From contig JAQVDY010000005.1 in assembly GCA_028698215.1 (NCBI GenBank), positions 8,108-72,107 on the forward strand: a stretch of 64,000 nt of DNA. The letters are read 5' to 3'. The notes under the pieces were generated by a model. The model searched no databases. It was not told the origin of the DNA and saw only the letters and a list, made by a program, of their open reading frames with translations. Source of the stretch: Actinomycetota bacterium (lineage in GTDB: Bacteria > Actinomycetota > Humimicrobiia > Humimicrobiales > Humimicrobiaceae). Below, piece by piece: positions 1 to 64,000 of this stretch. The first letter of the stretch is position 1, and each line of letters starts with the position of its first letter. Both the position numbers and the translations under genes were made by a program.

Positions 1-799
1 CAAGCTGGAAGTTGACCGGAGGACTATCCGGAAGAGAATAAGCCAGCTGGAGAAAAAAATAAATCAAATAAGCACTCAGAGAAACACCCAGAGAAAAAGA
101 AGGAAAATTAGCCATACTGCCCAGGTAGCTTTAGTAGGTTACACCAATAGTGGTAAGTCTACTTTATTAAATCAATTAACTAAATCTAATGTAGAAGCTA
201 AAAATATGCTTTTTTCTACTCTGGATTCTACAGTAAGAAAACTTAAAACGGGGCATGGTAGTGAGATTCTGTTATCGGATACTGTGGGGTTTATTGAGAA
301 ACTGCCTCATCAGCTTATTGCTTCCTTTAAATCTACCTTAGAGGAAGTTAAACAATCAGATATGCTGCTTATGGTTATAGATACCAGTAATTCTAATTTT
401 GACCAGCATATGGACAGTGTAAAATCCGTATTAAAGGAAATCGGAGCTCACCATAAACCCATATTGAGTGTATTTAACAAGATAGACAAAGTAGATGGGG
501 AAGCAATTAAGAAAATTAAGCTAAAATATCCAGGGTCCATTTTTATATCTGCTTTGACTGGCCAGGGCCTCGATATGCTGATAGAAAAGGTTGAAAGCAG
601 CCTTGCCACTGATTATATTACCTTAACCGTAAAAATACCCTATAGTGAAAATAAGCTTATATCCAAGGTATTTGATCATTGCCAGGTACTGGATAAGAAA
701 TATCTGGAAGATAGTGTTTTGCTTACTTTGAGTGCAGATACTCAATTCTATTCCCAGCTTTCAGATTATATATATAAGGGGAGCCTAAGCCAGTATTAA
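1..799 (+). CDS. hflX: GTPase HflX, C-terminal part (5' end lies outside the window)
   Basis: The frame is open from nt 2. Its translation contains the G1 P-loop ...IALVGYTNSGKSTLLNQL and then runs into the listed 197-aa ORF (DTVGFI switch, NKIDK G4 motif). It sits upstream of lexA, as in many Firmicutes. Confidence 0.85.
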   Translation, partial: KLEVDRRTIRKRISQLEKKINQISTQRNTQRKRRKISHTAQVALVGYTNSGKSTLLNQLTKSNVEAKNMLFSTLDSTVRKLKTGHGSEILLSDTVGFIEKLPHQLIASFKSTLEEVKQSDMLLMVIDTSNSNFDQHMDSVKSVLKEIGAHHKPILSVFNKIDKVDGEAIKKIKLKYPGSIFISALTGQGLDMLIEKVESSLATDYITLTVKIPYSENKLISKVFDHCQVLDKKYLEDSVLLTLSADTQFYSQLSDYIYKGSLSQY

Positions 800-1440
800 A
801 AATACTTTCTAACCACACCAATTACTTTACCAATTATAGACACATTTTTAGTTATAATGGGTTGCATATGGTCGTTTTCGGGCATTAGCTTTATGTTTTT
901 GCTGGTTTTAAAATATCTTTTAACTGTAGATTCATCTTCCATTAAAGCTACTACTATTTCTCCATTGATAGCTGTGTCTTGCTTTCTAACAATAATATAG
1001 TCCCTATCTAATATGCCAGCATTAACCATACTGTCACCTCTAACCCTAAGCAGAAAAACAGGATTATTACCTTTTACAAAATCTTGGCAAAGGGGAAAAT
1101 AATCTTCAATGTTTTCTTCAGCTAAAATAGGGGTACCTGCAGCAACAGTTCCCACCAATGGAACCATAACGCTCTGGTTTATACTGGAATCTACTGCAGG
1201 ATTGATCAAATGGTTGGCTTTGGATAAAATTTCAATGGCTCTAGGCTTGCTGGGGTCTCTTTTAATGTATCCCATCTTTTCCAGCTTCTTTAAATGTGAA
1301 TAAACAGTGGCAGAAGAACTTAAACCTACAGATTTGGCTATTTCCCTTACAGTAGGCGGGTAACCGTTAGATTTTAATGAAGATAAAATAAATTCCAAAA
1401 TCAGGGTTTGCTTATCACTAATTTCTATATTTTTTCGCAT
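796..1440 (-). CDS. lexA: LexA repressor (S24 peptidase, SOS regulator)
   Basis: The 214-aa protein aligns end to end with B. subtilis LexA. It has the N-terminal wHTH (GYPPTVREIAKSVGLSSSATVYSHLKKLE), the Ala-Gly cleavage site (VAAG), and the catalytic Ser (GDSM) and Lys (VKRYFK) of the S24 dyad. No SD is evident at the annotated ATG. Confidence 0.9.
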   Translation of the reverse strand: MRKNIEISDKQTLILEFILSSLKSNGYPPTVREIAKSVGLSSSATVYSHLKKLEKMGYIKRDPSKPRAIEILSKANHLINPAVDSSINQSVMVPLVGTVAAGTPILAEENIEDYFPLCQDFVKGNNPVFLLRVRGDSMVNAGILDRDYIIVRKQDTAINGEIVVALMEDESTVKRYFKTSKNIKLMPENDHMQPIITKNVSIIGKVIGVVRKYF

Positions 1441-1484
1441 TAGGTCTAGTTCTAAGTATTAATTGTTTTGATTATAGCAGAAAA

Positions 1485-1518
1485 GCGAACCCATAGCAAA
1501 CATAGGTTCGCTTTTCTG
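1485..1518 (-). terminator. Rho-independent terminator hairpin downstream of ilvC (symmetric, U-tract on both sides)
   Basis: GCGAACC (1485-1491) pairs with GGTTCGC (1505-1511). On either strand the stem is followed by TTTTCTG. It lies 15-40 nt beyond the ilvC stop at 1526. The 3' arm of the stem is the LexA box. Confidence 0.55.
1494..1510 (-). promoter_or_regulatory. LexA (Cheo-like) box CAAACATAGGTTCG overlapping the -35 of the lexA promoter (minus strand TTGCTA-17-TATAAT)
   Basis: Box at 1497-1510. The minus-strand -35 TTGCTA is the reverse complement of 1494-1499 and the -10 TATAAT is the reverse complement of 1471-1476, with a 17-nt spacer. Two near-identical boxes occur at 2622-2635 and 2651-2664. 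Confidence 0.6.
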
Positions 1519-1525
1519 TAGTTAA

Positions 1526-2560
<1,035 letters not shown>

Positions 2561-2615
2561 TTAAAGTAATTAAGAGAAAACTTAAACCTAAATGGGATAA
2601 AAAACAAAAATTTTA

Positions 2616-2664
2616 TTGACACAAACGTATGTTCGCCTTATTATTAAATACAAACATATGTTCG
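2616..2664 (+). promoter_or_regulatory. Sigma-A promoter TTGACA-17-TATTAT with two tandem LexA (Cheo-like) boxes
   Basis: TTGACA 2616-2621, 17-nt spacer, TATTAT 2639-2644. Box 1 CAAACGTATGTTCG (2622-2635) fills the spacer. Box 2 CAAACATATGTTCG (2651-2664) covers +1 and the leader. A GGAGG SD follows at 2669-2673. Confidence 0.65.
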
Positions 2665-2677
2665 TATGGAGGTAAAA

Positions 2678-2968
2678 ATGAAGGTTTTAAATATTTTTAA
2701 GGGAACTTTGCTTCTACTGGCATTACTGGTAACTGCCATGTTTACTTTTACTGCTATTTATTTCAACATTAATAAAGTTACAGGGGTAAATGTTTCCAAG
2801 TACATCCAAATAGCGGTAGATAAGCCTGCAAAAGTTGAAGAAATTGCAGCCAGTTATTCTGATCCTGCTGCTAAACATAAGTTTATAAATGAAACCATGA
2901 GGGTCAATTCTATAAATTCAAATGGCTATATAAGCAACCGTACCATAATAGTGCCTGTATTTGAGTAA
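2678..2968 (+). CDS. Small SOS-controlled membrane protein with a degenerate LysM-like ectodomain (YneA-type candidate cell-division inhibitor)
   Basis: Start moved to the second ATG (2678), which has GGAGG 5 nt upstream. The N-terminal TM helix is LLLLALLVTAMFTFTAIYF. The C-terminal ~50 aa resemble LysM (YIQIAVDKPAKVEEIAASYSD...FINETMRVNSI...ISNRTIIVPV). The promoter is occluded by two LexA boxes. Confidence 0.5.
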   Translation: MKVLNIFKGTLLLLALLVTAMFTFTAIYFNINKVTGVNVSKYIQIAVDKPAKVEEIAASYSDPAAKHKFINETMRVNSINSNGYISNRTIIVPVFE

Positions 2969-3120
2969 GGGTTTTAGTCAAAAAATTACAAAAAATAATA
3001 GAACACACCATATAATCTTAGCCAACCCATATTATTCACTACCTTTTGGGTAGCATCCAAACTTTTCAAATGGAATAAAAAACGAAGTAATCAATTGTCA
3101 ATTTGTTAACAAACAGTATA

Positions 3121-3156
3121 AAATACTAAATAACTGTAAGTTATTTAGTATTTTGC
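3121..3156 (+). terminator. AT-rich perfect hairpin (possible terminator of the small SOS gene)
   Basis: AAATACTAAATAAC (3121-3134), a 5-nt loop, then GTTATTTAGTATTT (3140-3153), followed by TGCTATT. The stem is weak because it is all A/T. Confidence 0.3.
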
Positions 3157-3372
3157 TATTAAGAAACCCTATGTCTGGTTGTTAAAGATAGCTTTAATAT
3201 GAAACTGGCAAAATTAGCCAAATAGGGTAGAGGGGAGGCAAGGGCAGGTATTAATGCCAAGAGGGTGTAATTTTGGATACCCTTATAATTTTATTTATTT
3301 TAATAATCCCTGTTCAGCATAATAGGTTATTAGATTATTAATTACTAACTAATTAATGGAGAAAGGTTAGTT

Positions 3373-4560
3373 ATGGAAAATAAGATTAAGATAATAGAAA
3401 AAGCGCTTGAAGCTGGAAATGGTATTCTCAGGCTGAATCCAGCATGGGTAGCCAGGAATTTTTTGCCGCCTGGCAAAAGGTTGGGGCTGGCGGAAGATGC
3501 ATATGATAAAGGCCAGAGAGGATGGATTACTGAAAGATGGCTGGCATCAACCACCAAAGCTGATAATGCAATTGGTCCGGAGGATGAAGGGTTAAGCTAC
3601 CTGAATATTGAGGGAGCCAGCATTACATTAAAAGAGGCTATAGACCTGCTAGGTACCATAATTATGGGTAAAGAATATTCCCGCAGCCATAACGGGTTGG
3701 GAAGGTTGCCCAAAATTTATGATTTTGGAGACAGGATTCCTTATCACATACACCAGATGCAGAAAGATGCGGTAAAAGTTGGCAGGAAATCTAAAGATGA
3801 AGCCTATTATTTTCCAGAAGGAGTAGATGTCGGCCCTCACCCCGAAACCTTTTTTGGAGTCCACCCTTATATATATGACCAGAAAAAATTTGATATTCTT
3901 CTCCCTTACCTGGAAGATTGGAATAGCGACCTGATTTTAAAGCATTCCAGGGCCTACCAGAATACTCCAGGGGAAGGCTTTATTTTACCCAGCGGAATCC
4001 TACATGCCCCTGGTACGGCAGTCACTATTGAGCTGCAGGAGGATTCAGATGTGTTTTCAATGCTCCAGGCTCTAGCTGGAGGTAAAATAATATCTAAGGA
4101 GCTGTTGTATAAAGATATAAGCAAGCAAGATCGGGAAAAATATAAAGAGAGGGCTGTTCTGGACCAAATAAACTGGAAGGATTCTGCAGATCCCTATTTT
4201 TATGAAAACTATCACTTAGAGCCGCAATTAATAGAAGAGCAGGAAGGAGGCCGAGAATACTGGATTTATTATGGTACCAATAAATTTAGCGGCAAGAAAC
4301 TGGTTGTAGAACCGGGAGGTGAATTTACCAGTAAAGATAATGGAGTTTATAATATAGTTGCCTGGAAAGGTAAAGGAATTTATGGGGGGAATGTAATTGA
4401 AGCCGGCAATTTCGGCCTGGATGAGTTAATGGTAACCCATGACTGTGCCCTAAAACCTTTAATTATTAAGAATACGGGTAATGATGAATTAATTATATTT
4501 AAGTTCTTTGGACCCGATATAAATAAAGACCTACCTCAGCTAAAAAAATATAAACCTTAA
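3373..4560 (+). CDS. Type I phosphomannose-isomerase-like cupin protein (putative sugar-phosphate isomerase)
   Basis: 395 aa. It aligns by eye with ManA/PMI class I: RLPKIYDFGDRIPYHIHQ ~ RFPLLTKLLDVKEDTSIKVHP; KDEAYYFP ~ KTECWYII; GEGFILPSGILHAPG ~ GDFYYVPSGTLHAL. The Zn-ligand equivalents (H/Q, H, E, H) are retained. No search was run. Confidence 0.45.
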   Translation: MENKIKIIEKALEAGNGILRLNPAWVARNFLPPGKRLGLAEDAYDKGQRGWITERWLASTTKADNAIGPEDEGLSYLNIEGASITLKEAIDLLGTIIMGKEYSRSHNGLGRLPKIYDFGDRIPYHIHQMQKDAVKVGRKSKDEAYYFPEGVDVGPHPETFFGVHPYIYDQKKFDILLPYLEDWNSDLILKHSRAYQNTPGEGFILPSGILHAPGTAVTIELQEDSDVFSMLQALAGGKIISKELLYKDISKQDREKYKERAVLDQINWKDSADPYFYENYHLEPQLIEEQEGGREYWIYYGTNKFSGKKLVVEPGGEFTSKDNGVYNIVAWKGKGIYGGNVIEAGNFGLDELMVTHDCALKPLIIKNTGNDELIIFKFFGPDINKDLPQLKKYKP

Positions 4561-4752
4561 ATGTTAGGACTTAGCTAAAAGATAAACATGCTATAAAAGG
4601 TTAATAACATAGTTTAAGGTTAAACATTTAAGTAAAACTTTATAGTTATGTCTTTATAATTAATGTTTAATTTAAAGCTTAAAATATGTAATTAATACCG
4701 AAATTAGTATATTTTAATTACTTAAAACCAGGATAGAAAGGATTTCTATATA

Positions 4753-5190
4753 ATGGTAACTATTAATGTAAAATCAATTGATAAAAACGCTAAGTTTCCC
4801 ACTTACGCTCATCCCGGGGATGCTGGAATGGATCTGTACAGCAGGGTAATGATAACTTTAAAACCCATGGAAAGAAAGAAAATTCCTACCGGTATACAGG
4901 TGGCTATACCTGAAGGTTATGCCGGATTTGTGCAACCTAAATCTGGATTGGCCATTGATAATGGAATAGCGCTGGTAAACAGTCCAGGGCTAATTGATTC
5001 AGGGTTTAGGGGTGAAATATGTGCAATCTTAATTAATTTAGACCAGAAACAGGATTTTATTATAAATAAAGGCGATAAAATATGCCAGTTGGTTATACAA
5101 AAAGTAGAGAAAGCTGAAATTAAGACAGTTAGCCAACTGGATAATACCAGTAGGGGGAAGGGAGGGTTTGGCAGCACTGGAAGATTCTAA
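4753..5190 (+). CDS. dut: dUTP diphosphatase (trimeric dUTPase)
   Basis: 145 aa. Carries the dUTPase motifs AGMDL, GLIDSGFRGEI and the C-terminal GGFGSTG motif. Confidence 0.9.
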   Translation: MVTINVKSIDKNAKFPTYAHPGDAGMDLYSRVMITLKPMERKKIPTGIQVAIPEGYAGFVQPKSGLAIDNGIALVNSPGLIDSGFRGEICAILINLDQKQDFIINKGDKICQLVIQKVEKAEIKTVSQLDNTSRGKGGFGSTGRF

Positions 5191-6020
5191 TTTAGTAATA
5201 CCAAACCCAAACAGGACATTGCTTATACAAAAAGATTAATTCATTTCACCTTCAAGCGCATAAAAATTTAAAGCACATTATTTAAATTATTGCCCTGCCC
5301 CTAATGTTTACTGAGATATTTATCTATTATTATGACTACTATATATTACTAATTAGTATAAAAGATATAATTATAGATGTCTATATTGTAACATTTGTTA
5401 TAATATGAAAAGATTTATGGTAAATTATCTTATATTTTATGCCTAAACTAATGGCTTAACCTGGTTTGATAGCAAATTAACTGAATAGTTTATATACCAT
5501 CAAATTTTTTTAAAATAATGGATTCTTATACATAAATAATAATAAATTAGGACCTTGGAGAATGGCCGGTTGGGCAAGGCCATGTTATGGAGATCTGAGC
5601 TTAAGTTCCAAAAATAATATTACTAGCGCTGACAGGGTTATAGTTAATCATTTATGAAAATATAAATTAATCATCTATCAGAAACAGAAGCAATTAAAAG
5701 GTCTATATTGGCCAAAGAGAAGAAACTTAAAAACAAAATAATTGAGTTAGAATAAATAGATTATTTTATTTAAATTTTTACATTTTATAGAAGTAGGCTA
5801 GAAAGGCATGTGAAAGCGACTTTTTTAGGACAAAGGGATATAAAAGCCTGGTAATAGCTCTAAACACTAGGAAAAATATAGAATAAATATAACTACCGAT
5901 AATATATATTATGTTAACTTTTAAATATTTTAACTATTTTCCCCATCATTCCAAATACTCTACTTATATCCCCTGTAAATATTGTATTTAAAAGTTTACC
6001 AAAAATAATAAAAGCAAATA

Positions 6021-6060
6021 AAAAGTACAGGGGTATTACAATTACCCCTGTACTTTTTCC
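6021..6060 (-). terminator. Bidirectional rho-independent terminator after fucI
   Basis: Perfect 15-bp stem AAAAGTACAGGGGTA (6021-6035), loop TTACAAT, then TACCCCTGTACTTTT (6043-6057). A and T runs flank both sides. It lies 37 nt beyond the fucI stop. Confidence 0.8.
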
Positions 6061-6093
6061 AAGGACGATGTACGTGGTATAAAGAATCTTTAT

Positions 6094-7893
6094 TTAAATT
6101 TTCTTATACAGTGACCCAAAATTCCTACAGGCCCTGTAGTCAGCCCCCTCCATATCCTTGGTGCCAAAAGCAGCCCAGGCGCTAGGCCTAAACAGCTTGC
6201 TATCATCAACATTATGCATGGCCACCGGTATCCTTAGCATAGAAGCCAAGGTTATAAGCAAAGCTCCAATGTGACCATAACTGAATACTGCATGGTTTAC
6301 TCCCCAGTTGTTCATAAGGGTATAAGTATCGTTAAAGGGAATCTTACCGGTTATTTTAGGAGCAAACCAGGTATTGGGCCAGGTTGGGTCGGTTCTGTCA
6401 CTTAAAATCTGGCCAACTTTTTCCGGTAAAGAAACGGAATAGCCTTCTGCAATTTGAAGTACAGGGCCCAGTCCCTTGATAAGGTTTATCCTGAACATGG
6501 TTACCGGCATATCACCTTTAGTTACAAAGTTAGCAGAAAAGCCGCCGCCCCTGAAGTATTCAACGTTTGCTGGCCTAAACTGGGAATTGGCCAAGGTAGC
6601 CTTAACTTCATCTTCAGTGATATCCCAGTATGGCTTCATGGCAGGTTTTCCGTCTATGCTTTGCTGACCTGTTCCGTCTAATGCTGCTGAACCTGAATTT
6701 ATCAGATGTATAATACCAGTTTTGCCATAGCCCTCTAAATCATACCCGGTTACCCTTTTTACTGCCTCTGGGCTCCAGAAGGTTCTTACATCAGCAAATA
6801 CCTGTGCGGTATTGGTTAAGAGATGTCCAAAAATCATGGGGACGCCATTTAAGGCATCGTTTTCTGTAGCCACCAGGTAAGGCTGTCTTATGCCGTTCCA
6901 GTCAAAGGAAGTGTTTAGCATGGTTTCAGTAAAATCACCATTGGGGAAATGATCAGTCCACTGGCGCTGTCCCTGAAATCCGGATGCTAAAGCATTATGG
7001 CCCATAGCTTCTTCCTTAAAATCAATATCGGCCAGTTTTGGATTTCCTACCATAAGATCTCTTACAATTAAAGTCATTTTAACCACAAATTCCCAATCAG
7101 CATCTTTTTGTGCCCTGGTTTTCTGAATGGCAGGCGAGTTATTATCTGGTCCTTCTGTAAGGTTTTTCTTTACCCAATCCAGTGCTTTGCTGTATTCCTG
7201 GTGGTCATAGATGTTCTCTTCTATTCTCCTGATTATTTCAGTGGAATCAACATATTCACATCTCATTCCCAGATAATCTTCAAAGAAATTGGGATCTACT
7301 ATGGATCCGGCAATACCCATAGAGGTATTACCTATGGAAAGATAGGATTTACCCCTCATGGCTGCCACGGCTAGGCCGGCCTGGGCAAATTGAAGCAATT
7401 TCTGGGCTACATCTGAAGGTATGGAGGTATCATCTGCATCCTGCACGTCTTTACCGTATATGCCAAAAGCAGGAAGGCCTTTTTGGGCATGTGCTGCCAG
7501 AACTGCTGCCAGATATACTGCTCCCGGCCTTTCACTGCCGTTAAAACCCCAAACTGCTTTGGGCCTGGTGGGATGCATATCCATGGTTTCAGAGCCATAA
7601 CACCAGCTGGGAGTAACGGTAATGGTTAGGCCTACCCCTTCCCTGGCAAATTTATCATCGGCCATGGTAGCTTCTGCTACTCCGCCTATAGTGGTGTCCG
7701 CAATAACGCACTCCACTTGATCCCCGCAAGGGTGCCTTAAGTTTTCTGAAATTAGTTTAGCGGCAGATTTAGCCATGTTCATGGTCTGGGTTTCCAGAGA
7801 TTCCCTTACCCCCTTCCTTCTGCCATCGATGGTAGGCCTGATGCCTATTTTGGGCAAGGTACCTATTAACCTGTTTTTGGTTGAATCGCTCAT
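6094..7893 (-). CDS. fucI: L-fucose isomerase
   Basis: 599 aa. Near-collinear identity to E. coli FucI throughout, for example [55 protein letters not shown] and [29 protein letters not shown] lies 9 nt upstream. Confidence 0.95.
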
Positions 7894-7923
7894 GCTTTGG
7901 TGCTCCTTTATGTATTATTGTTT

Positions 7924-9168
7924 TTAATATTTTCCATACTCATAAGCTGCTTCCAGCATAGCTATAACATTCTGGGGAGGCACATCTGCCAAAATATTAT
8001 GTATTTGATTAAATACCATACCCCCACCCTCCCCTAAAATTTCAATTCTTTTTTTAACATCCTGCCTGATTTGTTCAGGGGTTCCCTTGGCCAGCACCTC
8101 TTGGGTATTACAGCCTCCACCCCAGAAAACCAGGTCATTTTTAAATTCTTTCTTAAGTTTTTCCGGTTCCATATCCCTGGCAGTGGTTTGAACTGGGTTT
8201 AATACATCTAAACCTGCATCAATTAATCCTGGTAAAAGCTCATAAATAGAGCCGCAAGAATGTAAAAATACCTTGCAGCTGCTGTTTTCATGTACAAAAT
8301 CCCACATTTTTTTATGGCGGGGCTTAAACACTTCATCATAGATTTCAGGTGACATGAATGGACCATCCTGTCCTCCCAGGTCATCACCAAACTGCAGCAA
8401 GTCAACATACTTCCCTACTCCATCAATAACCTTCTTTAACTTTACCAGATTTCTTTCTACCAGGGTGTCCAGCAGATACATGGTTTTCTTTTTATCGGTA
8501 TAAACATCCATCATAAAATTTGCCAGTCCCCTTAAAAATGTACCGGTTTCAAACATATTGCAGCCTACTGATAAAACTATGGAATAATCAGTCTCCTCAT
8601 ATAGCTTTTTAATGCCTTCCACAAACCGGTTAAATTGTTTAGGGTCAAATATGTTTAGATGCCAGGGCGGCGAAGGAATTGCCCACATATGCTTATCTAA
8701 ATCTTCATCATTGAATTCATCAGGGATAGATGGAAGGTTTTGGTAAATCCAAAAACACTGGTCTACGTAAAGGGAGGATGCTGGTTTCTTGCCCAGCCTG
8801 GTACCATTTTCATCTGAAACATATACGGTGTTTTTTTCATCAATTTCCACATTTAAAAATTGTGGTATTAAGCATTTAGACCCATCATTTAAGGTCCAGG
8901 TCCTCCAATCGTGTTCCGAGAGTAAGAACCCCTGTCCGGCATCAATGGCATCTATGTGGAAGTGTTTCATAATATCGCGTTGTGGAAAAGCAAGCTGCTG
9001 TATAAAGTCATACATCTTAGCCTGGCCACTTTCCTTTCCAAGCTCCTTTAACAGCTTATTGTAAGCAATAGTAGAAATACCTGAAGATCTCATGCTGCCC
9101 AGGTCAATGGGTATCCTGTCAGCGGTTTTATGTTCTAATATAGCCCTAATTCTTTGTCTGGAATTCAT
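7924..9168 (-). CDS. URO-D (uroporphyrinogen decarboxylase / MtaA-like methyltransferase) family protein, paralog 2
   Basis: Start trimmed to the internal Met (MNSRQRIRAIL...). It has SD GGGGAG 5 nt upstream and begins right after the stop of the upstream paralog. Family hallmarks are R-I-P-I-D-L-G near the N-terminus and the (beta/alpha)8 spacing. It parallels paralog 1 (TSYDRVIASLEHREPDRVPFDLGG). Confidence 0.6.
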   Translation of the reverse strand: MNSRQRIRAILEHKTADRIPIDLGSMRSSGISTIAYNKLLKELGKESGQAKMYDFIQQLAFPQRDIMKHFHIDAIDAGQGFLLSEHDWRTWTLNDGSKCLIPQFLNVEIDEKNTVYVSDENGTRLGKKPASSLYVDQCFWIYQNLPSIPDEFNDEDLDKHMWAIPSPPWHLNIFDPKQFNRFVEGIKKLYEETDYSIVLSVGCNMFETGTFLRGLANFMMDVYTDKKKTMYLLDTLVERNLVKLKKVIDGVGKYVDLLQFGDDLGGQDGPFMSPEIYDEVFKPRHKKMWDFVHENSSCKVFLHSCGSIYELLPGLIDAGLDVLNPVQTTARDMEPEKLKKEFKNDLVFWGGGCNTQEVLAKGTPEQIRQDVKKRIEILGEGGGMVFNQIHNILADVPPQNVIAMLEAAYEYGKY

Positions 9169-9181
9169 TTGGACTCCCCTG

Positions 9182-10345
9182 TTAGTATTTGCCAAAATCT
9201 TTTAATGTTTGCCACCAGGCCATGATATTTTCTGCAGGTACCGAGCTCTGTATGATGTGGATGGGAGAAAATATAAAGCCTCCTCCCGGAGCCAGGTCAT
9301 CAATTCTTCTTTTAGTTTCCTCTCTTACCTGTTGAGGAGTGCCAAAAGACATGATATTGTTATCACAGGAACCGCCCCAGAAGGTAAGATCTTGGCCAAA
9401 TTCTTTTTTAAGGGTTTTGGTATCCATTCCCTTGCAGTTAACCTGTACCGGGTTAAGGATATCCACTCCTGCTTCTAGGAGTAAAGGTATAGCCTCTTTT
9501 ATGGCTCCATCACAGTGGAAAAATATATAAACTTTGGATTTAGCCTTCTTTTTTATAAATTCAAACAGTTTTTTATGATAAGGCCAGATCAATTCCCGGT
9601 AGAGGTCCAGAGATACCAGCAAGCTGTCTTTATTGCCTAAATCATCAGCGGCAGATACCACCAATACATTATCCCCAACTGTTTCTAAAGCCTTCTGCCA
9701 ATAAGCCATTTTTATCTCCAGAAACTTGTCCATAATGGCCTGTACCATCTTTTTATTACATAGCATATCCATAAAAAATTGTTCATAGCCCCTCATCCAC
9801 ATGGCATTTTCCCACATCCCGGCACTCATTCTTTCTAAAAAATAAGCCCTCTTTTCCTCTTTTACTATCTGATCCGCTTTTTCTTTCAATTCTTCAAACC
9901 GGGCTGCATCAATTGGGTCCGGCCAGGGATAATTTTCTATGTCCGTAATAGTTTCGGCCTGCTGCAGGGGGCTTTGATAAATATCATAATAATGGCCTCC
10001 CTCTACCGGCATCCTGTATTCTATCCCGAACTCATCTATTAATCCGCAGTAATTATCTTTAATTCCCAAGTTCCGGTATAAACCTGGATTTTTTGGAGGA
10101 TTAGGAGCTACATTTTTAATATCAATTTCTAATTGTTCTATGATGTCCTGTTCCATTTTACCCAGTTGAGTAATGGTATCCCAGACTTCAGCCCGGCCCT
10201 TCAAGCCCAAAAAGTTTCTAAGATTATTTAGGGCCTTTATATTTATGCCCGCCACCAAGGCTCCACCCAGATCAAATGGAACCCTGTCCGGCTCCCTATG
10301 CTCAAGTGAAGCAATTACCCTGTCATAGCTTGTATATTTATCCAA
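9182..10345 (-). CDS. URO-D family protein, paralog 1 (probable TTG start, translationally coupled to AOR)
   Basis: The tool ORF (to 10567) overlaps the AOR 3' end in another frame. The homologous N-terminus starts at LDKYTSYDRVIASLEHREPDRVPFDLGG. The only start codon after the AOR stop (10356) is TTG at 10345. The C-terminus (VLNPVQ...FWGG...PGGGFIF) parallels paralog 2. Confidence 0.55.
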   Translation of the reverse strand: MDKYTSYDRVIASLEHREPDRVPFDLGGALVAGINIKALNNLRNFLGLKGRAEVWDTITQLGKMEQDIIEQLEIDIKNVAPNPPKNPGLYRNLGIKDNYCGLIDEFGIEYRMPVEGGHYYDIYQSPLQQAETITDIENYPWPDPIDAARFEELKEKADQIVKEEKRAYFLERMSAGMWENAMWMRGYEQFFMDMLCNKKMVQAIMDKFLEIKMAYWQKALETVGDNVLVVSAADDLGNKDSLLVSLDLYRELIWPYHKKLFEFIKKKAKSKVYIFFHCDGAIKEAIPLLLEAGVDILNPVQVNCKGMDTKTLKKEFGQDLTFWGGSCDNNIMSFGTPQQVREETKRRIDDLAPGGGFIFSPIHIIQSSVPAENIMAWWQTLKDFGKY

Positions 10346-10355
10346 TTTTTTAACT

Positions 10356-12239
10356 TTATTTATTTTTAAATTCAGTAAGTTCCAATTCCAGTAACTTGTG
10401 ATCGGTGGGTTTTCCCCCAGTATCCCACCCTGCCAGTTGATAGTAAAGCTGTTTGGCCTCCATAAACTGTTTTTTATCCAGGTGCATCCCTTGGTTCGGG
10501 CCATTTTCAATAGGTTCAAATATCCTGTCTGGCAGAATATCTTCTCCAACCTCTTCCCGCAGGGCAAACAACTTATACATATTTATCCTTTTTTCTCCAA
10601 TCTTAACCAGCTCAAACAAAGAAGTTTCCCATCCAGTCACCGCATCTATTATATCTACCAGATACTGAAAATTAAAAAATCTAACTGGGGAAAAGGCAAA
10701 AATACAGCCGCATAGTGCATCCAGCATAGAAAAAGCCGGCTGCAGTAAAAAAAACATCCTCACTTTGTCTTGATTTAGTGAATCTGCTGGTAACCGGTCA
10801 TATACGGTAAGTGGCGCCACCTTGTCCATAAACATTTGGTTTGCCTGAAAATCAAAGTCAGTATCATGTTCAACCACAGTATAGTAAGGGCCAATGGGAG
10901 AGACAGCGTAGCCTAATCCCAGCATTTGTTTAATTCTGGGTTCATGGAATGGCATTTCCATACCCTTTATATGCATCGCAAATTTTTCTGAACCCTGGAT
11001 ATGGTAGGAGGCCAGCCTTACCCCCTCGGCCAGGGTATCACCAATGGATTTTCTCTCCATAATCATGGTGGCCATCTTTAACATGGCCTGGGAATCACCC
11101 CACCTTAAACAGGTCCCCATGGTATCATCAGGGCTGATTAGCCCGTTTTCATAGCATTCCACTGCATAGCCCAATATGTTTCCCAGGGAGGTTCCGTCTA
11201 CCCCATAGTCGCAAATCATATTCCATAGCTTTAAGGTGGCTTCCATATCATCTACCAATAAATTGTAAGAGGTGGCAGCCAGGCTTTCCAGCTCGATAAG
11301 GCCGAACTCAGGATTAAGGTTAATATCCTTTACAGAAGGCAGCCTTTTTTTACACCCTCCCTGGCAGTGGGAACAGTTATGGTTCTCAGGGGCATATTTA
11401 TCAGCAATAGTGAAGCCATCTATGGATTCCGCCTTATCAAAGTAGGAATAATGAAAATTTTTAGCTGAAAGCATTCCCTGGTCAGATAATAGCTTTAGAT
11501 ACCCTGCATTGCTGGCGGGTCCATGCTGGCTTTCATTTAAGGGGTTGGTTAAAAAATTTTGCTCAAAATATTTGGAAACCTGGCCTAGCTTTTCAGGATT
11601 ACTGACCTTGATAGGTTTCTGGCCGTATACGCATAATGCTTTTAAATTCTTAGAACCCATTACTGCTCCCACACCACACCTTGAACTTATAAAACAGTTG
11701 TCTGTAATTATGGAAGCAAAACGAACCAGTTTTTCCCCTGCTGGCCCAATTAAGGCTATGCTGTGGCGGTTCAAGTCTTCCTGTTGGGTTAGAATGTTAT
11801 AAGCTTCAGAAGTTTTAAGCCCCCAAATATGATTAGCCTCTAAAAATTTTACTTCACCGTCATTTATCACTATCATGCAGGGCTTTTCAGATTTACCTTT
11901 TATAATAATAGCATCAAAACCAGATTTTTTAATCATTTCACCCAGGTAACCGGGAGTAGTAGCTTCCCCTATCAGGTTAGTTAAAGGAGACTTGGTAATT
12001 ACATTGTGCATGGCAGTTCCCGCACAATCCACTCCTGTAATGGGGGAAGTGGAAAAAATAAGGATATTATCCGGGGATAAGGGATCAGTTTTGGGCTTTA
12101 AATTCTTAAGTAAAAAGTAAGCTGCCAAGCAGGCCCCACCAATATATCTGCGGTAAAATTTATCATCTAACTTTATTGATTCTACCTGCTTATCGGTTAA
12201 ATCTATTTGTAAAACTTTGCCATTGTAACCAAAAGACAT
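10356..12239 (-). CDS. Aldehyde:ferredoxin oxidoreductase family protein (tungsten/molybdopterin, [4Fe-4S])
   Basis: 627 aa. AOR N-terminal signature MSFGYNGKVLQIDLT plus the conserved tungstopterin-binding and Cys-cluster regions. The ATG lies 4 nt after the ABC ATPase stop. Confidence 0.85.
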   Translation of the reverse strand: MSFGYNGKVLQIDLTDKQVESIKLDDKFYRRYIGGACLAAYFLLKNLKPKTDPLSPDNILIFSTSPITGVDCAGTAMHNVITKSPLTNLIGEATTPGYLGEMIKKSGFDAIIIKGKSEKPCMIVINDGEVKFLEANHIWGLKTSEAYNILTQQEDLNRHSIALIGPAGEKLVRFASIITDNCFISSRCGVGAVMGSKNLKALCVYGQKPIKVSNPEKLGQVSKYFEQNFLTNPLNESQHGPASNAGYLKLLSDQGMLSAKNFHYSYFDKAESIDGFTIADKYAPENHNCSHCQGGCKKRLPSVKDINLNPEFGLIELESLAATSYNLLVDDMEATLKLWNMICDYGVDGTSLGNILGYAVECYENGLISPDDTMGTCLRWGDSQAMLKMATMIMERKSIGDTLAEGVRLASYHIQGSEKFAMHIKGMEMPFHEPRIKQMLGLGYAVSPIGPYYTVVEHDTDFDFQANQMFMDKVAPLTVYDRLPADSLNQDKVRMFFLLQPAFSMLDALCGCIFAFSPVRFFNFQYLVDIIDAVTGWETSLFELVKIGEKRINMYKLFALREEVGEDILPDRIFEPIENGPNQGMHLDKKQFMEAKQLYYQLAGWDTGGKPTDHKLLELELTEFKNK

Positions 12240-12243
12240 AATA

Positions 12244-13752
12244 TTAAATATAATAGCTTCCTATTTCTTTACTAACTATATTGTAGCTATCTGCATCCTT
12301 GTTCACGTTTTCAATTTCCCCTACGATTTTTTTGTCCCTGAATATATATATTCTATTAGCCAGCTTAATAATCTCCGGCATATCCGAAGATATTAATATG
12401 ATAGATTTTCCAGACTTATGGGCCAGGTTATATATAAGTTGGTGGATGTATTCCTTGGCCCCTACATCCACGCCTATGGTAGGTTCATCAAATATAATGA
12501 TATCGCAGTCCGCTACCAGCCATTTGGCGATACTGACTTTCTGCTGATTTCCACCACTTAGCTTTCCTGCTATTTGGTTGAGCCCGGTAGTACGGATATC
12601 TAGGTTATCCACCATATCTTGGGCATGCTTCCTTTCTTTGTTGCCGTCAATAAACCTCAATATTTTGCTGGCTATCCTAGGCCAGATGGTAATACTGATA
12701 TTGGTTTGCAAGGTACTGCCCAGCAGAAGGCCTTCTTCCTTTCTATTTTCAGTAACATAACCCATCCGGTACCTGTATAGGCTATCAGCTATGGACCGGG
12801 GATTGATTTTTTTGCCTTTTAAGAATACTTCCCCAGACTGCCTCCGGTCCTCTCCAATGACAAGCCTGGCTAACTCGGTTCTGCCAGCACCTACCAATCC
12901 ATAAAAACCTAAAACTTCACCCGGGTAAAGTTTAAAGCTAACATCTTCAGCCTTGTGCTCCTTATAGATATTTTTTGCTTCCAATAAGGCTTTTCCGTTA
13001 TCCAGGGATTCAAACTTGAATGATTCAATCTTTTCTTCCCTGCCTATCATCATCTTTACCAAATCCTGTTTATCTACTTCGCTGATGGGTCTGGTTCCAA
13101 TTTTTTTACCATCCCTTAGTACGGTAACCATATCGCATACCATAAACACTTCTTCCAGTTTATGGGTAACAAACAAAATGATTATGCCTTTTTCCCTTAG
13201 ACCTTTTAGTATTGAAAAAAGCTTTTCTGCCTCGCCTTCAGAAATTGAAGAGGTAGGTTCGTCCAGAAGTAAAATTTTGGATTTGGAAGCCAATGATTTG
13301 GCTATCTCCACCATCTGTTTCTGGGCAACACTAAGCTCGCCAATAGGTTTGGTAGGGGGAACTTCTAATCCTACCATATCTAGATATTTCTTAGCAGTTT
13401 GATTAATTTTTTTCCAGTTAAGTACACCGGTCTTACCGTAAGTTACCATTTTGTCCAGCATAATATTTTCAGCCACACTATATCTGGGCAAAACCTGTAG
13501 CTCCTGGTTAACCACACTGATTTCTTTTTTCAAAGCATCTATGTAGTTTTCCACTACCAGTTCGTTAGAATTAAGATACATCTTACCGCTATCAGGCATG
13601 TGCACACCACAAATTACTTTAATTAAAGTGGATTTGCCTGCACCATTCTCCCCTAAAAGAGCATGTATCTGGCCCTGTCCAAATTCAACCGACACATCAT
13701 CTAACGCCTTTACTCCCGGAAAAGACTTACTTATGTTTTCTAACCTTAACAC
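12244..13752 (-). CDS. Sugar ABC transporter ATP-binding protein (RbsA/MglA-type, duplicated ATPase)
   Basis: 502 aa with two NBDs. Walker A GENGAGKST, LSGGNQQK signature, second NBD GLVGAGRTEL. GTG start with SD GGGGGA 8 nt upstream. Confidence 0.9.
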   Translation of the reverse strand: MLRLENISKSFPGVKALDDVSVEFGQGQIHALLGENGAGKSTLIKVICGVHMPDSGKMYLNSNELVVENYIDALKKEISVVNQELQVLPRYSVAENIMLDKMVTYGKTGVLNWKKINQTAKKYLDMVGLEVPPTKPIGELSVAQKQMVEIAKSLASKSKILLLDEPTSSISEGEAEKLFSILKGLREKGIIILFVTHKLEEVFMVCDMVTVLRDGKKIGTRPISEVDKQDLVKMMIGREEKIESFKFESLDNGKALLEAKNIYKEHKAEDVSFKLYPGEVLGFYGLVGAGRTELARLVIGEDRRQSGEVFLKGKKINPRSIADSLYRYRMGYVTENRKEEGLLLGSTLQTNISITIWPRIASKILRFIDGNKERKHAQDMVDNLDIRTTGLNQIAGKLSGGNQQKVSIAKWLVADCDIIIFDEPTIGVDVGAKEYIHQLIYNLAHKSGKSIILISSDMPEIIKLANRIYIFRDKKIVGEIENVNKDADSYNIVSKEIGSYYI

Positions 13753-13782
13753 CTTTTAGTTCCCCCTACCCTTCATATAATT

Positions 13783-14913
13783 TTATTTAAAATACTCTGT
13801 TTTGGCGCTTTCAGCTAAATCAAAAGCAGCCTGCCAAAGCTCATCCATGAAAGTATCAATATTATCCTGGGTAATAACTACACCAAAAGTATCGATAAAT
13901 GTATGGTCAGCCTTGGGCTCCAATCCATCTATCAGGTATTCCAGCAATAAAGGAGTAACATAACCCTGGCAGTATGGATTCTGGCCAAAGGTACCGGTAA
14001 TATAACCCTGCTCAACAGCCTTAAGTACAGCAGGATCATCATCAATACCAACAAAGGCTATACTGTCATTTTCCATTTCAGTAAGTATCTGAGCAACAGC
14101 TACAGTAGGATTGTATCCGGTGGTAACTATACCATTAATAGAATCTCCGCCAGCAGCTAATGCATTACTTACCTTTTCTATACATTCTTCCAGTTCATTC
14201 ATGTCACCTATGGTTTGCACTATTTCTACATCTGGATATTTGGCAGCAACTTCCTCCACGCCTTCTTTTCTGAGAATGGTGTTTGGATCGGTTACTACTT
14301 CCAGGACATTCAGTATTCCGCCTTTATAATCCATAGCTTCACATACTCTTTCAGCAGCTTCCATGGCAGCAGCCTTAACATCGGTAGCCACGGTAAAAGA
14401 TGCAGGAGTAGGCTCTTGGGTCTGAGCACCATAATTACATACCGGAACGCCTTGATCTACTACCTCTTGATATAAAGCATTAGCTCCAGCTGCATCCAGC
14501 GGGAAAACCATAAGTCCATTATAGCCCTGGGCTATTAATGCTTCTACCTGCTCATTTTCAGTAGGCTGGGTCCAGTCTGTACCTATTTGGGAATAAACTT
14601 CTACCCCGAAATCCTCAGCATGTTTAGCCAGGCCCTTTTTTACGGACTCATAGTATGGGTGAACTGCCGGCCAATAAGAACCCAACTTGTATTTGCTGGT
14701 ATCTACTGCTTCTTCAGCAGCCTCTTCAGCTTCTTCCACTACCGCTTCAGCAGCCTCTTCAGTTTCTTCCACTACCGCTTCAGCAGCCTCTTGAACTTCC
14801 TGGGCTGCTTGCTCTACTGTCTCTGCAGCGCCGGCGCAACCGCTAAGCGGAAGAGCCACTGCTAGTGACAATACCAGCAGGACCATTATAATTTTTGATA
14901 AATGCCTCTTCAT
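13783..14913 (-). CDS. Sugar-binding lipoprotein (ABC periplasmic binding protein, RbsB/PBP1 fold) with an acidic repeat linker
   Basis: Signal peptide with lipobox LSGC-AG. An Ala/Glu-rich linker (EAAEAVVEE x3) is followed by a periplasmic-binding-protein type I fold. SD AGGTGA. Confidence 0.8.
   Translation of the reverse strand: MKRHLSKIIMVLLVLSLAVALPLSGCAGAAETVEQAAQEVQEAAEAVVEETEEAAEAVVEEAEEAAEEAVDTSKYKLGSYWPAVHPYYESVKKGLAKHAEDFGVEVYSQIGTDWTQPTENEQVEALIAQGYNGLMVFPLDAAGANALYQEVVDQGVPVCNYGAQTQEPTPASFTVATDVKAAAMEAAERVCEAMDYKGGILNVLEVVTDPNTILRKEGVEEVAAKYPDVEIVQTIGDMNELEECIEKVSNALAAGGDSINGIVTTGYNPTVAVAQILTEMENDSIAFVGIDDDPAVLKAVEQGYITGTFGQNPYCQGYVTPLLLEYLIDGLEPKADHTFIDTFGVVITQDNIDTFMDELWQAAFDLAESAKTEYFK
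14712..14800. repeat. 33-bp in-frame tandem repeat (about 2.7 copies) encoding the AVVEEAEEAAE linker
   Basis: CTTCAGCAGCCTCTTCAG(C/T)TTCTTCCACTACCG occurs at 14712-14744 and 14745-14777, with a partial copy at 14778-14800. Confidence 0.85.
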
Positions 14914-14995
14914 TTACTATCACCTTTCTTTATGGTTTTATTGATAATACAGTTCTAATTTATTGCCACTACATAACCCCTCACCTCCATTTTTT

Positions 14996-15964
14996 TTATT
15001 CTATCAACCTTCTTTGATTGTATATATTTCTAACTCTGTCAATGGCTACTGCCAGCAGAATCAATAGTCCCAGGTATGCCTGTTCCCAATAAACATTGGT
15101 CTGCAGTATAATAAGACCGTTTTTAATCATTACCATAATAGCCCCACCTAAAAGAAGCCCGAATGCGGTAATAGAACCACCACTAAGAGCAGTACCTCCC
15201 AGAATAGCTACGGCAAAAGATATGATCAACCAGTCTTGTCCGGTAACCGGAGGTGCTGTACCCATTCTGGATATATAAAGTACTGCAGCCAGGGCGGCAA
15301 CAAAACCCGATAGTATATGGCTGAGTAATTTTATTTTGTCTGTATTTATACCTGAAAACTTGGAAGCTTCCAGGTTTTCTCCTACGGCCAGTATCCTTCT
15401 ACCTACTAAAGTATATTTAAAAAAGAGAAACATGATTATAAGGGCAAAAAGAGTGAAGATAAAAATATAGGGAATCCCAAACACTTTGCCTTTCCCCAAT
15501 ATGGTAAAAGTTAAGGGGATATTTACAAAAGAAAAACCTTGGGTAAAACCAAAATTTATACCAGTAAAGATAAATGAAGTAGCCAGGGTAACAATGAAAG
15601 CGTTTATGCCAAACTTGGCAGTAATAACCCCGTTTATGGCTCCGCAGGCTATACCTACCACTAATGCGGCAATAGTAGCTACTGCTCCATGTATTCCATG
15701 GATATCCATCAGGTATCCTGCAGTAATGGTAGCCAGACCGCCTATAGCACCCACTGATAGGTTCATGTCACCCACTACCAAGACCAATCCTTGAGCCAGC
15801 CCTATAAATACATATAAAGACAGCGTTCGGCCGGTAGTATACATGTTAAAAGGTGTCAGAAAACTGTCAGAAAAAATTGAAAGTATGGCAAATAATATCA
15901 TGGTTGCTATAAACAACCCAAAGTTTCCGCTGGTCAATATGTCTCTTATGTAGTTTTTTTTCAA
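14996..15964 (-). CDS. Sugar ABC transporter permease (RbsC/BPD-TM family)
   Basis: 322 aa, about 10 TM segments typical of RbsC. TTG start with SD GGGGAG 7 nt upstream. Confidence 0.85.
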   Translation of the reverse strand: MKKNYIRDILTSGNFGLFIATMILFAILSIFSDSFLTPFNMYTTGRTLSLYVFIGLAQGLVLVVGDMNLSVGAIGGLATITAGYLMDIHGIHGAVATIAALVVGIACGAINGVITAKFGINAFIVTLATSFIFTGINFGFTQGFSFVNIPLTFTILGKGKVFGIPYIFIFTLFALIIMFLFFKYTLVGRRILAVGENLEASKFSGINTDKIKLLSHILSGFVAALAAVLYISRMGTAPPVTGQDWLIISFAVAILGGTALSGGSITAFGLLLGGAIMVMIKNGLIILQTNVYWEQAYLGLLILLAVAIDRVRNIYNQRRLIE

Positions 15965-16016
15965 TTTCTTACTCCCCTTTGTTTGTTAAAGGATTTATTA
16001 AAAACTATATTGTTTT

Positions 16017-16760
16017 TCAGCTGCTTAATATTTCATCCTGTTTTTGGGAACTTTGTATCTGGCTATAGTTATTTTTTACAAATTCCAGGTGCTCTCTGAT
16101 ACTGGTTACTGCTTCATATTGTTTTTTATTTTTTATATTATTAAAAATAGTTCTGTGATCCTGCAAAGTGTTTTGCATTACCCCTGGTATTTCAGTAGTT
16201 TTAATAAGTATTTCAGTCATACAATATTTCAGGAGAGGAAAAATGATATCAAAATATTTTTTAATTACCTGGTTATGGGATGCTTCTGACAGCTTCTGGT
16301 GAAATTCATAATCCAGCCTTACGAACTCTTCGCTATTTTGCTTCCTAATATAGAAATCAGTAAGTTCCAGGTTTTCTTCCATTCCCTTTAAATCACTCTC
16401 ATTAGCGTGGTCAATGGCTGCCTGCACAGCAATTGACTCAAATAATTCCCTGAATTCCAAGAGGTCGGGCACTATCTTTTCATCCGGTTTAAAGGTGATA
16501 CGGGCCGGGTTAAAAAAAGAATTAATGGAAAAATCCTTGATATATGCCCCTACTCCAGGTTTGATTTCAATTACATCTACCAGCTCCAGTGCCTGAAGGG
16601 CTTCCCTTACGCTTCCCCTGCCGGTTTGATAGATGCGGCAGAGCTCATTTTGAGAAGGTAGAAGCTGGCCTGAGTTTAATTTACCTTGCCCAATATCTTC
16701 CAAAATCCGGTCAATAATAATTCTAGGAGCTTTCTTTTTTACACTCATCATACCTGTCAT
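16017..16760 (-). CDS. GntR-family transcriptional regulator (FadR/FCD subfamily)
   Basis: N-terminal GntR wHTH (LPSQNELCRIYQTGRGSVREALQALE) plus a C-terminal all-helical FCD-like domain. It sits 52 bp upstream of the permease and is co-oriented, so it is likely the first gene of the operon. Confidence 0.8.
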   Translation of the reverse strand: MTGMMSVKKKAPRIIIDRILEDIGQGKLNSGQLLPSQNELCRIYQTGRGSVREALQALELVDVIEIKPGVGAYIKDFSINSFFNPARITFKPDEKIVPDLLEFRELFESIAVQAAIDHANESDLKGMEENLELTDFYIRKQNSEEFVRLDYEFHQKLSEASHNQVIKKYFDIIFPLLKYCMTEILIKTTEIPGVMQNTLQDHRTIFNNIKNKKQYEAVTSIREHLEFVKNNYSQIQSSQKQDEILSS

Positions 16761-16848
16761 ACAAGTGTTATTGTTTTTAAATATTAGGCAACATTTAAAT
16801 AAAAGTCAATATAAAACTGCTAAAAAAAGAAATTAAAACAATTATTAT

Positions 16849-16888
16849 TGTTAACGTTTACATTATTAAAAAACAATTAATTTGTCAA
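16849..16888 (-). promoter_or_regulatory. Operon promoter (minus strand TTGACA-17-TAATGT) overlapped by a cre/LacI-type operator TGTTAACGTTTACA
   Basis: -35 is the reverse complement of 16883-16888 and -10 the reverse complement of 16860-16865. The 14-bp palindrome-like operator at 16849-16862 fits WTGNAANCGNWNNCW with one mismatch and overlaps -10/+1. Confidence 0.55.
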
Positions 16889-16897
16889 GTTTTTTCG

Positions 16898-17908
16898 CTA
16901 AGAAGTAGAGCTCCTGATTACAAGGTGTGTTCCCAGCCTGATAATTAAAGGCGGCTCATTTCTGTAATTTGATGGTTTGTTAATTTTTTTTATGATAAGC
17001 TCGGCTGCAGTATTGCCCATACTGTACACCGGTTGATTTATGGTGGTGATGGGAGGATCGGTTATCTGGGTCCAGTCCGGGTTGTCAAAACTTAATATGC
17101 CAATATCCCGGGGAATGTGCAAACCTTTGTTTTTTATGGCCAAAACCGCTCCTAGTGCCATATCCAGGTTAGTAACAAATATAACTTCCGGTCTTGGGTC
17201 GGCCTCCACTAGTTCGGTTGCTAAATTTATTCCACTTCTTTTTTTAAAATTACCAGTTTTTATTAAACCAGGGTCAATATTTATGTTTGCCTCAGTCAAA
17301 GCCCGCTTATAGCCCTCCAGCCGCTCTGCCCCCGTAGTCCGGTCAGGAAAACCATTAATAATAGCAATTCTTTTATATCCCCTGCTGATAAGGTATTTTA
17401 TTGCTTCATATGAGCCTTTTTCATTATCTACCAGGACTGCATCATTTTCCAATCCGGGTACTAGTCTGTCTACCAGTACTATCTGCATCCCTGATTTTTT
17501 TAAAAAATCAATATAGCTGGCATTCTTTCCGGTAGGAGTCAATATTATGCCGTCAACCCGGTTGGCTTTTAAAATCCTTAAATACTTTAGTTCTTTTTGG
17601 GGATTATCATCCCCATTGCATAAAATAAGGCTGTAACCCTCCTCTATGGCCACATCCTCTACTGCTTTAGCTAAAGTTGAATAAAATTGTGACAGCACAT
17701 TTCCTACAATAATACCCAGGGTATTGGTCTTTTCTCTTCTAAGGCTGCTGGCCACTGCGTTTATTTCATAATTGAATTGGGAGGCCACCTTCAGGACTTT
17801 TTTTTTGGTTTCCTCTTTTACTCCAGGATAATTGTGCATTACCCTGGACACCGTAGCGGTGGAAACACCTGCTTTACTGGCTATGGTTTTTATATTAATT
17901 TTTTTCAT
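16898..17908 (-). CDS. LacI-family transcriptional regulator
   Basis: Start placed at MKKINIKTIASKAGVSTATVSRVM (LacI HTH). A periplasmic-binding-protein-like effector domain follows. The longer tool ORF reads through the upstream operator. Confidence 0.85.
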   Translation of the reverse strand: MKKINIKTIASKAGVSTATVSRVMHNYPGVKEETKKKVLKVASQFNYEINAVASSLRREKTNTLGIIVGNVLSQFYSTLAKAVEDVAIEEGYSLILCNGDDNPQKELKYLRILKANRVDGIILTPTGKNASYIDFLKKSGMQIVLVDRLVPGLENDAVLVDNEKGSYEAIKYLISRGYKRIAIINGFPDRTTGAERLEGYKRALTEANINIDPGLIKTGNFKKRSGINLATELVEADPRPEVIFVTNLDMALGAVLAIKNKGLHIPRDIGILSFDNPDWTQITDPPITTINQPVYSMGNTAAELIIKKINKPSNYRNEPPLIIRLGTHLVIRSSTS

Positions 17909-17919
17909 GGCTTTATTTA

Positions 17920-17933
17920 TGTTAACGTTTACA
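17920..17933 (-). promoter_or_regulatory. Second copy of the operator TGTTAACGTTTACA, just upstream of the LacI start
   Basis: The 15-mer TGTTAACGTTTACAT is identical to 16849-16863. It lies 12 nt upstream of the LacI ATG, a geometry consistent with autoregulation. Confidence 0.5.
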
Positions 17934-17965
17934 TAATAAGCTAAAAAAAACATAAAATCAATAAG

Positions 17966-18523
17966 CTATGTCGATTTCTTAACTTCAGCCGGATTCCCGA
18001 AAGCCAAGCAGTTGGGGGGTATGGATTTTAACACCAGGGAATGGGCCCCAATAGTAGTATTTTCCCCTATTTTTACAGGTCCCAGTGCAGTTACACCGGT
18101 ATACAGGATAACATTATTTTCAACTACCGGATAACCTGGTTGGCCATGGTGGAACATGGAATGCCCCAAGCCTCCCAGCACCACATTGGAAAAAATACTG
18201 ACATTGTCTCCCAGCTTTACTCCCCTGCCTATGACCACTCCAGAAGAATGCCATATCCTGCACCCTGAACCAATTTCTGCCCCAGGGTCAATTTCCGCTC
18301 CGGTAAACCAGAAATTAATACGGCAGCATATTTCTGCCAACAGAGCCAGCCTTATCTTATAGAGACGGTGGTAAAATCTATAAAAAACTAAAGCTTGAAC
18401 CCCCGGCTTAACCAGTATGATCCTAACCGCCCCCCAAAAGGAAGGCCTGCCCTTTAAAGTTCCATATTTACTAAAAAGGCGCCTTACATCTCCTACCAGG
18501 CTGCCCTGTTTAGTGTTTGCCAT
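17966..18523 (-). CDS. Serine O-acetyltransferase-like hexapeptide-repeat acyltransferase (short CysE type)
   Basis: YRFYHRLYKIR...GAEIDPGAEIGSGCRIWHSSGVVIG...GDNVSIFSNVVLGG matches the CysE left-handed beta-helix core. The gene is not next to any cys genes. Confidence 0.65.
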   Translation of the reverse strand: MANTKQGSLVGDVRRLFSKYGTLKGRPSFWGAVRIILVKPGVQALVFYRFYHRLYKIRLALLAEICCRINFWFTGAEIDPGAEIGSGCRIWHSSGVVIGRGVKLGDNVSIFSNVVLGGLGHSMFHHGQPGYPVVENNVILYTGVTALGPVKIGENTTIGAHSLVLKSIPPNCLAFGNPAEVKKST

Positions 18524-18535
18524 ATCGATTATTGA

Positions 18536-18928
18536 TTATTTGTTTAGATATTTAAATACCAGACTGTGAAAATCCCGTTTATAGAAAAGTTTTATATTGA
18601 TATGGGGATAAAGCTCCTTAATTCTTTTAATCTTCCGGTTTTTTTTGGTAACCAGCTTCTGGTTCATGGTAGTAAGCTCTATGAACAAGTCATAATCACT
18701 TAAATAGAAATCAGGAGTAAAGCTCTCCAATACATTTCCTTGGCTATCCCAGCTCAGAGGGAAAGTTTTGGGCTCATACTCCCATTTTATTCTGTAATAA
18801 TCCAATATTTTGGCAAATTCCTTTTCACTTTCATGGGCAAACTTTATTTTTTCAGCATTAATAAAAAGTGAATCGGGTTTATTGGCTTTATTAATATTGT
18901 CTATTACTTCTGGTTTATTTCCCTTCAT
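18536..18928 (-). CDS. Hypothetical protein, possible PD-(D/E)xK nuclease fold
   Basis: 130 aa. HESEKEF ... TPDFYL ... DLFIELT..K resembles an E / PD / ExK arrangement. The start overlaps the upstream stop (TAATG). Confidence 0.35.
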   Translation of the reverse strand: MKGNKPEVIDNINKANKPDSLFINAEKIKFAHESEKEFAKILDYYRIKWEYEPKTFPLSWDSQGNVLESFTPDFYLSDYDLFIELTTMNQKLVTKKNRKIKRIKELYPHINIKLFYKRDFHSLVFKYLNK

Positions 18929-19428
18929 TATTCTTCTTGCTTAAAATCATCAGGAGTTACATGTTCCAAAAAATCTTTAAACTGAGCCACTTCATCTTCA
19001 ATGGTTTGAATTTCCAGTCCTGCATTTTCAATTACATGATCTGCGGCATAAATATCACATTTGCTTCTAACAGCCAAAGCTATGGCATCCGAAGGCCGGG
19101 AATCAATCTTTAGCTGGCCTAGATTTTTAGTTTTCATATCTATAAAGGCATAGAAAGTGTTATCTTTAATATCGAATATTTCAATTTGAGTTATATTACA
19201 GTTTAGTTTCTCCAGTATATTGATAACCAGATCATGTGTCATAGGGCGGGGAGTTTTTATATTGGATAACTCCAGGGCAATGGCAGTAGCCTCAAAAGCG
19301 CCAATCCAAATAGGCAGATACCGGTTACCGTTTTCCTCTTTTAGCAGGATTATAGGCTTCTGTGAAGGAAGTTCTATTCTAACTCCCTCCAAGGTCATTT
19401 TTATCATTTTTTTATTCTTATCCAGCAT
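18928..19428 (-). CDS. Bifunctional nuclease family protein (DUF151/BFN domain)
   Basis: 166 aa. RYLPIWIGAFEATAIALEL and DSRPSDAIALAVR are the BFN-domain hallmarks. The C-terminal tail is acidic. Confidence 0.7.
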   Translation of the reverse strand: MLDKNKKMIKMTLEGVRIELPSQKPIILLKEENGNRYLPIWIGAFEATAIALELSNIKTPRPMTHDLVINILEKLNCNITQIEIFDIKDNTFYAFIDMKTKNLGQLKIDSRPSDAIALAVRSKCDIYAADHVIENAGLEIQTIEDEVAQFKDFLEHVTPDDFKQEE

Positions 19429-19500
19429 AAATTAACTATAAATTTTACCTTTAAATATTATAACACCTATAAGGTTATTATCATACCGGGCCGGGTATGA

Positions 19501-20109
19501 TTAAGGCCTGGAGTCGCCATTTAGGGATTGTTCGATATCTTTTTTTACAGTATCAATATTTAATTCATAAATAGAATCAAGGTTCCTAAAATGTTGTTTG
19601 TAGTCAAGACCATAGCCTACAATATATTTTTCTCCTATGCTGAAGCCTTTATACTTTATCTCTACATCTACCATTCTTCTAGTATCCCGGTCCAGAAGGG
19701 TGCATATCTCTATGCTTTTGGGGTATCTGGATTTTAAGTTTCTTAACAAATAGCTTATGGTCAGGCCGGTGTCAATTATATCTTCGGCAATCAGTACGTC
19801 CTTTTCTTCAATGGAGTCTTCCAAATCCTTGGTTATCCTTACTACCCCTCCCCCTGTATCTGATATTCCATAAGTAGATATACCCATAAAGTCAATGCTT
19901 AGAGGTAGGTTGATTTGCCTGATAAGGTCGGTTAAGAAAATTACACCACCACGCAGTATACTTATTACCAGCAAGTTCTTCCGGGCATAATCCCTTGTTA
20001 TCTGCTGGCCCAGCTCAGCTATGCGGTTCTGGATATCTGAACTGGAAAACACTACCTTTCCAATTACGCTTTCTGTTCCGGGTTTAGCTTGTAAGTCCTG
20101 TAATTCCAA
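19501..20109 (-). CDS. hpt: Hypoxanthine-guanine phosphoribosyltransferase
   Basis: PRPP-binding motif VLIAEDIIDTGLT. Also SIDFMGISTYG and the flexible-loop region. The N-terminus may be shorter than the tool ORF. Confidence 0.85.
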   Translation of the reverse strand: MELQDLQAKPGTESVIGKVVFSSSDIQNRIAELGQQITRDYARKNLLVISILRGGVIFLTDLIRQINLPLSIDFMGISTYGISDTGGGVVRITKDLEDSIEEKDVLIAEDIIDTGLTISYLLRNLKSRYPKSIEICTLLDRDTRRMVDVEIKYKGFSIGEKYIVGYGLDYKQHFRNLDSIYELNIDTVKKDIEQSLNGDSRP

Positions 20110-20114
20110 TTTAA

Positions 20115-21281
20115 TTAATAAATCACCCTGTCTATGCTTTCCACCATGGAAATCCAGGTGGTGCCCCTATTAAACAGTATATCGTTTCCTTCGCTGTCTT
20201 TAAATTCAAAAGGTTCAGAAATGCTTTGCCTGTCCCAGGTTCCTTCGATTACCTGGCCGTCCATGAAATAAAAAGCCTTTCCGCCATTGGTAGTCCTTAC
20301 AATCATATGTCCGGCAGCATCACCAGAATTGGCAATATCAGTGATAAGCACCACTATATTATTAGCTATCAGCTGCTCACCTGATTCCCTGTCTATTTGG
20401 GGTGAACCTCCTACTGATTTCAAATAAAAATTATTTTCACGCTCATATTGGTAGCCGGCCTTATATTGTTCATAGGAAAAATCTACGGTAACTTGATCAA
20501 CGCTGCCCTTTTCTGAATCAGAAGCATCCAACTTAAACATAAATGGAGACTGCCCCCCCTCCAGAGCGTAACCCAGCCTCTGAGCATCTTCCTTGAGCTG
20601 CAGGGTGGACATGTATCCATTATGGGGTGCAGCCCTGCCTTCATCCCTCCAATGGGAAGCCTGGGCAGTAATAGAACTATTACCACTTTGATCCCCTAAA
20701 ACGCTTAATACATCCATTCCCATATTTTCAATTATCTTATAGCCTTCAGGATAGGTCCCCCAAAATGCATATATGGGGTCAAAACCGCAAGCAACCTCTC
20801 CATAGTACTGCCTGGCACTTCTTACCGGCCCCAGTATTTCAGTATCATAAGAAGAGTAAATAGCCACATACCTGGTAACTCCGCCTTCATCTACAATTTC
20901 CACAATTACATCCGCTAAATCCAAACCAGTTTGAGGCCTGGCATCAGGGCTATTCTCTATCATAACAGCAATAGGCCGGCTGTCTTCTACCTGCTCAGAG
21001 ATCTGCAAGCCGGACAATATATTTATATTGCCGGTTATAATTTTTTGAAGCAATCCTCCACTATTTTCTTCCTGCTGCTGCTCTTCGACGGGTTTTTCAG
21101 GCTCTGCCGGCTCATCTGCCGGTTGTTCTTCCTGAGGTGCTTGCTCCACTGCTTCCTGTTTGGAACAGCCATATACACTAAAGGTAAAGATTATGGATAT
21201 GGTTAAAATAAAAATTAGAAACTTGAAAAAGGCAGATTTGCTTGTTAAATGCAATTTACTTCCCTCCGGATATTTATACAT
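20115..21281 (-). CDS. DUF3048-family lipoprotein (YerB-like)
   Basis: Signal/TM region plus a Cys (VYGCS). A Pro/Glu-rich linker is followed by the conserved DUF3048 core (RPIAVMIENSPDARPQTGL...VRSARQYY). Confidence 0.55.
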   Translation of the reverse strand: MYKYPEGSKLHLTSKSAFFKFLIFILTISIIFTFSVYGCSKQEAVEQAPQEEQPADEPAEPEKPVEEQQQEENSGGLLQKIITGNINILSGLQISEQVEDSRPIAVMIENSPDARPQTGLDLADVIVEIVDEGGVTRYVAIYSSYDTEILGPVRSARQYYGEVACGFDPIYAFWGTYPEGYKIIENMGMDVLSVLGDQSGNSSITAQASHWRDEGRAAPHNGYMSTLQLKEDAQRLGYALEGGQSPFMFKLDASDSEKGSVDQVTVDFSYEQYKAGYQYERENNFYLKSVGGSPQIDRESGEQLIANNIVVLITDIANSGDAAGHMIVRTTNGGKAFYFMDGQVIEGTWDRQSISEPFEFKDSEGNDILFNRGTTWISMVESIDRVIY

Positions 21282-22521
21282 AAAACTTTGTCTTAAAAAA
21301 TAAATTCTTAACTATTATAAATATAAAAACTAAAAAGTAAAATCCAATAGCAAAAAACATGACCTTTTTATTGGTATCCGGACGGGTGGAAACCAGGTGT
21401 TGCTCTATATTGGGTCCCTCTACCGCTTCAGTGCTCACCAGGGGAATTTCTTCCACAAACTGCCCATTTATATACACTTCAAGATTACCCAGGTTTTGGT
21501 TTTTGCTAACCGGCAGCACTATATTATGGTTAACTGAATATTTAAAATCTATATCGTCTTCTGAACTGTTTACAAACTGGTAATAGCTCCGGCCGGGATA
21601 TAGGTCTATTTTGGTTTTGGTTAAACCCCCGGTATCAACTGTATCTACCTTAAGGTTTTGATCTACTACCTGGGCAAAACCGTAATTTCTTTCTACATAA
21701 TTTATCAGGGTCACGGCATCTTCTTCCCTGCTGTCGCTGGTACTGTTTAGAATAACGGTAATCAGGTCCAGTTTAGCGGAATCAGAATAAGTTACAATAC
21801 AGTAGCCAGCATTAGCAGTAAATCCTGTTTTTATGCCTTTGATATGGTTCAATTGTAGCAAATGATTGGTATTATTGATCTCCACTTCATTCTCCCCTAT
21901 GGTAATAATGTCCTCTTCTGTGTTGACAATTTGGGCAAACAAGGGATTATTCAAACAATATTTGGCTATGATAGCCAGGTCTCTGGCAGTAGTCCTGTGG
22001 TAAGGATAGTCAGAATCCAGGCCGTTGGTGTTCTGGAAAAAAGTATCATAAGCTCCTATATGCCTGGCTTTAATGTTCATGGTTTCTACAAAATCCTTTT
22101 CGCTGCCCGATATATGCTCCGCCAAGGCAATAGTAGCATTGTTGTGGGAACAAATCAGGGAAGCTTTAATCAAATCTAAAACAGAAACCTTATCCCCTTG
22201 CTTGAAACTGAATGCAGAATGATTTCTTCCCGCGGCATTTTCAGAAATTTCTGCCAACTGGCTTAAATCAGTTAAGCTTTCTATGGCAATAATAGCGGTG
22301 AGCATCTTGGTAGTACTAGCCGGATACATGCTTTGCTGGCTATTTTTTTCCCATAACACAGCACCTGTTTGTTTTTCCATTACCAATGCAGACTCTGCAG
22401 CTATTTGGGGATAATCTTCTGCTTCCAACCGGGGTGTAGCATAACCATAATAAAGCACTACCAATATGAAGACAGCCAAACCTATCAGGATTTTTTTAAG
22501 CATTACCTTGCAATCAATCAT
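21274..22521 (-). CDS. D-alanyl-D-alanine carboxypeptidase (low-MW PBP, class A serine peptidase S11)
   Basis: SxxK STTK, SxN SHN, KTG KTGFT, plus a C-terminal PBP5-like domain and TM anchor. Confidence 0.8.
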   Translation of the reverse strand: MIDCKVMLKKILIGLAVFILVVLYYGYATPRLEAEDYPQIAAESALVMEKQTGAVLWEKNSQQSMYPASTTKMLTAIIAIESLTDLSQLAEISENAAGRNHSAFSFKQGDKVSVLDLIKASLICSHNNATIALAEHISGSEKDFVETMNIKARHIGAYDTFFQNTNGLDSDYPYHRTTARDLAIIAKYCLNNPLFAQIVNTEEDIITIGENEVEINNTNHLLQLNHIKGIKTGFTANAGYCIVTYSDSAKLDLITVILNSTSDSREEDAVTLINYVERNYGFAQVVDQNLKVDTVDTGGLTKTKIDLYPGRSYYQFVNSSEDDIDFKYSVNHNIVLPVSKNQNLGNLEVYINGQFVEEIPLVSTEAVEGPNIEQHLVSTRPDTNKKVMFFAIGFYFLVFIFIIVKNLFFKTKFYV

Positions 22522-23240
22522 TTATGCTTGTCCAAGAATTCCCTGTTTTTTCTTTTAACCAGCAAATTATATAAATTACTTAGCAGTGAATCCAGCTGGT
22601 TTAAAATTTTTTGGCCGTTCCTGTGAGATTCTTTATTGGAAGATAAAAATAAAGGGAGTACTATCTGTTGAATAAAAGATGCATGCCTGGTAGCAAAATT
22701 GTCAAACATCTTTAAATGCTTAATATGTATGCCATATTTTTCCAGCTGGGCCGCTATTTTTATTATCTCCAAATCCTCGCTGGCTATAATATCCCTTTCG
22801 CCATCTTTTTTGGTTTCAATTATGCTATCTTCCACCAGTTCATTGATGTAGGAAGCGCTAATGCTGTATTTATCTGCAGCTTCTCCCAGAGACAGGGACT
22901 TGGGTTCCAATTCTTCAAACTGCTCTCCCAGCTTTAGCTGCATTTCTTTTATGGCCTTGCTCTCATCGGGCTGGGACGAGAAATCAACCGTATCCAGTTT
23001 CTCTTTTACTACATCCAACGGCATATAATAGTCTTTTTGCATTTTTAATATAAAGTTAATTTTCTTGATGTCTTGGCTGTCATATACACGGTATTTATTA
23101 TCTGCCCGGCCAGGGTTTAATAAACCCCGTGATTCCAAGAAACGAAGCTTGCTGGAACTGATATCCGGATACGTTTTTTTTAGGTAATCCACCAGTTCCC
23201 CGATAGTAAAATATTTTTTATTGTTATCCATATTAATCAT
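22518..23240 (-). CDS. MerR-family transcriptional regulator
   Basis: N-terminal MerR HTH (YFTIGELVDYLKKTYPDISSSKLRFLESRGLL). Its start overlaps the stop of the upstream FHA gene. Confidence 0.7.
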   Translation of the reverse strand: MINMDNNKKYFTIGELVDYLKKTYPDISSSKLRFLESRGLLNPGRADNKYRVYDSQDIKKINFILKMQKDYYMPLDVVKEKLDTVDFSSQPDESKAIKEMQLKLGEQFEELEPKSLSLGEAADKYSISASYINELVEDSIIETKKDGERDIIASEDLEIIKIAAQLEKYGIHIKHLKMFDNFATRHASFIQQIVLPLFLSSNKESHRNGQKILNQLDSLLSNLYNLLVKRKNREFLDKHK

Positions 23241-23635
23241 TAAGTAGTAAAATATATAAAAACATATTTGCCTATCTGAACCCTATCCCCGTGGGTAAGC
23301 ATACACTTCTCTACCCTTTTTCCATTTACATAACTGCCATTTAAACTGCCAGAATCTTCAATAGCAACCCCACCAGGTTCATTTACTATGGCCGCATGTT
23401 GCCTGGATACAGTAACATCATCTAAAAATATATCAGATTCAGAGCTTCGGCCTATAGTTATGGATGGTTTGTTTAAAAAAAACTTTTCCCCAATATTGGG
23501 TCCTTTTATAACCAAGAAACCATTTTTCCCCTTGGGAACTTGTTTAAGACCGTCAATGATGCTAGTCTTAACTTCATCGGGTAGGTCGAACTGCTGTTCT
23601 CTTATGGATTCTGTATTATTAATATCTTGATTCAT
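23240..23635 (-). CDS. FHA-domain protein
   Basis: ITIGRSSESDIFLDDVTVSRQHAAI...GSLNGSYVNGKRV...HGDRVQIG is a canonical FHA core (G-R, S-xx-H, N-G). Confidence 0.75.
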   Translation of the reverse strand: MNQDINNTESIREQQFDLPDEVKTSIIDGLKQVPKGKNGFLVIKGPNIGEKFFLNKPSITIGRSSESDIFLDDVTVSRQHAAIVNEPGGVAIEDSGSLNGSYVNGKRVEKCMLTHGDRVQIGKYVFIYFTT

Positions 23636-23693
23636 AGCACTTCTAGGTTATTGTTAATATACATTATATATCATTTTACCCTAAAACTATAAT

Positions 23694-25142
23694 TTATTTT
23701 ATTAGATTGTTAATGTTTTGTTCAACAAAATTTTTAATTAAATTAAAATTGTGCTGATCCGTGGTTTCAATATAACACCTTATCAACGGCTCTGTGCCGG
23801 AAGGTCTTATCAGTAACCAGCTATCATGTTTGTCCATCAGTAGTTTTATACCATCTGCAGAGTTTATCTCAGTTACCGTGCCTTTTCCTATGCTGGTATC
23901 CCTTAAGCTCCTAAAAAAATCCATTACTTTTGCCTTTTTATCTTCCGGAATATTTAGATCCAGCCTGGTGTTATAAAAAGTCCCATACCTGGCATAAATT
24001 TCACCAAGATAATCAGAAAGATATGGCCCTAATCCTTTTATATTTATATAGGACTGTATCTCTAATAGCAATAGATTAGCCAGCAAGCCGTCTTTTTCTG
24101 GAATATGGCCTTTTATGCTAAGGCCGCCGCTTTCCTCTCCCCCTATTAAGACATTGCCCTCTACCATAGCTTGGCCGATATATTTGAATCCAACCGGTGT
24201 TTCCTTGACTTCAAGCTGAAAGTCTTTACAAATTTTATCTACAAGGTGGGTAGTAGCTACAGTTCTAACCACCATATCACCATTTTTGAATCTATTTTCC
24301 CGGGCCAGGTAATAAAGGATGATGCATATTACATTATTGGGGCTTATGTATTTGCCTTTAGCATCAATTGCCCCAAACCGGTCAGCATCGCCATCCAAAG
24401 CAAGTCCCAAGTCCAGGTGTTCTTGTTGGATTATCTGATACAGTTGGCCTAAATTATCCTGGTTGGGATCAGGAAGCTTTCCTCCAAACAAAGGATCCCG
24501 CCAGTTGTTGATAACCGGTGCCGCCAAGCCTAACTTTTCATTGATTAGCTGAGGAAAAATCATGCTGCCTGAGCCATACATGGTGTCTATGGCTACCCTG
24601 GGTTTAGCTTCAGATATCAAATCAGCATCGATTAGACCCATAATTTGGTCAATATAACTGCTAAAATCGCTGACTTTTTTAATTTCAGCCAAAGGGGGGC
24701 GAAGCTGTTCTGGTTCTTGGCGGGATAGAAGGCGGCTTAAATTATCCTCTATGCTTTGGGTTATTTCCTGGTCTGCCGGACCGGCATAATAAGGTATGAA
24801 CTTAATGCCGTTGTATCTGGGCGGATTATGGCTGGCTGTAAACATCAATGCTCCATCCAGCTGTAAATATTTTACCATAAAAGCAGTTAACGGGGTGGGT
24901 ACGGAGACAGAGGCCAAAAATACATTAATTCCTTCCCGGGCGATAGTCTCTGCTGCCCTTTGGGCAAAATCTTCTGATAGAAAACGGTTGTCATAACCTA
25001 TAAAAAGGCCTTTTTTACCCTGGCCGCTGCCAAAAAGATGCCCGCATATAGCTTTGGTTACCAGTTCCACATTATCAAAGGTAAAATCATCGGCAATAAT
25101 GGACCGCCAGCCGTCTGTTCCGAATTTTATACCCTTAGCCAT
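23694..25142 (-). CDS. Phosphoglucomutase/phosphomannomutase (alpha-D-phosphohexomutase)
   Basis: Active-site Ser loop TASHNPPRYNG, Mg-binding DGDADR and GEESGG sugar-binding loop. Confidence 0.85.
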   Translation of the reverse strand: MAKGIKFGTDGWRSIIADDFTFDNVELVTKAICGHLFGSGQGKKGLFIGYDNRFLSEDFAQRAAETIAREGINVFLASVSVPTPLTAFMVKYLQLDGALMFTASHNPPRYNGIKFIPYYAGPADQEITQSIEDNLSRLLSRQEPEQLRPPLAEIKKVSDFSSYIDQIMGLIDADLISEAKPRVAIDTMYGSGSMIFPQLINEKLGLAAPVINNWRDPLFGGKLPDPNQDNLGQLYQIIQQEHLDLGLALDGDADRFGAIDAKGKYISPNNVICIILYYLARENRFKNGDMVVRTVATTHLVDKICKDFQLEVKETPVGFKYIGQAMVEGNVLIGGEESGGLSIKGHIPEKDGLLANLLLLEIQSYINIKGLGPYLSDYLGEIYARYGTFYNTRLDLNIPEDKKAKVMDFFRSLRDTSIGKGTVTEINSADGIKLLMDKHDSWLLIRPSGTEPLIRCYIETTDQHNFNLIKNFVEQNINNLIK

Positions 25143-25167
25143 AAATATTTAAAAATTAAAAAATAAA

Positions 25168-25245
25168 TGGTCGGGACGAGAGGATTTGAACCTCCGACCC
25201 CCAGTACCCCATACTGGTGCGCTAGCCAAACTGCGCCACGTCCCG
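25168..25245 (-). tRNA. tRNA-Pro (anticodon GGG), CCA encoded
   Basis: Hand-folded cloverleaf. Acceptor CGGGACG/CGTCCCG, D-stem GCGC/GCGC, anticodon stem CCAGT/ACTGG with loop AUGGGGU (anticodon GGG), T-stem GGAGG/CCTCT with loop TTCAAAT, discriminator A, then CCA. Confidence 0.85.
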
Positions 25246-25297
25246 GAATCAATCATTATTGTAAGATATAAAAGTTCAATAGTAAAGTAAAACCAGA

Positions 25298-26329
25298 TTA
25301 AAAATGCTCAATTTCAGGTTTAAACTTTCTGTTCATAAGCTTAAATACGCTATCCCTCGGAGGGGAGTTATTATAGAGAATATCATAAGTGCAGAAAGCA
25401 ATAGGCATCTCCAGGCCTAGCTGTTGGCTCAGGTTGAATACTGCTTTAGTAGTGTTAAAACCTTCGGCTACCATGAACATTTGCTGGTATAAGTTTTGGG
25501 GATTGGCACCCTGTGCAATTTCCTGGCCGAATAAACGATTCCTGCTGTGGGGGCTAAAACAAGTAGTGATAAGGTCCCCCATTCCTGAAATTCCCGAGAA
25601 AGTCTGGGATCTGGCCCCCATTTTTACTCCCAGCCTGGTAATCTCATACAATCCCCTGGTAACCAGGGAAGCTTTGGTATTGGTACCGAATCCCAAACCG
25701 TCGGATATACCGGCAGCTATAGCTATTATATTTTTTACTGCCCCTCCTATCTCCACCCCTACCAGGTCCTTGTTGGTATAAACCCGGAAATAATCAGTGC
25801 TAAGCCTGGGCTGCAGCCATTGCATCACCTTTTGGTTGGATGAAGCTATGGTGGACACGCTGGGCAATTTTTTGGCTATCTCTGAACTAATGTTGGGGCC
25901 TGATAATACCGCAATCTTATTCTTTAATGCCAAAGGTAGTGTTTGGGACAGTACTTCAGAAAGCCTTAAATTGGTATCAACCTCCAAACCTTTGGCCGCA
26001 TTCACTATTGCCTGTAGCATTTTTTGTGTTTTCAACACAGGTAAAAATACCTGGACTGTGCTCCTTAAGGCATGCGAAGGTACGGCAAAAATTACTATCC
26101 CCAGGCCGGAAGGCAAATCAGCCAAGGAATGAAAAGCCTGCACGGTGGAAGGCAAAACCAAATCGGCTGTGTATTTTTTATTTTTACCTTCCTTCAATAT
26201 TGAGTTTAAGGTTTCTATATTTCTGGCCCACAGCCATACATGATGGCCTTTTTGACCCAGAACCGCAGCCAGTGTGGTTCCCCAGCTCCCAGCCCCTATG
26301 ATTAGAATATTGCTAGCTGCATCTTTCAA
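25298..26329 (-). CDS. gpsA: NAD(P)H-dependent glycerol-3-phosphate dehydrogenase
   Basis: N-terminal Rossmann ILIIGAGSWGTTLA, overall GpsA collinearity, and a 4-nt overlap with der. Confidence 0.9.
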   Translation of the reverse strand: MKDAASNILIIGAGSWGTTLAAVLGQKGHHVWLWARNIETLNSILKEGKNKKYTADLVLPSTVQAFHSLADLPSGLGIVIFAVPSHALRSTVQVFLPVLKTQKMLQAIVNAAKGLEVDTNLRLSEVLSQTLPLALKNKIAVLSGPNISSEIAKKLPSVSTIASSNQKVMQWLQPRLSTDYFRVYTNKDLVGVEIGGAVKNIIAIAAGISDGLGFGTNTKASLVTRGLYEITRLGVKMGARSQTFSGISGMGDLITTCFSPHSRNRLFGQEIAQGANPQNLYQQMFMVAEGFNTTKAVFNLSQQLGLEMPIAFCTYDILYNNSPPRDSVFKLMNRKFKPEIEHF

Positions 26330-27642
26330 TTTTTAGTCCTAATTATAATTGGAGTGCCGGTAAATCCGAAATTATCCCTTATATTATTTTCAATATACCT
26401 TTTAATATTGGTTTTTTTACCAATATTGATATTGGAAAACACAAAGAACACAGGAGGCGCTTGTTTGGTTTGCCTTATAAACTTGATTTTGAATTTCTTT
26501 CCTTTGGAATAAAGCGCACTCTCCGGCTCCAGTTCTTTAAATAATTTCATCAATTTGTTTTCCGGTATTCTTTTTTGCCTTTCTTCCATTAAAAGATCTA
26601 TAGTACTGATTATCTCTTTAATGCCTTTCTTGTTTAAGGCACTGATTTTTAGAAATGGTATATAGGAAGCAAAATCAAGCTTGTGGTCCAAATCTGTTAT
26701 AAGCTTTTTTAGGGCCTGGTTATCTACCAGATCAATTTTATTGATTACTACACATATGCTTACCCCTTTTTCGATACAGGATTCAATTATTTTTAAGTCC
26801 TGTTTGCTGGCTCCCTGGAGGGCATCTATAAGTACCAGGCTTATATCCGAATAGTCAATCGCCCTTAAACTCCTAAGCTTACTGTAATATTCCAGGTCCT
26901 GCTGCTTCTGCTTGTCTCTTTTAATCCCCGCAGTATCGATAAACTTATACTGCTTCTCCTCTATGGCTACAATGCTGTCAATACTGTCCCTGGTAGTCCC
27001 CTCTACCTGGTCTACTATAGCCCTTTCCTGGCCCACTATACTGTTAAACAGGGTTGATTTGCCCACATTTGGTTTGCCTAAAATGGATATCCTGGGTATA
27101 TTATCCTCATTTATTACATCTTGGGGTTCGGGGTGTATTTTGAGGATACTGTTCACAATTTCATCCAGCAGGTCGCCAATTCCTATGCCCTGTATAGCTG
27201 ATACTTTATAAGGGTAATTAAAGCCGAACTTAAGATAGTCCTCGGTAAAATAGGAGCCATCAGGATTATCCCATTTATTAGCTGCCATTATAACCTCTTT
27301 ACCGGTTTTTCTAATAATTTGGGCAATCTCCTGGTCCAGGGAAGATACAGGCTGGGTTATATCTACCACAAATAATATTATGCTGGCTTCATTTATGGCC
27401 TGCTGGGCCTGCATAAAAATTTGAAGGGCTAGTTTTTGCTTGGAGCCTAAATCTATTCCACCGGTATCCATAACATAGAAACTTATCCCGTTCCAGTCAG
27501 TAGAATAATATTTTCTGTCCCTGGTAATCATGGGCTGCGCTGAAATAATAGCATCCCTGGTCTGGCAGATTCGGTTAATTAAGGTGGATTTACCCACATT
27601 GGGCTTGCCCACCACAGCTATCCTGGGTATATCTTTATCCAT
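26326..27642 (-). CDS. der: Ribosome-associated GTPase Der/EngA (tandem GTPase plus KH domain)
   Basis: Two G-domains (GKPNVGKSTL twice, DTGG/DTAG, NKWD/NKID). Confidence 0.95.
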   Translation of the reverse strand: MDKDIPRIAVVGKPNVGKSTLINRICQTRDAIISAQPMITRDRKYYSTDWNGISFYVMDTGGIDLGSKQKLALQIFMQAQQAINEASIILFVVDITQPVSSLDQEIAQIIRKTGKEVIMAANKWDNPDGSYFTEDYLKFGFNYPYKVSAIQGIGIGDLLDEIVNSILKIHPEPQDVINEDNIPRISILGKPNVGKSTLFNSIVGQERAIVDQVEGTTRDSIDSIVAIEEKQYKFIDTAGIKRDKQKQQDLEYYSKLRSLRAIDYSDISLVLIDALQGASKQDLKIIESCIEKGVSICVVINKIDLVDNQALKKLITDLDHKLDFASYIPFLKISALNKKGIKEIISTIDLLMEERQKRIPENKLMKLFKELEPESALYSKGKKFKIKFIRQTKQAPPVFFVFSNINIGKKTNIKRYIENNIRDNFGFTGTPIIIRTKN

Positions 27643-27644
27643 AT

Positions 27645-28670
27645 TCAGTAAAGCTCTCCTATCAGCTCTTTGGCGTTTTCTTTAATTATCCTTAGTTTAT
27701 CATTAATGCTTAAAATATTCTCTTTTTTATATCCGTCCAGGGTAAGCCCCTGTTCATTGAATATACAGTCAGGCAATATTACCACAGAATAACGGTCAAA
27801 GTTAATTTTCTTAAGCTGGTTTATTATATCAGCTCCGCAAAGCAGACCGGTAGCCTTAATGGAAGTGCCCAGAAAATTATTTTTTACTGTCAATAACGGC
27901 AGCCTGCCCTTCATTTCTATTTCCTGGTAAAGCTGATTAAAAACATAACTGCCATATTCGGAAGATACTATCAAAGCCCTGGTTTTCAGGCTGGATGGTG
28001 CCAACCTTTTAAAGCTTTCCATAAAATCCCTGCTTTTGCCGATGCCATTATTTATCTGAAAAAACTTAGAATAATACTGGTAAGAAGGAAAGCTCTTGCC
28101 AGCAATGATATAAAACTCATCGGATAAAAAAACTTTATTTTCCACCTTCTTTAATTTAGTAAACCCGGTTACCGTATCCAGGGTTTCTTGTGCCTGTTTA
28201 GCGGTAAAGGGTTTAAGGCTAGTGTGGCGGTTATATTTGGTTAAACCTACCGGCACCAGGCCTATGGATTTTACACTGGGATATGATAAAACCAATTCAT
28301 CCAGAGTCTCTATCAAGCGGTCCCCATCATTTATATGAGGACAAACGACAATCTGTACATGCATACTGATTTGGTTCTGTGCCAACTCCTTAAAATTTTT
28401 CAGCCCCTTTAAATGCCGGCCTGTGCCAAAGATTTGTTTTCTAACCTGCATATCCAGGCTATGAAGTGAAACATATAAAGGTTCCAGCCTGGATTTAATA
28501 ATTTTTTGTATATGGAGCTCACTCAGATTGGAAAGGGTTATAAAATTTCCATACATAAAAGACATTAAGAAATCATCATCTTTTATATATAAGGATGATC
28601 TTAATCCAGAAGGTAGCTGATCCACAAAGCAAAATATACATCTATTATTACAGGTCTTGATGCTGCTCAT
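27645..28670 (-). CDS. Radical-SAM-like / DUF512-family protein
   Basis: N-terminal CNNRCIFC (CxxxCxxC). Sits immediately upstream of der, the usual position of DUF512 proteins in Firmicutes. Confidence 0.5.
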   Translation of the reverse strand: MSSIKTCNNRCIFCFVDQLPSGLRSSLYIKDDDFLMSFMYGNFITLSNLSELHIQKIIKSRLEPLYVSLHSLDMQVRKQIFGTGRHLKGLKNFKELAQNQISMHVQIVVCPHINDGDRLIETLDELVLSYPSVKSIGLVPVGLTKYNRHTSLKPFTAKQAQETLDTVTGFTKLKKVENKVFLSDEFYIIAGKSFPSYQYYSKFFQINNGIGKSRDFMESFKRLAPSSLKTRALIVSSEYGSYVFNQLYQEIEMKGRLPLLTVKNNFLGTSIKATGLLCGADIINQLKKINFDRYSVVILPDCIFNEQGLTLDGYKKENILSINDKLRIIKENAKELIGELY

Positions 28671-29516
28671 TTACAGTGCCTCTAAAAAATTTTTAACCTC
28701 TAGTATATGGCTGCGGGGAGTGGAAGCACCTCCAGAAAGCCCTACCTTGCCTACCCCTTTTAGCCATTTCTCCTCTATTTCCTTATAGCTTTGAATATGG
28801 TAGGTATGGGGATTTACTTCTCTGGCCAGCTGGGCTAAATGTGTTGTATTGGCACTGTTTTTTCCACCTATTACTAACATCAGGTCTACGGTTGAGGCTA
28901 GTTTACGGGTTTCATGCTGCCTGCGTTTGGTGGTATTGCAAATAGTGTTAATGATTTTAAGCTCCCTGGCCTTCTCCAATAAAGGGACTACTATAGCTTT
29001 AAGGCATTCCAGGGTTTGGGTGGTTTGAACTATTACTCCAATTTTTTTCCGGGATGGAGGCAGATTGGCTAAATCTTCAGGTTTTTCTGCTATTAATACC
29101 GACGTTTGGTCTATTTGCTCTGCTATGCCTATGACTTCCGGATGATTGCTGGTACCTACCAAAACCACAAAATAGCCTTCAGACTCAAGTTCCCGTATCT
29201 TTTTATGGGCAGTCTTTACAAAGGGACAGGTAGCATCCACAGTAGAAATATTTTTCTTTTCCAGCATATTGGTAGTAGAGGGTGGAAGACCATGGGACCT
29301 GATAATCACAATGCTTTTTTCAGGAATATGGTCAGCACTTTCTACAGAATGAATTCCTTGATCGTCCAGCTCTTTTACTACCTGGGGATTATGAATAATT
29401 TGCCCCACAGTATAGATGTTTTTACCTTTTTTTTGAACAAGTGTCTCTTCGGCTATGGCCAGGGCCCGTTTTACCCCAAAACAATACCCGGCCAATTCTG
29501 CAATTTCAATCTTCAT
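28671..29516 (-). CDS. ispH: 4-hydroxy-3-methylbut-2-enyl diphosphate reductase
   Basis: GYCFGVKRA, HNP, and three conserved Cys (C12, C97-like ATCPFV, NTIC). Confidence 0.9.
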   Translation of the reverse strand: MKIEIAELAGYCFGVKRALAIAEETLVQKKGKNIYTVGQIIHNPQVVKELDDQGIHSVESADHIPEKSIVIIRSHGLPPSTTNMLEKKNISTVDATCPFVKTAHKKIRELESEGYFVVLVGTSNHPEVIGIAEQIDQTSVLIAEKPEDLANLPPSRKKIGVIVQTTQTLECLKAIVVPLLEKARELKIINTICNTTKRRQHETRKLASTVDLMLVIGGKNSANTTHLAQLAREVNPHTYHIQSYKEIEEKWLKGVGKVGLSGGASTPRSHILEVKNFLEAL

Positions 29517-30159
29517 TTAATTCCTTTAATAGGTTTTTAATTGACTCCATAACCTGGTCTACTATAATCTGCATGGCTTTTTTGCGCCCATATTGTTCTT
29601 TTATTTTTTTTACATCTATGATTTCACCGGCCATCAAGGATATACGGGGAAAAAACAGCCTTTTATGGGGCTTCTGGATGATTTTATTAGCACCAGTAAT
29701 AGCAATAGGTATTATGGGAGCATCAGACATTACTGCCAGCAGCCCCACTCCTTTTTTGCCTTCCTTTACAATACCGTCTACCGACCTGGTACCTTCTGGA
29801 AACAGGCCAAGAGCCTGTTGGCTTTCCAGTATCCTTAAAGCAGTTCTAATAGCGCTGGTATCTCCATGGTGCCGGTTTATGGGGAAAGCATTAAAGAAAG
29901 TTACCAGCCGTGATAAAAAACGGTTGCTGAACAGCTCACGCTTAGCCATAAAATAGACATAGCGCTTAATATAGGATCCTATTACTAACGGGTCAACATA
30001 GCTTATATGATTGGAACATATTATTAGCTTTCCCCCCAGGGGTATATTTTCAAAATTATAGGTTTTTACCCTAAACAGAAACCTAAGTAACCAGTTTATG
30101 GCCTGTAGTATTATAATGTAAAAAAATTTGTATATCTTTCCATGGTTAGTTTTTAGCAT
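29506..30159 (-). CDS. plsC: 1-acyl-sn-glycerol-3-phosphate acyltransferase
   Basis: HxxxxD acyltransferase motif NHISYVD and the FPEGTRS motif. Confidence 0.8.
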   Translation of the reverse strand: MLKTNHGKIYKFFYIIILQAINWLLRFLFRVKTYNFENIPLGGKLIICSNHISYVDPLVIGSYIKRYVYFMAKRELFSNRFLSRLVTFFNAFPINRHHGDTSAIRTALRILESQQALGLFPEGTRSVDGIVKEGKKGVGLLAVMSDAPIIPIAITGANKIIQKPHKRLFFPRISLMAGEIIDVKKIKEQYGRKKAMQIIVDQVMESIKNLLKELNED

Positions 30160-30838
30160 TGATCCTGTCTGTATATATGTCTTTTATTTGGTCCACTACT
30201 TCCCTGATAGTCATGCCGGTGGTGTCTATGACGACTCCATCTTCCGGTACTTTAAGCGGGCTGTCTTTACGGGTGCTGTCAATATGGTCCCTGGTTTTAA
30301 TTTCCTGCTCAATTTGTCCTAAATCCGGGTTTTGATTCTTTTTAGATATCTGCAGTGCCCTTCTTCTAATTCTTTCTTTCAGGCTGGCGGTTAAAAATAT
30401 TTTTACCAGAGCCTGGGGACAGACCACGCTCCCTATATCCCTGCCTTCCAGTACTGCCGGATCCTGGGAAGCCATTTCCCTTTGCATCTTTACCAGGTGA
30501 CTTCTTACTGGTGACAGTTTGGATACTATGGATACCGCATTTCCTACTTGGTCGCTTCTTATTGCTTCTGTAACTTCGAAGCCGTCGATGGTTACAGTGG
30601 TATATTTATATTCATCAGAGGCCGAGTTATCAAGGTCTATATGGGATTTTTTAAGCAGCTTCACTATGCCGTCTGCATCATTTAAATCTAGTTGATGGTT
30701 CAAGGCCAGCAAGGTAGCTGCCCTGTACATAGCCCCTGTATCTATATATTTTAATTTTAGTTCCTTGGCCAAAAGCTTGGCTACCGTACTTTTTCCACTG
30801 CCAGCAGGCCCGTCAATAGCTATGATATTATTTCCCAT
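30146..30838 (-). CDS. cmk: Cytidylate kinase
   Basis: IAIDGPAGSGKST P-loop. Collinear with Cmk. Confidence 0.9.
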   Translation of the reverse strand: MGNNIIAIDGPAGSGKSTVAKLLAKELKLKYIDTGAMYRAATLLALNHQLDLNDADGIVKLLKKSHIDLDNSASDEYKYTTVTIDGFEVTEAIRSDQVGNAVSIVSKLSPVRSHLVKMQREMASQDPAVLEGRDIGSVVCPQALVKIFLTASLKERIRRRALQISKKNQNPDLGQIEQEIKTRDHIDSTRKDSPLKVPEDGVVIDTTGMTIREVVDQIKDIYTDRINAKN

Positions 30839-30845
30839 AATTTAT

Positions 30846-32147
30846 TCACCTTGTGTGTTTGTTTAATATTTCAAAAAAATTAGGAAAAGAGGTGCTTACG
30901 CAATCAGCATCATTTATGGTTACTGGACCCGAGGCCAAAAGGGCCAGCACGGATTGGGCCATGGCAATGCGATGGTCGCCAAAACTGGAAAGCTGAGCTG
31001 ATTTCGGCTGTAAACCAGGATTGCCTTCAATAATTAAGCCATCCGGTTGGGGAGCAATATTTATCCCCAGCTTTAAGAATTGGCTGTATAAGGCTGCAAT
31101 ACGGTCACTTTCCTTATGCCTTAACTCCCCTGCCCCTTTTATTATGGTCTTGCCTTCAGCTTTGGCGGCTGCAGCACAGAGAACAGGAATTTCATCAATT
31201 ATATTGGGTATTTGGCCAGGAGGGATTTCTACTGCTTTAAGGGGGCTGGAAAATACTTCCAGGTCAGCTAAAGGCTCATTGTTGACCATCCTTTTATTTT
31301 TAACCCTAATATCTGCACCCATGCTGGATAGTATATTTAAAATATAGCTTCTGGTTTCATTTATGCCTATATTTTTGAGCAGGATATGTGAATCTTTTAA
31401 TATGAGGCAGGCTACTATGAAGTAAGCCGCCGATGAAATATCTGCAGGTATAAACAAATCCCTGCCCAATATTTTTTTACGGGGATTCAGTTCTGATTGC
31501 TGACCGTCATACTGGATATCTGCTCCAAAATATTCCAGCATCCTTTCCGTGTGGTCCCGGGATACTGCCGGCTGGCTTATCCTGGTGTCTCCTTCAGCGC
31601 TGAGGGCAGCTAACAGCAAACAGGATTTTACCTGGGCACTAGCTACCGGTATATTAAGGTGCCCTCCGGCCAGCCTGTCTTTTCCCATTATCACCAAAGG
31701 GGCAAAATGATTGTCAGCCCTGCCATATATGCAGGTCCCCATTTGCTTAAGGGGTATTATAATCCTGTCCATGGGCCGCCGGTTAATAGAGTGGTCCCCA
31801 CTTAAAACAGACATGAAAGGGACCCCGGCCAACAAACCGCTAAGAAGTCTTATGGTGGTGCCGGAATTACCCACATACAATATATCATGGGGCTCAGACA
31901 AACCCTGCAGGCCTTTACCGTGCACTATAACTGACTGGTTCTCAATATTAATTTTTACCCCCAGTTTTTTTAGAACCTCCAGGGTATGCATGCAGTCCTG
32001 GCTGAATAAAAAATTATCAATTCGAACAGTTTGGCTGGTGATGGCTGCCAGGATAGCGCCTCTGTGGGATATAGACTTATCTCCAGGTATATCTATGGTA
32101 CCTTCAATTTTCTGGGCCCTTTTAATTTCCATAATACTATTCCCCAA
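30846..32147 (-). CDS. aroA: 3-phosphoshikimate 1-carboxyvinyltransferase (EPSP synthase)
   Basis: LPGDKSISHRG and the two-domain inside-out alpha/beta architecture. Length 433 aa. Confidence 0.9.
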   Translation of the reverse strand: MGNSIMEIKRAQKIEGTIDIPGDKSISHRGAILAAITSQTVRIDNFLFSQDCMHTLEVLKKLGVKINIENQSVIVHGKGLQGLSEPHDILYVGNSGTTIRLLSGLLAGVPFMSVLSGDHSINRRPMDRIIIPLKQMGTCIYGRADNHFAPLVIMGKDRLAGGHLNIPVASAQVKSCLLLAALSAEGDTRISQPAVSRDHTERMLEYFGADIQYDGQQSELNPRKKILGRDLFIPADISSAAYFIVACLILKDSHILLKNIGINETRSYILNILSSMGADIRVKNKRMVNNEPLADLEVFSSPLKAVEIPPGQIPNIIDEIPVLCAAAAKAEGKTIIKGAGELRHKESDRIAALYSQFLKLGINIAPQPDGLIIEGNPGLQPKSAQLSSFGDHRIAMAQSVLALLASGPVTINDADCVSTSFPNFFEILNKHTR

Positions 32148-33258
32148 TTACTTTCTTAACGCTGGCCTGGTAACCTTGACGGGATATAGCATCTTTAACT
32201 ATATTGCCGGCATCTAAACCTTGTACCAGAACTTTTAGGATACCTCCTCCGGTGTATTCAGTAGAATGAAATATAGAGATATCTTCAATATTGATGCCGC
32301 TGGAGCTTATAGCCAGGGTAATATCACTTAAAACCCCAGGAGTATCGGTCATGGCAATTCTTACTTCATAGAGGTTAGATATATCTTTTTCCACATATTT
32401 AGGCAGGTTCATTCTGGCTTCTTTAGCTTTCAAGTAATGATCTCGGATATAGTCAGAATCCTTGGCAGCCAGGCTTTGCTTAAAATTTACTAAATATTTT
32501 ATGTACCCATCTATTACATTAATTATTTCTTCCTTGTTTTCCAAAGTGATATCTACCCACATTTTGGGATTGGAAGCCGCAATCCTGGTCATATCCCTAA
32601 AGCCGCCTGCACATAATTTAAACAAGTTCTTTAGCTTTTTTTGCTCATCATCTATAAAATCCACCAGGTTTGCGGAAAGCACATGAGGCATATGGCTGAT
32701 TAGGGCTACAATCTGGTCATGTTCATGGGGAGAGATAGTTATTACTTTGGAGCCCATACGGGTAAATAGTGAATGCAGGGTCAAAAGAGGCTGGGTAGAA
32801 GTTTTATCAGTAGGAGTCAGGACATAGAAAGCGTTTCTAAAAAGTTCCGGTGTGGCACTGAGAACTCCTTCATTTTCCGAACCTGCCATGGGGTGGCCTC
32901 CTATAAATACCACCCCTTCCGGCAATATTTTTTCCATTTGTTCCACTATCTTTTTTTTGGCACTGCCTACATCGGTAACTATCGCTCCCGGCTTAAGATG
33001 GTCCTTTATCTGGCTGGCCACTTTTGTAATTTTGCTAATAGGCGTAGCAATTATAATCAAATCCGCATCCCCTACTGCATCTTCGATGCGGCTGGATATT
33101 TCATCAATGATATTTCTATATTTTGCTATGTTCATGGAATCCAGGCTGGCATCAAAACCCTTTATCTTAAAATCGTTATTTAAATTTTTTAAAGACAAGG
33201 CCAGTGATCCACCGATAAGGCCCAGCCCAATTACGCATATATTTTTTATGTCTTTCAT
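32137..33258 (-). CDS. tyrA: Prephenate dehydrogenase with C-terminal ACT domain
   Basis: Rossmann ICVIGLGLIGGSLA, the catalytic His region SHMPH, and an ACT-like C-terminal domain. Confidence 0.85.
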   Translation of the reverse strand: MKDIKNICVIGLGLIGGSLALSLKNLNNDFKIKGFDASLDSMNIAKYRNIIDEISSRIEDAVGDADLIIIATPISKITKVASQIKDHLKPGAIVTDVGSAKKKIVEQMEKILPEGVVFIGGHPMAGSENEGVLSATPELFRNAFYVLTPTDKTSTQPLLTLHSLFTRMGSKVITISPHEHDQIVALISHMPHVLSANLVDFIDDEQKKLKNLFKLCAGGFRDMTRIAASNPKMWVDITLENKEEIINVIDGYIKYLVNFKQSLAAKDSDYIRDHYLKAKEARMNLPKYVEKDISNLYEVRIAMTDTPGVLSDITLAISSSGINIEDISIFHSTEYTGGGILKVLVQGLDAGNIVKDAISRQGYQASVKKVIGE

Positions 33259-33351
33259 GATGTCCTTTTGACTTTTGAATAGTATTTACATAATAGATAG
33301 AATATTATACTTTTTAACCTTAAAAAAATAAACACATTACCAAAATATATA

Positions 33352-33558
33352 TTGACAAAGAACATTTATTCTGATAATTTATAATTATTCTTAACGCAGG
33401 AGGCAACCTCTAAGAGAAGCTTGTTATTTTGACTGAAAAGAAAAAATACGAGTTAAAATCTTGGAGAGTCCCTAAGAAAAGCTTTAAGAGGGGCCCCGAG
33501 GTGTTTAGTAGCCTAAGGCTTTTAGCTAAGGCCAAAGATAACTCGGGGTTTTTATTTG
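33352..33558 (+). ncRNA. Candidate small RNA transcription unit (promoter plus strong terminator, no credible ORF)
   Basis: TTGACA (33352-33357), a 16-nt spacer, then ATAATT. Terminator CCCCGAG (33494-33500) ... CTCGGGG (33542-33548) followed by TTTTTATTT. The only ORF starts with TTG 25 nt after the AGGAGG and runs through the terminator into the convergent gene. Confidence 0.35.
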
Positions 33559-35618
33559 CCCAGAATCTGTGTCATCATTTCATCTACATTTCTAGTGGGA
33601 AATTTACAATCAAAATCACTGCACACATAGGCAGTAGCTTGATTTTGAAAACAATTGTAACTCTCGGTAAAACCGGTTAATTTGTCCAATTCAGCATTAT
33701 CCTGCGAGCAAGGTTTAAATATCAGGTTGACCTCAGGTAAATATTTCCGGTTTAACTGTCCCAGCAGTTCCCTGCTGTCTGGAGCATGATTTTGTCCGCA
33801 AATAATCACTTCCCTGGTTTCATAGTGCAGCAGAAAATAAGAATAAAGCATGAAGGTATAATATTGCGGATTTTGTTTTATGCTATATGAAAAAGACTCC
33901 AGTATTTTTTCCGCCAGCTGGGTTAATTTAGGATTATTAGTTAACTTAGACAGCCTTACCAGGTTCATCAAGCTAACCGAATTACCAGAAGGCAGCGATA
34001 CATCGCTGGCCTCTTTTTGCCTATAAATAACTGCCTCAGTATTAGAAGGGGTATAATATAAACCGCCCTGGCCCGAATCCAAAAATAGATTTAAGGTTTT
34101 TTGGTTTAATTGAATAGCAGCTTTTAGGTATCTGAGGTTAAAAGTGGCCTGATATAGCTCCAGCAGTCCCCACACTAAATAGGAATAATCATCAATTGTG
34201 GATGGAGCAGAAGACAAGCCATCATGCCAGCAGTGGTAAAGACCTTCTTCGGTCAGCATATGGTCCAAAATAAAATCTGCCCCCTTTTTAGCTGCTTCTA
34301 TATACAGCGGCCTTTCCAGCACCCTGCCCCCCTTGGCCAAGGCAGCCACCATAAGGCCATTCCAGTCAGCCAATATTTTCTGGTCTATGCAGGGATGAGG
34401 CCTTTTTTTCCGGGCAGAAAATAGTTTTCTAATAATGTCGGTAATCATATCTTCCAGCTGTTGAGGGTAAACCTTTAGCTTTTCAGCCAATTGACTCTTG
34501 CCCTGGCTAATATGAAGTATACCGGGCTCGCCCTTGTCATCCTTACAATCAATATTAAACACTGCTGCAGCTACTGAAGCCAACTCAGCACCCAAAGCCT
34601 TCTCCAGCTGTTGATAGCTCCAAAGATAGTAAATACCCTCCTCCCCCTGGCTGTCAGCATCAATTGATGAAAAAAACCCGCCCTTGTCGCTGGTTAAATC
34701 ACTCAATACGAAACTGAATATATCTTTGGCAGTAAGAGCGTAAGATTGGTTTCCTGTAACTAAAAAAGCGTCCAGATAAACAATGGACAGCAGGGCCTGA
34801 TCGTATAACATCTTTTCAAAATGGGGCGTTAGCCACTGCTGGTCTGTAGAGTAACGATGAAAGCCATACCCTACATGATCCCATATTCCCCCATTTCTCA
34901 TATTATCAAGGGTATTAGTAACCATGCCTATGGCAGGCTGGTACTGGTGTTTGGTGCCATACCTTAGCAAAAAAATTAAATTAGAAACCTGGGGGAATTT
35001 AGGATGTATGCCAAATCCTCCGTTCTGTTTATCAAACCAGTTTTCAAGCTGTTGTAAGGCATCTTTAAAAATATATTCATCCAGGCTGGCCTTATTCTCA
35101 TATTTTGAGGCTTTTTGGAGGGCCTGTGTTATCTTGCCCGCCGATTTTTCAATTTCATCCCTTTTGCTTTCCCAAATTTGACTGATTTGGGGCAGTAATT
35201 TTAACAGGCCTACCCTTCCGTAACGGTCATGTTTGGGTATATAGGTAGCAGCAAAGAAAGGTTTACCTTCAGGAGTCATTACTACAGTCAGGGGCCAGCC
35301 TGAGCTGTCAGAAAGAATCTGGGCCACTGCCATATAGGTTTTGTCTATATCCGGCCTTTCTTCCCGGTCAACCTTTATGCTTATGTAGCTTTCATTTAGC
35401 AGCTGGGCTACCTGCTCATCTTCAAAACTTTCTTTTTCCATTACATGGCACCAATGGCAGGCGGAATAGCCAATGGATAAAAAAATGGGCTTATCTTGCT
35501 TGCGGGCAGCCTTAAAAGCTTTATCCCCCCAAGGATACCAACGCACGGGATTGGAGGCATGTTGAACCAAATAAGGACTTTTTTCATTTGCTAAAAAATT
35601 AGATTTATGTTTAGACAT
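33552..35618 (-). CDS. Thioredoxin-domain protein (DUF255/YyaL-like, with alpha/alpha-toroid C-terminal domain)
   Basis: N-terminal thioredoxin-like region with CHWCH. The long C-terminal domain resembles N-acylglucosamine-epimerase-like six-hairpin folds. Confidence 0.7.
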
Positions 35619-35632
35619 TTTAAACCTGCCTG

Positions 35633-37597
35633 TTAACCATTATATTTTAATAATCTTGCATTTATAGCTACAATTATGGTACTTAGGGACATAAGTGCTG
35701 CCCCTACTGCCGGATTTAACAATATGCCTACGGGATAAAGGATACCGGCAGCCAGCGGAATAGCAAAAATATTGTAACCGGTTGCCCAACCCAAATTTTG
35801 CAGCATTTTCCGGTAGGTGGCTTTAGATAGACCGATTAAATCCACAATATCCTGGGGATTACTTCGAACCAGTATTATATCGGCGGTTTCAATAGCTATG
35901 TCAGTGCCTGCTCCTATAGCTATGCCTATGTCTGCTTCAGCCAATGCCGGGGCATCATTTACCCCATCACCAGTCATGGCCACGGTAAAGCCCCTTGATT
36001 TAACTTCCGCTATTTTATCTGCTTTCTCTTCAGGCAATACTTCTGCAAAAAATTCATCAATACCCAACTGGCCCGCTACCCATTGAGCTACTTTTTTCTG
36101 GTCACCGGTAAGCATCATGGATTTGATATTCATTTTTTTTAGCTGCTCTATGGCTGGTTTTGATTCATCCCTGACTATATCGGCTAAAGCTATAGCTCCT
36201 GAAAGCTTATCATCAACCAGTACAAATACAATAGTCTTGCCTTCCCCGCTTAACTGGTCCAGCTTTTCATTGTTTACTTTAATATGGTTTTCCCTCAGGT
36301 ACCCGGAGCTGACGATTTTTACCTGTTTGGACCCAATCTCTGCCTGCACCCCCTTACCGGTTATAGATTTAAAGCTGGTAATTTCTAATTTTTCATCAAC
36401 AGATTGTGCTATGGCCCGGGCAATGGGATGCTCGGATTCCAATTCCACGGAAGCGGCATACTGTAATATCTGTTTAGCCTCATATTCAGGGTTTAGCGAA
36501 ATATAATTAGTTACCCCAAATTTGCCTTTGGTAAGGGTTCCAGTTTTATCAAAAATTACAGCATCAATCTTTCTGGCTGCCTCAAAAGCAGTGCGGTCCC
36601 TTATAATAAAGCCATGGCGGGCGGAAAGCACGGTAGAAACAGCTACCACCAGAGGAATAGCCAAACCCAGGGCATGAGGGCAGGTTATAACCATAACTGT
36701 TACCGACCTTTCCAGGGAAAAAGCAAAATCTCTGCCCATAGCTACCAGCCAAATCAACAAGGTTATGGTTCCAGCAGCAATAGCAGCCAGAGTTAACCAT
36801 TGTGCAGCCCGGTTAGCCAAATCCTGTGTCCTGGATTTATTTTGCTGTGCCTGCTTTACCCTATCAATAATAAGTGATAAAAATGATTCCTTTCCTGTTT
36901 TAGCTATACTTATCTTAAGGGAACCTTCACCGTTTATAGATCCTCCTATAACCTGGTCCTGTTTATCCTTTTTTACCGGATTGGATTCTCCAGTAAGCAT
37001 GGATTCGTCAACCGTAGATTGGCCATCCAATACAATCCCATCTGCAGGTATCTTCTCCCCTGGCCTAACCAGCAGGATATCACCCTTGCCTATTTGTTCC
37101 AGGCTTACCTCCTCTACCTGCCCTTGGGAATTTATGCGATGGGCTTGTGTAGGCATTAACTGGGCCAGCTGTTCCAAAGCCCTGGATGCTCCCATCACCG
37201 ATTTCATCTCGATCCAGTGACCCAGCAGCATAATATCTATTAGCGTAGCCAACTCCCAAAAAAACATTTTGCCTTCTATGCCCAGTACTACTGCTGCACT
37301 GTAAACAAAAGCTACAGTTATAGCCAACCCTATTAAAGTCATCATGCCCGGCTGACGCTGCCGCAATTCTAAGAACAAACCCTTTAGGAAGGGCCACCCT
37401 CCATAAAAAAAGATAAAAGTACTCAAAGCCAAGAGAAAATATTGGTCATAGGGAAAACCAATTCTGCCTTCTATTCGGAGTAGCCTCTGGATTATAGGGG
37501 ATAATAGAAGTATAGGTACCGTAACTATAATCGATACCAAAAACCTTTTTTTAAACTCATGTACCATATGGTTATGATGTGAATGGTTTTCTTTCAT
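35633..37597 (-). CDS. Heavy-metal P1B-type ATPase, CopB-like (His-rich N-terminus, CPH motif)
   Basis: N-terminal [14 protein letters not shown] ([10 protein letters not shown]), DKTGTLT phosphorylation site, [12 protein letters not shown] hinge. Confidence 0.8.
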
Positions 37598-37668
37598 GCC
37601 ATCCCTTTTAAAACCATAATAATTAATATTATAATATATAATTATATTAATTTTGGGGAGGCTGTAAA

Positions 37669-39012
37669 ATTTACCCCTTAAGGCATAGGTCAGTCAAAGA
37701 AGCAAACCCTGGTTCCGGCCCGGTAGCCTACTGGATGAGCAGAGACCAGAGGGTGCAGGATAACTGGGCTCTCCTGTTTGCCCAGGAGTTGGCACTTAAG
37801 GCAGCAAAACCCCTGATAGTATTTTTTTTCTTGGACTATAGTTTTTTAGAAGCATTGCCAAAACATTATTGTTTTATGCTGGAAGGGCTGAAACAGGTCC
37901 AAAAGAACTTAGCGGCAAAAAATATATCTTTTCATATAGTCGAAAATCCACTGCATCAGGTAAAAACTTTTCTTAACCACTATAATATCACAGCCCTGGT
38001 AACCGATTTTGATCCTCTCAAACCTAAAAGAAATTGGCTGCAGCAAGTATCTTCAGCGGTTAAGACCCCGGTATTTGAAGTTGATGCCCACAACCTGGTA
38101 CCCTGCTGGCTGGCTTCAGGCAAGCAAGAGTATGCTGCCTATACTTTAAGGCCAAAACTTAACCGGTTAAAGGACCGGTATCTAAATAAATTTCCACCCT
38201 TAAAGAAACAGCCATCCCTATTTCCAGATTCCTACCACGACCCTGGCTGGGATAGTATTTATAAAAAATTAAAAATAACTAAAAACATGCTCGACAAGTT
38301 CAGGGTAAGCCCTGGAGAAAGGAAAGCTTTTAAAACCCTGGAATATTTCCTGGAAAACAAATTAGAAGATTACAGCCAAAATAGAAATGATCCCAGCCTT
38401 GATGCTACTTCCGATCTCTCCCCTTATCTGCATTTTGGCCAAATATCTGCCCAAAGGATAGTGCAGGAAACATTAAAATTTAAACCGGGCATTTCACGTG
38501 ATTCATTTTTAGAGGAACTTATAGTACGCAGGGAACTAGCTGATAATTTCTGTTATTACAACCCTAACTATAATAGGTTTAAAGGGTTTCCAAAATGGTC
38601 TCAGCAGACCTTGCTGGAACATCAGAAAGACCACCGCAGCTATATTTACAGCCTGAAACAGCTGGAGGAAGCTCAAACCCATGATATTATATGGAATGCA
38701 GCTCAGACCGAAATGCTTCTAACCGGACGCATGCATGGCTACCTCAGGATGTACTGGGCTAAACAGATACTGCAGTGGACCCCAGACCCTGCACTAGCTT
38801 TGGAATATGCCCTTTACCTAAACAACCATTATATGCTGGATGGCCGCGACCCCAATGGTTATACTGGAGTTGCTTGGAGCATAGGAGGGGTGCATGACCG
38901 GGCCTGGAACCAGAGAGAGGTCCTGGGTAAAATAAGGTATATGTCCGCAGGGGGACTAAAAAGAAAATTTGACATTGAAGCATATTTAAAAAAAATCCAA
39001 AATTTAACCTAA
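37669..39012 (+). CDS. Class II CPD photolyase, likely initiating at a non-canonical ATT codon (tool ORF starts at ATG 37735)
   Basis: The protein matches class II photolyase throughout ([14 protein letters not shown]..., C-terminal FAD domain [25 protein letters not shown]). The 66 nt upstream of the ATG are in frame and encode ...[10 protein letters not shown], matching the conserved N-terminus recalled for Methanosarcina photolyase ([14 protein letters not shown]). An in-frame ATT at 37669 lies 7 nt after SD GGGGAGG (37655-37661). No ATG, GTG or TTG lies between the TAA at 37648 and 37735. Confidence 0.8.
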
Positions 39013-39086
39013 AGAGTTAACTTAAATATTGGAATATCATATTAACAGGTCTATAATCATAGTTGTAATCATCTAATCTAAGCAAT

Positions 39087-39902
39087 ATGAGAAGGCCTTA
39101 TTCCAGGGATTTAATTAAGTTAAGCAAACTGATTTCCCTCAGAGGCAGAAAAACACTAATTACGGGGGCTGGATCGGGAATCGGAAGGGCTATTGCCAAA
39201 AGATTTGCTGAAGCCGGTTCAGACCTGATGCTTTTAGATATTGATCAACCAGGCTTAAGCCAGACCAGGGAAATCTTAAATCATTTTACCTGCCTCAAAC
39301 ACCTTTACACCATAGATTTAACCAGCAAAAAAGATATAGACAGCTACTGGGAAAGCCTGGGCACTGAATTACCGGATATCCTAATAAATAATGTTGGGAT
39401 CTACCCTTTTAAGGATTTCCTGGAGATGGAGCCGGATTACCTGCAACAGATTATGGATATAAATTTAAACTCTGCCATATGGATGTGCCAGAAATTTATA
39501 AAAAGCAGAATGAACAGGGGCGGCATAATTATAAATACCTCATCCATAGAAGCTCTCCTGCCCTTTAAAGAGCATCTGGCCCACTATAGTATAACCAAGC
39601 TGGGTATCATAGGCCTAACCAGGTCATTGGCCAGAGACTATGGGAAAATGGGATTCAGGATAAATGTTGTGCTTCCAGGGGCAATAAAAACCAAAGGTAC
39701 GGATAACCTGGTAAAATATGCTTTAAAAAAATTCAAATGGGGTTGGATTAAGACCGGCTATGATTTTCAATCCAGACTGGCATTAGGCCGCTGGGGCTAT
39801 CCGGATGAAGTGGCCAAGGTAGTCTTGTTTCTGGCTAGCGATATGGCCAGCTATATACAGGGAGTTATGCTGCCGGTAGATGGAGGTTTTTTATCTTCCT
39901 AA
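39087..39902 (+). CDS. Short-chain dehydrogenase/reductase (SDR) family oxidoreductase
   Basis: TLITGAGSGIGRA (TGxxxGxG), NNVG, and catalytic YxxxK (YSITKLG). Confidence 0.8.
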   Translation: MRRPYSRDLIKLSKLISLRGRKTLITGAGSGIGRAIAKRFAEAGSDLMLLDIDQPGLSQTREILNHFTCLKHLYTIDLTSKKDIDSYWESLGTELPDILINNVGIYPFKDFLEMEPDYLQQIMDINLNSAIWMCQKFIKSRMNRGGIIINTSSIEALLPFKEHLAHYSITKLGIIGLTRSLARDYGKMGFRINVVLPGAIKTKGTDNLVKYALKKFKWGWIKTGYDFQSRLALGRWGYPDEVAKVVLFLASDMASYIQGVMLPVDGGFLSS

Positions 39903-42286
39903 ATTTGGGTTATAATACCATCTTTTTCAAACAGGCTAATAAAAACTGCAACTATTTCAGGGTCAAATTGGGTGCCGGAACACATCTTTATTTCCTCTAA
40001 TGCTTCCTTAAAACCTAGGGCTTTGCGGTACGGCCGGTCATTGGTCATAGCATCAAAAGTGTCTACTATAGATATAATACGGGAAAGTAATGGTATTTGT
40101 ACCCCTTTTAAGCCTCTGGGATACCCGCTTCCATCCCAGTTTTCATGATGGCATAGTATAGCTTCAGCAATAATATTAAGCTCAGGGCTCTGGCTGGCAA
40201 TGCGGTACCCTATCTCAGGGTGTTTCTTTATAATATCCCACTCTTTAAGGGACAATTTATCCGGTTTTAATATTATATGATCAGCAATAGCTATCTTCCC
40301 AATATCATGAAGGGTGGCCAGCAGGCTTAGTTCATCTAAGCTTGAATCAGCCAGTCCCAGGCACCGGCCTGTCTCCCTGGCCAGCCTTTTCATTCTTTGC
40401 ATATGCTCTTCAGTTTCATAATCCCTCTCTTCCAGGGCTTTTTCCAGGGAAGAAATCATCCTGCTCCGGGCGCTTTTAGTCTCAACTAACTTATGCCTAT
40501 ACATCTGGTCTTCGGCTTCTTTGATGAGAGTTTTTAAATCAGTAGGGGCTAATTGTTTGCAGGCACACCCTAAAGATATGCTTAAGGTAAGTCGTTTTTC
40601 GCTTTCCTGGTCGCATCTTTGTTTTATTCTTTCTATTACCTTTTGGGCATCTTCTTTAGAAGTATTTGGCAATATGGCTATAAATTCATCTCCTCCCCAA
40701 CGAGCTACAATATCTTCTTTTCTAAAGCAATATTTTAGTATTCTGGCAATTTTACACAGCAACCGGTCCCCATGACTGTGCCCAAAAGTATCATTGATAA
40801 GCTTAAGGCCATTAACGTCACCAATAATGATGCTTAGGGGGAGCATTCTCCCGGTATCCAGCCTTTTTAATTCTTCTTCAAAAAAGTACCGGTTATAAAG
40901 GCCGGTTAAGCTGTCATGGAAGCTTAAGTACTTAATCTTTTTTTCTGCCAGCTTCCTATTATTTATATCTCTTACTATACCCTCAAAATAGGTATGGCCA
41001 TCCTTACCCTGCACCGACCAGATGCTGGCTTCTACCCATATTGGATTTCCGTCTTTAGTAATAAATTGAAATTCTTGCCTATGGTTATCCAAAGATTCAG
41101 ATTTTAAATTTTGGCTAATGTTTATCAACGGTAATTCTTGCTTGCTGCTGCAGTTAAAAATATTCAGCATGGACTGGTTTACTTCTATATAATTACCATC
41201 CATATCTACCCTGAAAATGCCATCCAGGGAATTTTTAAAAATAGATTTATATCTTTCTTCAGCCAGTCTTTGTTCCGTGACATCATTAAATATTAAGACT
41301 TTGCCTACAATATTTTGGTCTATATCCATAAAGGGATTAATGCTCAAGGAAAAAATGCCGGGCGTATTAGGAAGGGCAACACTATCAATAATTTCAAACC
41401 CGCTGGATACCCTGGTTCTTATTTCTGTCCACCCAGGCCAGATTTCCGGCAGTGTTTTACCTAAAGGATTACCTGAGTCGAAACCTTTTAAGGCCAGCTG
41501 GTTAGCATAGGCAATACGGTCATTTTTATCTATAGTTATTACCATATCCTGGTTATTTTCCAAATCAGGGTCTAGGCTCATAGGTATGAAATTCCCGATT
41601 TTTAACCTAACAAAACCATAAAGAAGGACAGCGCTGCCTAAAATTAAGCCCAAAGGAGTAAGTTTTAAGTCAAAACGGTTAAAGAGAGTAAAAATATCCA
41701 GCAAGCTAAATAAGGCAGGAAAGGTTAAGGCAGCAATTAAAATTATTGCATTGCCTCGAAATACTTTTTGCTTGGCTGTCAGCAGTTTGGCCAGCATAAT
41801 TAAACCTGTTAAAGTAAGTAAACCGCAATATGATACCCATACCCAGAACCAAATACCGTAATTGAAGTCAATATAGGTCAGTATTCCAATATGGTTAAAA
41901 GAAATACCGGTCCAAACCAAACCATGGTAATGATTGGTAAATACCAATAATAGAGTGGCAGCTGGAACCAAACCTAGCAGCATTATTTTTTTTATATTAA
42001 GCCATTGTGAATACCCGGTATAACATAACAGTAATAAAAAAAAGCTTAAAGGCAAAGATGTAATACCCGCATATTTTGTCATATAAAACCATAACTTTAT
42101 ATTCTCTGACAAGGTGAGCAATTCAAAATAATGGCTCAATATCCAAATAAAACTTCCAAGAAAGACAGCTATGCCAAATTTATAGCCGTAAATATTTTTG
42201 AACCTGTAAAGAAAAAATATTCCGCCCAATGTAATCATTAATCCAAACATTAAGGCAGAAATATAGGCAGTAATTGCTGGGCTCAT
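39899..42286 (-). CDS. Membrane sensor, GGDEF diguanylate cyclase plus HD-GYP phosphodiesterase (with PAS)
   Basis: N-terminal multi-TM sensor region (about 7 TM), a PAS-like segment, RWGGDEF, then an HD-GYP domain (LHDIGK ... HHENWDGSGYP). Confidence 0.8.
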   Translation of the reverse strand: MSPAITAYISALMFGLMITLGGIFFLYRFKNIYGYKFGIAVFLGSFIWILSHYFELLTLSENIKLWFYMTKYAGITSLPLSFFLLLLCYTGYSQWLNIKKIMLLGLVPAATLLLVFTNHYHGLVWTGISFNHIGILTYIDFNYGIWFWVWVSYCGLLTLTGLIMLAKLLTAKQKVFRGNAIILIAALTFPALFSLLDIFTLFNRFDLKLTPLGLILGSAVLLYGFVRLKIGNFIPMSLDPDLENNQDMVITIDKNDRIAYANQLALKGFDSGNPLGKTLPEIWPGWTEIRTRVSSGFEIIDSVALPNTPGIFSLSINPFMDIDQNIVGKVLIFNDVTEQRLAEERYKSIFKNSLDGIFRVDMDGNYIEVNQSMLNIFNCSSKQELPLINISQNLKSESLDNHRQEFQFITKDGNPIWVEASIWSVQGKDGHTYFEGIVRDINNRKLAEKKIKYLSFHDSLTGLYNRYFFEEELKRLDTGRMLPLSIIIGDVNGLKLINDTFGHSHGDRLLCKIARILKYCFRKEDIVARWGGDEFIAILPNTSKEDAQKVIERIKQRCDQESEKRLTLSISLGCACKQLAPTDLKTLIKEAEDQMYRHKLVETKSARSRMISSLEKALEERDYETEEHMQRMKRLARETGRCLGLADSSLDELSLLATLHDIGKIAIADHIILKPDKLSLKEWDIIKKHPEIGYRIASQSPELNIIAEAILCHHENWDGSGYPRGLKGVQIPLLSRIISIVDTFDAMTNDRPYRKALGFKEALEEIKMCSGTQFDPEIVAVFISLFEKDGIITQI

Positions 42287-42504
42287 TGTTGGAAAATATA
42301 TATATAATAATTCACAATATAATTATAAATTATTATATAAATAAATCAATAATATTTCTTATATATTATTGATTATAAAATAGTTTATTATTTTAGCTAT
42401 TATATTTATTTATAAAAAAGATAAAAGTAAAGGCTTAGATTAAAAAACATATAAAGACATTTATACCTAAGTTCAGCCTGCTCTTATACTTACACAGAAG
42501 CTAT

Positions 42505-43068
42505 TTATTTTAATATTTGATAAATCAAATAAACTATAATAGCTACCAGTATAAGGCCCAGGATTATTAAGCAGCCAGGGCTTTTAAGCATAGGGCCCCA
42601 GGCATCCTGGATATTGGGAGAAGTGCCGGGCACAGTGGCAGCAGGTTTAAAATCCTGATTAAGCTTGTAACCGCAATAAGGGCATAGATTGTAATCATCC
42701 TTGATAGGCTCATGGCAGTCAGGGCAGAACTCTTTACCTAATTTTTGGACAAATTCGATAGAAGATTCTATCTCCTTCTGGCCTAAGCTAAAATTATCCC
42801 TTAATTTTTTTAATAATTTTTCTTCTTTATCAGTGATCTGCCCTTCTTTCGTAAACTGCAAATAGGTTTTAGCATAGAGTTCCAGGATACTGTCCTTGTC
42901 AAATTTTTTCAGTATTTCTATTTCTTCAGGAGTAAGGTCTTTATACACCAATATATCGTCTTCAATTTTATCAAATCTCTTATCCAGCATTTCATCACAT
43001 TGTTCACAATAAGGCGATTCTGCATTTTCCGGCAGTTCCTGGCCGCATTCTTTACATTTATTAACCAC
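42505..43068 (-). CDS. Double zinc-ribbon protein with C-terminal TM anchor (hypothetical)
   Basis: CKECGQ...CEQCD and CPDCHE...CPYCG ribbons separated by a charged helical region. C-terminal TM LIILGLILVAIIVYLIY. Confidence 0.4.
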   Translation of the reverse strand: MVNKCKECGQELPENAESPYCEQCDEMLDKRFDKIEDDILVYKDLTPEEIEILKKFDKDSILELYAKTYLQFTKEGQITDKEEKLLKKLRDNFSLGQKEIESSIEFVQKLGKEFCPDCHEPIKDDYNLCPYCGYKLNQDFKPAATVPGTSPNIQDAWGPMLKSPGCLIILGLILVAIIVYLIYQILK

Positions 43069-43139
43069 GGTTGCTCTCCTGTCTAATGGTAAAATGTTTT
43101 AATCTGGTAAATTTTAAACCAGTATATCAATTACAAAGT

Positions 43140-45395
43140 TTAAAATAAACTACTAATATGTTCCAGGATGACAACTGCTGCCTGCTTATCTAATGGCTGG
43201 TTATCATTTCCGCACTTAGGGGAATAAACGCAAGCTGGGCATCCCTGGCTGCAGCTGCAATCCCTTACCAGTTCATAAGCCATACCAGACCATGAACCAA
43301 AAACATAAAAACCTTTTTCCGACAAGCCTATTCCTCCCGGATAAGCGTCATATATAAATATAGCTGGCTGTCTTTCGGGGGGATAATAAGTATAGGAAAC
43401 CCCGCCTATATCCCAGCGGTCGCACATAACCAGAAGAGGCATTATGGATATCATGCTATGTTCTGTACCATGGATTCCTCCCCCGAAATCTAATCCCATA
43501 TGGTCTAATTTTTTTCTTAAGTGGTCCGGTAGATTAAACCAAAGCCCTAATGTATCGAATTCCACAGGAGGAAGATTTAGCTTCGGGGTGGCCAATGTTC
43601 GATCGTCTTTTATAATTTTATAGGCATGATAAGTCTCTTTAACCGATATCCTGCCATAATTAATTTCAACCAGCCCCAGGTTTTGCTGGCTGATGCTATT
43701 TATAATATTTATTTCAGTGGTTTTTAAGGGGCGGGTATAATAATCTACTGGTTGTGACTTTATTTCTATTATAAATTGCTCCATATCAAAATTATTGACT
43801 ATGTAGGTTTCACCCTGATGCACCATTACTGCCCCTGGATGAGCTTCACCATAGGCCTGGGATAGGCTCATGGTTTCAATTACCTTTCCCTCATTTAGGA
43901 TATTGAAAGAGGGCTGGCCTAAATTTTGCAGGTCAACTATATGGCTGGGGGGCTTTTTCCCGCTGTATATCCAGCCATGGACAGTATCTTTTAATAAACC
44001 GCTATGCCCGTAATCCTGAAGGTATGGTTTAAGTTTAAACCCAAAATGCTGCTCATCTTTATCCTTTAAGGGCAGTTCTGCTGATGCGCAAAGCAGCTGA
44101 CCGGCATTGATATAGGTATTGGCCAGGTCAATTACAGCATGCTCGGGAGAGCTTTTGAAAATATAGTCAGGATGGCCGGCCAGGTATTGGTCCAGGGGAT
44201 TATTAAACATAACCATAACTACCAGCGAAGGATCGCTTCTCCTCCCTGCCCTTCCCGCCTGTTGCCAGGTAGAAATAATAGTACCTGGAAAACCTGAAAT
44301 GATTACCGCATCCAGGTTACCGATGTCTATACCTACCTCCAGGGCATTGGTAGACACCACTCCTAATAGGCTTCCATCCTTAATGGATGATTCAATGTCT
44401 CTTCTCTGCTCAGGCATATACCCAGCCTTATAGGATGAAATCCTAAGCCCCAGCTGGCTGCCGCTTTCCTTTAATTTATCCTTGGCCCATTTGGCAATCA
44501 ATTCTGCCATTTTCCGGGAAGAGGTAAAACATAGTACCTGTAGGCCTTGGCGAACCAAATACATCAAAAGATCTACTGTTTCCTGGTGGGTGGACATAAT
44601 ATCCTGGTAAGCTGTGAATGGATTATAAAGAAAGAAATATTTATCCCCGTGAGGGGAGCCGTCTTCTTCCACCAGCTCAAATTCCCTGCCAGTGAGTTTC
44701 GTGCTGAATTCAACCGGATTGGCCAAAGTAGCAGTAGATACAACAAACTGTGGTTTAGCCCCGTAATAATCTAAAATTCGGTTAATCCTTCTGATAAGCA
44801 GGGCAATATGGGATCCGAATACACCCCGGTACTGGTGAGCTTCATCTAGTATTATAAAGCTTAAGTTCTTAAAGAACCTTTCCCACTTCCAATGCTGGTT
44901 TAAACTATGGTGCATTTGGTAAGGATTACTTAAAATAATCCTGGATCTGGAAAGTATAAGGGATTTTTTGCTCCCGTTGGTATCTCCATCATAAATACTG
45001 GCGGACAGGTCTATGCCGGAGTCCTTCTCCAATTCCAAAATTGTCTTTAGCTGGTCATTGGCTAATGCTTTAGTGGGATAAAGGTAGAGTGCTGTGGCCT
45101 GAGGATCATTTTTTAATTTTTCTATCACCGGCAAATTGAAAGCCAGGGTTTTTCCGGAAGCAGTAGCAGTGGTAATTAGAAGGTTCCTGCCTTGCTGCAG
45201 GATAGTTACCGCCTGGCATTGATGGGTATATAACCTTAAGCCTTTAGCTTTCAGATAATGTTTAATCCAGGAAGATTCAACATTTATATTGCCATATCGG
45301 GGAGGCTGGCAGGGCAATATTTTCTGGTATACTATCCTGGAGCCAAAACGACCAGAATTACCTAGCTTTTCTACAATATCTATGAGCTTTTCCAT
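43140..45395 (-). CDS. DEAD/DEAH-box helicase with C-terminal DUF1998 zinc domain (MrfA/YprA-like)
   Basis: Helicase motifs TATASGKT (I), DEAH (II), SAT (III), QQAGRAGR (VI). The C-terminus carries CSCSQGCPACVYSPKCGN, a 4-Cys cluster typical of DUF1998. Confidence 0.75.
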   Translation of the reverse strand: MEKLIDIVEKLGNSGRFGSRIVYQKILPCQPPRYGNINVESSWIKHYLKAKGLRLYTHQCQAVTILQQGRNLLITTATASGKTLAFNLPVIEKLKNDPQATALYLYPTKALANDQLKTILELEKDSGIDLSASIYDGDTNGSKKSLILSRSRIILSNPYQMHHSLNQHWKWERFFKNLSFIILDEAHQYRGVFGSHIALLIRRINRILDYYGAKPQFVVSTATLANPVEFSTKLTGREFELVEEDGSPHGDKYFFLYNPFTAYQDIMSTHQETVDLLMYLVRQGLQVLCFTSSRKMAELIAKWAKDKLKESGSQLGLRISSYKAGYMPEQRRDIESSIKDGSLLGVVSTNALEVGIDIGNLDAVIISGFPGTIISTWQQAGRAGRRSDPSLVVMVMFNNPLDQYLAGHPDYIFKSSPEHAVIDLANTYINAGQLLCASAELPLKDKDEQHFGFKLKPYLQDYGHSGLLKDTVHGWIYSGKKPPSHIVDLQNLGQPSFNILNEGKVIETMSLSQAYGEAHPGAVMVHQGETYIVNNFDMEQFIIEIKSQPVDYYTRPLKTTEINIINSISQQNLGLVEINYGRISVKETYHAYKIIKDDRTLATPKLNLPPVEFDTLGLWFNLPDHLRKKLDHMGLDFGGGIHGTEHSMISIMPLLVMCDRWDIGGVSYTYYPPERQPAIFIYDAYPGGIGLSEKGFYVFGSWSGMAYELVRDCSCSQGCPACVYSPKCGNDNQPLDKQAAVVILEHISSLF

Positions 45396-46453
45396 TTTTG
45401 TTGCAATAAGGAGAATAATTTACCTAAAGAAAAAATATCCTGCTGGTTATGCCTTATTACTGGAATAAGGGTGCCAATATTGCCGGTTTGGATATAGCGC
45501 TGGTAAAACTGAGGGACCATAAATCCCGGTAAATCTTGATCCCTGCCTATACCCAGTATATTTTGCTCCAGTGAGCTTAATCTAAAACTATCTAACTTGT
45601 GTTTCCAAAAACCACGGCATAGCGGCAACAGGTCCAAATGAATTCTATCCAGGTCATGGTTCAAGCCATAGTAGCAAAGCCGCTGCCTAATCATTGGTAT
45701 ATCAAACATGCGTCCATTAAAAGTGATAAATGCCGTATGTGAAGATATATGGTGTTTAAGCAGGTACAGTACTGCAGCTTCTTCTTCCAGGCCCCTGGCC
45801 AGGTATTGCTTCACGGTAATAGAGCCTTTTTTAATCTTACCTACACCTATTAAAATAATAGGCATGTTATATAAGCCCATAGTTTCTATATCCAATAGCA
45901 GAAAATCCTTTAAATCTATAAATGAAGAAAGAAGAAGATGATGGGGGTGGGAACAAGAATACCATCGGGAAATCAGGCTACTAAGCTTTTCTAGTTCTTT
46001 TTTTTGCATAGAATCAATGAACTGCCTGGCTTGATGCCCGAACCTGGGATGGGAAGCCAAATCTTCCATGCTCCGGTAACCTTCTTTTTTTAGCTGGGAT
46101 TCAGTTATAGAACCAATGCCATAGATAAGTTTTAAATCTTTTCCCAGAAAATCTCCTGCCTGACCAGCAGCCAATCTATGTAAATCCATGGATTTAGACT
46201 CAGTTACTAAAAAACAGTTTCCTTTGCTAGTTCTAATCTGGTTTCCCTTTAAAACATCACTAATTTGTTGGCCCTGGTGCTTTTGGGTCAGGTATTTAGC
46301 CTGCTTTTGCATAAACTCCCATATATCCTGCTGGTTTTGGGCTGCTTTGCTCAGCCGGTCAATATAACGGGTCCTTCCCGATATGAGGGCTCCACAGCTA
46401 TGACAGTAATTTTGAATAATATCTATTTTAATACCACAACCAGGGCAGTACAT
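45380..46453 (-). CDS. RNase-H-like 3'-5' exonuclease with N-terminal zinc ribbon (MrfB/YprB-like)
   Basis: N-terminal CPGCG...CHSCG. Exo motif I LLLDIETMGL. Overlaps the helicase gene by 16 nt. Confidence 0.55.
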   Translation of the reverse strand: MYCPGCGIKIDIIQNYCHSCGALISGRTRYIDRLSKAAQNQQDIWEFMQKQAKYLTQKHQGQQISDVLKGNQIRTSKGNCFLVTESKSMDLHRLAAGQAGDFLGKDLKLIYGIGSITESQLKKEGYRSMEDLASHPRFGHQARQFIDSMQKKELEKLSSLISRWYSCSHPHHLLLSSFIDLKDFLLLDIETMGLYNMPIILIGVGKIKKGSITVKQYLARGLEEEAAVLYLLKHHISSHTAFITFNGRMFDIPMIRQRLCYYGLNHDLDRIHLDLLPLCRGFWKHKLDSFRLSSLEQNILGIGRDQDLPGFMVPQFYQRYIQTGNIGTLIPVIRHNQQDIFSLGKLFSLLQQKWKSS

Positions 46454-46561
46454 TAAATCCTTCCCTAAAAAATAAGGTAAACTTTATTAAAAAACACTTT
46501 TTTATCCGATAGTATAAAAAAAGATACTATTATAAATCAATGAACCATGATAGTCCCTTAA

Positions 46562-48394
46562 CTATTCCACAATTTTCTTAACCTGGTCCACTATGGCTTG
46601 GCTAGAGATACCTTCAAAATCCATAAGTTGTTCAGGGTTGCCGCTTTTTGGCATTTTTTCTACAGCCATTAGGTAGATGGGGACGTCATGCTGGCTTAAG
46701 GCGCTTAGAACAGCCTCTCCCAAGCCACCCTCCCGATAGTGGTCTTCCACTGTAATTATGGCTTTGGTTTCTTGTTGCGCTTTCAGTAAGGCCGGGTAGT
46801 CCACTGGCTTTATGCTATAGACATCTACTATTCTTATGGCAATACCCTCTTTTTTTAAACTGTAATAGGCTTTTACAGCTTGATGCAGGGTTATTCCAGC
46901 GGCACATACCGTAACCTGGTCCTGGGGGCTGCTTTTAACGGTCTGGCTGCCGCCAATTATAAAATCTGTATCCTGGTCATAAATTATGGGAGTATCCATT
47001 CTGGTGGTCCTAATATATACATTACCTTTATGCCTGGCTGCCTGCTCTATTAGTTTTACGGTAGACACGGCATCGCTAGGATAAAGCACCACACCTTCTA
47101 GATTAGTCCTAAACATGGCAATATCCTCCAGTCCCATTTGTGAAGGACCGTCTTCCCCGATGGATACCCCAGCATGTGAACCTATAAATTTAATATTGGA
47201 ATTAGAATACTGGCTCATTCTTATCTGGTCAAAAGCGCGGGTAAGAAAAGCCGCAAAGGATGATACAAATGGAATTTTGCCCCTCAAGCTTAATCCCAAA
47301 GCCACCCCTACCATATTTTGTTCCGCAATAAACATTTCAAAATAATGGTTAGGATAATGATTTTTAAAAGTTTCGGAATAAGTAGAGTTGCTCACTTCTC
47401 CATCCAGAGCTACTATATGGGGAAACCGGTGAAATATATTAACTAATCCTATGCCATATGCTTTCCTGGTAGCCATTTTATTTTGGTCCAAAGCGATAAC
47501 AGGCACATTATTTTTGTTGGCTTGATAGGGTTGGAGGTCTTCAGGCTGGTTAAGCTCTGCAGTGATCTTATATTTAATTTCACCCAGCTCCGACAGTGCT
47601 TCCCTTAATTGTTTTTCATTTAAGGCCTTGCCGTGCCAACCCAATTTATCGGCCAAAAAACTAATACCCTTACCTTTTGAGGTTTTGGCAATAATCATTA
47701 CCGGCTTGTCTTTGGCATCTATTGCCGCATTATAGGCGCCTAAAACTTCTTCCAGGTTATGCCCGTTAATTTGTATGGTTTGCCACCCAAACGAAGTTAG
47801 CAAATCAGTATAAGCCTGAGTTTGATGGCCATGCATGGTCCATCCGCTTTGGCCCAGCCCGTTAACGTCAATAATACCGACCAAATTATCCAAATGGTAA
47901 TGGCTGGCCAGCTGAACTGCTTCCCAAATGCTGCCTTCCGCCATTTCACTGTCTCCCAACAACACAAAAGTCTTATAAGGGAGCATATCCAGGTATTTAG
48001 CATTTAAAGCCATACCTACCCCTATGCTTAAGCCCTGGCCCAGGGAGCCGGTAGCTGCTTCCCCATATTTAAAGGATTTAGTGGGATGGCCTTCCAGGTT
48101 ACTTTCAAATTGCCTTAATTGCCACAACTGTTCTTCTTTTATTGCTCCAGCCACCGTCCACAGGGCATAAAGTAAAGGACTGGCATGGCCTTTGGAAAAA
48201 ATGAGACGGTCATTATTAGCAAAATCAGGATCCTGTACCCTGTATTTGAAAAAACCTCCAAACATTAGGCCGGCAGTAAGCTCAACTGCGGACAAGGAAG
48301 AGGTGGGGTGGCCAGAACCAGCTAGGGTGGTTGATTTTAAAATATAATACCTGATTAGTTTACATATCTCCTGTAATTTATCCATATTATTCAT
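46562..48394 (-). CDS. tkt: Transketolase (fused N/C)
   Basis: TPP motif GDSEMAEG/GSGHPTSS, GHPTKSF, and a C-terminal pyrimidine-binding domain. Start trimmed to ATG 48394 (MNNMDKLQ), which has SD GGGGAGGAG 7 nt upstream. The tool's TTG extension is unsupported. Confidence 0.9.
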   Translation of the reverse strand: MNNMDKLQEICKLIRYYILKSTTLAGSGHPTSSLSAVELTAGLMFGGFFKYRVQDPDFANNDRLIFSKGHASPLLYALWTVAGAIKEEQLWQLRQFESNLEGHPTKSFKYGEAATGSLGQGLSIGVGMALNAKYLDMLPYKTFVLLGDSEMAEGSIWEAVQLASHYHLDNLVGIIDVNGLGQSGWTMHGHQTQAYTDLLTSFGWQTIQINGHNLEEVLGAYNAAIDAKDKPVMIIAKTSKGKGISFLADKLGWHGKALNEKQLREALSELGEIKYKITAELNQPEDLQPYQANKNNVPVIALDQNKMATRKAYGIGLVNIFHRFPHIVALDGEVSNSTYSETFKNHYPNHYFEMFIAEQNMVGVALGLSLRGKIPFVSSFAAFLTRAFDQIRMSQYSNSNIKFIGSHAGVSIGEDGPSQMGLEDIAMFRTNLEGVVLYPSDAVSTVKLIEQAARHKGNVYIRTTRMDTPIIYDQDTDFIIGGSQTVKSSPQDQVTVCAAGITLHQAVKAYYSLKKEGIAIRIVDVYSIKPVDYPALLKAQQETKAIITVEDHYREGGLGEAVLSALSQHDVPIYLMAVEKMPKSGNPEQLMDFEGISSQAIVDQVKKIVE

Positions 48395-48530
48395 TTTTAT
48401 TCTCCTCCCCGGAGGTGTATTGATGTTCCCCAAACATATATCTTAAGGCAGATAATACCTTTTTATTAATCATAGGGTTGCTGCTGCAATACCATCTTGC
48501 CCAAGCCTATAAAACTCAGCTTTTTCATGA

Positions 48531-49322
48531 TTAGTTTTTTAATATATATTGATAAATAGCCTTCCCCACTCCGCCTTCTAGATTGCTCCCTGTAATAATA
48601 TCTGCAGATTCAGCCAGGTTTTGATGAGCATTGCTAACAGCAATTTTTAAGCCTGCCTGCTCAAACATACTAAGATCGTTAATATTATCTCCAAAAACAG
48701 CTACTTCCTGCCGGTTCAACCCTAAACCATCAATAATGCTTTTAAGTGCCCTACCTTTGGAAACTTGTGCTGGTAATATAGTGACAAAGGTTTTCCAAGG
48801 TCTGTTAATCTTTACAGGAGCAGCCATAAATTCTTTTTCAATAACAGGCCCAAATTGCTCATCCTGGTATAACAGGCTTATGGATATTGCATGATTTTTA
48901 AAATTATCAGTGGTCAGGCTTACAGCCTGGCTTAATTTCTCTCCAGTTTGTTTTATATATTCAACCACCTTGGTGTGGGTATCGTAATACATAATATTAT
49001 CTTCCAGGGTTACCAAGGGATGGCATCCATTGTTTTTTATAAATTCTATAATCTTTAGGTAGGTTTCTCCCTCCAGGTGGAAAGCCTTATGAACCCTTAG
49101 GCTTGAATCTATCAGGGTGGCTCCCTCGGCAGTAATCTGGGGCATAGCCAATTTTAATGGTTTGATTATGGGAAGTAGCGAATAGATTAATTTGCCTGTA
49201 GCCAATATAACTTTTATGCCTGCTTTTTTGCATTCATTAAGGGCCTCCATGTTGACCTGGGGAATACTGTATTTATCATCGATTAAGGTTCCATCCACAT
49301 CAGATACAATTAATTTAATCAT
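48531..49322 (-). CDS. HAD-IIB (Cof-type) phosphatase
   Basis: DVDGTL motif I. Cof-like cap and motif IV GDNINDLSMF. Confidence 0.75.
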   Translation of the reverse strand: MIKLIVSDVDGTLIDDKYSIPQVNMEALNECKKAGIKVILATGKLIYSLLPIIKPLKLAMPQITAEGATLIDSSLRVHKAFHLEGETYLKIIEFIKNNGCHPLVTLEDNIMYYDTHTKVVEYIKQTGEKLSQAVSLTTDNFKNHAISISLLYQDEQFGPVIEKEFMAAPVKINRPWKTFVTILPAQVSKGRALKSIIDGLGLNRQEVAVFGDNINDLSMFEQAGLKIAVSNAHQNLAESADIITGSNLEGGVGKAIYQYILKN

Positions 49323-49436
49323 GCTTTAGTCCTTTAGCTATTACCATATCAATTAAAATTTATTTTTACCAATAACTACTTTTTATTTTCTAATAATTTG
49401 TTACTATTAGAATAATATAAATAGGCAAAAATATAT

Positions 49437-50300
49437 ATGAATAAAATTGCCTTAGTAACAGACAGTTCATCAGATATACCACCGCAAATTGCCCGCCAGC
49501 TGGGGATAACTATTTTACCCATGTACATCAATGTAGAGGGCCAGGCCTATAAGGAAGGCAAAGAAATAAATAATGACAAGGTATACCAAGCCCTGGAAGA
49601 CGGCCACATCGTTCGCACCTCCGGCCCTTCTGTGGCTGATTTTTTGGAGGAATATGCCAGGTTGCTGGGCAACCAGGTAGAAAAAATCTATACCATATGC
49701 TTAAGCTCAAAACTATCCAGCACCCTTAATTCAGCCCTGGTTGCCAAAAGGAATTTTAAGGATGAGCTAATAGAGGTTATAGATTCTAAGAATACCACTA
49801 TCAGCATGGGTTTAATAGTTACTGAGATAGCCAGACTAGCCCAGGCAGGGCTGCCTGAGCCTGAGCTGAAGTCAATAATGGCCGGTTTGATTGCTGAAAC
49901 CAGTTTTTATGCCGCTATTGAGAATTTCAAATATGTGTTTAGAAGCGGCAGGACTCCTTTTTTGGGCCGATTTTTAAGCAAGGCCTTAATTTTTAAGCCA
50001 GTGGTTTCTGTAAATTTGGCGGGGAAAATATATTTGAAAAGTTTTTCTAAAAGCAAAACCAAAGCTATTATGCAATTATATAAACAGACCATGGCCAGTA
50101 TTGATAAAACGAAAAAGTGGCGGATAGGCATATTTTATGGAAACCAGATAGAACCAGCCCTAGAACTGCAGCAAAGGTTTGATCAAATTAAAACTGAAGC
50201 TAATATAGAAGAGATAATCCTATCAGAGGTTACAACGGTAATAAGTGCTCACACAGGCCCCGGTATCTGGGGTGTAGCCTATAGTCCTGTTTACTATTAA
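49437..50300 (+). CDS. DegV-family fatty-acid-binding protein
   Basis: N-terminal IALVTDSSSDIP. DegV fold and length. Confidence 0.85.
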   Translation: MNKIALVTDSSSDIPPQIARQLGITILPMYINVEGQAYKEGKEINNDKVYQALEDGHIVRTSGPSVADFLEEYARLLGNQVEKIYTICLSSKLSSTLNSALVAKRNFKDELIEVIDSKNTTISMGLIVTEIARLAQAGLPEPELKSIMAGLIAETSFYAAIENFKYVFRSGRTPFLGRFLSKALIFKPVVSVNLAGKIYLKSFSKSKTKAIMQLYKQTMASIDKTKKWRIGIFYGNQIEPALELQQRFDQIKTEANIEEIILSEVTTVISAHTGPGIWGVAYSPVYY

Positions 50301-50446
50301 TATTATTTTAAACCATATTTTTAATAAAAAATTATCCCCTTAAAAACCCACTAAAGTTTGGTTACCCTAATTTTTAAAATATTGTTTAACTATTTTAAAT
50401 ATGGTAACATTCCTCTTTAAATAATTTGTTCCACAAAGGAGTTTAC

Positions 50447-51235
50447 ATGGATATAGTGGTGTGCATAAAACAGGTTCCAGGGACCTCGAAAGTGAAGATA
50501 GATCCCAAAACCGGTGTGCTTATTCGTAGTGGTATTGATACCAAGATGAACCCCTATGATTTATTTGCCCTGGAAACGGCCATAAGGATAAAAGAAGAAA
50601 AAGGCGGTACCATAAAAGTCATAAGTATGGGCCCTCCCCAGGCTACGGATGTAATCAAGGAAGCATACATGATGGGAGCCGATGAAGGGATTTTGCTTTC
50701 AGATAAAAGTTTTGCCGGGGCAGACGTATTAGCCACTTCCTATACCCTTTCCCAGGGTATAGAGAAACTTAAACCCTACCATTTAATTATTTGCGGTAAG
50801 CAAACTACAGATGGTGATACTGCCCAGGTAGGACCGGAAATAGCAGAATTTTTACAGATACCCCATATAGCTAATGTTTTAAATATTTTAGAAATAAGGG
50901 ATGACAATATGGTAGTAGAAATGGATATGCCTAACACCATAGAAGTGGCCAGGATTAGTTATCCCTGCCTTATAACCGTAGAAAAAGACATATTTGAGCC
51001 CCGCCTCCCCTCTTTTAAGAAAAAAGTTTCCACCCGGGATAAAGAGATAAAGATACTGGGCTTAAGAGATTTCAAGGACCAGGATACCGGCAGGTATGGG
51101 CTGAATGGCTCCCCTACCCAGGTAGAAAAGGTATTTCCACCTCCAGAAGATAACAGCCAGGAAAAATGGAAAGGAAATCCGGAAGAAACAGCCATAAGGA
51201 TTGCTGAAAAACTTAAAGAATTAAAGTATATATAA
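50447..51235 (+). CDS. etfB: Electron transfer flavoprotein beta subunit (LctB-like)
   Basis: MDIVVCIKQVP start with SD AAAGGAG 5 nt upstream. EtfB AMP-binding signature throughout. Confidence 0.85.
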   Translation: MDIVVCIKQVPGTSKVKIDPKTGVLIRSGIDTKMNPYDLFALETAIRIKEEKGGTIKVISMGPPQATDVIKEAYMMGADEGILLSDKSFAGADVLATSYTLSQGIEKLKPYHLIICGKQTTDGDTAQVGPEIAEFLQIPHIANVLNILEIRDDNMVVEMDMPNTIEVARISYPCLITVEKDIFEPRLPSFKKKVSTRDKEIKILGLRDFKDQDTGRYGLNGSPTQVEKVFPPPEDNSQEKWKGNPEETAIRIAEKLKELKYI

Positions 51236-51247
51236 GAGGTGTAGCTG

Positions 51248-52471
51248 ATGGGAAGATTAAAAATAAACCAGGAAAAAGTAAATAAACAAACTGCTGAAAA
51301 ATTAATAGATATATGCCCCTTTGGCAGCATCAGCCTAAAAAATGGCCAGCTGGAAATAGACTCCGGTTGTAAAATGTGCAAGATTTGCGTTAAAAAAGGT
51401 CCTAAGGGAGTCATAGAATTTATTGAAGATAAGAAGCCAACGGTTGATAAAAGCCAATGGAAAGATATAACTGTATATGTTGATCATATTGATGGACAAA
51501 TACACCCGGTCACCTATGAGCTAATAGGAAAAGCAAAAGAGCTGGCCCAGAAAGTTGGTTATAAGGTGAATTGCCTGTTCATTGGCCACCATATTACGGA
51601 CCAGGCCAGCCAATTGTTAGAATATGGAGTAAACCAGGTATTTGTATATGACGACCAGCATCTCAAGGATTTCCGCATAGAGCCCTATACATTGGCCTTT
51701 GAACACCATATAAAGCAGCAGAGACCTTCTGTGATACTGGTAGGGGCCACCACTATTGGCCGGTCACTGGCTCCCAGGGTTGCGGGTAGGTTCAGGACAG
51801 GCCTTACTGCGGATTGCACGGTTCTGGATATTAAGCAAAACACAGACCTGATTCAAATCAGGCCAGCATTCGGGGGCAATATAATGGCTAAGATTGTTAC
51901 CCCTAATTCCAGGCCTCAATTTGCCACGGTAAGATATAAGGTTATGGATGCTGCACCCAGATGCGGAGACCAGGGAGGAAAAATCACCCATATCGATATT
52001 AGCAAACTTAACTTTAAATCCGGGATTGAAGTATTAAACATTACGGAAAAAGAATTGGAAGAAAATATCTCTGATGCAGATACAATTATTGCGGTAGGCA
52101 AAGCTGTAAAAGACAATAAACAGATGGACTTAATAAAAGAGCTGGCCCAGTTGTTGGGAGCACAAATCGCAGGAACCAGGCCTCTTATAGAGAGCGGCTT
52201 GATAGAGCCACAAAAACAAATTGGATTAAGCGGAAGAACCGTTAAGCCAAAGCTGATTATTACCTTGGGAATATCAGGTGCAGTACAATTTATAGCGGGA
52301 ATGAGCGGCTCTGAACATATTTTTGCTGTAAACAAAGATCCGCAGGCGCCTATATTCAATGTGGCCAATTACAGCATTGTAGGTGATATTTTCGAGGTAG
52401 TCCCCCTGCTGATTGCAGAGATTAAAAAACATAAAGGAACTGATGTCAAAGAGTGTGTTGGAGTAAGATAA
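51248..52471 (+). CDS. etfA: Electron transfer flavoprotein alpha subunit with N-terminal [4Fe-4S] ferredoxin domain (LctC-like)
   Basis: N-terminal CPFG...CKMCKIC. EtfA FAD-binding C-terminus ([12 protein letters not shown]). Confidence 0.85.
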
Positions 52472-52482
52472 GGAGTAATGAT

Positions 52483-53904
52483 ATGAAAAAAGTATTAATA
52501 GATAATGATTACAAAAAGATTGACCTTAAGGATGTAGACTACCTGGCTGCTGTAGTAGGCAGGGATAATATATATTTGGGTGAAGATATACATGAAGATT
52601 TCTGCCACGATGAATTATTCAGCATAAGCCAGATGCCGGAAGTTTTAGTAGAAGTTCACAGTACTGAACAGATTTCAGCAATAATGAAGTATGCCCATGA
52701 GCAAAAAATACCGGTAGTAGTCAGGGGTTCAGGAACAGGCCTGGTAGGCGGTGCAGTCCCTATTTTTGGAGGTATACTTATAAATATAACCAAGATGGAT
52801 AAAATCATAAGCTTGGATGAGGAAAACCTGGCACTTACGGTGGAAGCAGGGGCCCTATTGATGGATATAGCCAAGTATGTAGAAGAAAGAGATCTTTTCT
52901 ATCCTCCAGATCCTGGTGAAAAATCTGCTACCATCGGAGGCAATATAAGTACTAATGCCGGGGGGATGAGGGCTTTAAAATATGGAGTTACCCGGGATTA
53001 TGTGCTGGGTCTGGAAGTGGTATTGCCTACAGGAGAGATATTCAACCTGGGAGGCAAGGTAGTTAAAAACTGTTCAGGATACAGCTTAAAGGACCTATTT
53101 TGCGGATCTGAAGGCACATTGGGTATAATTACCAAGGCTATTTTGAAATTAATTCCCCTTCCCAAGAAATCTATAAGCCTATTGGTGCCCTTCCCTGATC
53201 TAGACAGTGCGATTGCAGCAGTACCCAAAATTTTAAAGCTGAAAATAGTGCCCACAGCTATAGAATTTATGCAGAAAGAGGTATTAAAATCAGCTGAGGA
53301 ATACCTGGGCAAAAGTATTCCGGACAACACCGGGGCAGCTTCTTACCTTTTGTTCACCTTTGACGGCAACAGCAAGGAAGAAATTGAAAAAGAATATGAA
53401 AAAGTAGCTAAAGCCTGCATAGAAAATGGTGCCTTTGATGCCTATATAGTAGATACGGATGAGAGAAAGGAAATGGTTTGGTCGGCTCGAAGCACATTGC
53501 TGGAAGCAGTTAAGGCTTCTACTACGGAAATGGATGAATGCGATGTGGTATTACCCCGGACCAAGATAGCTGAATTTGTTGATTACCTGGATCATATAGA
53601 AGAAGAAGTAGATATAAGGATCAGAAGTTTCGGACATGCCGGAGACGGCAACCTCCATGTTTACGTATTAAGGGATAATCTTTCAGAAAGCGAATGGCAG
53701 GGCAAGCTAGAGGCTGCTTTTAACTTGATGTATAACAAAGCCATTGAACTGAAAGGCTTGGTATCCGGTGAGCATGGAATAGGTTATGCCAAGAAATCTT
53801 ACCTGGAGAACCAGTACGGCCATCAATATATGGAAATCATGAATAATATAAAGAGAGTATTTGATCCCAACAACATACTTAATCCGGGAAAAGTCTGTCA
53901 ATAA
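52483..53904 (+). CDS. FAD-linked oxidase, GlcD-type (LctD-like lactate dehydrogenase)
   Basis: FAD-binding PCMH domain ([16 protein letters not shown]) plus a C-terminal 4-oxidase domain. Start MKKVLID with SD AAGGAG. Confidence 0.8.
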
Positions 53905-53916
53905 AATCTAGGGGAT

Positions 53917-54630
53917 TTAGACAGAGGTAAGCTGGTTGATTTGCCGGGTGTTTAGCACCTTATATTTGCCTTCCGGTAAGTCCCCTAAACAAAAGCTACC
54001 AATTTTGGTCCTCTGTAAATCCAACAGCTGGTAGCCTAGTTTTTTAAATACCCTTCTTATTATTCTTTTTCTTCCTTCCACCAAAGCGAGCATTAGCTCG
54101 GAAGATTGTAAACTGCTTTGGGTTACCCGGGTAGATACTATTGCCACTTCCCTATCTTCTATGCTTATGCCTTTATCTATTTTGTTTAAATCCTTCTTGC
54201 TTAAAAGGCCTTTGACCTTAACCTTATAGGTTTTAGGGATATTAAATTTAGGATGGGTAATGCGGTAGGCCAAGTAGCCGTTATTAGTCATTATTAAAAG
54301 TCCCCTGGAATTGTAGTCCAGCCTGCCTACGGGATACAACCTTAAATCATTATCCAGTAAATCTGTTACCTTTTTGCGGTTAAAATCATCTTTGACTGTG
54401 GAAAGATAACCTGCAGGCTTATTTAAAGCAATCACTATTTTAGGTTCAGGATTTACCGGTTTGCCTTCCAACAGAACCTGGTCTTGGCTGCTGACCTTAT
54501 AAAAAAGTTCCTTTACCGGGTCGCCATTTACAGTAACTTTTCCTTCCAGCACCAGGTTTTCACATTTTCTTCTGGAGCCTAAACCACAATCTGCCAGGTA
54601 TTTAGAAATTCTAATCTTGTTCACTTTCAA
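53917..54630 (-). CDS. Pseudouridine synthase (RsuA/RluB family) with S4 domain
   Basis: S4 N-terminus (ISKYLADCGLGSRRKCENLV). Catalytic Asp in GRLDYNSRGLL. Confidence 0.8.
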   Translation of the reverse strand: MKVNKIRISKYLADCGLGSRRKCENLVLEGKVTVNGDPVKELFYKVSSQDQVLLEGKPVNPEPKIVIALNKPAGYLSTVKDDFNRKKVTDLLDNDLRLYPVGRLDYNSRGLLIMTNNGYLAYRITHPKFNIPKTYKVKVKGLLSKKDLNKIDKGISIEDREVAIVSTRVTQSSLQSSELMLALVEGRKRIIRRVFKKLGYQLLDLQRTKIGSFCLGDLPEGKYKVLNTRQINQLTSV

Positions 54631-55177
54631 TCTGTTCCAAGGGTGGTAATTGATTTAAATTATCAATACCTAATAATTCCAAAAATTTTTCAGTGGTGTT
54701 GTAAATAATAGGGTTTCCAGGCTCTTTTAATCTTCCAGCTTCTTTTAACAGCCCTTTTTCTACCAGGGTTAAAACTACACTATCGGTCCTTACTCCCCTA
54801 ATCTCAGCAATCTGGGTCCTGGTTACTGGCTGCTTATAAGCGGTAATGGCAAGGGTTTCTAAAGCAGCCTGGGAAAGATGGGACCTGATATTGGATTTTA
54901 CAAAATCCTTTATATGTTCGCTGATGGCAGGATTGGAGTAGAAGCGAAACCCACCGGCTACTTTCCTAATTATAAAACCGCGGCAGGAATCAACATATTC
55001 CTCCTTAAGGTTTTCAATGATCTTTTGCACATCTTTAGGCTCTAATCCTAAAGAATCTGAAATATCTTTTACTTTCACCGGCTGTTCGGAGATAAACAAC
55101 ATGCCTTCAATACAAGCCTTAACTAAAACGCCGTCTGAATCCAGCAAGTTAAATTTTTTATTAATTTTTTGGTTCAT
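54611..55177 (-). CDS. scpB: Segregation and condensation protein B
   Basis: Tandem wHTH ScpB fold (QPVTRTQIAEIRGV). Located downstream of scpA. Confidence 0.85.
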   Translation of the reverse strand: MNQKINKKFNLLDSDGVLVKACIEGMLFISEQPVKVKDISDSLGLEPKDVQKIIENLKEEYVDSCRGFIIRKVAGGFRFYSNPAISEHIKDFVKSNIRSHLSQAALETLAITAYKQPVTRTQIAEIRGVRTDSVVLTLVEKGLLKEAGRLKEPGNPIIYNTTEKFLELLGIDNLNQLPPLEQIESEQD

Positions 55178-55916
55178 TTTTTTTGGTTCTCTTTATAATT
55201 ATATTGCCAAAATTTTCAAATTGTATAATTTCTATCTGTTCATTCTTGTAAAGCTCAAGTATGGATAAAAAACAAATAATGATATCCAGCACTTCTTTAA
55301 AATCTAAGGTCAGCTGCTTAAATGTGACCTCTTCTTTTTGGCTTAAATTAGTTTTAATCCTTTCCATTTCATCATAGATAGACCTTATATTGCGATGATT
55401 ATAAGCTATATCAAACCCCAGCTGTACCGGTTCACCTTTTAGCATATTTCTAGCTAGCAGGGCTATATCAAATTTATTTATACCCTCCAAAAAATTGGGC
55501 ATAATATCTAAAAACTGCTTTTCTACAGCTGCTTCCCTTACAAAGAACAATTCCTCTGTTTCCAGAGATTTTTCCAAGTATAAAGCTATTTTTTTAAATA
55601 TTTTATACTCCTGTTCCCTTAACCTTAAAATCTCCTGGCTGATTTCCTGCTGTTGTTCAACCTGCACATTCTTGGAGGGAAGCAGTGACCTTGATTTAAT
55701 TTCCAGCAGCACGGAAGCCGTATAAATAAAGCTGGAAATGGTATCAATGGCTACGCTTTCATAACGGTTAATAAAATCCATAAAACCGGCGATAATGTCA
55801 TTTATGCTTATGTTGTAAATATCAGCTTTCTTGGATTGGACCAATTCAAGCAGGAATTTAATGGGACCTGTCTGGTTTTGATAAGAAACTATGTATTGAT
55901 GGGGATTATCAGTCAA
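55161..55916 (-). CDS. scpA: Segregation and condensation protein A
   Basis: ScpA kleisin N-terminus (FEGPLDLLLxL-type, FLLELVQSKKADIYNISINDI). Confidence 0.8.
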   Translation of the reverse strand: MTDNPHQYIVSYQNQTGPIKFLLELVQSKKADIYNISINDIIAGFMDFINRYESVAIDTISSFIYTASVLLEIKSRSLLPSKNVQVEQQQEISQEILRLREQEYKIFKKIALYLEKSLETEELFFVREAAVEKQFLDIMPNFLEGINKFDIALLARNMLKGEPVQLGFDIAYNHRNIRSIYDEMERIKTNLSQKEEVTFKQLTLDFKEVLDIIICFLSILELYKNEQIEIIQFENFGNIIIKRTKKNEPKN

Positions 55917-56892
55917 TTCCTATCTTTTCCCTTACCTGTTTTATAGTTAATTTAGAAATTTTTCTGACCTGGTTTTTACCTTCCTCCAGTATCTTGTAGA
56001 TACTTTGGGGATCTTTTTCCAGTTCTTGCCTCCTGCCTTGAAAATCCTTTAGTGATTCATATATTATATCTGCCAGTTCAGATTTACAGGCAGTGCAGCC
56101 AATATCTGCATTCCTGCACCTGTGTTCAATATTTTTTATATCCTGTTTCTTATAAATATTGTAGAAAGTAAAAACATTACAGACTTCAGGATGACCTGGA
56201 TCCTTTAGCTTTATCCTTTGAGGGTCGGTAATCATCATTTTTACTTTTTTGGTTATGGTTTCATGGTCATCGGTAAGGTAGATAGCGTTACCATAGCTTT
56301 TAGACATTTTCCGCCCGTCAGTGCCAGGAACCCTGGTGGATTGTGAAAGCAACTCCTGTGGTTCATTGAAATACTGGCCATAAAGATAATTGAATCTCCG
56401 GGCTATTTCTCTGGTAATTTCCAGATGGGGCAGCTGGTCCTCCCCTACGGGGACAATATTGGCATTAACTATTAAAATATCTGCAGCCATAATCACTGGA
56501 TAAGAAAGAAAGCCCAAGGTAGACAGGTCCTTTGATTTGAGCTGGTTAATCTGTTCTTTATAGGTGGGGCATCTTTCCAGCCAGCTTAAGGGAGTAATCA
56601 TGGAAAAATAAAGGGTAAGTTCGGTAATTTCAGGTATATCAGATTGACGGTATAGATGAGTTAGCTTTGGATCCACTCCCAGTGCAATCAAATCAATCAC
56701 ACAATCCAATAAATTCTTTTTAATATTAACCGGATTCTGGTACTCAGTAGACAATGCATGCCAATCCACTAAAAAAAAGAAGTTTTCATATTCATGCTGG
56801 TGTTTTATCATATTCATGATATTACCATGTAAATGCCCCAGGTGAAGTTTACCTGTTGGCCTGAAACCGGTTAGCATTTTTACTTTTTCCAT
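55909..56892 (-). CDS. trpS: Tryptophan--tRNA ligase
   Basis: HIGH (TGKLHLGHLHG) and KMSKS motifs. TrpRS length. Confidence 0.9.
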   Translation of the reverse strand: MEKVKMLTGFRPTGKLHLGHLHGNIMNMIKHQHEYENFFFLVDWHALSTEYQNPVNIKKNLLDCVIDLIALGVDPKLTHLYRQSDIPEITELTLYFSMITPLSWLERCPTYKEQINQLKSKDLSTLGFLSYPVIMAADILIVNANIVPVGEDQLPHLEITREIARRFNYLYGQYFNEPQELLSQSTRVPGTDGRKMSKSYGNAIYLTDDHETITKKVKMMITDPQRIKLKDPGHPEVCNVFTFYNIYKKQDIKNIEHRCRNADIGCTACKSELADIIYESLKDFQGRRQELEKDPQSIYKILEEGKNQVRKISKLTIKQVREKIGID

Positions 56893-56919
56893 TTTTAATC
56901 CTTTAAAGAACTAGCATTT

Positions 56920-57603
56920 CTATAATAAATATTGCCACCAAAGGCAGATATTATAAATAAATCTTATTGCTGGAGAAATAATATTCCACAAAAAGGTTCT
57001 TCCTAAAAAAAGTATTACAAAGATAAATATAAAACCAAATCTTCCCAAGCTCAAATATTTATACATGGCACTGTCAGGCAAAAAGGAAGCCAGCACCTTG
57101 GAGCCATCCAAAGGTGGTATGGGTATGAGGTTAAATATCGCTAAAAATATATTAATATAAATAGTATTCTTAAAAATATCAGCAATAAACATGATAGTAT
57201 TGGAATAATAATTCCTGGTAAAAAAAACATATAAACCAAAAATAGAGCCCATGATAAAAGCTAATAGCAGGTTGGTTACTATTCCTGCCAGCGAGGTATA
57301 TCTAATCCCCCTTCTGAAATTTTTAAAATAATAGGTGTTTATGGGGACTGGTTTTGCATAGCCAAATACTATTCCGGAACGGAGCAGTATAAGCAGTATG
57401 GGCAGTAAAATAGTTCCAAAAATATCAATATGGGCCAAGGGATTAAGGGTGAGCCTACCCATGTTTTTTGCGGTAGGGTCTCCCTGCCGGTAAGCAATAT
57501 AGCCATGTGCATATTCATGAAGGGTAACTCCCAAAATAAGGCCGGGAGCCCAAGTTACTATATCTTTTAAAAAATCTATAAAAGTATTAAATAAATTTTC
57601 CAT
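56920..57603 (-). CDS. M50-family (site-2-protease-like) membrane metallopeptidase
   Basis: HEYAHG in a TM helix plus a downstream LDGS-type motif (PPLDGSKV). Polytopic. Confidence 0.65.
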   Translation of the reverse strand: MENLFNTFIDFLKDIVTWAPGLILGVTLHEYAHGYIAYRQGDPTAKNMGRLTLNPLAHIDIFGTILLPILLILLRSGIVFGYAKPVPINTYYFKNFRRGIRYTSLAGIVTNLLLAFIMGSIFGLYVFFTRNYYSNTIMFIADIFKNTIYINIFLAIFNLIPIPPLDGSKVLASFLPDSAMYKYLSLGRFGFIFIFVILFLGRTFLWNIISPAIRFIYNICLWWQYLL

Positions 57604-57711
57604 AATTTACTGCCGTTTTTTTAAGATAATAATCCTATCTTTTAGATTATGACCTTATACCTTAACAAAATATCGCAAATTTGCAAATATTAAAACCCTA
57701 TGTAAACCAAA

Positions 57712-58608
57712 CTATTTTTCCCGGGGATGGTACTTGAAATATATTTTTTTTAAATGAGTTTTGGTAACAGTGGTATAAATTTCAGTAGTAGATATGCTGC
57801 TGTGTCCCAGCAATTCCTGGACCGTCCTGAGATCAGCGCCCCTTTCCAGCATATGGGTCGCAAAACTATGTCTTAGGATATGGGGATAAAGCTTCTTTTT
57901 TATACCAGCCAGCTTTCCATATTTTTTCATAATTTTCCATAAAGATTGCCTGGATATCTGTTTGCCAAATTTATTTAAGAAAACAAATTCCTGCCCATAC
58001 TGGGCTATTACGCGTCTTTCCTCATTAACATAGGTAATCAGGGAATCGACAGCTTTCTGGCCTATGGGGGTAATTCTTTCCTTATTTCCTTTACCAATAA
58101 GCACTAATAAATTTTCTTCAAAATCAATATTTTTTAGCTTCAGGCCCACTAGCTCGCTGGCTCTTAAACCGCAGGAATAAAGCAGTTCAAACATGGCTAT
58201 GTCTCTTTGTTTTAATTTTTTGGCTACCTGGCTCAAAAATAGGTCCACCTCGGATTCGCTCAGGACATCTACCAGCCTGCGGGGAAGTTTGGGATTACTG
58301 GTATCAGCAAAAGGGTTAACATTTATTTTCTGCTCCCTGGCCAAAAACCTATAAAAACCTCTAATAGAAGATAGAATCCGGGATATGGAGTTGGATTCAT
58401 AATGCAGGCGAAGATATTTTAAAAAATTGATTATATCCTGGTCGTTTAAGTCTAGATGATTTAGTCCTTCCTGATTCAAAAAATCAGAATATCTACGCAG
58501 GTCTCTTTGGTAAGAAAGCTGGGTATTAGCACTAAGCATTCTTTCAAATCTTATATAATCTAAAAAATTTTGAATATCCTGCTTAAAATTCTCAGGTTTG
58601 ATGTTCAT
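57712..58608 (-). CDS. xerD: Tyrosine recombinase XerD/XerC (chromosome dimer resolution)
   Basis: R...K...HxxR...Y catalytic set (RHSFATHMLERGADLRTVQELLGHSSISTTEIYT). Confidence 0.8.
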   Translation of the reverse strand: MNIKPENFKQDIQNFLDYIRFERMLSANTQLSYQRDLRRYSDFLNQEGLNHLDLNDQDIINFLKYLRLHYESNSISRILSSIRGFYRFLAREQKINVNPFADTSNPKLPRRLVDVLSESEVDLFLSQVAKKLKQRDIAMFELLYSCGLRASELVGLKLKNIDFEENLLVLIGKGNKERITPIGQKAVDSLITYVNEERRVIAQYGQEFVFLNKFGKQISRQSLWKIMKKYGKLAGIKKKLYPHILRHSFATHMLERGADLRTVQELLGHSSISTTEIYTTVTKTHLKKIYFKYHPREK

Positions 58609-59143
58609 TTAGGTAATCCCTGGCCAGCATTAATCCAATAATAGTTTTTGCATCCTGTATTTCGCCTGTTTTAATCATAGAAATAGCATCATCAAGTTTA
58701 AATTTTAATATATGAAGAAACTCATCTTCGTCTAAGTTGTTATTTGAAACCTTAAAGCCTGAGGCAAGATACATGTGTAAAAGCTCATCACAGAAGCCGG
58801 GGGTGGTATAGAAGGAAGTCAGCTTAACTAATTGACTGTCTTCTGCCCCTACCTCCTCTTTAAGTTCCCTCCTGGCGCAATTTACAGGGTCTTCACCCTT
58901 ATCCAGTTTACCGGCAGGGATTTCAATTAAAGTTTGATGGGGAGGATACCTGAATTGTTTTACCAGGTATACCTGCCGCAAATTATCAACAGGCACTATT
59001 GCCACTGCCCCCGGATGAGTAACCTTTTCCCGGGAAGCTATTTTTTTATTAGGCAACTGGACCTGATCCAAATATAATCCAAGAATTTTACCCTTAAAGA
59101 TTTTTTTAGAACTAATCTTTTTCTCATACAGCTGTTGATCCAT
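58592..59143 (-). CDS. Nudix hydrolase (ADP-ribose pyrophosphatase-like)
   Basis: Nudix box GKLDKGEDPVNCARRELKEEVG. Confidence 0.8.
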   Translation of the reverse strand: MDQQLYEKKISSKKIFKGKILGLYLDQVQLPNKKIASREKVTHPGAVAIVPVDNLRQVYLVKQFRYPPHQTLIEIPAGKLDKGEDPVNCARRELKEEVGAEDSQLVKLTSFYTTPGFCDELLHMYLASGFKVSNNNLDEDEFLHILKFKLDDAISMIKTGEIQDAKTIIGLMLARDYLNEHQT

Positions 59144-59151
59144 ACCATCTC

Positions 59152-60300
59152 CTAAACATTAATGCTGGTTTTGCAAATTTCTACTACTAATGCCGCCAGA
59201 AGTATTAATTGGTCCATTTTTACAAATTCCTGGCAGGTGTGCACTTTTTCCATACCTGCAGAAAGGTTTACTGCTTTTTTACCCCTGGAGTTTATAATAT
59301 TGACATCACTTCCCCCGCCTGTAGATTTTAAGCGGGGCTTAATGCCTAAATTGCCGATAGCCTGCTTAGCAATCAGCAAAGGAACATCATTATGGGCAAT
59401 ATTGAAACCATCATATTCCCTATCTACTTTTATGTTTACCTTACCTTTATATTTTTTTTCAACGGTTTGGGCATTGGCTAAAAAGGCATCTGTTATCTGG
59501 TTGAGCTTTTCCAGGCTGAGGCTCCTGGCTTCCATCTCCATATATACTTTATGAGGCACAATATTTTTAGCAGTCCCTCCCTTAATTATACCGGCATTTG
59601 CGGTGCTTTCTTTATCCAGTCTGCCCCAATTGGACATTTGTACAAAATTAGATGACATCTCTATGGCATTTATACCCTTTTCCGGCTCCAATCCTGCATG
59701 TGCTGCCTTACCCAGGAAATCAAGATAGAAGGAATTCTGGTAAGGTGCCTGGGTGATAATGGTACCGATATCCCCGTCTGCATCAAAAGTAAACCCGTAT
59801 TTTGCAGGTACTGCTTCCAAGTCTATATATTTTGAACCAAAAATTCCGCATTCTTCTGATATGGTAAACAAAATATAAATATCCGGAGTAGGAATTTGAT
59901 TATCCATTATTACCTGCAGTGCTTCCATAACGGCTGCTACAGCAACCTTGTCATCCCCGCCCAGGATACAATCCCTATTTTTATTTTTAATCTTCCCTTC
60001 CACCAGCACCGGTTCAACATTTCCGTTAAGCTCGACCGTATCCAGATGGGCATTAAGGAAAATAGGCTGGCCTCCAGAATGGTTGGAGTTGGAAAACAAG
60101 GCAGTTATATTACCAGAATTGCTCCCGAAATTTTTGCCGCTGTCGTCTATCTGGACTTTCAAACCCCAATTCTTAAATATTGCAGCTACATAATCTACTA
60201 TTTCCCTTTCATTTCTAGTTGGGCTTTTTATGGATAATAATTTAAAAAAATTATCCAATAATCTTTTTTTATTTATCAACTCACTGCTTTTTTCTTCCAT
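59152..60300 (-). CDS. M20-family metallopeptidase (peptidase T-like)
   Basis: AHLDTV, GGDDK and SEECG metal ligands. Start trimmed to MEEKSS (60300), because the longer ORF would overlap the upstream gene by 85 nt. Confidence 0.7.
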   Translation of the reverse strand: MEEKSSELINKKRLLDNFFKLLSIKSPTRNEREIVDYVAAIFKNWGLKVQIDDSGKNFGSNSGNITALFSNSNHSGGQPIFLNAHLDTVELNGNVEPVLVEGKIKNKNRDCILGGDDKVAVAAVMEALQVIMDNQIPTPDIYILFTISEECGIFGSKYIDLEAVPAKYGFTFDADGDIGTIITQAPYQNSFYLDFLGKAAHAGLEPEKGINAIEMSSNFVQMSNWGRLDKESTANAGIIKGGTAKNIVPHKVYMEMEARSLSLEKLNQITDAFLANAQTVEKKYKGKVNIKVDREYDGFNIAHNDVPLLIAKQAIGNLGIKPRLKSTGGGSDVNIINSRGKKAVNLSAGMEKVHTCQEFVKMDQLILLAALVVEICKTSINV

Positions 60301-60974
60301 AATCTTCCTATTCTTTCTGAATTTATTAAAATTATTCCCCCGCCCAGGGCAATCAACCATAAAAATCCACTGGCAGACAGCAATTTAAAAAAGTATTGGT
60401 TAAAAAACCCTAAAGGAAAAAGGGTTATAAGTAAAGAATCTTCGGGGAAGATATAGTTGCCCTGGGGGAAAAATACCTGGTGAAAATTCTCAAATAAAAC
60501 TACAAAGTTTTGGCTGAACAACAATAGCAGAGCCAGCAGTATCAGGATCAGGCAGGCACCTGAGAGGAGTATAATGCCTATTGACCGTGCGAAGATAACC
60601 CAGGGTTTATGTAACAATAATATTATAGTAATTATAAAAAGGGCCAAAGACAGGTAAAAAGCAAACAGTAACCAGTTAATCAATATTCTAACATCTTCTA
60701 AATGGCTTATTTCGTCCAGGGTAAATGGCCCAGTTTCTCCCTGTGGATCATATACTTCTATCTTTGCCCTATTTTGAAAAAATTCAATAAGGTTTTGTGT
60801 AATATATTCCAGATCATTTAAATTTAACCGTGAAGTGACCCCATTTTGACGGTAAAGCTGCATATAATTATTTTCATTATATAGATAAAAGGACAAGGGG
60901 GCCAAAAGTATAATAACCACCAGGGTTATGGCGGCCAGGGCCATTAAGGTTTTTTGTACTGCAGGGTTTTTCAT
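60276..60974 (-). CDS. Polytopic membrane protein (TIGR01906/DUF1461-like)
   Basis: Four hydrophobic segments and the conserved FFPQGNY.F loop. Confidence 0.5.
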   Translation of the reverse strand: MKNPAVQKTLMALAAITLVVIILLAPLSFYLYNENNYMQLYRQNGVTSRLNLNDLEYITQNLIEFFQNRAKIEVYDPQGETGPFTLDEISHLEDVRILINWLLFAFYLSLALFIITIILLLHKPWVIFARSIGIILLSGACLILILLALLLLFSQNFVVLFENFHQVFFPQGNYIFPEDSLLITLFPLGFFNQYFFKLLSASGFLWLIALGGGIILINSERIGRLWKKKAVS

Positions 60975-60982
60975 TTAATTGA

Positions 60983-62581
60983 TTACTTATTTTTTGCATA
61001 TTTTAAGGCTGCGCCAATGAAATCCCTGAATAAGGGATGTGGCCGGTCTGGCCTGGATTTAAATTCAGGATGAAATTGGACCGCTACAAACCAGGGATGG
61101 TCCCTTAACTCCACTATTTCTACCAGGTCCTGGTCAGGATTTATTCCCGATATAATCATTCCCGCCTCTGCTAAATCATCGCGGTATTGATTATTAAGTT
61201 CATATCGATGCCTATGTCTTTCAAATATCAAATCCATTCCATAAGCTTGATAGGCCAAAGAGCCAGGGTGTAAGCGGCAAGGATATTTACCCAACCTCAT
61301 AGTTCCGCCCTTGGCCGATAACCCTTTTTGGTCAACCATTAAATCAATTACAGGATGAGCAGTACCAGAATCAAACTCTGTACTATTGGCATCAGATAAG
61401 CCTAGTTTATTGCGGGCAAATTCAGTAACAGCGCATTGCATTCCCAGGCAAATTCCCAAATACGGTACCTTGTTTTCCCTAGCGAAAGTGATAGCATTAA
61501 TTTTGCCATCTATGCCCCTTAGCCCGAAGCCTCCCGGTACCAAAATACCATCAACCTGGTTTAGAACTTTGGAGTTAAGCTGTTCTGAATTTATCCAAAT
61601 TATTTCAACTTTTTTCTTGTAATAATAGCCGCTATGGCTCAAAGCTTCCACGATACTCAAATAAGCATCTTTTAGACTGGTATATTTACCCACCATTCCG
61701 ATTGTTACCTTACCTTGGAGATGATGAATACGGTTTACCATCTGCTTCCACTGGGAGAGATTGGACCGGCGCTGAGCTAGACCCAGTTTTTCCAATACAA
61801 TGGTATCCAGTTTTTCTTTTTGCAGCATTAAAGGGACTTCATATATATGCCGGGCGTCTGGAGCATTGATGGTAGCTTCCTTTTCAATATCGCAGAAAAG
61901 CCCGATTTTAGCTTTAAGATGGTCATCTAGGGCTATCTCGCTGCGGCATATTATGATATCAGGCTGAATTCCAATGCTTCTAAGTTCTTTAACGCTATGC
62001 TGGGTAGGCTTGGTTTTAAGTTCCTCGGTTGTTTTTAGATAAGGTACATAGGTCACGTGAAGATACAGTACATTATTTCGGCCCACATCTTTTTTAATTT
62101 GCCTTATAGCTTCCAAAAAAGGAAGGCTTTCAATATCCCCTACTGTTCCCCCTATTTCAGTAATAACTATATCTACTTTACGTTTTTCCAAGGTTTTTTT
62201 TATGCTGGCTTTAATCTGGTCAGTTATATGGGGGATTACCTGAACAGTTGAACCTAAATATAACCCCTGCCTTTCATTATCTATTACCGCCTTATAAATT
62301 TTACCCGATGTAAAATTATTGTATTTGGATAATTCTTCATCAATAAACCTTTCATAATGGCCCAGATCCAAGTCAGTTTCACCACCGTCTTCGGTAACAA
62401 AAACCTCCCCGTGCTGTATGGGGTTCATGGTGCCGGGATCTATGTTTATATAAGGGTCAAATTTTTGAATGGTTACACTATATCCCCTTGATTTGAGTAG
62501 TCTACCCAAAGAAGCGGCACAAATACCCTTGCCCAATGAAGAAAGTACACCACCTGTAACGAATATAAATTTAGTATCCAA
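60983..62581 (-). CDS. pyrG: CTP synthase
   Basis: N-terminal synthetase ([13 protein letters not shown]) and C-terminal GATase (GICLGMQ, Cys-His-Glu). Confidence 0.95.
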
Positions 62582-62594
62582 TTTAACCCTTCCC

Positions 62595-64000
62595 TTATTT
62601 CCTTTTTATGGTTTCGGCCGCATTAATTAACTCTTCAGCATGTTTTAATGATATATCGCTATTTTTAATTCCACTTAACATTCTGGCAATTTCTGTTGCT
62701 CTTTGCCCTTCATTAAGCTGGTTAATCCTTATTTTTGTTTTCCCTGACTGATTAAATTTTTCAATAGCATAATGATATTGAGCAAAAGCTGCAATCTGGG
62801 CTAGGTGAGTTATACATATTACCTGGCAGCCAGTAGAAATTTTATATAATTTCTGGCCTACGGTCAAAGATACGGCTCCCCCGATACCTGCATCTATTTC
62901 GTCAAAAATCATAGTAGAAATTGAATCAATTGAACCAATGATGCTTTTTAAAGCCAGCATTACCCTGGATACTTCTCCCCCGGAAGCAATCTTGGCCAAT
63001 GGTTTGGCTTGCTGGCCCAGGTTTAAGGAAATTAAGAATTCGATACCATCAATACCTTCAAAGGTTAACCTGACTTTCTGATTATTTAAGCCTATTTGTT
63101 CTTCCCCTGGTAAATAGTCCTGCCTGATTTTAAAACAAACATTCTTAAAACTTAAATCCTGCAACTCTGCAGTAATCATTTTTTCCAGCGTCTTTCCTAC
63201 ATCTTTTCTTGATTGGCTAAGCTGCAATGCTTTTTCCAATGCTTCCTTTTGCTTTTTTTGCAGCTCCAATTCCATATCTTCAATCTGCTGATCCAGGCTG
63301 TCATAATTTTCTATTTGCTGCTTTAATTTTAATGCATATTGATTAATCTCTTCCAGGCTCATTGAATATTTACCTTTTATTTCTTCCAGTTTAAATAACC
63401 GTTCCTGCAGGTTATCCAGCCTTTGGGGGCTGTATTCAAAATCGGAAAGGTAGCTGTTAAGAAAGTGGCTAAGATCATCTAAAACACCATTCATCCCTGA
63501 TACATCATTTAAAAATGGCATGAAACGTCCATCAATTCCTGACAGTTGGCTGAGATTTTTCTGCAGTATTCCCATATTATCCACCAAGGACTGATTATGG
63601 TCATCATCCCCTTTTAGCAGTTGGACAGAATCAGATACATATTGGAAAATTTTCTGGTAGTTTTTTAGAATTTTTAATTCCTGCTCCAGTGCTTCCTGTT
63701 CGCCTTCTTTAACGTTTAGGGCTTCAATCTCCCCTACCCTGTATCTCAAGTCGTTTAACTGTTCTTCCTTAACCTTTTCTTTGCTTTTAAGGTGGTTTAA
63801 CTTATTCTGGACCTGTAAGAATTTATTAAAACAGTTTTGGTATTCCTCCTTTATGTTTTGGATGCTCTTTTTTCCAAATTTATCTATTATTTGCATATGA
63901 TGTTTGGAATCCAATAGGTATTGGTGATCATGTTGACCGTGTATATCTATAAAAATCGACCCCAGTTCTTTCAAGATGGAGACCTGTACAAAAATACCAT
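62595..64000 (-). CDS. recN: DNA repair protein RecN (C-terminal about 460 aa; 5' end beyond window)
   Basis: SMC-like coiled-coil then signature LSGGE-type ([12 protein letters not shown]) and Walker B (IFDEID). Frame open to the window edge. Confidence 0.85.

Follow-up and report, generated by a model that had tools for sequence, protein, structure and literature searches.

A class II CPD photolyase gene from an uncultured actinobacterial lineage is probably translated from a conserved AUU codon

The list of bacterial genes known to begin at AUU is short. In Escherichia coli such starts have been confirmed for infC and pcnB only, and AUU performs at 1–2% of AUG (10.1101/063800). The codon is a weak start and is discriminated against by IF3, as described in 10.1101/063800 and in PMC9723500. 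The ATT start of Enterococcus faecalis ebpA has been proven by experiment and attenuates expression of a gene for which a downstream ATG had been annotated (PMC4447247). In Listeria rsbW the mutation of ATG to ATT reduces translation (PMC13068326), and the non-canonical GTC start of Streptomyces sigR is repressed by IF3 and conserved across species (PMC5472188). Our analysis of a 64-kb stretch of DNA (hereafter the window) from an uncultured low-GC actinobacterial lineage suggests that a well-supported case can be added to this list. A class II CPD photolyase gene on the forward strand is likely translated from AUU at position 37669, which would give a full-length enzyme of 447 residues, and the comparative evidence makes AUU most likely the codon actually used. 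Here the AUU codon is conserved across species and sits in a DNA-repair enzyme rather than in a translation factor or a regulator.

The sequence between 37400 and 39300 was read and translated in the three forward frames, and all features described below lie on the forward strand. The photolyase coding sequence (37669–39012; 447 codons plus TAA) occupies a frame that is closed on its 5′ side by TAA at 37648–37650, with more in-frame TAA codons farther upstream. The closing TAA is followed by TTT TGG GGA GGC TGT AAA, equivalent to FWGGCK, and then by ATT at 37669–37671, which is proposed as the initiation codon (AUU read as Met) from its position, the sequence preceding it, its relatives and an NCBI protein. 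From ATT onward the frame reads TAC CCC TTA AGG CAT AGG TCA GTC AAA GAA GCA, and after GAA GCA it continues AAC CCT GGT TCC GGC CCG GTA GCC TAC TGG up to the ATG at 37735. The ATT stands exactly 21 codons before TGG 37732, which encodes the W of a WMSRDQR motif. An earlier note on this DNA had stated that no ATG, GTG or TTG lies in frame between TAA 37648 and ATG 37735, and that ATT 37669 is located 7 nt 3′ of the Shine-Dalgarno (SD) sequence GGGGAGG. Re-reading and translation of the region bear out both statements, with the SD at 37655–37661 and its 7-nt spacer at 37662–37668. As the frame offers no canonical codon further 5′, a mechanical list of open reading frames begins the gene at ATG 37735 (425 aa). 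A frameshift that masks an ordinary start was considered and rejected. The other two forward frames each contain several stops 5′ of 37735, so that no frameshifted canonical start is hidden there.

Few ORFs in the window are preceded by an SD match as strong as GGGGAGG. An SD can be recognised for about half of the genes in the window and is mostly a 4-mer, for example AAGG, AGGA or GGAG. The two strands of the window contain GGAGG 112 times, for the most part within genes, which gives a probability of ~0.005 that one ends 5–10 nt 5′ of a given site. Every other pairing of GGAGG with ATT in the window falls inside a longer canonical ORF, and there is no sign within the window of genome-wide ATT usage. 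No SD was found at a usable distance from ATG 37735 (ccggtagcctactggATG), and the AGAGG before GTG 37753 abuts it directly with no spacer. Relatives that start with TTG, GTG or ATG carry a conserved GTGGA some 20 nt or more from the start, separated from it by an A-rich spacer. GTGGA lies at SD distance only in the ATT lineages, which fits a strong SD compensating there for a weak codon. Further upstream, a consensus scan (10 of 12 matches) identified a promoter-like site at 37607–37635 with −35 TTTAAA (37607–37612), a 17-nt spacer and −10 TATAAT (37630–37635). This site would place the transcript start near 37642 and leave a 5′ UTR of ~27 nt. A ..GTATTATAATA.. block is conserved in all six of the syntenic loci aligned. 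An Rfam scan of the window returned tRNA-Pro only and detected neither a known leader nor a riboswitch upstream of the photolyase gene.

The gene product is a class II CPD photolyase, and light-dependent CPD repair with FAD is predicted from its family. The NCBIfam model TIGR00591 (phr2), whose cutoff is 550.05 bits, matches the protein at 571.5 bits over profile positions 17–453 of 453, while class I, 8-HDF and cryptochrome family models score far under their own cutoffs for the same protein. PF00875 (DNA_photolyase) spans residues 19–177 of the ATT-started protein, and the class II CPD photolyase of Methanosarcina mazei (PDB 2xry/8oet) aligns with residues 3–444 (E ~1e-146). The earlier note had likewise assigned the N-terminal block to class II CPD photolyases. 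Both the Pfam domain and the structural alignment begin upstream of Met23, and the protein is full length relative to the solved class II structure only if translation begins at ATT. An AlphaFold2 model built on a 51-sequence alignment (pLDDT 87, pTM 0.87) has an N-domain of alternating strand and helix and a helical C-domain. DSSP on this model assigns strands to residues 6–10 and 19–22, with pLDDT 88–95 over the first 20 residues. The corresponding codons 6–22 (37684–37734), from which the alpha/beta domain is predicted to gain its first strand, lie wholly 5′ of the first ATG, and on the model a start at Met23 or Val29 would remove that strand. Five of the residues encoded 5′ of Met23 stand out in the 51-sequence alignment, and the window has every one of them: R5 and G17 never vary, and R7, P18 and W22 reach at least 90% conservation.

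Conservation extends through the body of the protein. Of the 85 columns without variation in the other 50 homologues, the window protein retains 80, among them W342, W363 and W370, which are invariant in the family alignment and which we take to be the class II Trp triad of the electron-transfer chain. Its five departures from columns invariant in the other 50 sequences comprise a 1-residue deletion, D302N, K366Q, E369Q and F419L. With five singleton departures the window protein has the highest count in the alignment, where the other sequences average 0.8 and none exceeds 4; this could mean some relaxed constraint in the window lineage.

Protein N-termini were counted in the best 120 database homologues together with the cluster members. 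The earlier note had suggested checking whether orthologues extend 20–25 residues before WMSRDQR, and they do. Exactly 21 residues precede the W in 61 of ~113 homologues, which makes this the commonest length, nearly all the remaining homologues have 20–28, and none of ~110–113 begins at the MSRDQR Met. In the 51-sequence alignment ATT 37669 is aligned with Met1 of the homologues P0002, P0003 and P0004. At the DNA level, 160 orthologous loci were surveyed from GTDB species genomes and the JGI metagenome matches listed; the metagenome scan, made with very general patterns (DNFCYYN and MYWAK[QK]I), did no more than add loci to this count of start codons. In 135 of the 160, both the motif and a closed frame could be located. 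Among the matches listed, a canonical start stands 18 or more codons 5′ of the W, most often 21, in all 135 of these other loci, which divide into 113 ATG, 14 GTG and 8 TTG. ATT is therefore not a trait of the photolyase family and is, on the loci compared, a trait of one small actinobacterial clade. No new members of this clade appeared among the metagenome matches listed. In the GTDB representative genomes the best match is just 57% identical, so that the window species, or else its contig, is missing from them. Two of the homologues annotated with the shortest N-termini were followed up and proved to be miscalled, with a TTG (L095) and an ATG (L096) at −21.

Two sister lineages share the ATT. 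The nearest other homologue, P0002 (NCBI MCG9479618.1, GCA_022396035.1), has 64% protein identity and starts with MNYPRHR, and the Logan counterpart P0124 starts with MEGPDINYPRHR. At this locus (L092/L091) ATT occupies the orthologous codon, 8 nt 3′ of GTGGAGGG, and NCBI annotated MCG9479618.1 from the ATT, whereas Prodigal took the GTG inside the SD instead. The second sister locus, L093 (GCA_034520345.1), has the same GTGGAGGG-N8-ATT layout with substitutions in the spacer and in the early codons, in an assembly where the photolyase and neighbouring genes are split by frameshifts. From a conserved TTTTG to ATT there are 13 nt in the window and 14 nt in L092/L093. Because this 1-nt difference falls between the SD and ATT, the frame is not conserved 5′ of ATT but is conserved from ATT on. 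Where L092 has its GTG, the window has GGG. Both L092 and L093 keep an open frame 5′ of ATT, with an in-frame GTG 5 codons before it, inside the SD, and a TTG farther up. ATT could thus be an internal Ile codon in both, a reading that is excluded by the window species only.

The gene order at these loci comprises a thioredoxin-like DsbH, a divergent P-type ATPase, the photolyase, a short-chain dehydrogenase and a GGDEF/HD protein. The same order is found in the next relatives, L094, L095, L177 and L011, which start with TTG at −21 (L094, P0003), TTG at −21 (L095, P0005), GTG (L177, P0004) and ATG (L011), respectively. In a neighbour-joining tree the three ATT genes form one clade (197/200 bootstraps) nested in a seven-member clade (185/200), and the simplest reading is that ATT arose once, in the common ancestor of the three. 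Six of the seven members of this syntenic clade have non-ATG starts (three ATT, two TTG, one GTG) against 84% ATG elsewhere among the matches listed.

The only ground for suspecting a sequencing or assembly error, in which a miscall or an indel hides an ordinary ATG, GTG or TTG, is the prior expectation that a missing start usually reflects such an error. The earlier note had held out this alternative, or a frameshift, and the data refute it. Ten contigs carry the gene in the same neighbourhood (JGI 3300001682, ENA ERZ25038380, SRR27370449-53, SRR34790385, SRR22315504 and ERR14141147). They are 99.77–100% identical to the window over 4.3–7.3 kb and represent several SNP haplotypes, yet all ten, which come from five or more sequencing projects, are identical to the window across 37598–37800. 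This agreement among independent assemblies rules out an error, the other two upstream frames are stop-rich, and relatives of two further species carry the same ATT; the probability left to this explanation is negligible. A different case can be made for translation from the first in-frame ATG (37735–37737, internal Met23) or the first in-frame GTG (37753–37755, internal Val29), since two automatic gene callers took these codons. The product would then lack 22 or 28 N-terminal residues and the similarity upstream would be residual. This is very improbable given that no homologue starts there and that in homologues Met23 lies, conserved, inside the nearly invariant WMSRDQR. Neither codon has a properly placed SD, ATG 37735 because none is usable and GTG 37753 because AGAGG abuts it. 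The 22 codons upstream retain the invariant R5 and G17, and either shorter product would lose the predicted strands at 6–10 and 19–22 together with the first four PF00875 positions. We attach similarly slight credence to another form of unconventional initiation, which in the sister lineages would use the GTG inside GTGGAGGG, possibly on a leaderless mRNA, and in the window a near-cognate codon such as AGG 37681 or 37687, GTC 37693 or GTA 37723. The sister-lineage GTG is in frame in both L092 and L093, is the choice of Prodigal, and has a TATATT-like box, read by eye, ~6 nt 5′ of it, and GTC serves as a start in sigR of Streptomyces, a member of the Actinomycetota (PMC5472188). However, the window has GGG in place of that GTG and a TAA closing the frame, the upstream frame is put out of register by the 1-nt indel between SD and ATT, and the evidence-based pipeline of NCBI took ATT in L092 despite the available GTG and TTG. 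Only for ATT do a proper SD distance and the start position of the orthologues coincide.

The remaining explanation is that the start has decayed, an ATG, TTG or GTG having mutated to ATT and left the gene untranslated or nearly silent, a young pseudogene with an intact body. The canonical starts of all 135 other orthologues among the matches listed are in keeping with this, as are the weakness of AUU in E. coli, at merely 1–2% of AUG (10.1101/063800), and the five singleton departures of the window protein, the most in the 51-sequence alignment. Against it, ATT is shared with two sister lineages despite deep synonymous divergence. Between the window and L092, dN is 0.29 and dS ~2.3, giving dN/dS ~0.13 with all ORFs intact, and just 39% of four-fold sites are identical, which indicates synonymous saturation. 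A gene untranslated since the common ancestor would not show dN/dS ~0.13 at saturated dS, and the substitution pattern indicates that the gene is under purifying selection throughout the separation of the two ATT lineages. The SD is kept at optimal spacing in all three lineages despite changes in the sequence and length of the spacer, and 80 of the 85 invariant columns are kept. Population SNPs within the photolyase, with codons read by hand, comprise three synonymous changes (37812, 38182 and 38199) and one non-synonymous change (38251, D to N). We therefore regard decay as improbable, with the qualification that function may have been lost recently in the window lineage, the clean ATT case being one species-level population. 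Translation from ATT 37669 is the reading we prefer, and the central claim of the earlier note, that a class II photolyase initiates at AUU, gains support at the sequence level from the orthologue starts, the ten assemblies and the two related species.

Translation from AUU would be expected to proceed as follows. The conserved TATAAT promoter would produce a short leader of ~27 nt, on which GGGGAGG with its 7-nt spacer would place the 30S subunit on AUU. The initiator tRNA would read AUU as Met with a third-position mismatch, and the strong, well-spaced SD would hold initiation at the right codon. Photolyase would then likely be made at a low and limited rate, since AUU initiates poorly and IF3 selects against it. 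By analogy with known AUU starts, the codon probably keeps the photolyase level low, and its most likely role is to set a low ceiling on an enzyme needed in few copies. Photolyase is naturally low in abundance in E. coli. Sensitivity of the photolyase start to IF3 is plausible by analogy with sigR (PMC5472188). That AUU is a selected regulatory device, coupling translation to IF3 availability and to the opening of an SD hairpin, is a more doubtful proposition that we consider unlikely. In such a hairpin the SD would pair with the Tyr-Pro codons 3–5 (UACCCC in the window, UAUCCAC in the sister lineages) with AUU in the loop. The predominance of non-ATG starts in the seven-member syntenic clade would fit this proposition, as a sign of clade-wide selection for weak initiation. 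A small hairpin of this kind can be drawn in both the window and L092. Compared with shuffled controls, the leader hairpins show no excess stability (z +1.35 for the window, −1.08 for L092), and a 99-nt region folds less well than 200 of 200 shuffles. Since stability is no better than that of shuffled sequence, no structural claim is made. If the regulatory proposition were true, a DNA-repair enzyme would be induced translationally under stress, and a role for the weak start, whether through IF3 or through an mRNA hairpin, would speculatively represent a new control of photoreactivation.

The locus also illustrates how annotation handles such a start. The 90%-identity protein cluster contains four versions of the gene. 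The JGI version has 425 aa from ATG 37735, the Logan/ENA version has 419 aa from GTG 37753 and exists in two variants, and NCBI MDD3776523.1 has 447 aa, begins MYPLRHRSV and equals the window ATT ORF except for M in place of I at position 1. Given this identity, and ATT in all ten assemblies, the NCBI record most likely starts at ATT. This start was missed by two of three gene callers, with JGI and Logan beginning at internal codons. Three pipelines thus yield three proteins from one DNA (447, 425 and 419 aa), two of which lack the first strand, and the truncated versions would mislead structure prediction, family statistics and attempts to express the enzyme. As the NCBI proteins of both the window species and P0002 match ATT starts, the call is already in public records. 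It is nonetheless undescribed, the literature searched containing no paper that ties a photolyase to an ATT or AUU start, and it is contradicted by JGI and by Prodigal-based resources. The comparative test used here, combining the commonest start position in the family, SD spacing and the agreement of sister lineages, also revealed that two further public photolyase records have wrong starts. What the locus provides is a clean, conserved non-canonical start and a lesson for annotation, not a new mechanism.

At the sequence level the photolyase has the signature of an AUU start of the infC, pcnB and ebpA type. The frame has no canonical in-frame start, conserved coding sequence lies 5′ of the first ATG, and an SD stands within 5–10 nt. 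ATT is kept in L092/L091 and L093 under purifying selection, these relatives also having an upstream in-frame GTG. The likeness to E. coli infC and pcnB is in the AUU start behind an SD. The photolyase differs from infC in having no IF3 feedback, because autoregulation of infC works through a product that is IF3 itself; infC is not present in the 64-kb window. The hint in the earlier note at autoregulation of the infC kind found no support. The AUU start of infC is phylogenetically widespread, whereas that of the photolyase is limited to a single small clade, the large family around it using ATG, GTG or TTG among the matches listed. With ebpA the photolyase shares both the annotation error, a downstream ATG having been called, and the in-silico signature. 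EbpA, however, is a Firmicute pilus tip protein whose start is proven by experiment, whereas the photolyase case is comparative only. The resemblance to sigR and to the ATT and ATA variants of rsbW is that non-canonical starts set protein dosage in stress-response genes, although sigR and rsbW encode regulators for which partner stoichiometry matters and the photolyase is a repair enzyme. Finally, the M. mazei photolyase (2xry, 8oet) is homologous over residues 3–444 and has the same N-terminal length, and the Methanosarcina genes (L033, L036, L040, L049 and L051) carry ATG at the codon equivalent to the ATT proposed here as the start.

Three public resources place the start of the window's class II CPD photolyase (37669-39012; records P0001, P0121, P0122 and P0123) at three different positions on the same DNA. 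The NCBI version comprises 447 residues and initiates at ATT 37669, the JGI version 425 residues from ATG 37735 and the Logan/ENA version 419 residues from GTG 37753; the 425- and 419-residue versions are missing the fold's first strand. In two further public class II photolyases, P0005 (GCA_007120425.1) and P0037 (GCA_900175145.1), the annotated start lies too far downstream. P0005 is annotated from an ATG eight codons 5' of the Trp of the conserved WMSRDQR block, while a TTG 21 codons upstream of that Trp in its locus (L095, about 1970-2035) begins its conserved N-terminus MDIERSRKLKEG. For P0037, the annotated start is a TTG at codon -13, and an ATG at -21 (L096, about 1975-2040) yields MNQKRVRNLRSG as the N-terminus.

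Each of the six aligned syntenic loci (window 37630-37661, with equivalent positions in L092, L093, L094, L095 and L011) has a conserved GTATTATAATA box and, at a constant spacing of about 15 nt on its 3' side, the sequence TTTTG[G/T]GGA. The function of this sequence as a Shine-Dalgarno (SD) is confined to the ATT lineages; in the TTG and ATG lineages it is found about 20 nt from the start and therefore may have another role, for example as a transcription start region or operator. A candidate hairpin pairs the SD with codons 3-5 and leaves the AUU in its loop, both in the window (37653-37681; UACCCCUU) and in the sister lineage L092 (2984-3015; UAUCCACGA); its stability is no greater than that of shuffled controls in either (z of +1.35 for the window and -1.08 for L092). 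The top promoter match of the region, TTTACA-16-TATAAT (11/12), is on the minus strand at 37641-37668; it overlaps the photolyase SD-to-ATT spacer and is directed toward the P-type ATPase gene (35633-37597), which runs divergently from the photolyase. The -35 box of this match is not conserved in L092 or L093.

The photolyase belongs to a five-gene neighbourhood conserved across related actinobacterial MAGs (window 33552-42286; L092, L093, L094 and L177), together with genes for a DsbH-like thioredoxin protein, a heavy-metal P-type ATPase, a short-chain dehydrogenase and a 7TM-PAS-GGDEF-HD protein. The ATPase call in L092 is only 289 aa. In L093 (GCA_034520345.1, JAXHNQ010000011.1, 2628-5111) the photolyase is broken into calls of 122 and 349 aa, the dehydrogenase is spread over three calls, and fragmentation also affects the GGDEF/HD gene; these split genes look like frameshift errors of assembly rather than real gene decay. 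Comparison of window 34735-42012 with ten near-identical contigs of the same population (L001-L010) revealed several haplotypes, whose SNPs cluster in the ATPase gene at 36302-36706. Logan contigs L007 and L009 are identical to the window, and the JGI contig has 17 differences in 7278 nt and hence is not the same contig. ARAGORN and Rfam both identify a tRNA-Pro (GGG) on the minus strand at 25168-25245, and found no other RNA gene in the window.

At five alignment columns without variation among 50 homologues, around residues 92, 302, 366, 369 and 419, the window photolyase itself differs, through a one-residue deletion and the substitutions D302N, K366Q, E369Q and F419L; it has the most singleton departures of any sequence in the alignment. 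Across the seven-member syntenic clade (window, L092, L093, L094, L095, L177 and L011), six photolyase genes start at a codon other than ATG, with three using ATT, two TTG and one GTG, whereas 113 of 135 photolyase loci (84%) in other lineages start at ATG. This difference suggests that weak initiation of the photolyase is a tendency of the clade as a whole.

Follow-up and report, generated by a model that had tools for sequence, protein, structure and literature searches.

The locus described here raises the question of what is encoded by two overlapping genes whose products resemble the MrfA helicase and MrfB exonuclease of Bacillus subtilis and whose order is the reverse of that in Bacillus. 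MrfA (YprA) and MrfB (YprB), described as mitomycin C repair factors (Burby & Simmons 2019; Roske et al. 2021, PDB 6znp; Manthei et al. 2024, PDB 8un9), were found recently and act in a repair route independent of UvrABC. How they are directed to lesions, what the TPR domain of MrfB does and how the two proteins touch each other are questions still open in the literature (PMC11194089, PMC7797055). The two genes lie in a 64,000-nucleotide stretch of DNA, the window, from a MAG labelled 'Actinomycetota bacterium'. A preliminary description, drawn from the letters of the window, suggested that they may encode a rearranged variant of a dedicated inter-strand-crosslink repair system, to be compared across Firmicutes. 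The crosslink role disagrees with the literature, in which MrfAB is reported not to repair such crosslinks, and the organism is labelled as one of the Actinomycetota, not of the Firmicutes, as is the clade that carries its zinc ribbon. We think it likely that the pair is a chromosomal two-gene operon encoding a DNA repair machine akin to MrfAB but of its own type, here called the HhH type (Table 1).

Table 1. Positions in the window of the gene pair, its protein domains and the gene downstream.
Feature	Position	Strand	Details
mrfB-like exonuclease gene	45380..46453	-	357 aa; ORF, ATG start
C4 zinc ribbon	46382..46453	-	exonuclease residues 1-24; Cys 3, 6, 17, 20; pattern CPGC...CHSC
N-terminal helix and beta-hairpin element	46184..46336	-	exonuclease residues ~40-90; H42-58, E71-75, E78-88 (AF2)
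Helical HhH module	45920..46168	-	exonuclease residues ~96-178; motif LKLIYGIG at 107-114
DEDDh exonuclease core	45386..45904	-	exonuclease residues 184-356; D188, E190, D251, H335, D339, Leu wedge L194
Overlap of exonuclease stop and helicase start	45380..45395	-	16 nt, ATGGAAAAGCTCATAG
mrfA-like helicase gene	43140..45395	-	751 aa; ORF
MZB / DUF1998 zinc-binding domain	43227..43463	-	helicase residues 645-723; PF09369 E 4.7e-24, above gathering score
Double zinc-ribbon (DZR) protein with C-terminal TM helix	42505..43068	-	187 aa; Pfam Zn_Ribbon_1 and DZR; co-oriented, downstream

The open reading frames, together with Pfam matches to MZB and RNase_H_2, bear out the proposed overlap of a helicase carrying a four-Cys DUF1998 domain with an exonuclease, and their coordinates place the exonuclease gene first. 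Its ATG is preceded by a Shine-Dalgarno-like GGAAGGA. Translational coupling of the two genes through the overlap is likely, which we infer because no Shine-Dalgarno sequence is visible upstream of the helicase ATG. Most related loci overlap in the same way, by about 10-28 nt, and in a few the genes are 1-7 nt apart; the 'gaps' of -158 to -683 at some related loci are artefacts of start-codon choice, the ORF caller having picked the one farthest upstream, and are not true overlaps. In B. subtilis, too, the two genes form an overlapping operon.

As judged from its sequence, the 751-aa protein is an SF2 DEAH helicase of the MrfA/YprA family with WH, OB/CON and MZB domains. Pfam identified DEAD (E 1.4e-33), Helicase_C (2.5e-17), WHD_HRQ1 (4e-08, residues 422-487) and MZB/DUF1998 domains, and the best PDB match is B. 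subtilis YprA/MrfA (6znp, E 1.3e-137). Residues 44-724 align with residues 45-731 of 6znp in a single phmmer stretch that is collinear over the full length and free of defence-type inserts, and the chain is as long as that of MrfA (751 vs 751 residues), with the same domain order (NTR-RecA1-RecA2-WH-OB/CON-MZB). Motifs I, II, III and VI of an SF2 DExH core are present (ASGKT, DEAH184, TAT221 and QQAGRAGR378, the last being motif VI). The four-Cys DUF1998/MZB domain is what Burby & Simmons (10.1101/426304), and also Roske et al., use to recognize MrfA homologues; here both the helicase motifs and the four cysteines are intact, and the sequence CSCSQGCPAC at residues 713-722 (C713-x-C715-x3-C719-x2-C722) lines up with the MrfA Cys motif. 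The TIGR03817 model also matched residues 46-747, with 727.8 bits, under its cutoff of 874. Repair-branch helicases of that group ('YprA only'), such as SftH of M. smegmatis (Yakovleva & Shuman 2012), share the SF2 DEAH core and the C-terminal DUF1998/MZB domain but lack a linked MrfB-like exonuclease, whereas the helicase of the window is joined to one by gene overlap.

The 357-aa protein is predicted to be a 3'-5' exonuclease with a DEDDh core, belonging to the HhH type of the MrfB family. It matches RNase_H_2 (PF13482) over residues 186-350 with an E-value of 1.1e-35, and the Pfam E-values for the two proteins exclude chance. Its PF13482/COG3359 relatives number roughly 8,600. B. subtilis MrfB (8un9) was its sole PDB sequence match (E 2.3e-22), and the two best PDB matches uphold the view of the locus as an MrfA/MrfB-like pair. 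An AF2 model (pLDDT 85.8, pTM 0.82) has the MrfB-type fold, with a DnaQ-like, PolB-exonuclease-like core and a long N-terminal extension preceding beta-1. Foldseek placed 8un9 first (E 1.3e-9), followed by the exonuclease domains of archaeal PolB, Pol epsilon and TREX2, which are the neighbors published for MrfB itself (PMC11194089). In the 8un9 alignment (chain numbering +32), D188, E190, D251, H335, D339 and L194 align with MrfB D107, E109, D172, H258, D262 and L113, the catalytic residues and Leu wedge whose roles have been defined experimentally (PMC11194089), and all six are invariant in a 14-sequence family alignment. Conservation of the DEDDh residues was the sole criterion of Burby & Simmons for MrfB homologues (10.1101/426304), and all five are kept here. 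Their loss would have counted against the preliminary description; since the catalytic residues are all retained, it is not refuted on this point. That description also contrasted a mid-protein exonuclease motif with an N-terminal one in MrfB. The motif LLLDIETMGL does occupy residues 185-194 of 357, but motif I of MrfB itself lies at D107/E109 of 413 aa (PMC11194089), and what actually differs is the N-terminus, which here is longer by about 80 residues.

In the AF2 model, the chain stops at residue 357, right behind the core, at a point where B. subtilis MrfB continues into a C-terminal TPR domain of three repeats. Pfam gave no TPR match to the exonuclease at E<=0.1, whereas 5/6 control exonucleases had TPR matches. 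When full-length profiles of HhH-type and TPR-type exonucleases were compared with hhalign, only the core aligned (prob 99.9, 39% identity). Larger N-terminal sub-alignments (76 HhH-type vs 40 TPR-type N-termini) were required to detect a second common element, the N-terminal hairpin (prob 92%, E 6.7e-7, 32 columns). The exonuclease thus shares with MrfB its DEDDh core, catalytic residues, Leu wedge and hairpin element, and differs by a helical HhH module of about 80 aa inserted between hairpin and core. Across the family, it is this insertion and the missing TPR domain that set the HhH type apart from the TPR type; neither was noticed in the preliminary description.

What had been noticed was the zinc ribbon. 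It is real, and its four cysteines are conserved in orthologues (P0002-P0004, P0018 and loci L006-L009 and L016), but it is not what defines the HhH type. Ribbons occur in 2/150 cluster representatives, one of these being a different ribbon, and the one seen here is confined to a small clade labelled Actinomycetota; the rest of the HhH family lacks it. The Zn_Ribbon_1 match is weak (E 0.0032, residues 2-22, under the Pfam threshold), and AF2 modelled both the ribbon (pLDDT 56-65) and the linker behind it (residues 25-39) with low confidence.

The reversed gene order is likewise a property of a lineage. The helicase gene lies immediately downstream and on the same strand in 45/45 helicase-linked HhH-type loci from archaea and bacteria, a figure valid only for this sample, because the loci were picked from similarity-ranked genomes (methanogens, Asgard, Syntrophales, Bacillota, Gemmatimonadota and Actinomycetota MAGs) by how closely they resemble the query and by a single peptide pattern. 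In TPR-type, Bacillus-like control loci collected by the same method, the helicase came first in 38 of the 39 linked cases. A neighbor-joining tree of the helicases splits cleanly by operon type (38/38 and 36/36); HhH-type helicases are about 36% identical to those of TPR operons and about 56% identical among themselves, and the helicase and exonuclease phylogenies co-segregate. This dichotomy in order, together with the helicase tree, rules out a one-off local inversion, and with it the idea of a rearranged variant. The HhH type is a widespread, deep archaeal and bacterial lineage with its own helicase clade, and its hosts, in contrast to those of the Bacillus type, are rich in anaerobes; cultured ones include Methanoculleus nereidis YWC-01 (locus L066) and Peptococcaceae. 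We found no earlier account of its architecture in the literature searched, including the supplements of Bell et al. Roughly one in two archaeal relatives stands alone, with no helicase linked to it, so the exonuclease can work in another setting, a point against our main reading.

Helicase-nuclease pairs are a frequent layout of defence loci, and YprA-family pairs also serve against phage. DISARM (DrmAB), Druantia (DruE), ARMADA and Dpd combine the YprA-type core and OB-CON-DUF1998 canopy with a nuclease partner, and PADLOC returned partial matches of the helicase to SngC, DruE, BrxH and DrmA. We nonetheless consider a defence role of this kind, against phages or plasmids, improbable for the pair. 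The PADLOC matches span only the generic helicase core (residues ~50-400), the exonuclease had none, and a defence system was accordingly set aside as the main reading. Defensive YprA members carry BrxA-like or zinc-binding inserts, fused Vsr, PLD or EEP nucleases, or a split DUF1998, none of which is found at the window pair; its helicase is collinear with the repair enzyme MrfA from end to end, and its nuclease, unlike theirs, is a DEDDh exonuclease encoded upstream. Defensive systems also adjoin methyltransferases and other helicases. The vicinity of the pair has none of the genes of defence systems (methyltransferase, BrxHII, PLD and others), nor any integrase or tRNA-flank signs; the surrounding genes belong to core metabolism (transketolase, HAD phosphatase, SDR, GGDEF), synteny is retained in relatives at 43-48% exonuclease identity, and the GC content of the interval falls inside the range of the remaining window. 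Bell et al. 2025 (preprint) likewise assign YprA helicases with YprB homologues to a repair branch and not to the defence branch.

A different reading takes the work of the module to be general nucleic-acid housekeeping that has nothing to do with lesion excision. It might trim 3' ends at gaps or stalled forks in concert with a gap-filling polymerase, or process R-loops or RNA, and MrfAB repair would be a Bacillus-specific adaptation. Members of the lineage are frequent among strict anaerobes and methanogens, PolX lies tail-to-tail with the exonuclease gene in 21/40 stand-alone loci, and one family member (P0068) is fused to a metallophosphoesterase domain, all of which would suit such a role. 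The PolX adjacency, however, is convergent rather than operonic and largely confined to Methanobacteriaceae, and may therefore reflect lineage synteny, and both MrfA and SftH work on DNA. We regard this reading as rather unlikely, and it overlaps with repair, since both are DNA 3'-end processing. That the genes are mere neighbors with no functional unit, or that the ribbon comes from a mis-called start and the N-terminus is nothing special, is hardly credible. The subthreshold Pfam match and low pLDDT of the ribbon, and the mechanical nature of the ORF lists, would allow for it, but co-oriented and mostly overlapping linkage in all 45 loci across two domains of life and the co-segregating trees speak against chance adjacency, and at least eight orthologues at 43-48% identity keep the four cysteines and the MxCxxC start, with GGAAGGA lying before the ATG in the window.

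We therefore return to an MrfAB-like repair machine, whose most likely function would be that of a UvrABC-independent helicase-exonuclease module for excision or end processing. What is demonstrated is the homology of the pair, the integrity of its catalytic residues, its domain make-up, the conservation of gene order and overlap, the co-divergence of helicase and exonuclease and the housekeeping context; that the proteins form a complex, on what substrate and with which polarity they act, and what the HhH module and the zinc ribbon do, we infer. Our view of substrate and phenotype is an extrapolation from B. subtilis, and even there the P. aeruginosa homologues failed to cross-complement (10.1101/426304). 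By homology, the helicase would translocate along ssDNA in the 3'-to-5' direction, with its OB-CON-MZB canopy clamped on the strand. It would form a complex with the exonuclease, load at a nick or gap and unwind the damaged strand, which the exonuclease would then digest from its 3' end. The likely contact is the N-terminal helix and hairpin that Bacillus MrfB also has, expected to meet the helicase at its WH/cleft, the site proposed for Bacillus MrfAB; the conserved overlap and the co-divergence lend such a pairing indirect support. The outcome would be, independently of UvrABC, the excision of bulky or blocked DNA or the processing of its 3' ends. The HhH module, in place of the TPR domain, probably keeps the exonuclease on the duplex backbone next to the nick, and the zinc ribbon on its flexible linker may be a further handle for DNA or a partner in the window's clade. 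LigA, the NAD+-dependent ligase, and RecR are nick- or gap-binding repair proteins that also combine a Zn-finger with HhH motifs. By analogy, a C4 zinc module and HhH on a repair enzyme plausibly serve sequence-independent backbone binding near a nick; the two proteins have no detectable homology to the exonuclease, and the order and spacing of the modules differ, its ribbon being split from the HhH module by the flexible linker and the helix/hairpin element.

Alternatively, the HhH operon may stand for an ancient pathway in its own right, shared by archaea and anaerobic bacteria and serving excision or 3'-end processing, in which the HhH module, joined by the ribbon in the window's clade, finds nicked or damaged duplex unaided, without the recruiter postulated for Bacillus MrfAB. 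We consider this unlikely. Were it so, the operon could supply some of the excision machinery that is missing from archaea with no defined nucleotide excision repair route, and the zinc ribbon and the co-conserved DZR membrane protein might be an added recruitment or regulatory layer in the window's clade. The DZR gene starts 71 nt behind the helicase gene and has a GGAGAG RBS to itself; no terminator-like site separates the two, and it is possibly co-transcribed with the pair. It sits directly behind the helicase gene in five loci (L001, L007, L008, L016 and L171). The clade that conserves it is broadly syntenic, its homologues are confined to that clade, and farther, 149-aa relatives are not helicase-adjacent. 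It was therefore rejected as a third component and kept as a possible neighbor.

If the pair is indeed an MrfAB-like repair machine, it belongs to a second, deep-branching version of MrfAB in which HhH replaces TPR and the gene order is reversed. Such a version, present in archaea and bacteria, points to an old partnership of helicase and exonuclease that is not bound to mitomycin C. The N-terminal hairpin common to both types is a candidate conserved contact, and the HhH type supplies natural 'domain-swap' proteins for probing the accessory modules.

NCBIfam holds no model for the exonuclease, and its relatives are annotated as 'ribonuclease H-like domain-containing protein' or, wrongly, as 'YprB with RNaseH-like and TPR domain'.

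Both proteins encoded by the overlapping gene pair belong to known repair families. The helicase passes sequence-based membership tests for MrfA and the exonuclease for MrfB, and the Pfam domains and PDB matches (6znp and 8un9) lie far above chance, confirming their preliminary description as an MrfA/MrfB-like pair. The genes overlap by 16 nt, the exonuclease stop lying over the helicase start (junction ATGGAAAAGCTCATAG), and a Shine-Dalgarno-like GGAAGGA precedes the exonuclease ATG. The helicase contains DEAD, Helicase_C, WHD_HRQ1 and MZB (formerly DUF1998) domains, and its top match among all PDB chains is Bacillus subtilis YprA/MrfA (6znp, E 1.3e-137), aligned nearly end to end. Its motifs include ASGKT, DEAH184, QQAGRAGR378 and CSCSQGCPAC at 713-722, and it has the DExH domain, C-terminal domain and four cysteines by which Burby and Simmons define MrfA homologues. 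TIGR03817, an SftH-like model, also matches nearly the full length, at a score under the model cutoff.

The exonuclease carries RNase_H_2 (PF13482) at residues 186-350, and its sole match among all PDB chains is MrfB (8un9, E 2.3e-22). Applying the offset for this chain, which covers MrfB residues 33-279, D188, E190, D251, H335 and D339 align with MrfB D107, E109, D172, H258 and D262, the DEDDh residues defined through mutagenesis (PMC11194089), and L194 aligns with the Leu113 wedge. These six residues do not vary across a 14-member family alignment, so the loss of DEDD residues that had been raised as a possibility has not occurred. An AlphaFold model (pLDDT 85.8, pTM 0.82) best matches the MrfB core, followed by the exonuclease domains of archaeal PolB, Pol epsilon and TREX2, a neighbor list identical to that in the literature for MrfB itself.

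Outside the core, the architecture departs from that of Bacillus. A TPR domain forms the C-terminal third of MrfB in Bacillus, whereas the window exonuclease terminates directly after the core; TPR matches were present in control TPR-type (Bacillus MrfB-like) homologues. Upstream of the core lies a helix-hairpin-helix (HhH) module. Profile-profile comparison shows that the cores of HhH-type and TPR-type exonucleases are homologous (probability 99.9, 39% identity) and that the two types have the N-terminal hairpin in common (probability 92%, E 6.7e-7; 76 vs 40 sequences). With both elements common to the two types, the HhH module is an insertion between them. The preliminary description overlooked both the missing TPR domain and the HhH module, and placed the exonuclease motif of Bacillus MrfB at the N-terminus, when motif I is actually at residue 107.

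Features of the gene pair, its surroundings and related loci
Feature	Position	Strand	Remark
Exonuclease ORF, 357 aa	45380..46453	-	ORF call
Helicase ORF, 751 aa	43140..45395	-	ORF call
C4 zinc ribbon	exonuclease residues 1-24		sub-threshold Pfam zinc-ribbon match at residues 2-22
Linker	exonuclease residues 25-39		low confidence
Helix and beta-hairpin	exonuclease residues about 40-90
Helical (HhH) module	exonuclease residues about 96-178		invariant motif L-x-L-I-x-G-I-G
DZR (double zinc-ribbon protein) gene	42505..43068	-	71 nt after helicase gene
DNA photolyase gene	37735..39012	+	about 4 kb from pair, opposite strand
Inverted repeat ATAGTAT-N8-ATACTAT (minus-strand reading)	46509..46530		perfect, 7 bp; in 108-nt spacer upstream of exonuclease gene
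Exonuclease and PolX (DNA polymerase) genes in L003-L005, L023, L027, L035, L036, L047, L048, L050-L054, L059, L061, L063, L069, L075, L081, L085	about 6001-6950 and about 7000-8730	opposite strands

The N-terminal zinc ribbon was described correctly, but its distribution is narrow. Its four cysteines are kept throughout one small clade (proteins P0002-P0004 and P0018; loci L001, L006-L009 and L016), all labelled Actinomycetota MAGs with 43-48% exonuclease identity. Outside that clade the ribbon is absent, and one other cluster representative, P0026, has a different N-terminal ribbon (CxxC-N17-CxxC). Judged by this conservation pattern, the ribbon is real, yet a lineage-specific add-on. A few family members are longer fusions: P0026 (416 aa), P0093, P0125, P0141 and P0068 (933 aa), the last with an N-terminal calcineurin-like metallophosphoesterase domain, about 450 unassigned residues and then the HhH-exonuclease.

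An exonuclease profile searched against 1.84 billion cluster representatives recovered 8,665 relatives; nearly all of the top 150 are 300-370 aa and span the HhH region and core. Scanning one genome per species yielded 356 relatives, and the analysis covered the top 80 loci together with five found earlier. An MrfA-like helicase is present at 45 loci and, in every one (45/45), directly follows the exonuclease gene in the same orientation, counts that describe a sample chosen by similarity to the query and one peptide pattern. The overlap is usually about 10-28 nt. Linked loci occur in archaea (Methanomicrobiales, Methanofastidiosa, 'Thermococci' MAGs, Altiarchaeales and an Asgard MAG, Wukongarchaeum) and in bacteria (Syntrophales, Desulfobacterales, Bacillota/Peptococcaceae, Gemmatimonadota and 'Actinomycetota' MAGs). 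The identical pipeline, run as a control on TPR-type exonucleases from metagenomes, placed the helicase upstream in 38/39 linked loci, as in B. subtilis and locus L088. In a neighbor-joining tree of 75 helicases, the HhH-linked and TPR-linked clades are pure (38/38 and 36/36), with helicase identity of 56% and 53% within the HhH and TPR types and 36% between them.

By these results the gene order of the window is not a local rearrangement, contrary to the 'rearranged variant' first proposed. Bacillus-type mrfAB has a TPR domain and places the helicase first, and the window operon has neither feature. Since the helicase clades are pure and gene order follows type, the window pair belongs to an old, co-evolving operon type, not a locally rearranged Bacillus-type operon. 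The kind of event imagined for the window is seen at L126 (exonuclease 4797-6152, helicase 6164-8548), where, alone among the TPR-type loci, the helicase follows the exonuclease. The L126 helicase nevertheless clusters with those of the TPR type (48% vs 36% identity), making L126 a genuine secondary rearrangement.

The remaining 40 loci encode a stand-alone exonuclease, mostly in Methanobacteriaceae. In 21/40, largely in Methanobacteriaceae, a PolX (HHH_8/PHP) gene lies tail-to-tail with the exonuclease gene; PolX is near 0/45 helicase-linked loci. This adjacency may reflect either synteny within the lineage or an association in repair.

The best-supported reading of the pair is an MrfAB-like, UvrABC-independent helicase-exonuclease module. 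We infer its enzymology and substrate: a 3'-to-5' translocating helicase would pass the strand to the coupled 3'-5' exonuclease, with the HhH module standing in for the TPR domain as an accessory DNA- or partner-binding element. PADLOC matches are partial and cover the helicase core alone; Bell et al. (2025 preprint) assign YprA helicases associated with YprB homologues to the repair branch of the family. The suggested role in dedicated inter-strand-crosslink repair is wrong, since Burby and Simmons report MrfAB to be inactive on such crosslinks. As they also saw no cross-complementation by distant homologues, mitomycin specificity should not be assumed for the window pair.

For the HhH-type architecture and its fixed reverse order, the searchable literature yielded no description. 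Majorek et al. say of COG3359 proteins only that they are 'frequently followed by TPR', and Bell et al. give no details beyond naming association with, or fusion to, YprB homologues. The window exonuclease is not covered by any NCBIfam model, and existing names mislead: 'ribonuclease H-like domain-containing protein' (NCBI) for the window protein itself, P0001, and 'YprB with RNaseH-like and TPR domain' (JGI) for the TPR-less P0005. An HhH-type pair is no surprise in principle. It is useful for dissecting MrfAB accessory domains, and it suggests that bacteria and archaea may have an excision route in common.

The setting of the pair is chromosomal housekeeping. Its neighbors encode a transketolase, a HAD phosphatase, an SDR and a GGDEF/HD-GYP protein, and within the window there is no local GC anomaly or mobile-element sign at the pair. 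Between the photolyase gene and the pair lie the SDR gene, a 7TM-PAS-GGDEF-HD-GYP signalling gene and the DZR gene. The 187-aa DZR protein combines a pair of zinc ribbons with a helical central region and a TM helix at the C-terminus. Only members of the zinc-ribbon clade (L001, L007, L008, L016, L171) have its gene directly behind the helicase; in this clade the whole HAD-tkt-(tal)-exo-hel-DZR neighborhood is syntenic, and more distant 149-aa relatives have no adjoining helicase. The DZR protein is therefore not treated here as an established part of the system.

In L001, L006-L009 and L016 a transaldolase gene (about 5168-5995 in L001) lies between the transketolase and exonuclease genes with gaps of <=6 nt, which suggests that the repair pair is co-transcribed with tkt-tal in those MAGs. 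The window has no transaldolase gene and a 108-nt spacer instead. The inverted repeat there and the -10-like element of a promoter-like site, TATACT, overlap; the repeat may be due to chance because the region is AT-rich, and it is not known to match a Cheo/LexA box. Locus L171 (GCA_034520345.1, JAXHNQ010000011.1) has the window gene order, HAD-tkt-exo-hel-DZR-GGDEF-SDR-photolyase, with nearly all genes split into 2-5 fragments, most likely through assembly frameshift errors rather than pseudogenisation.
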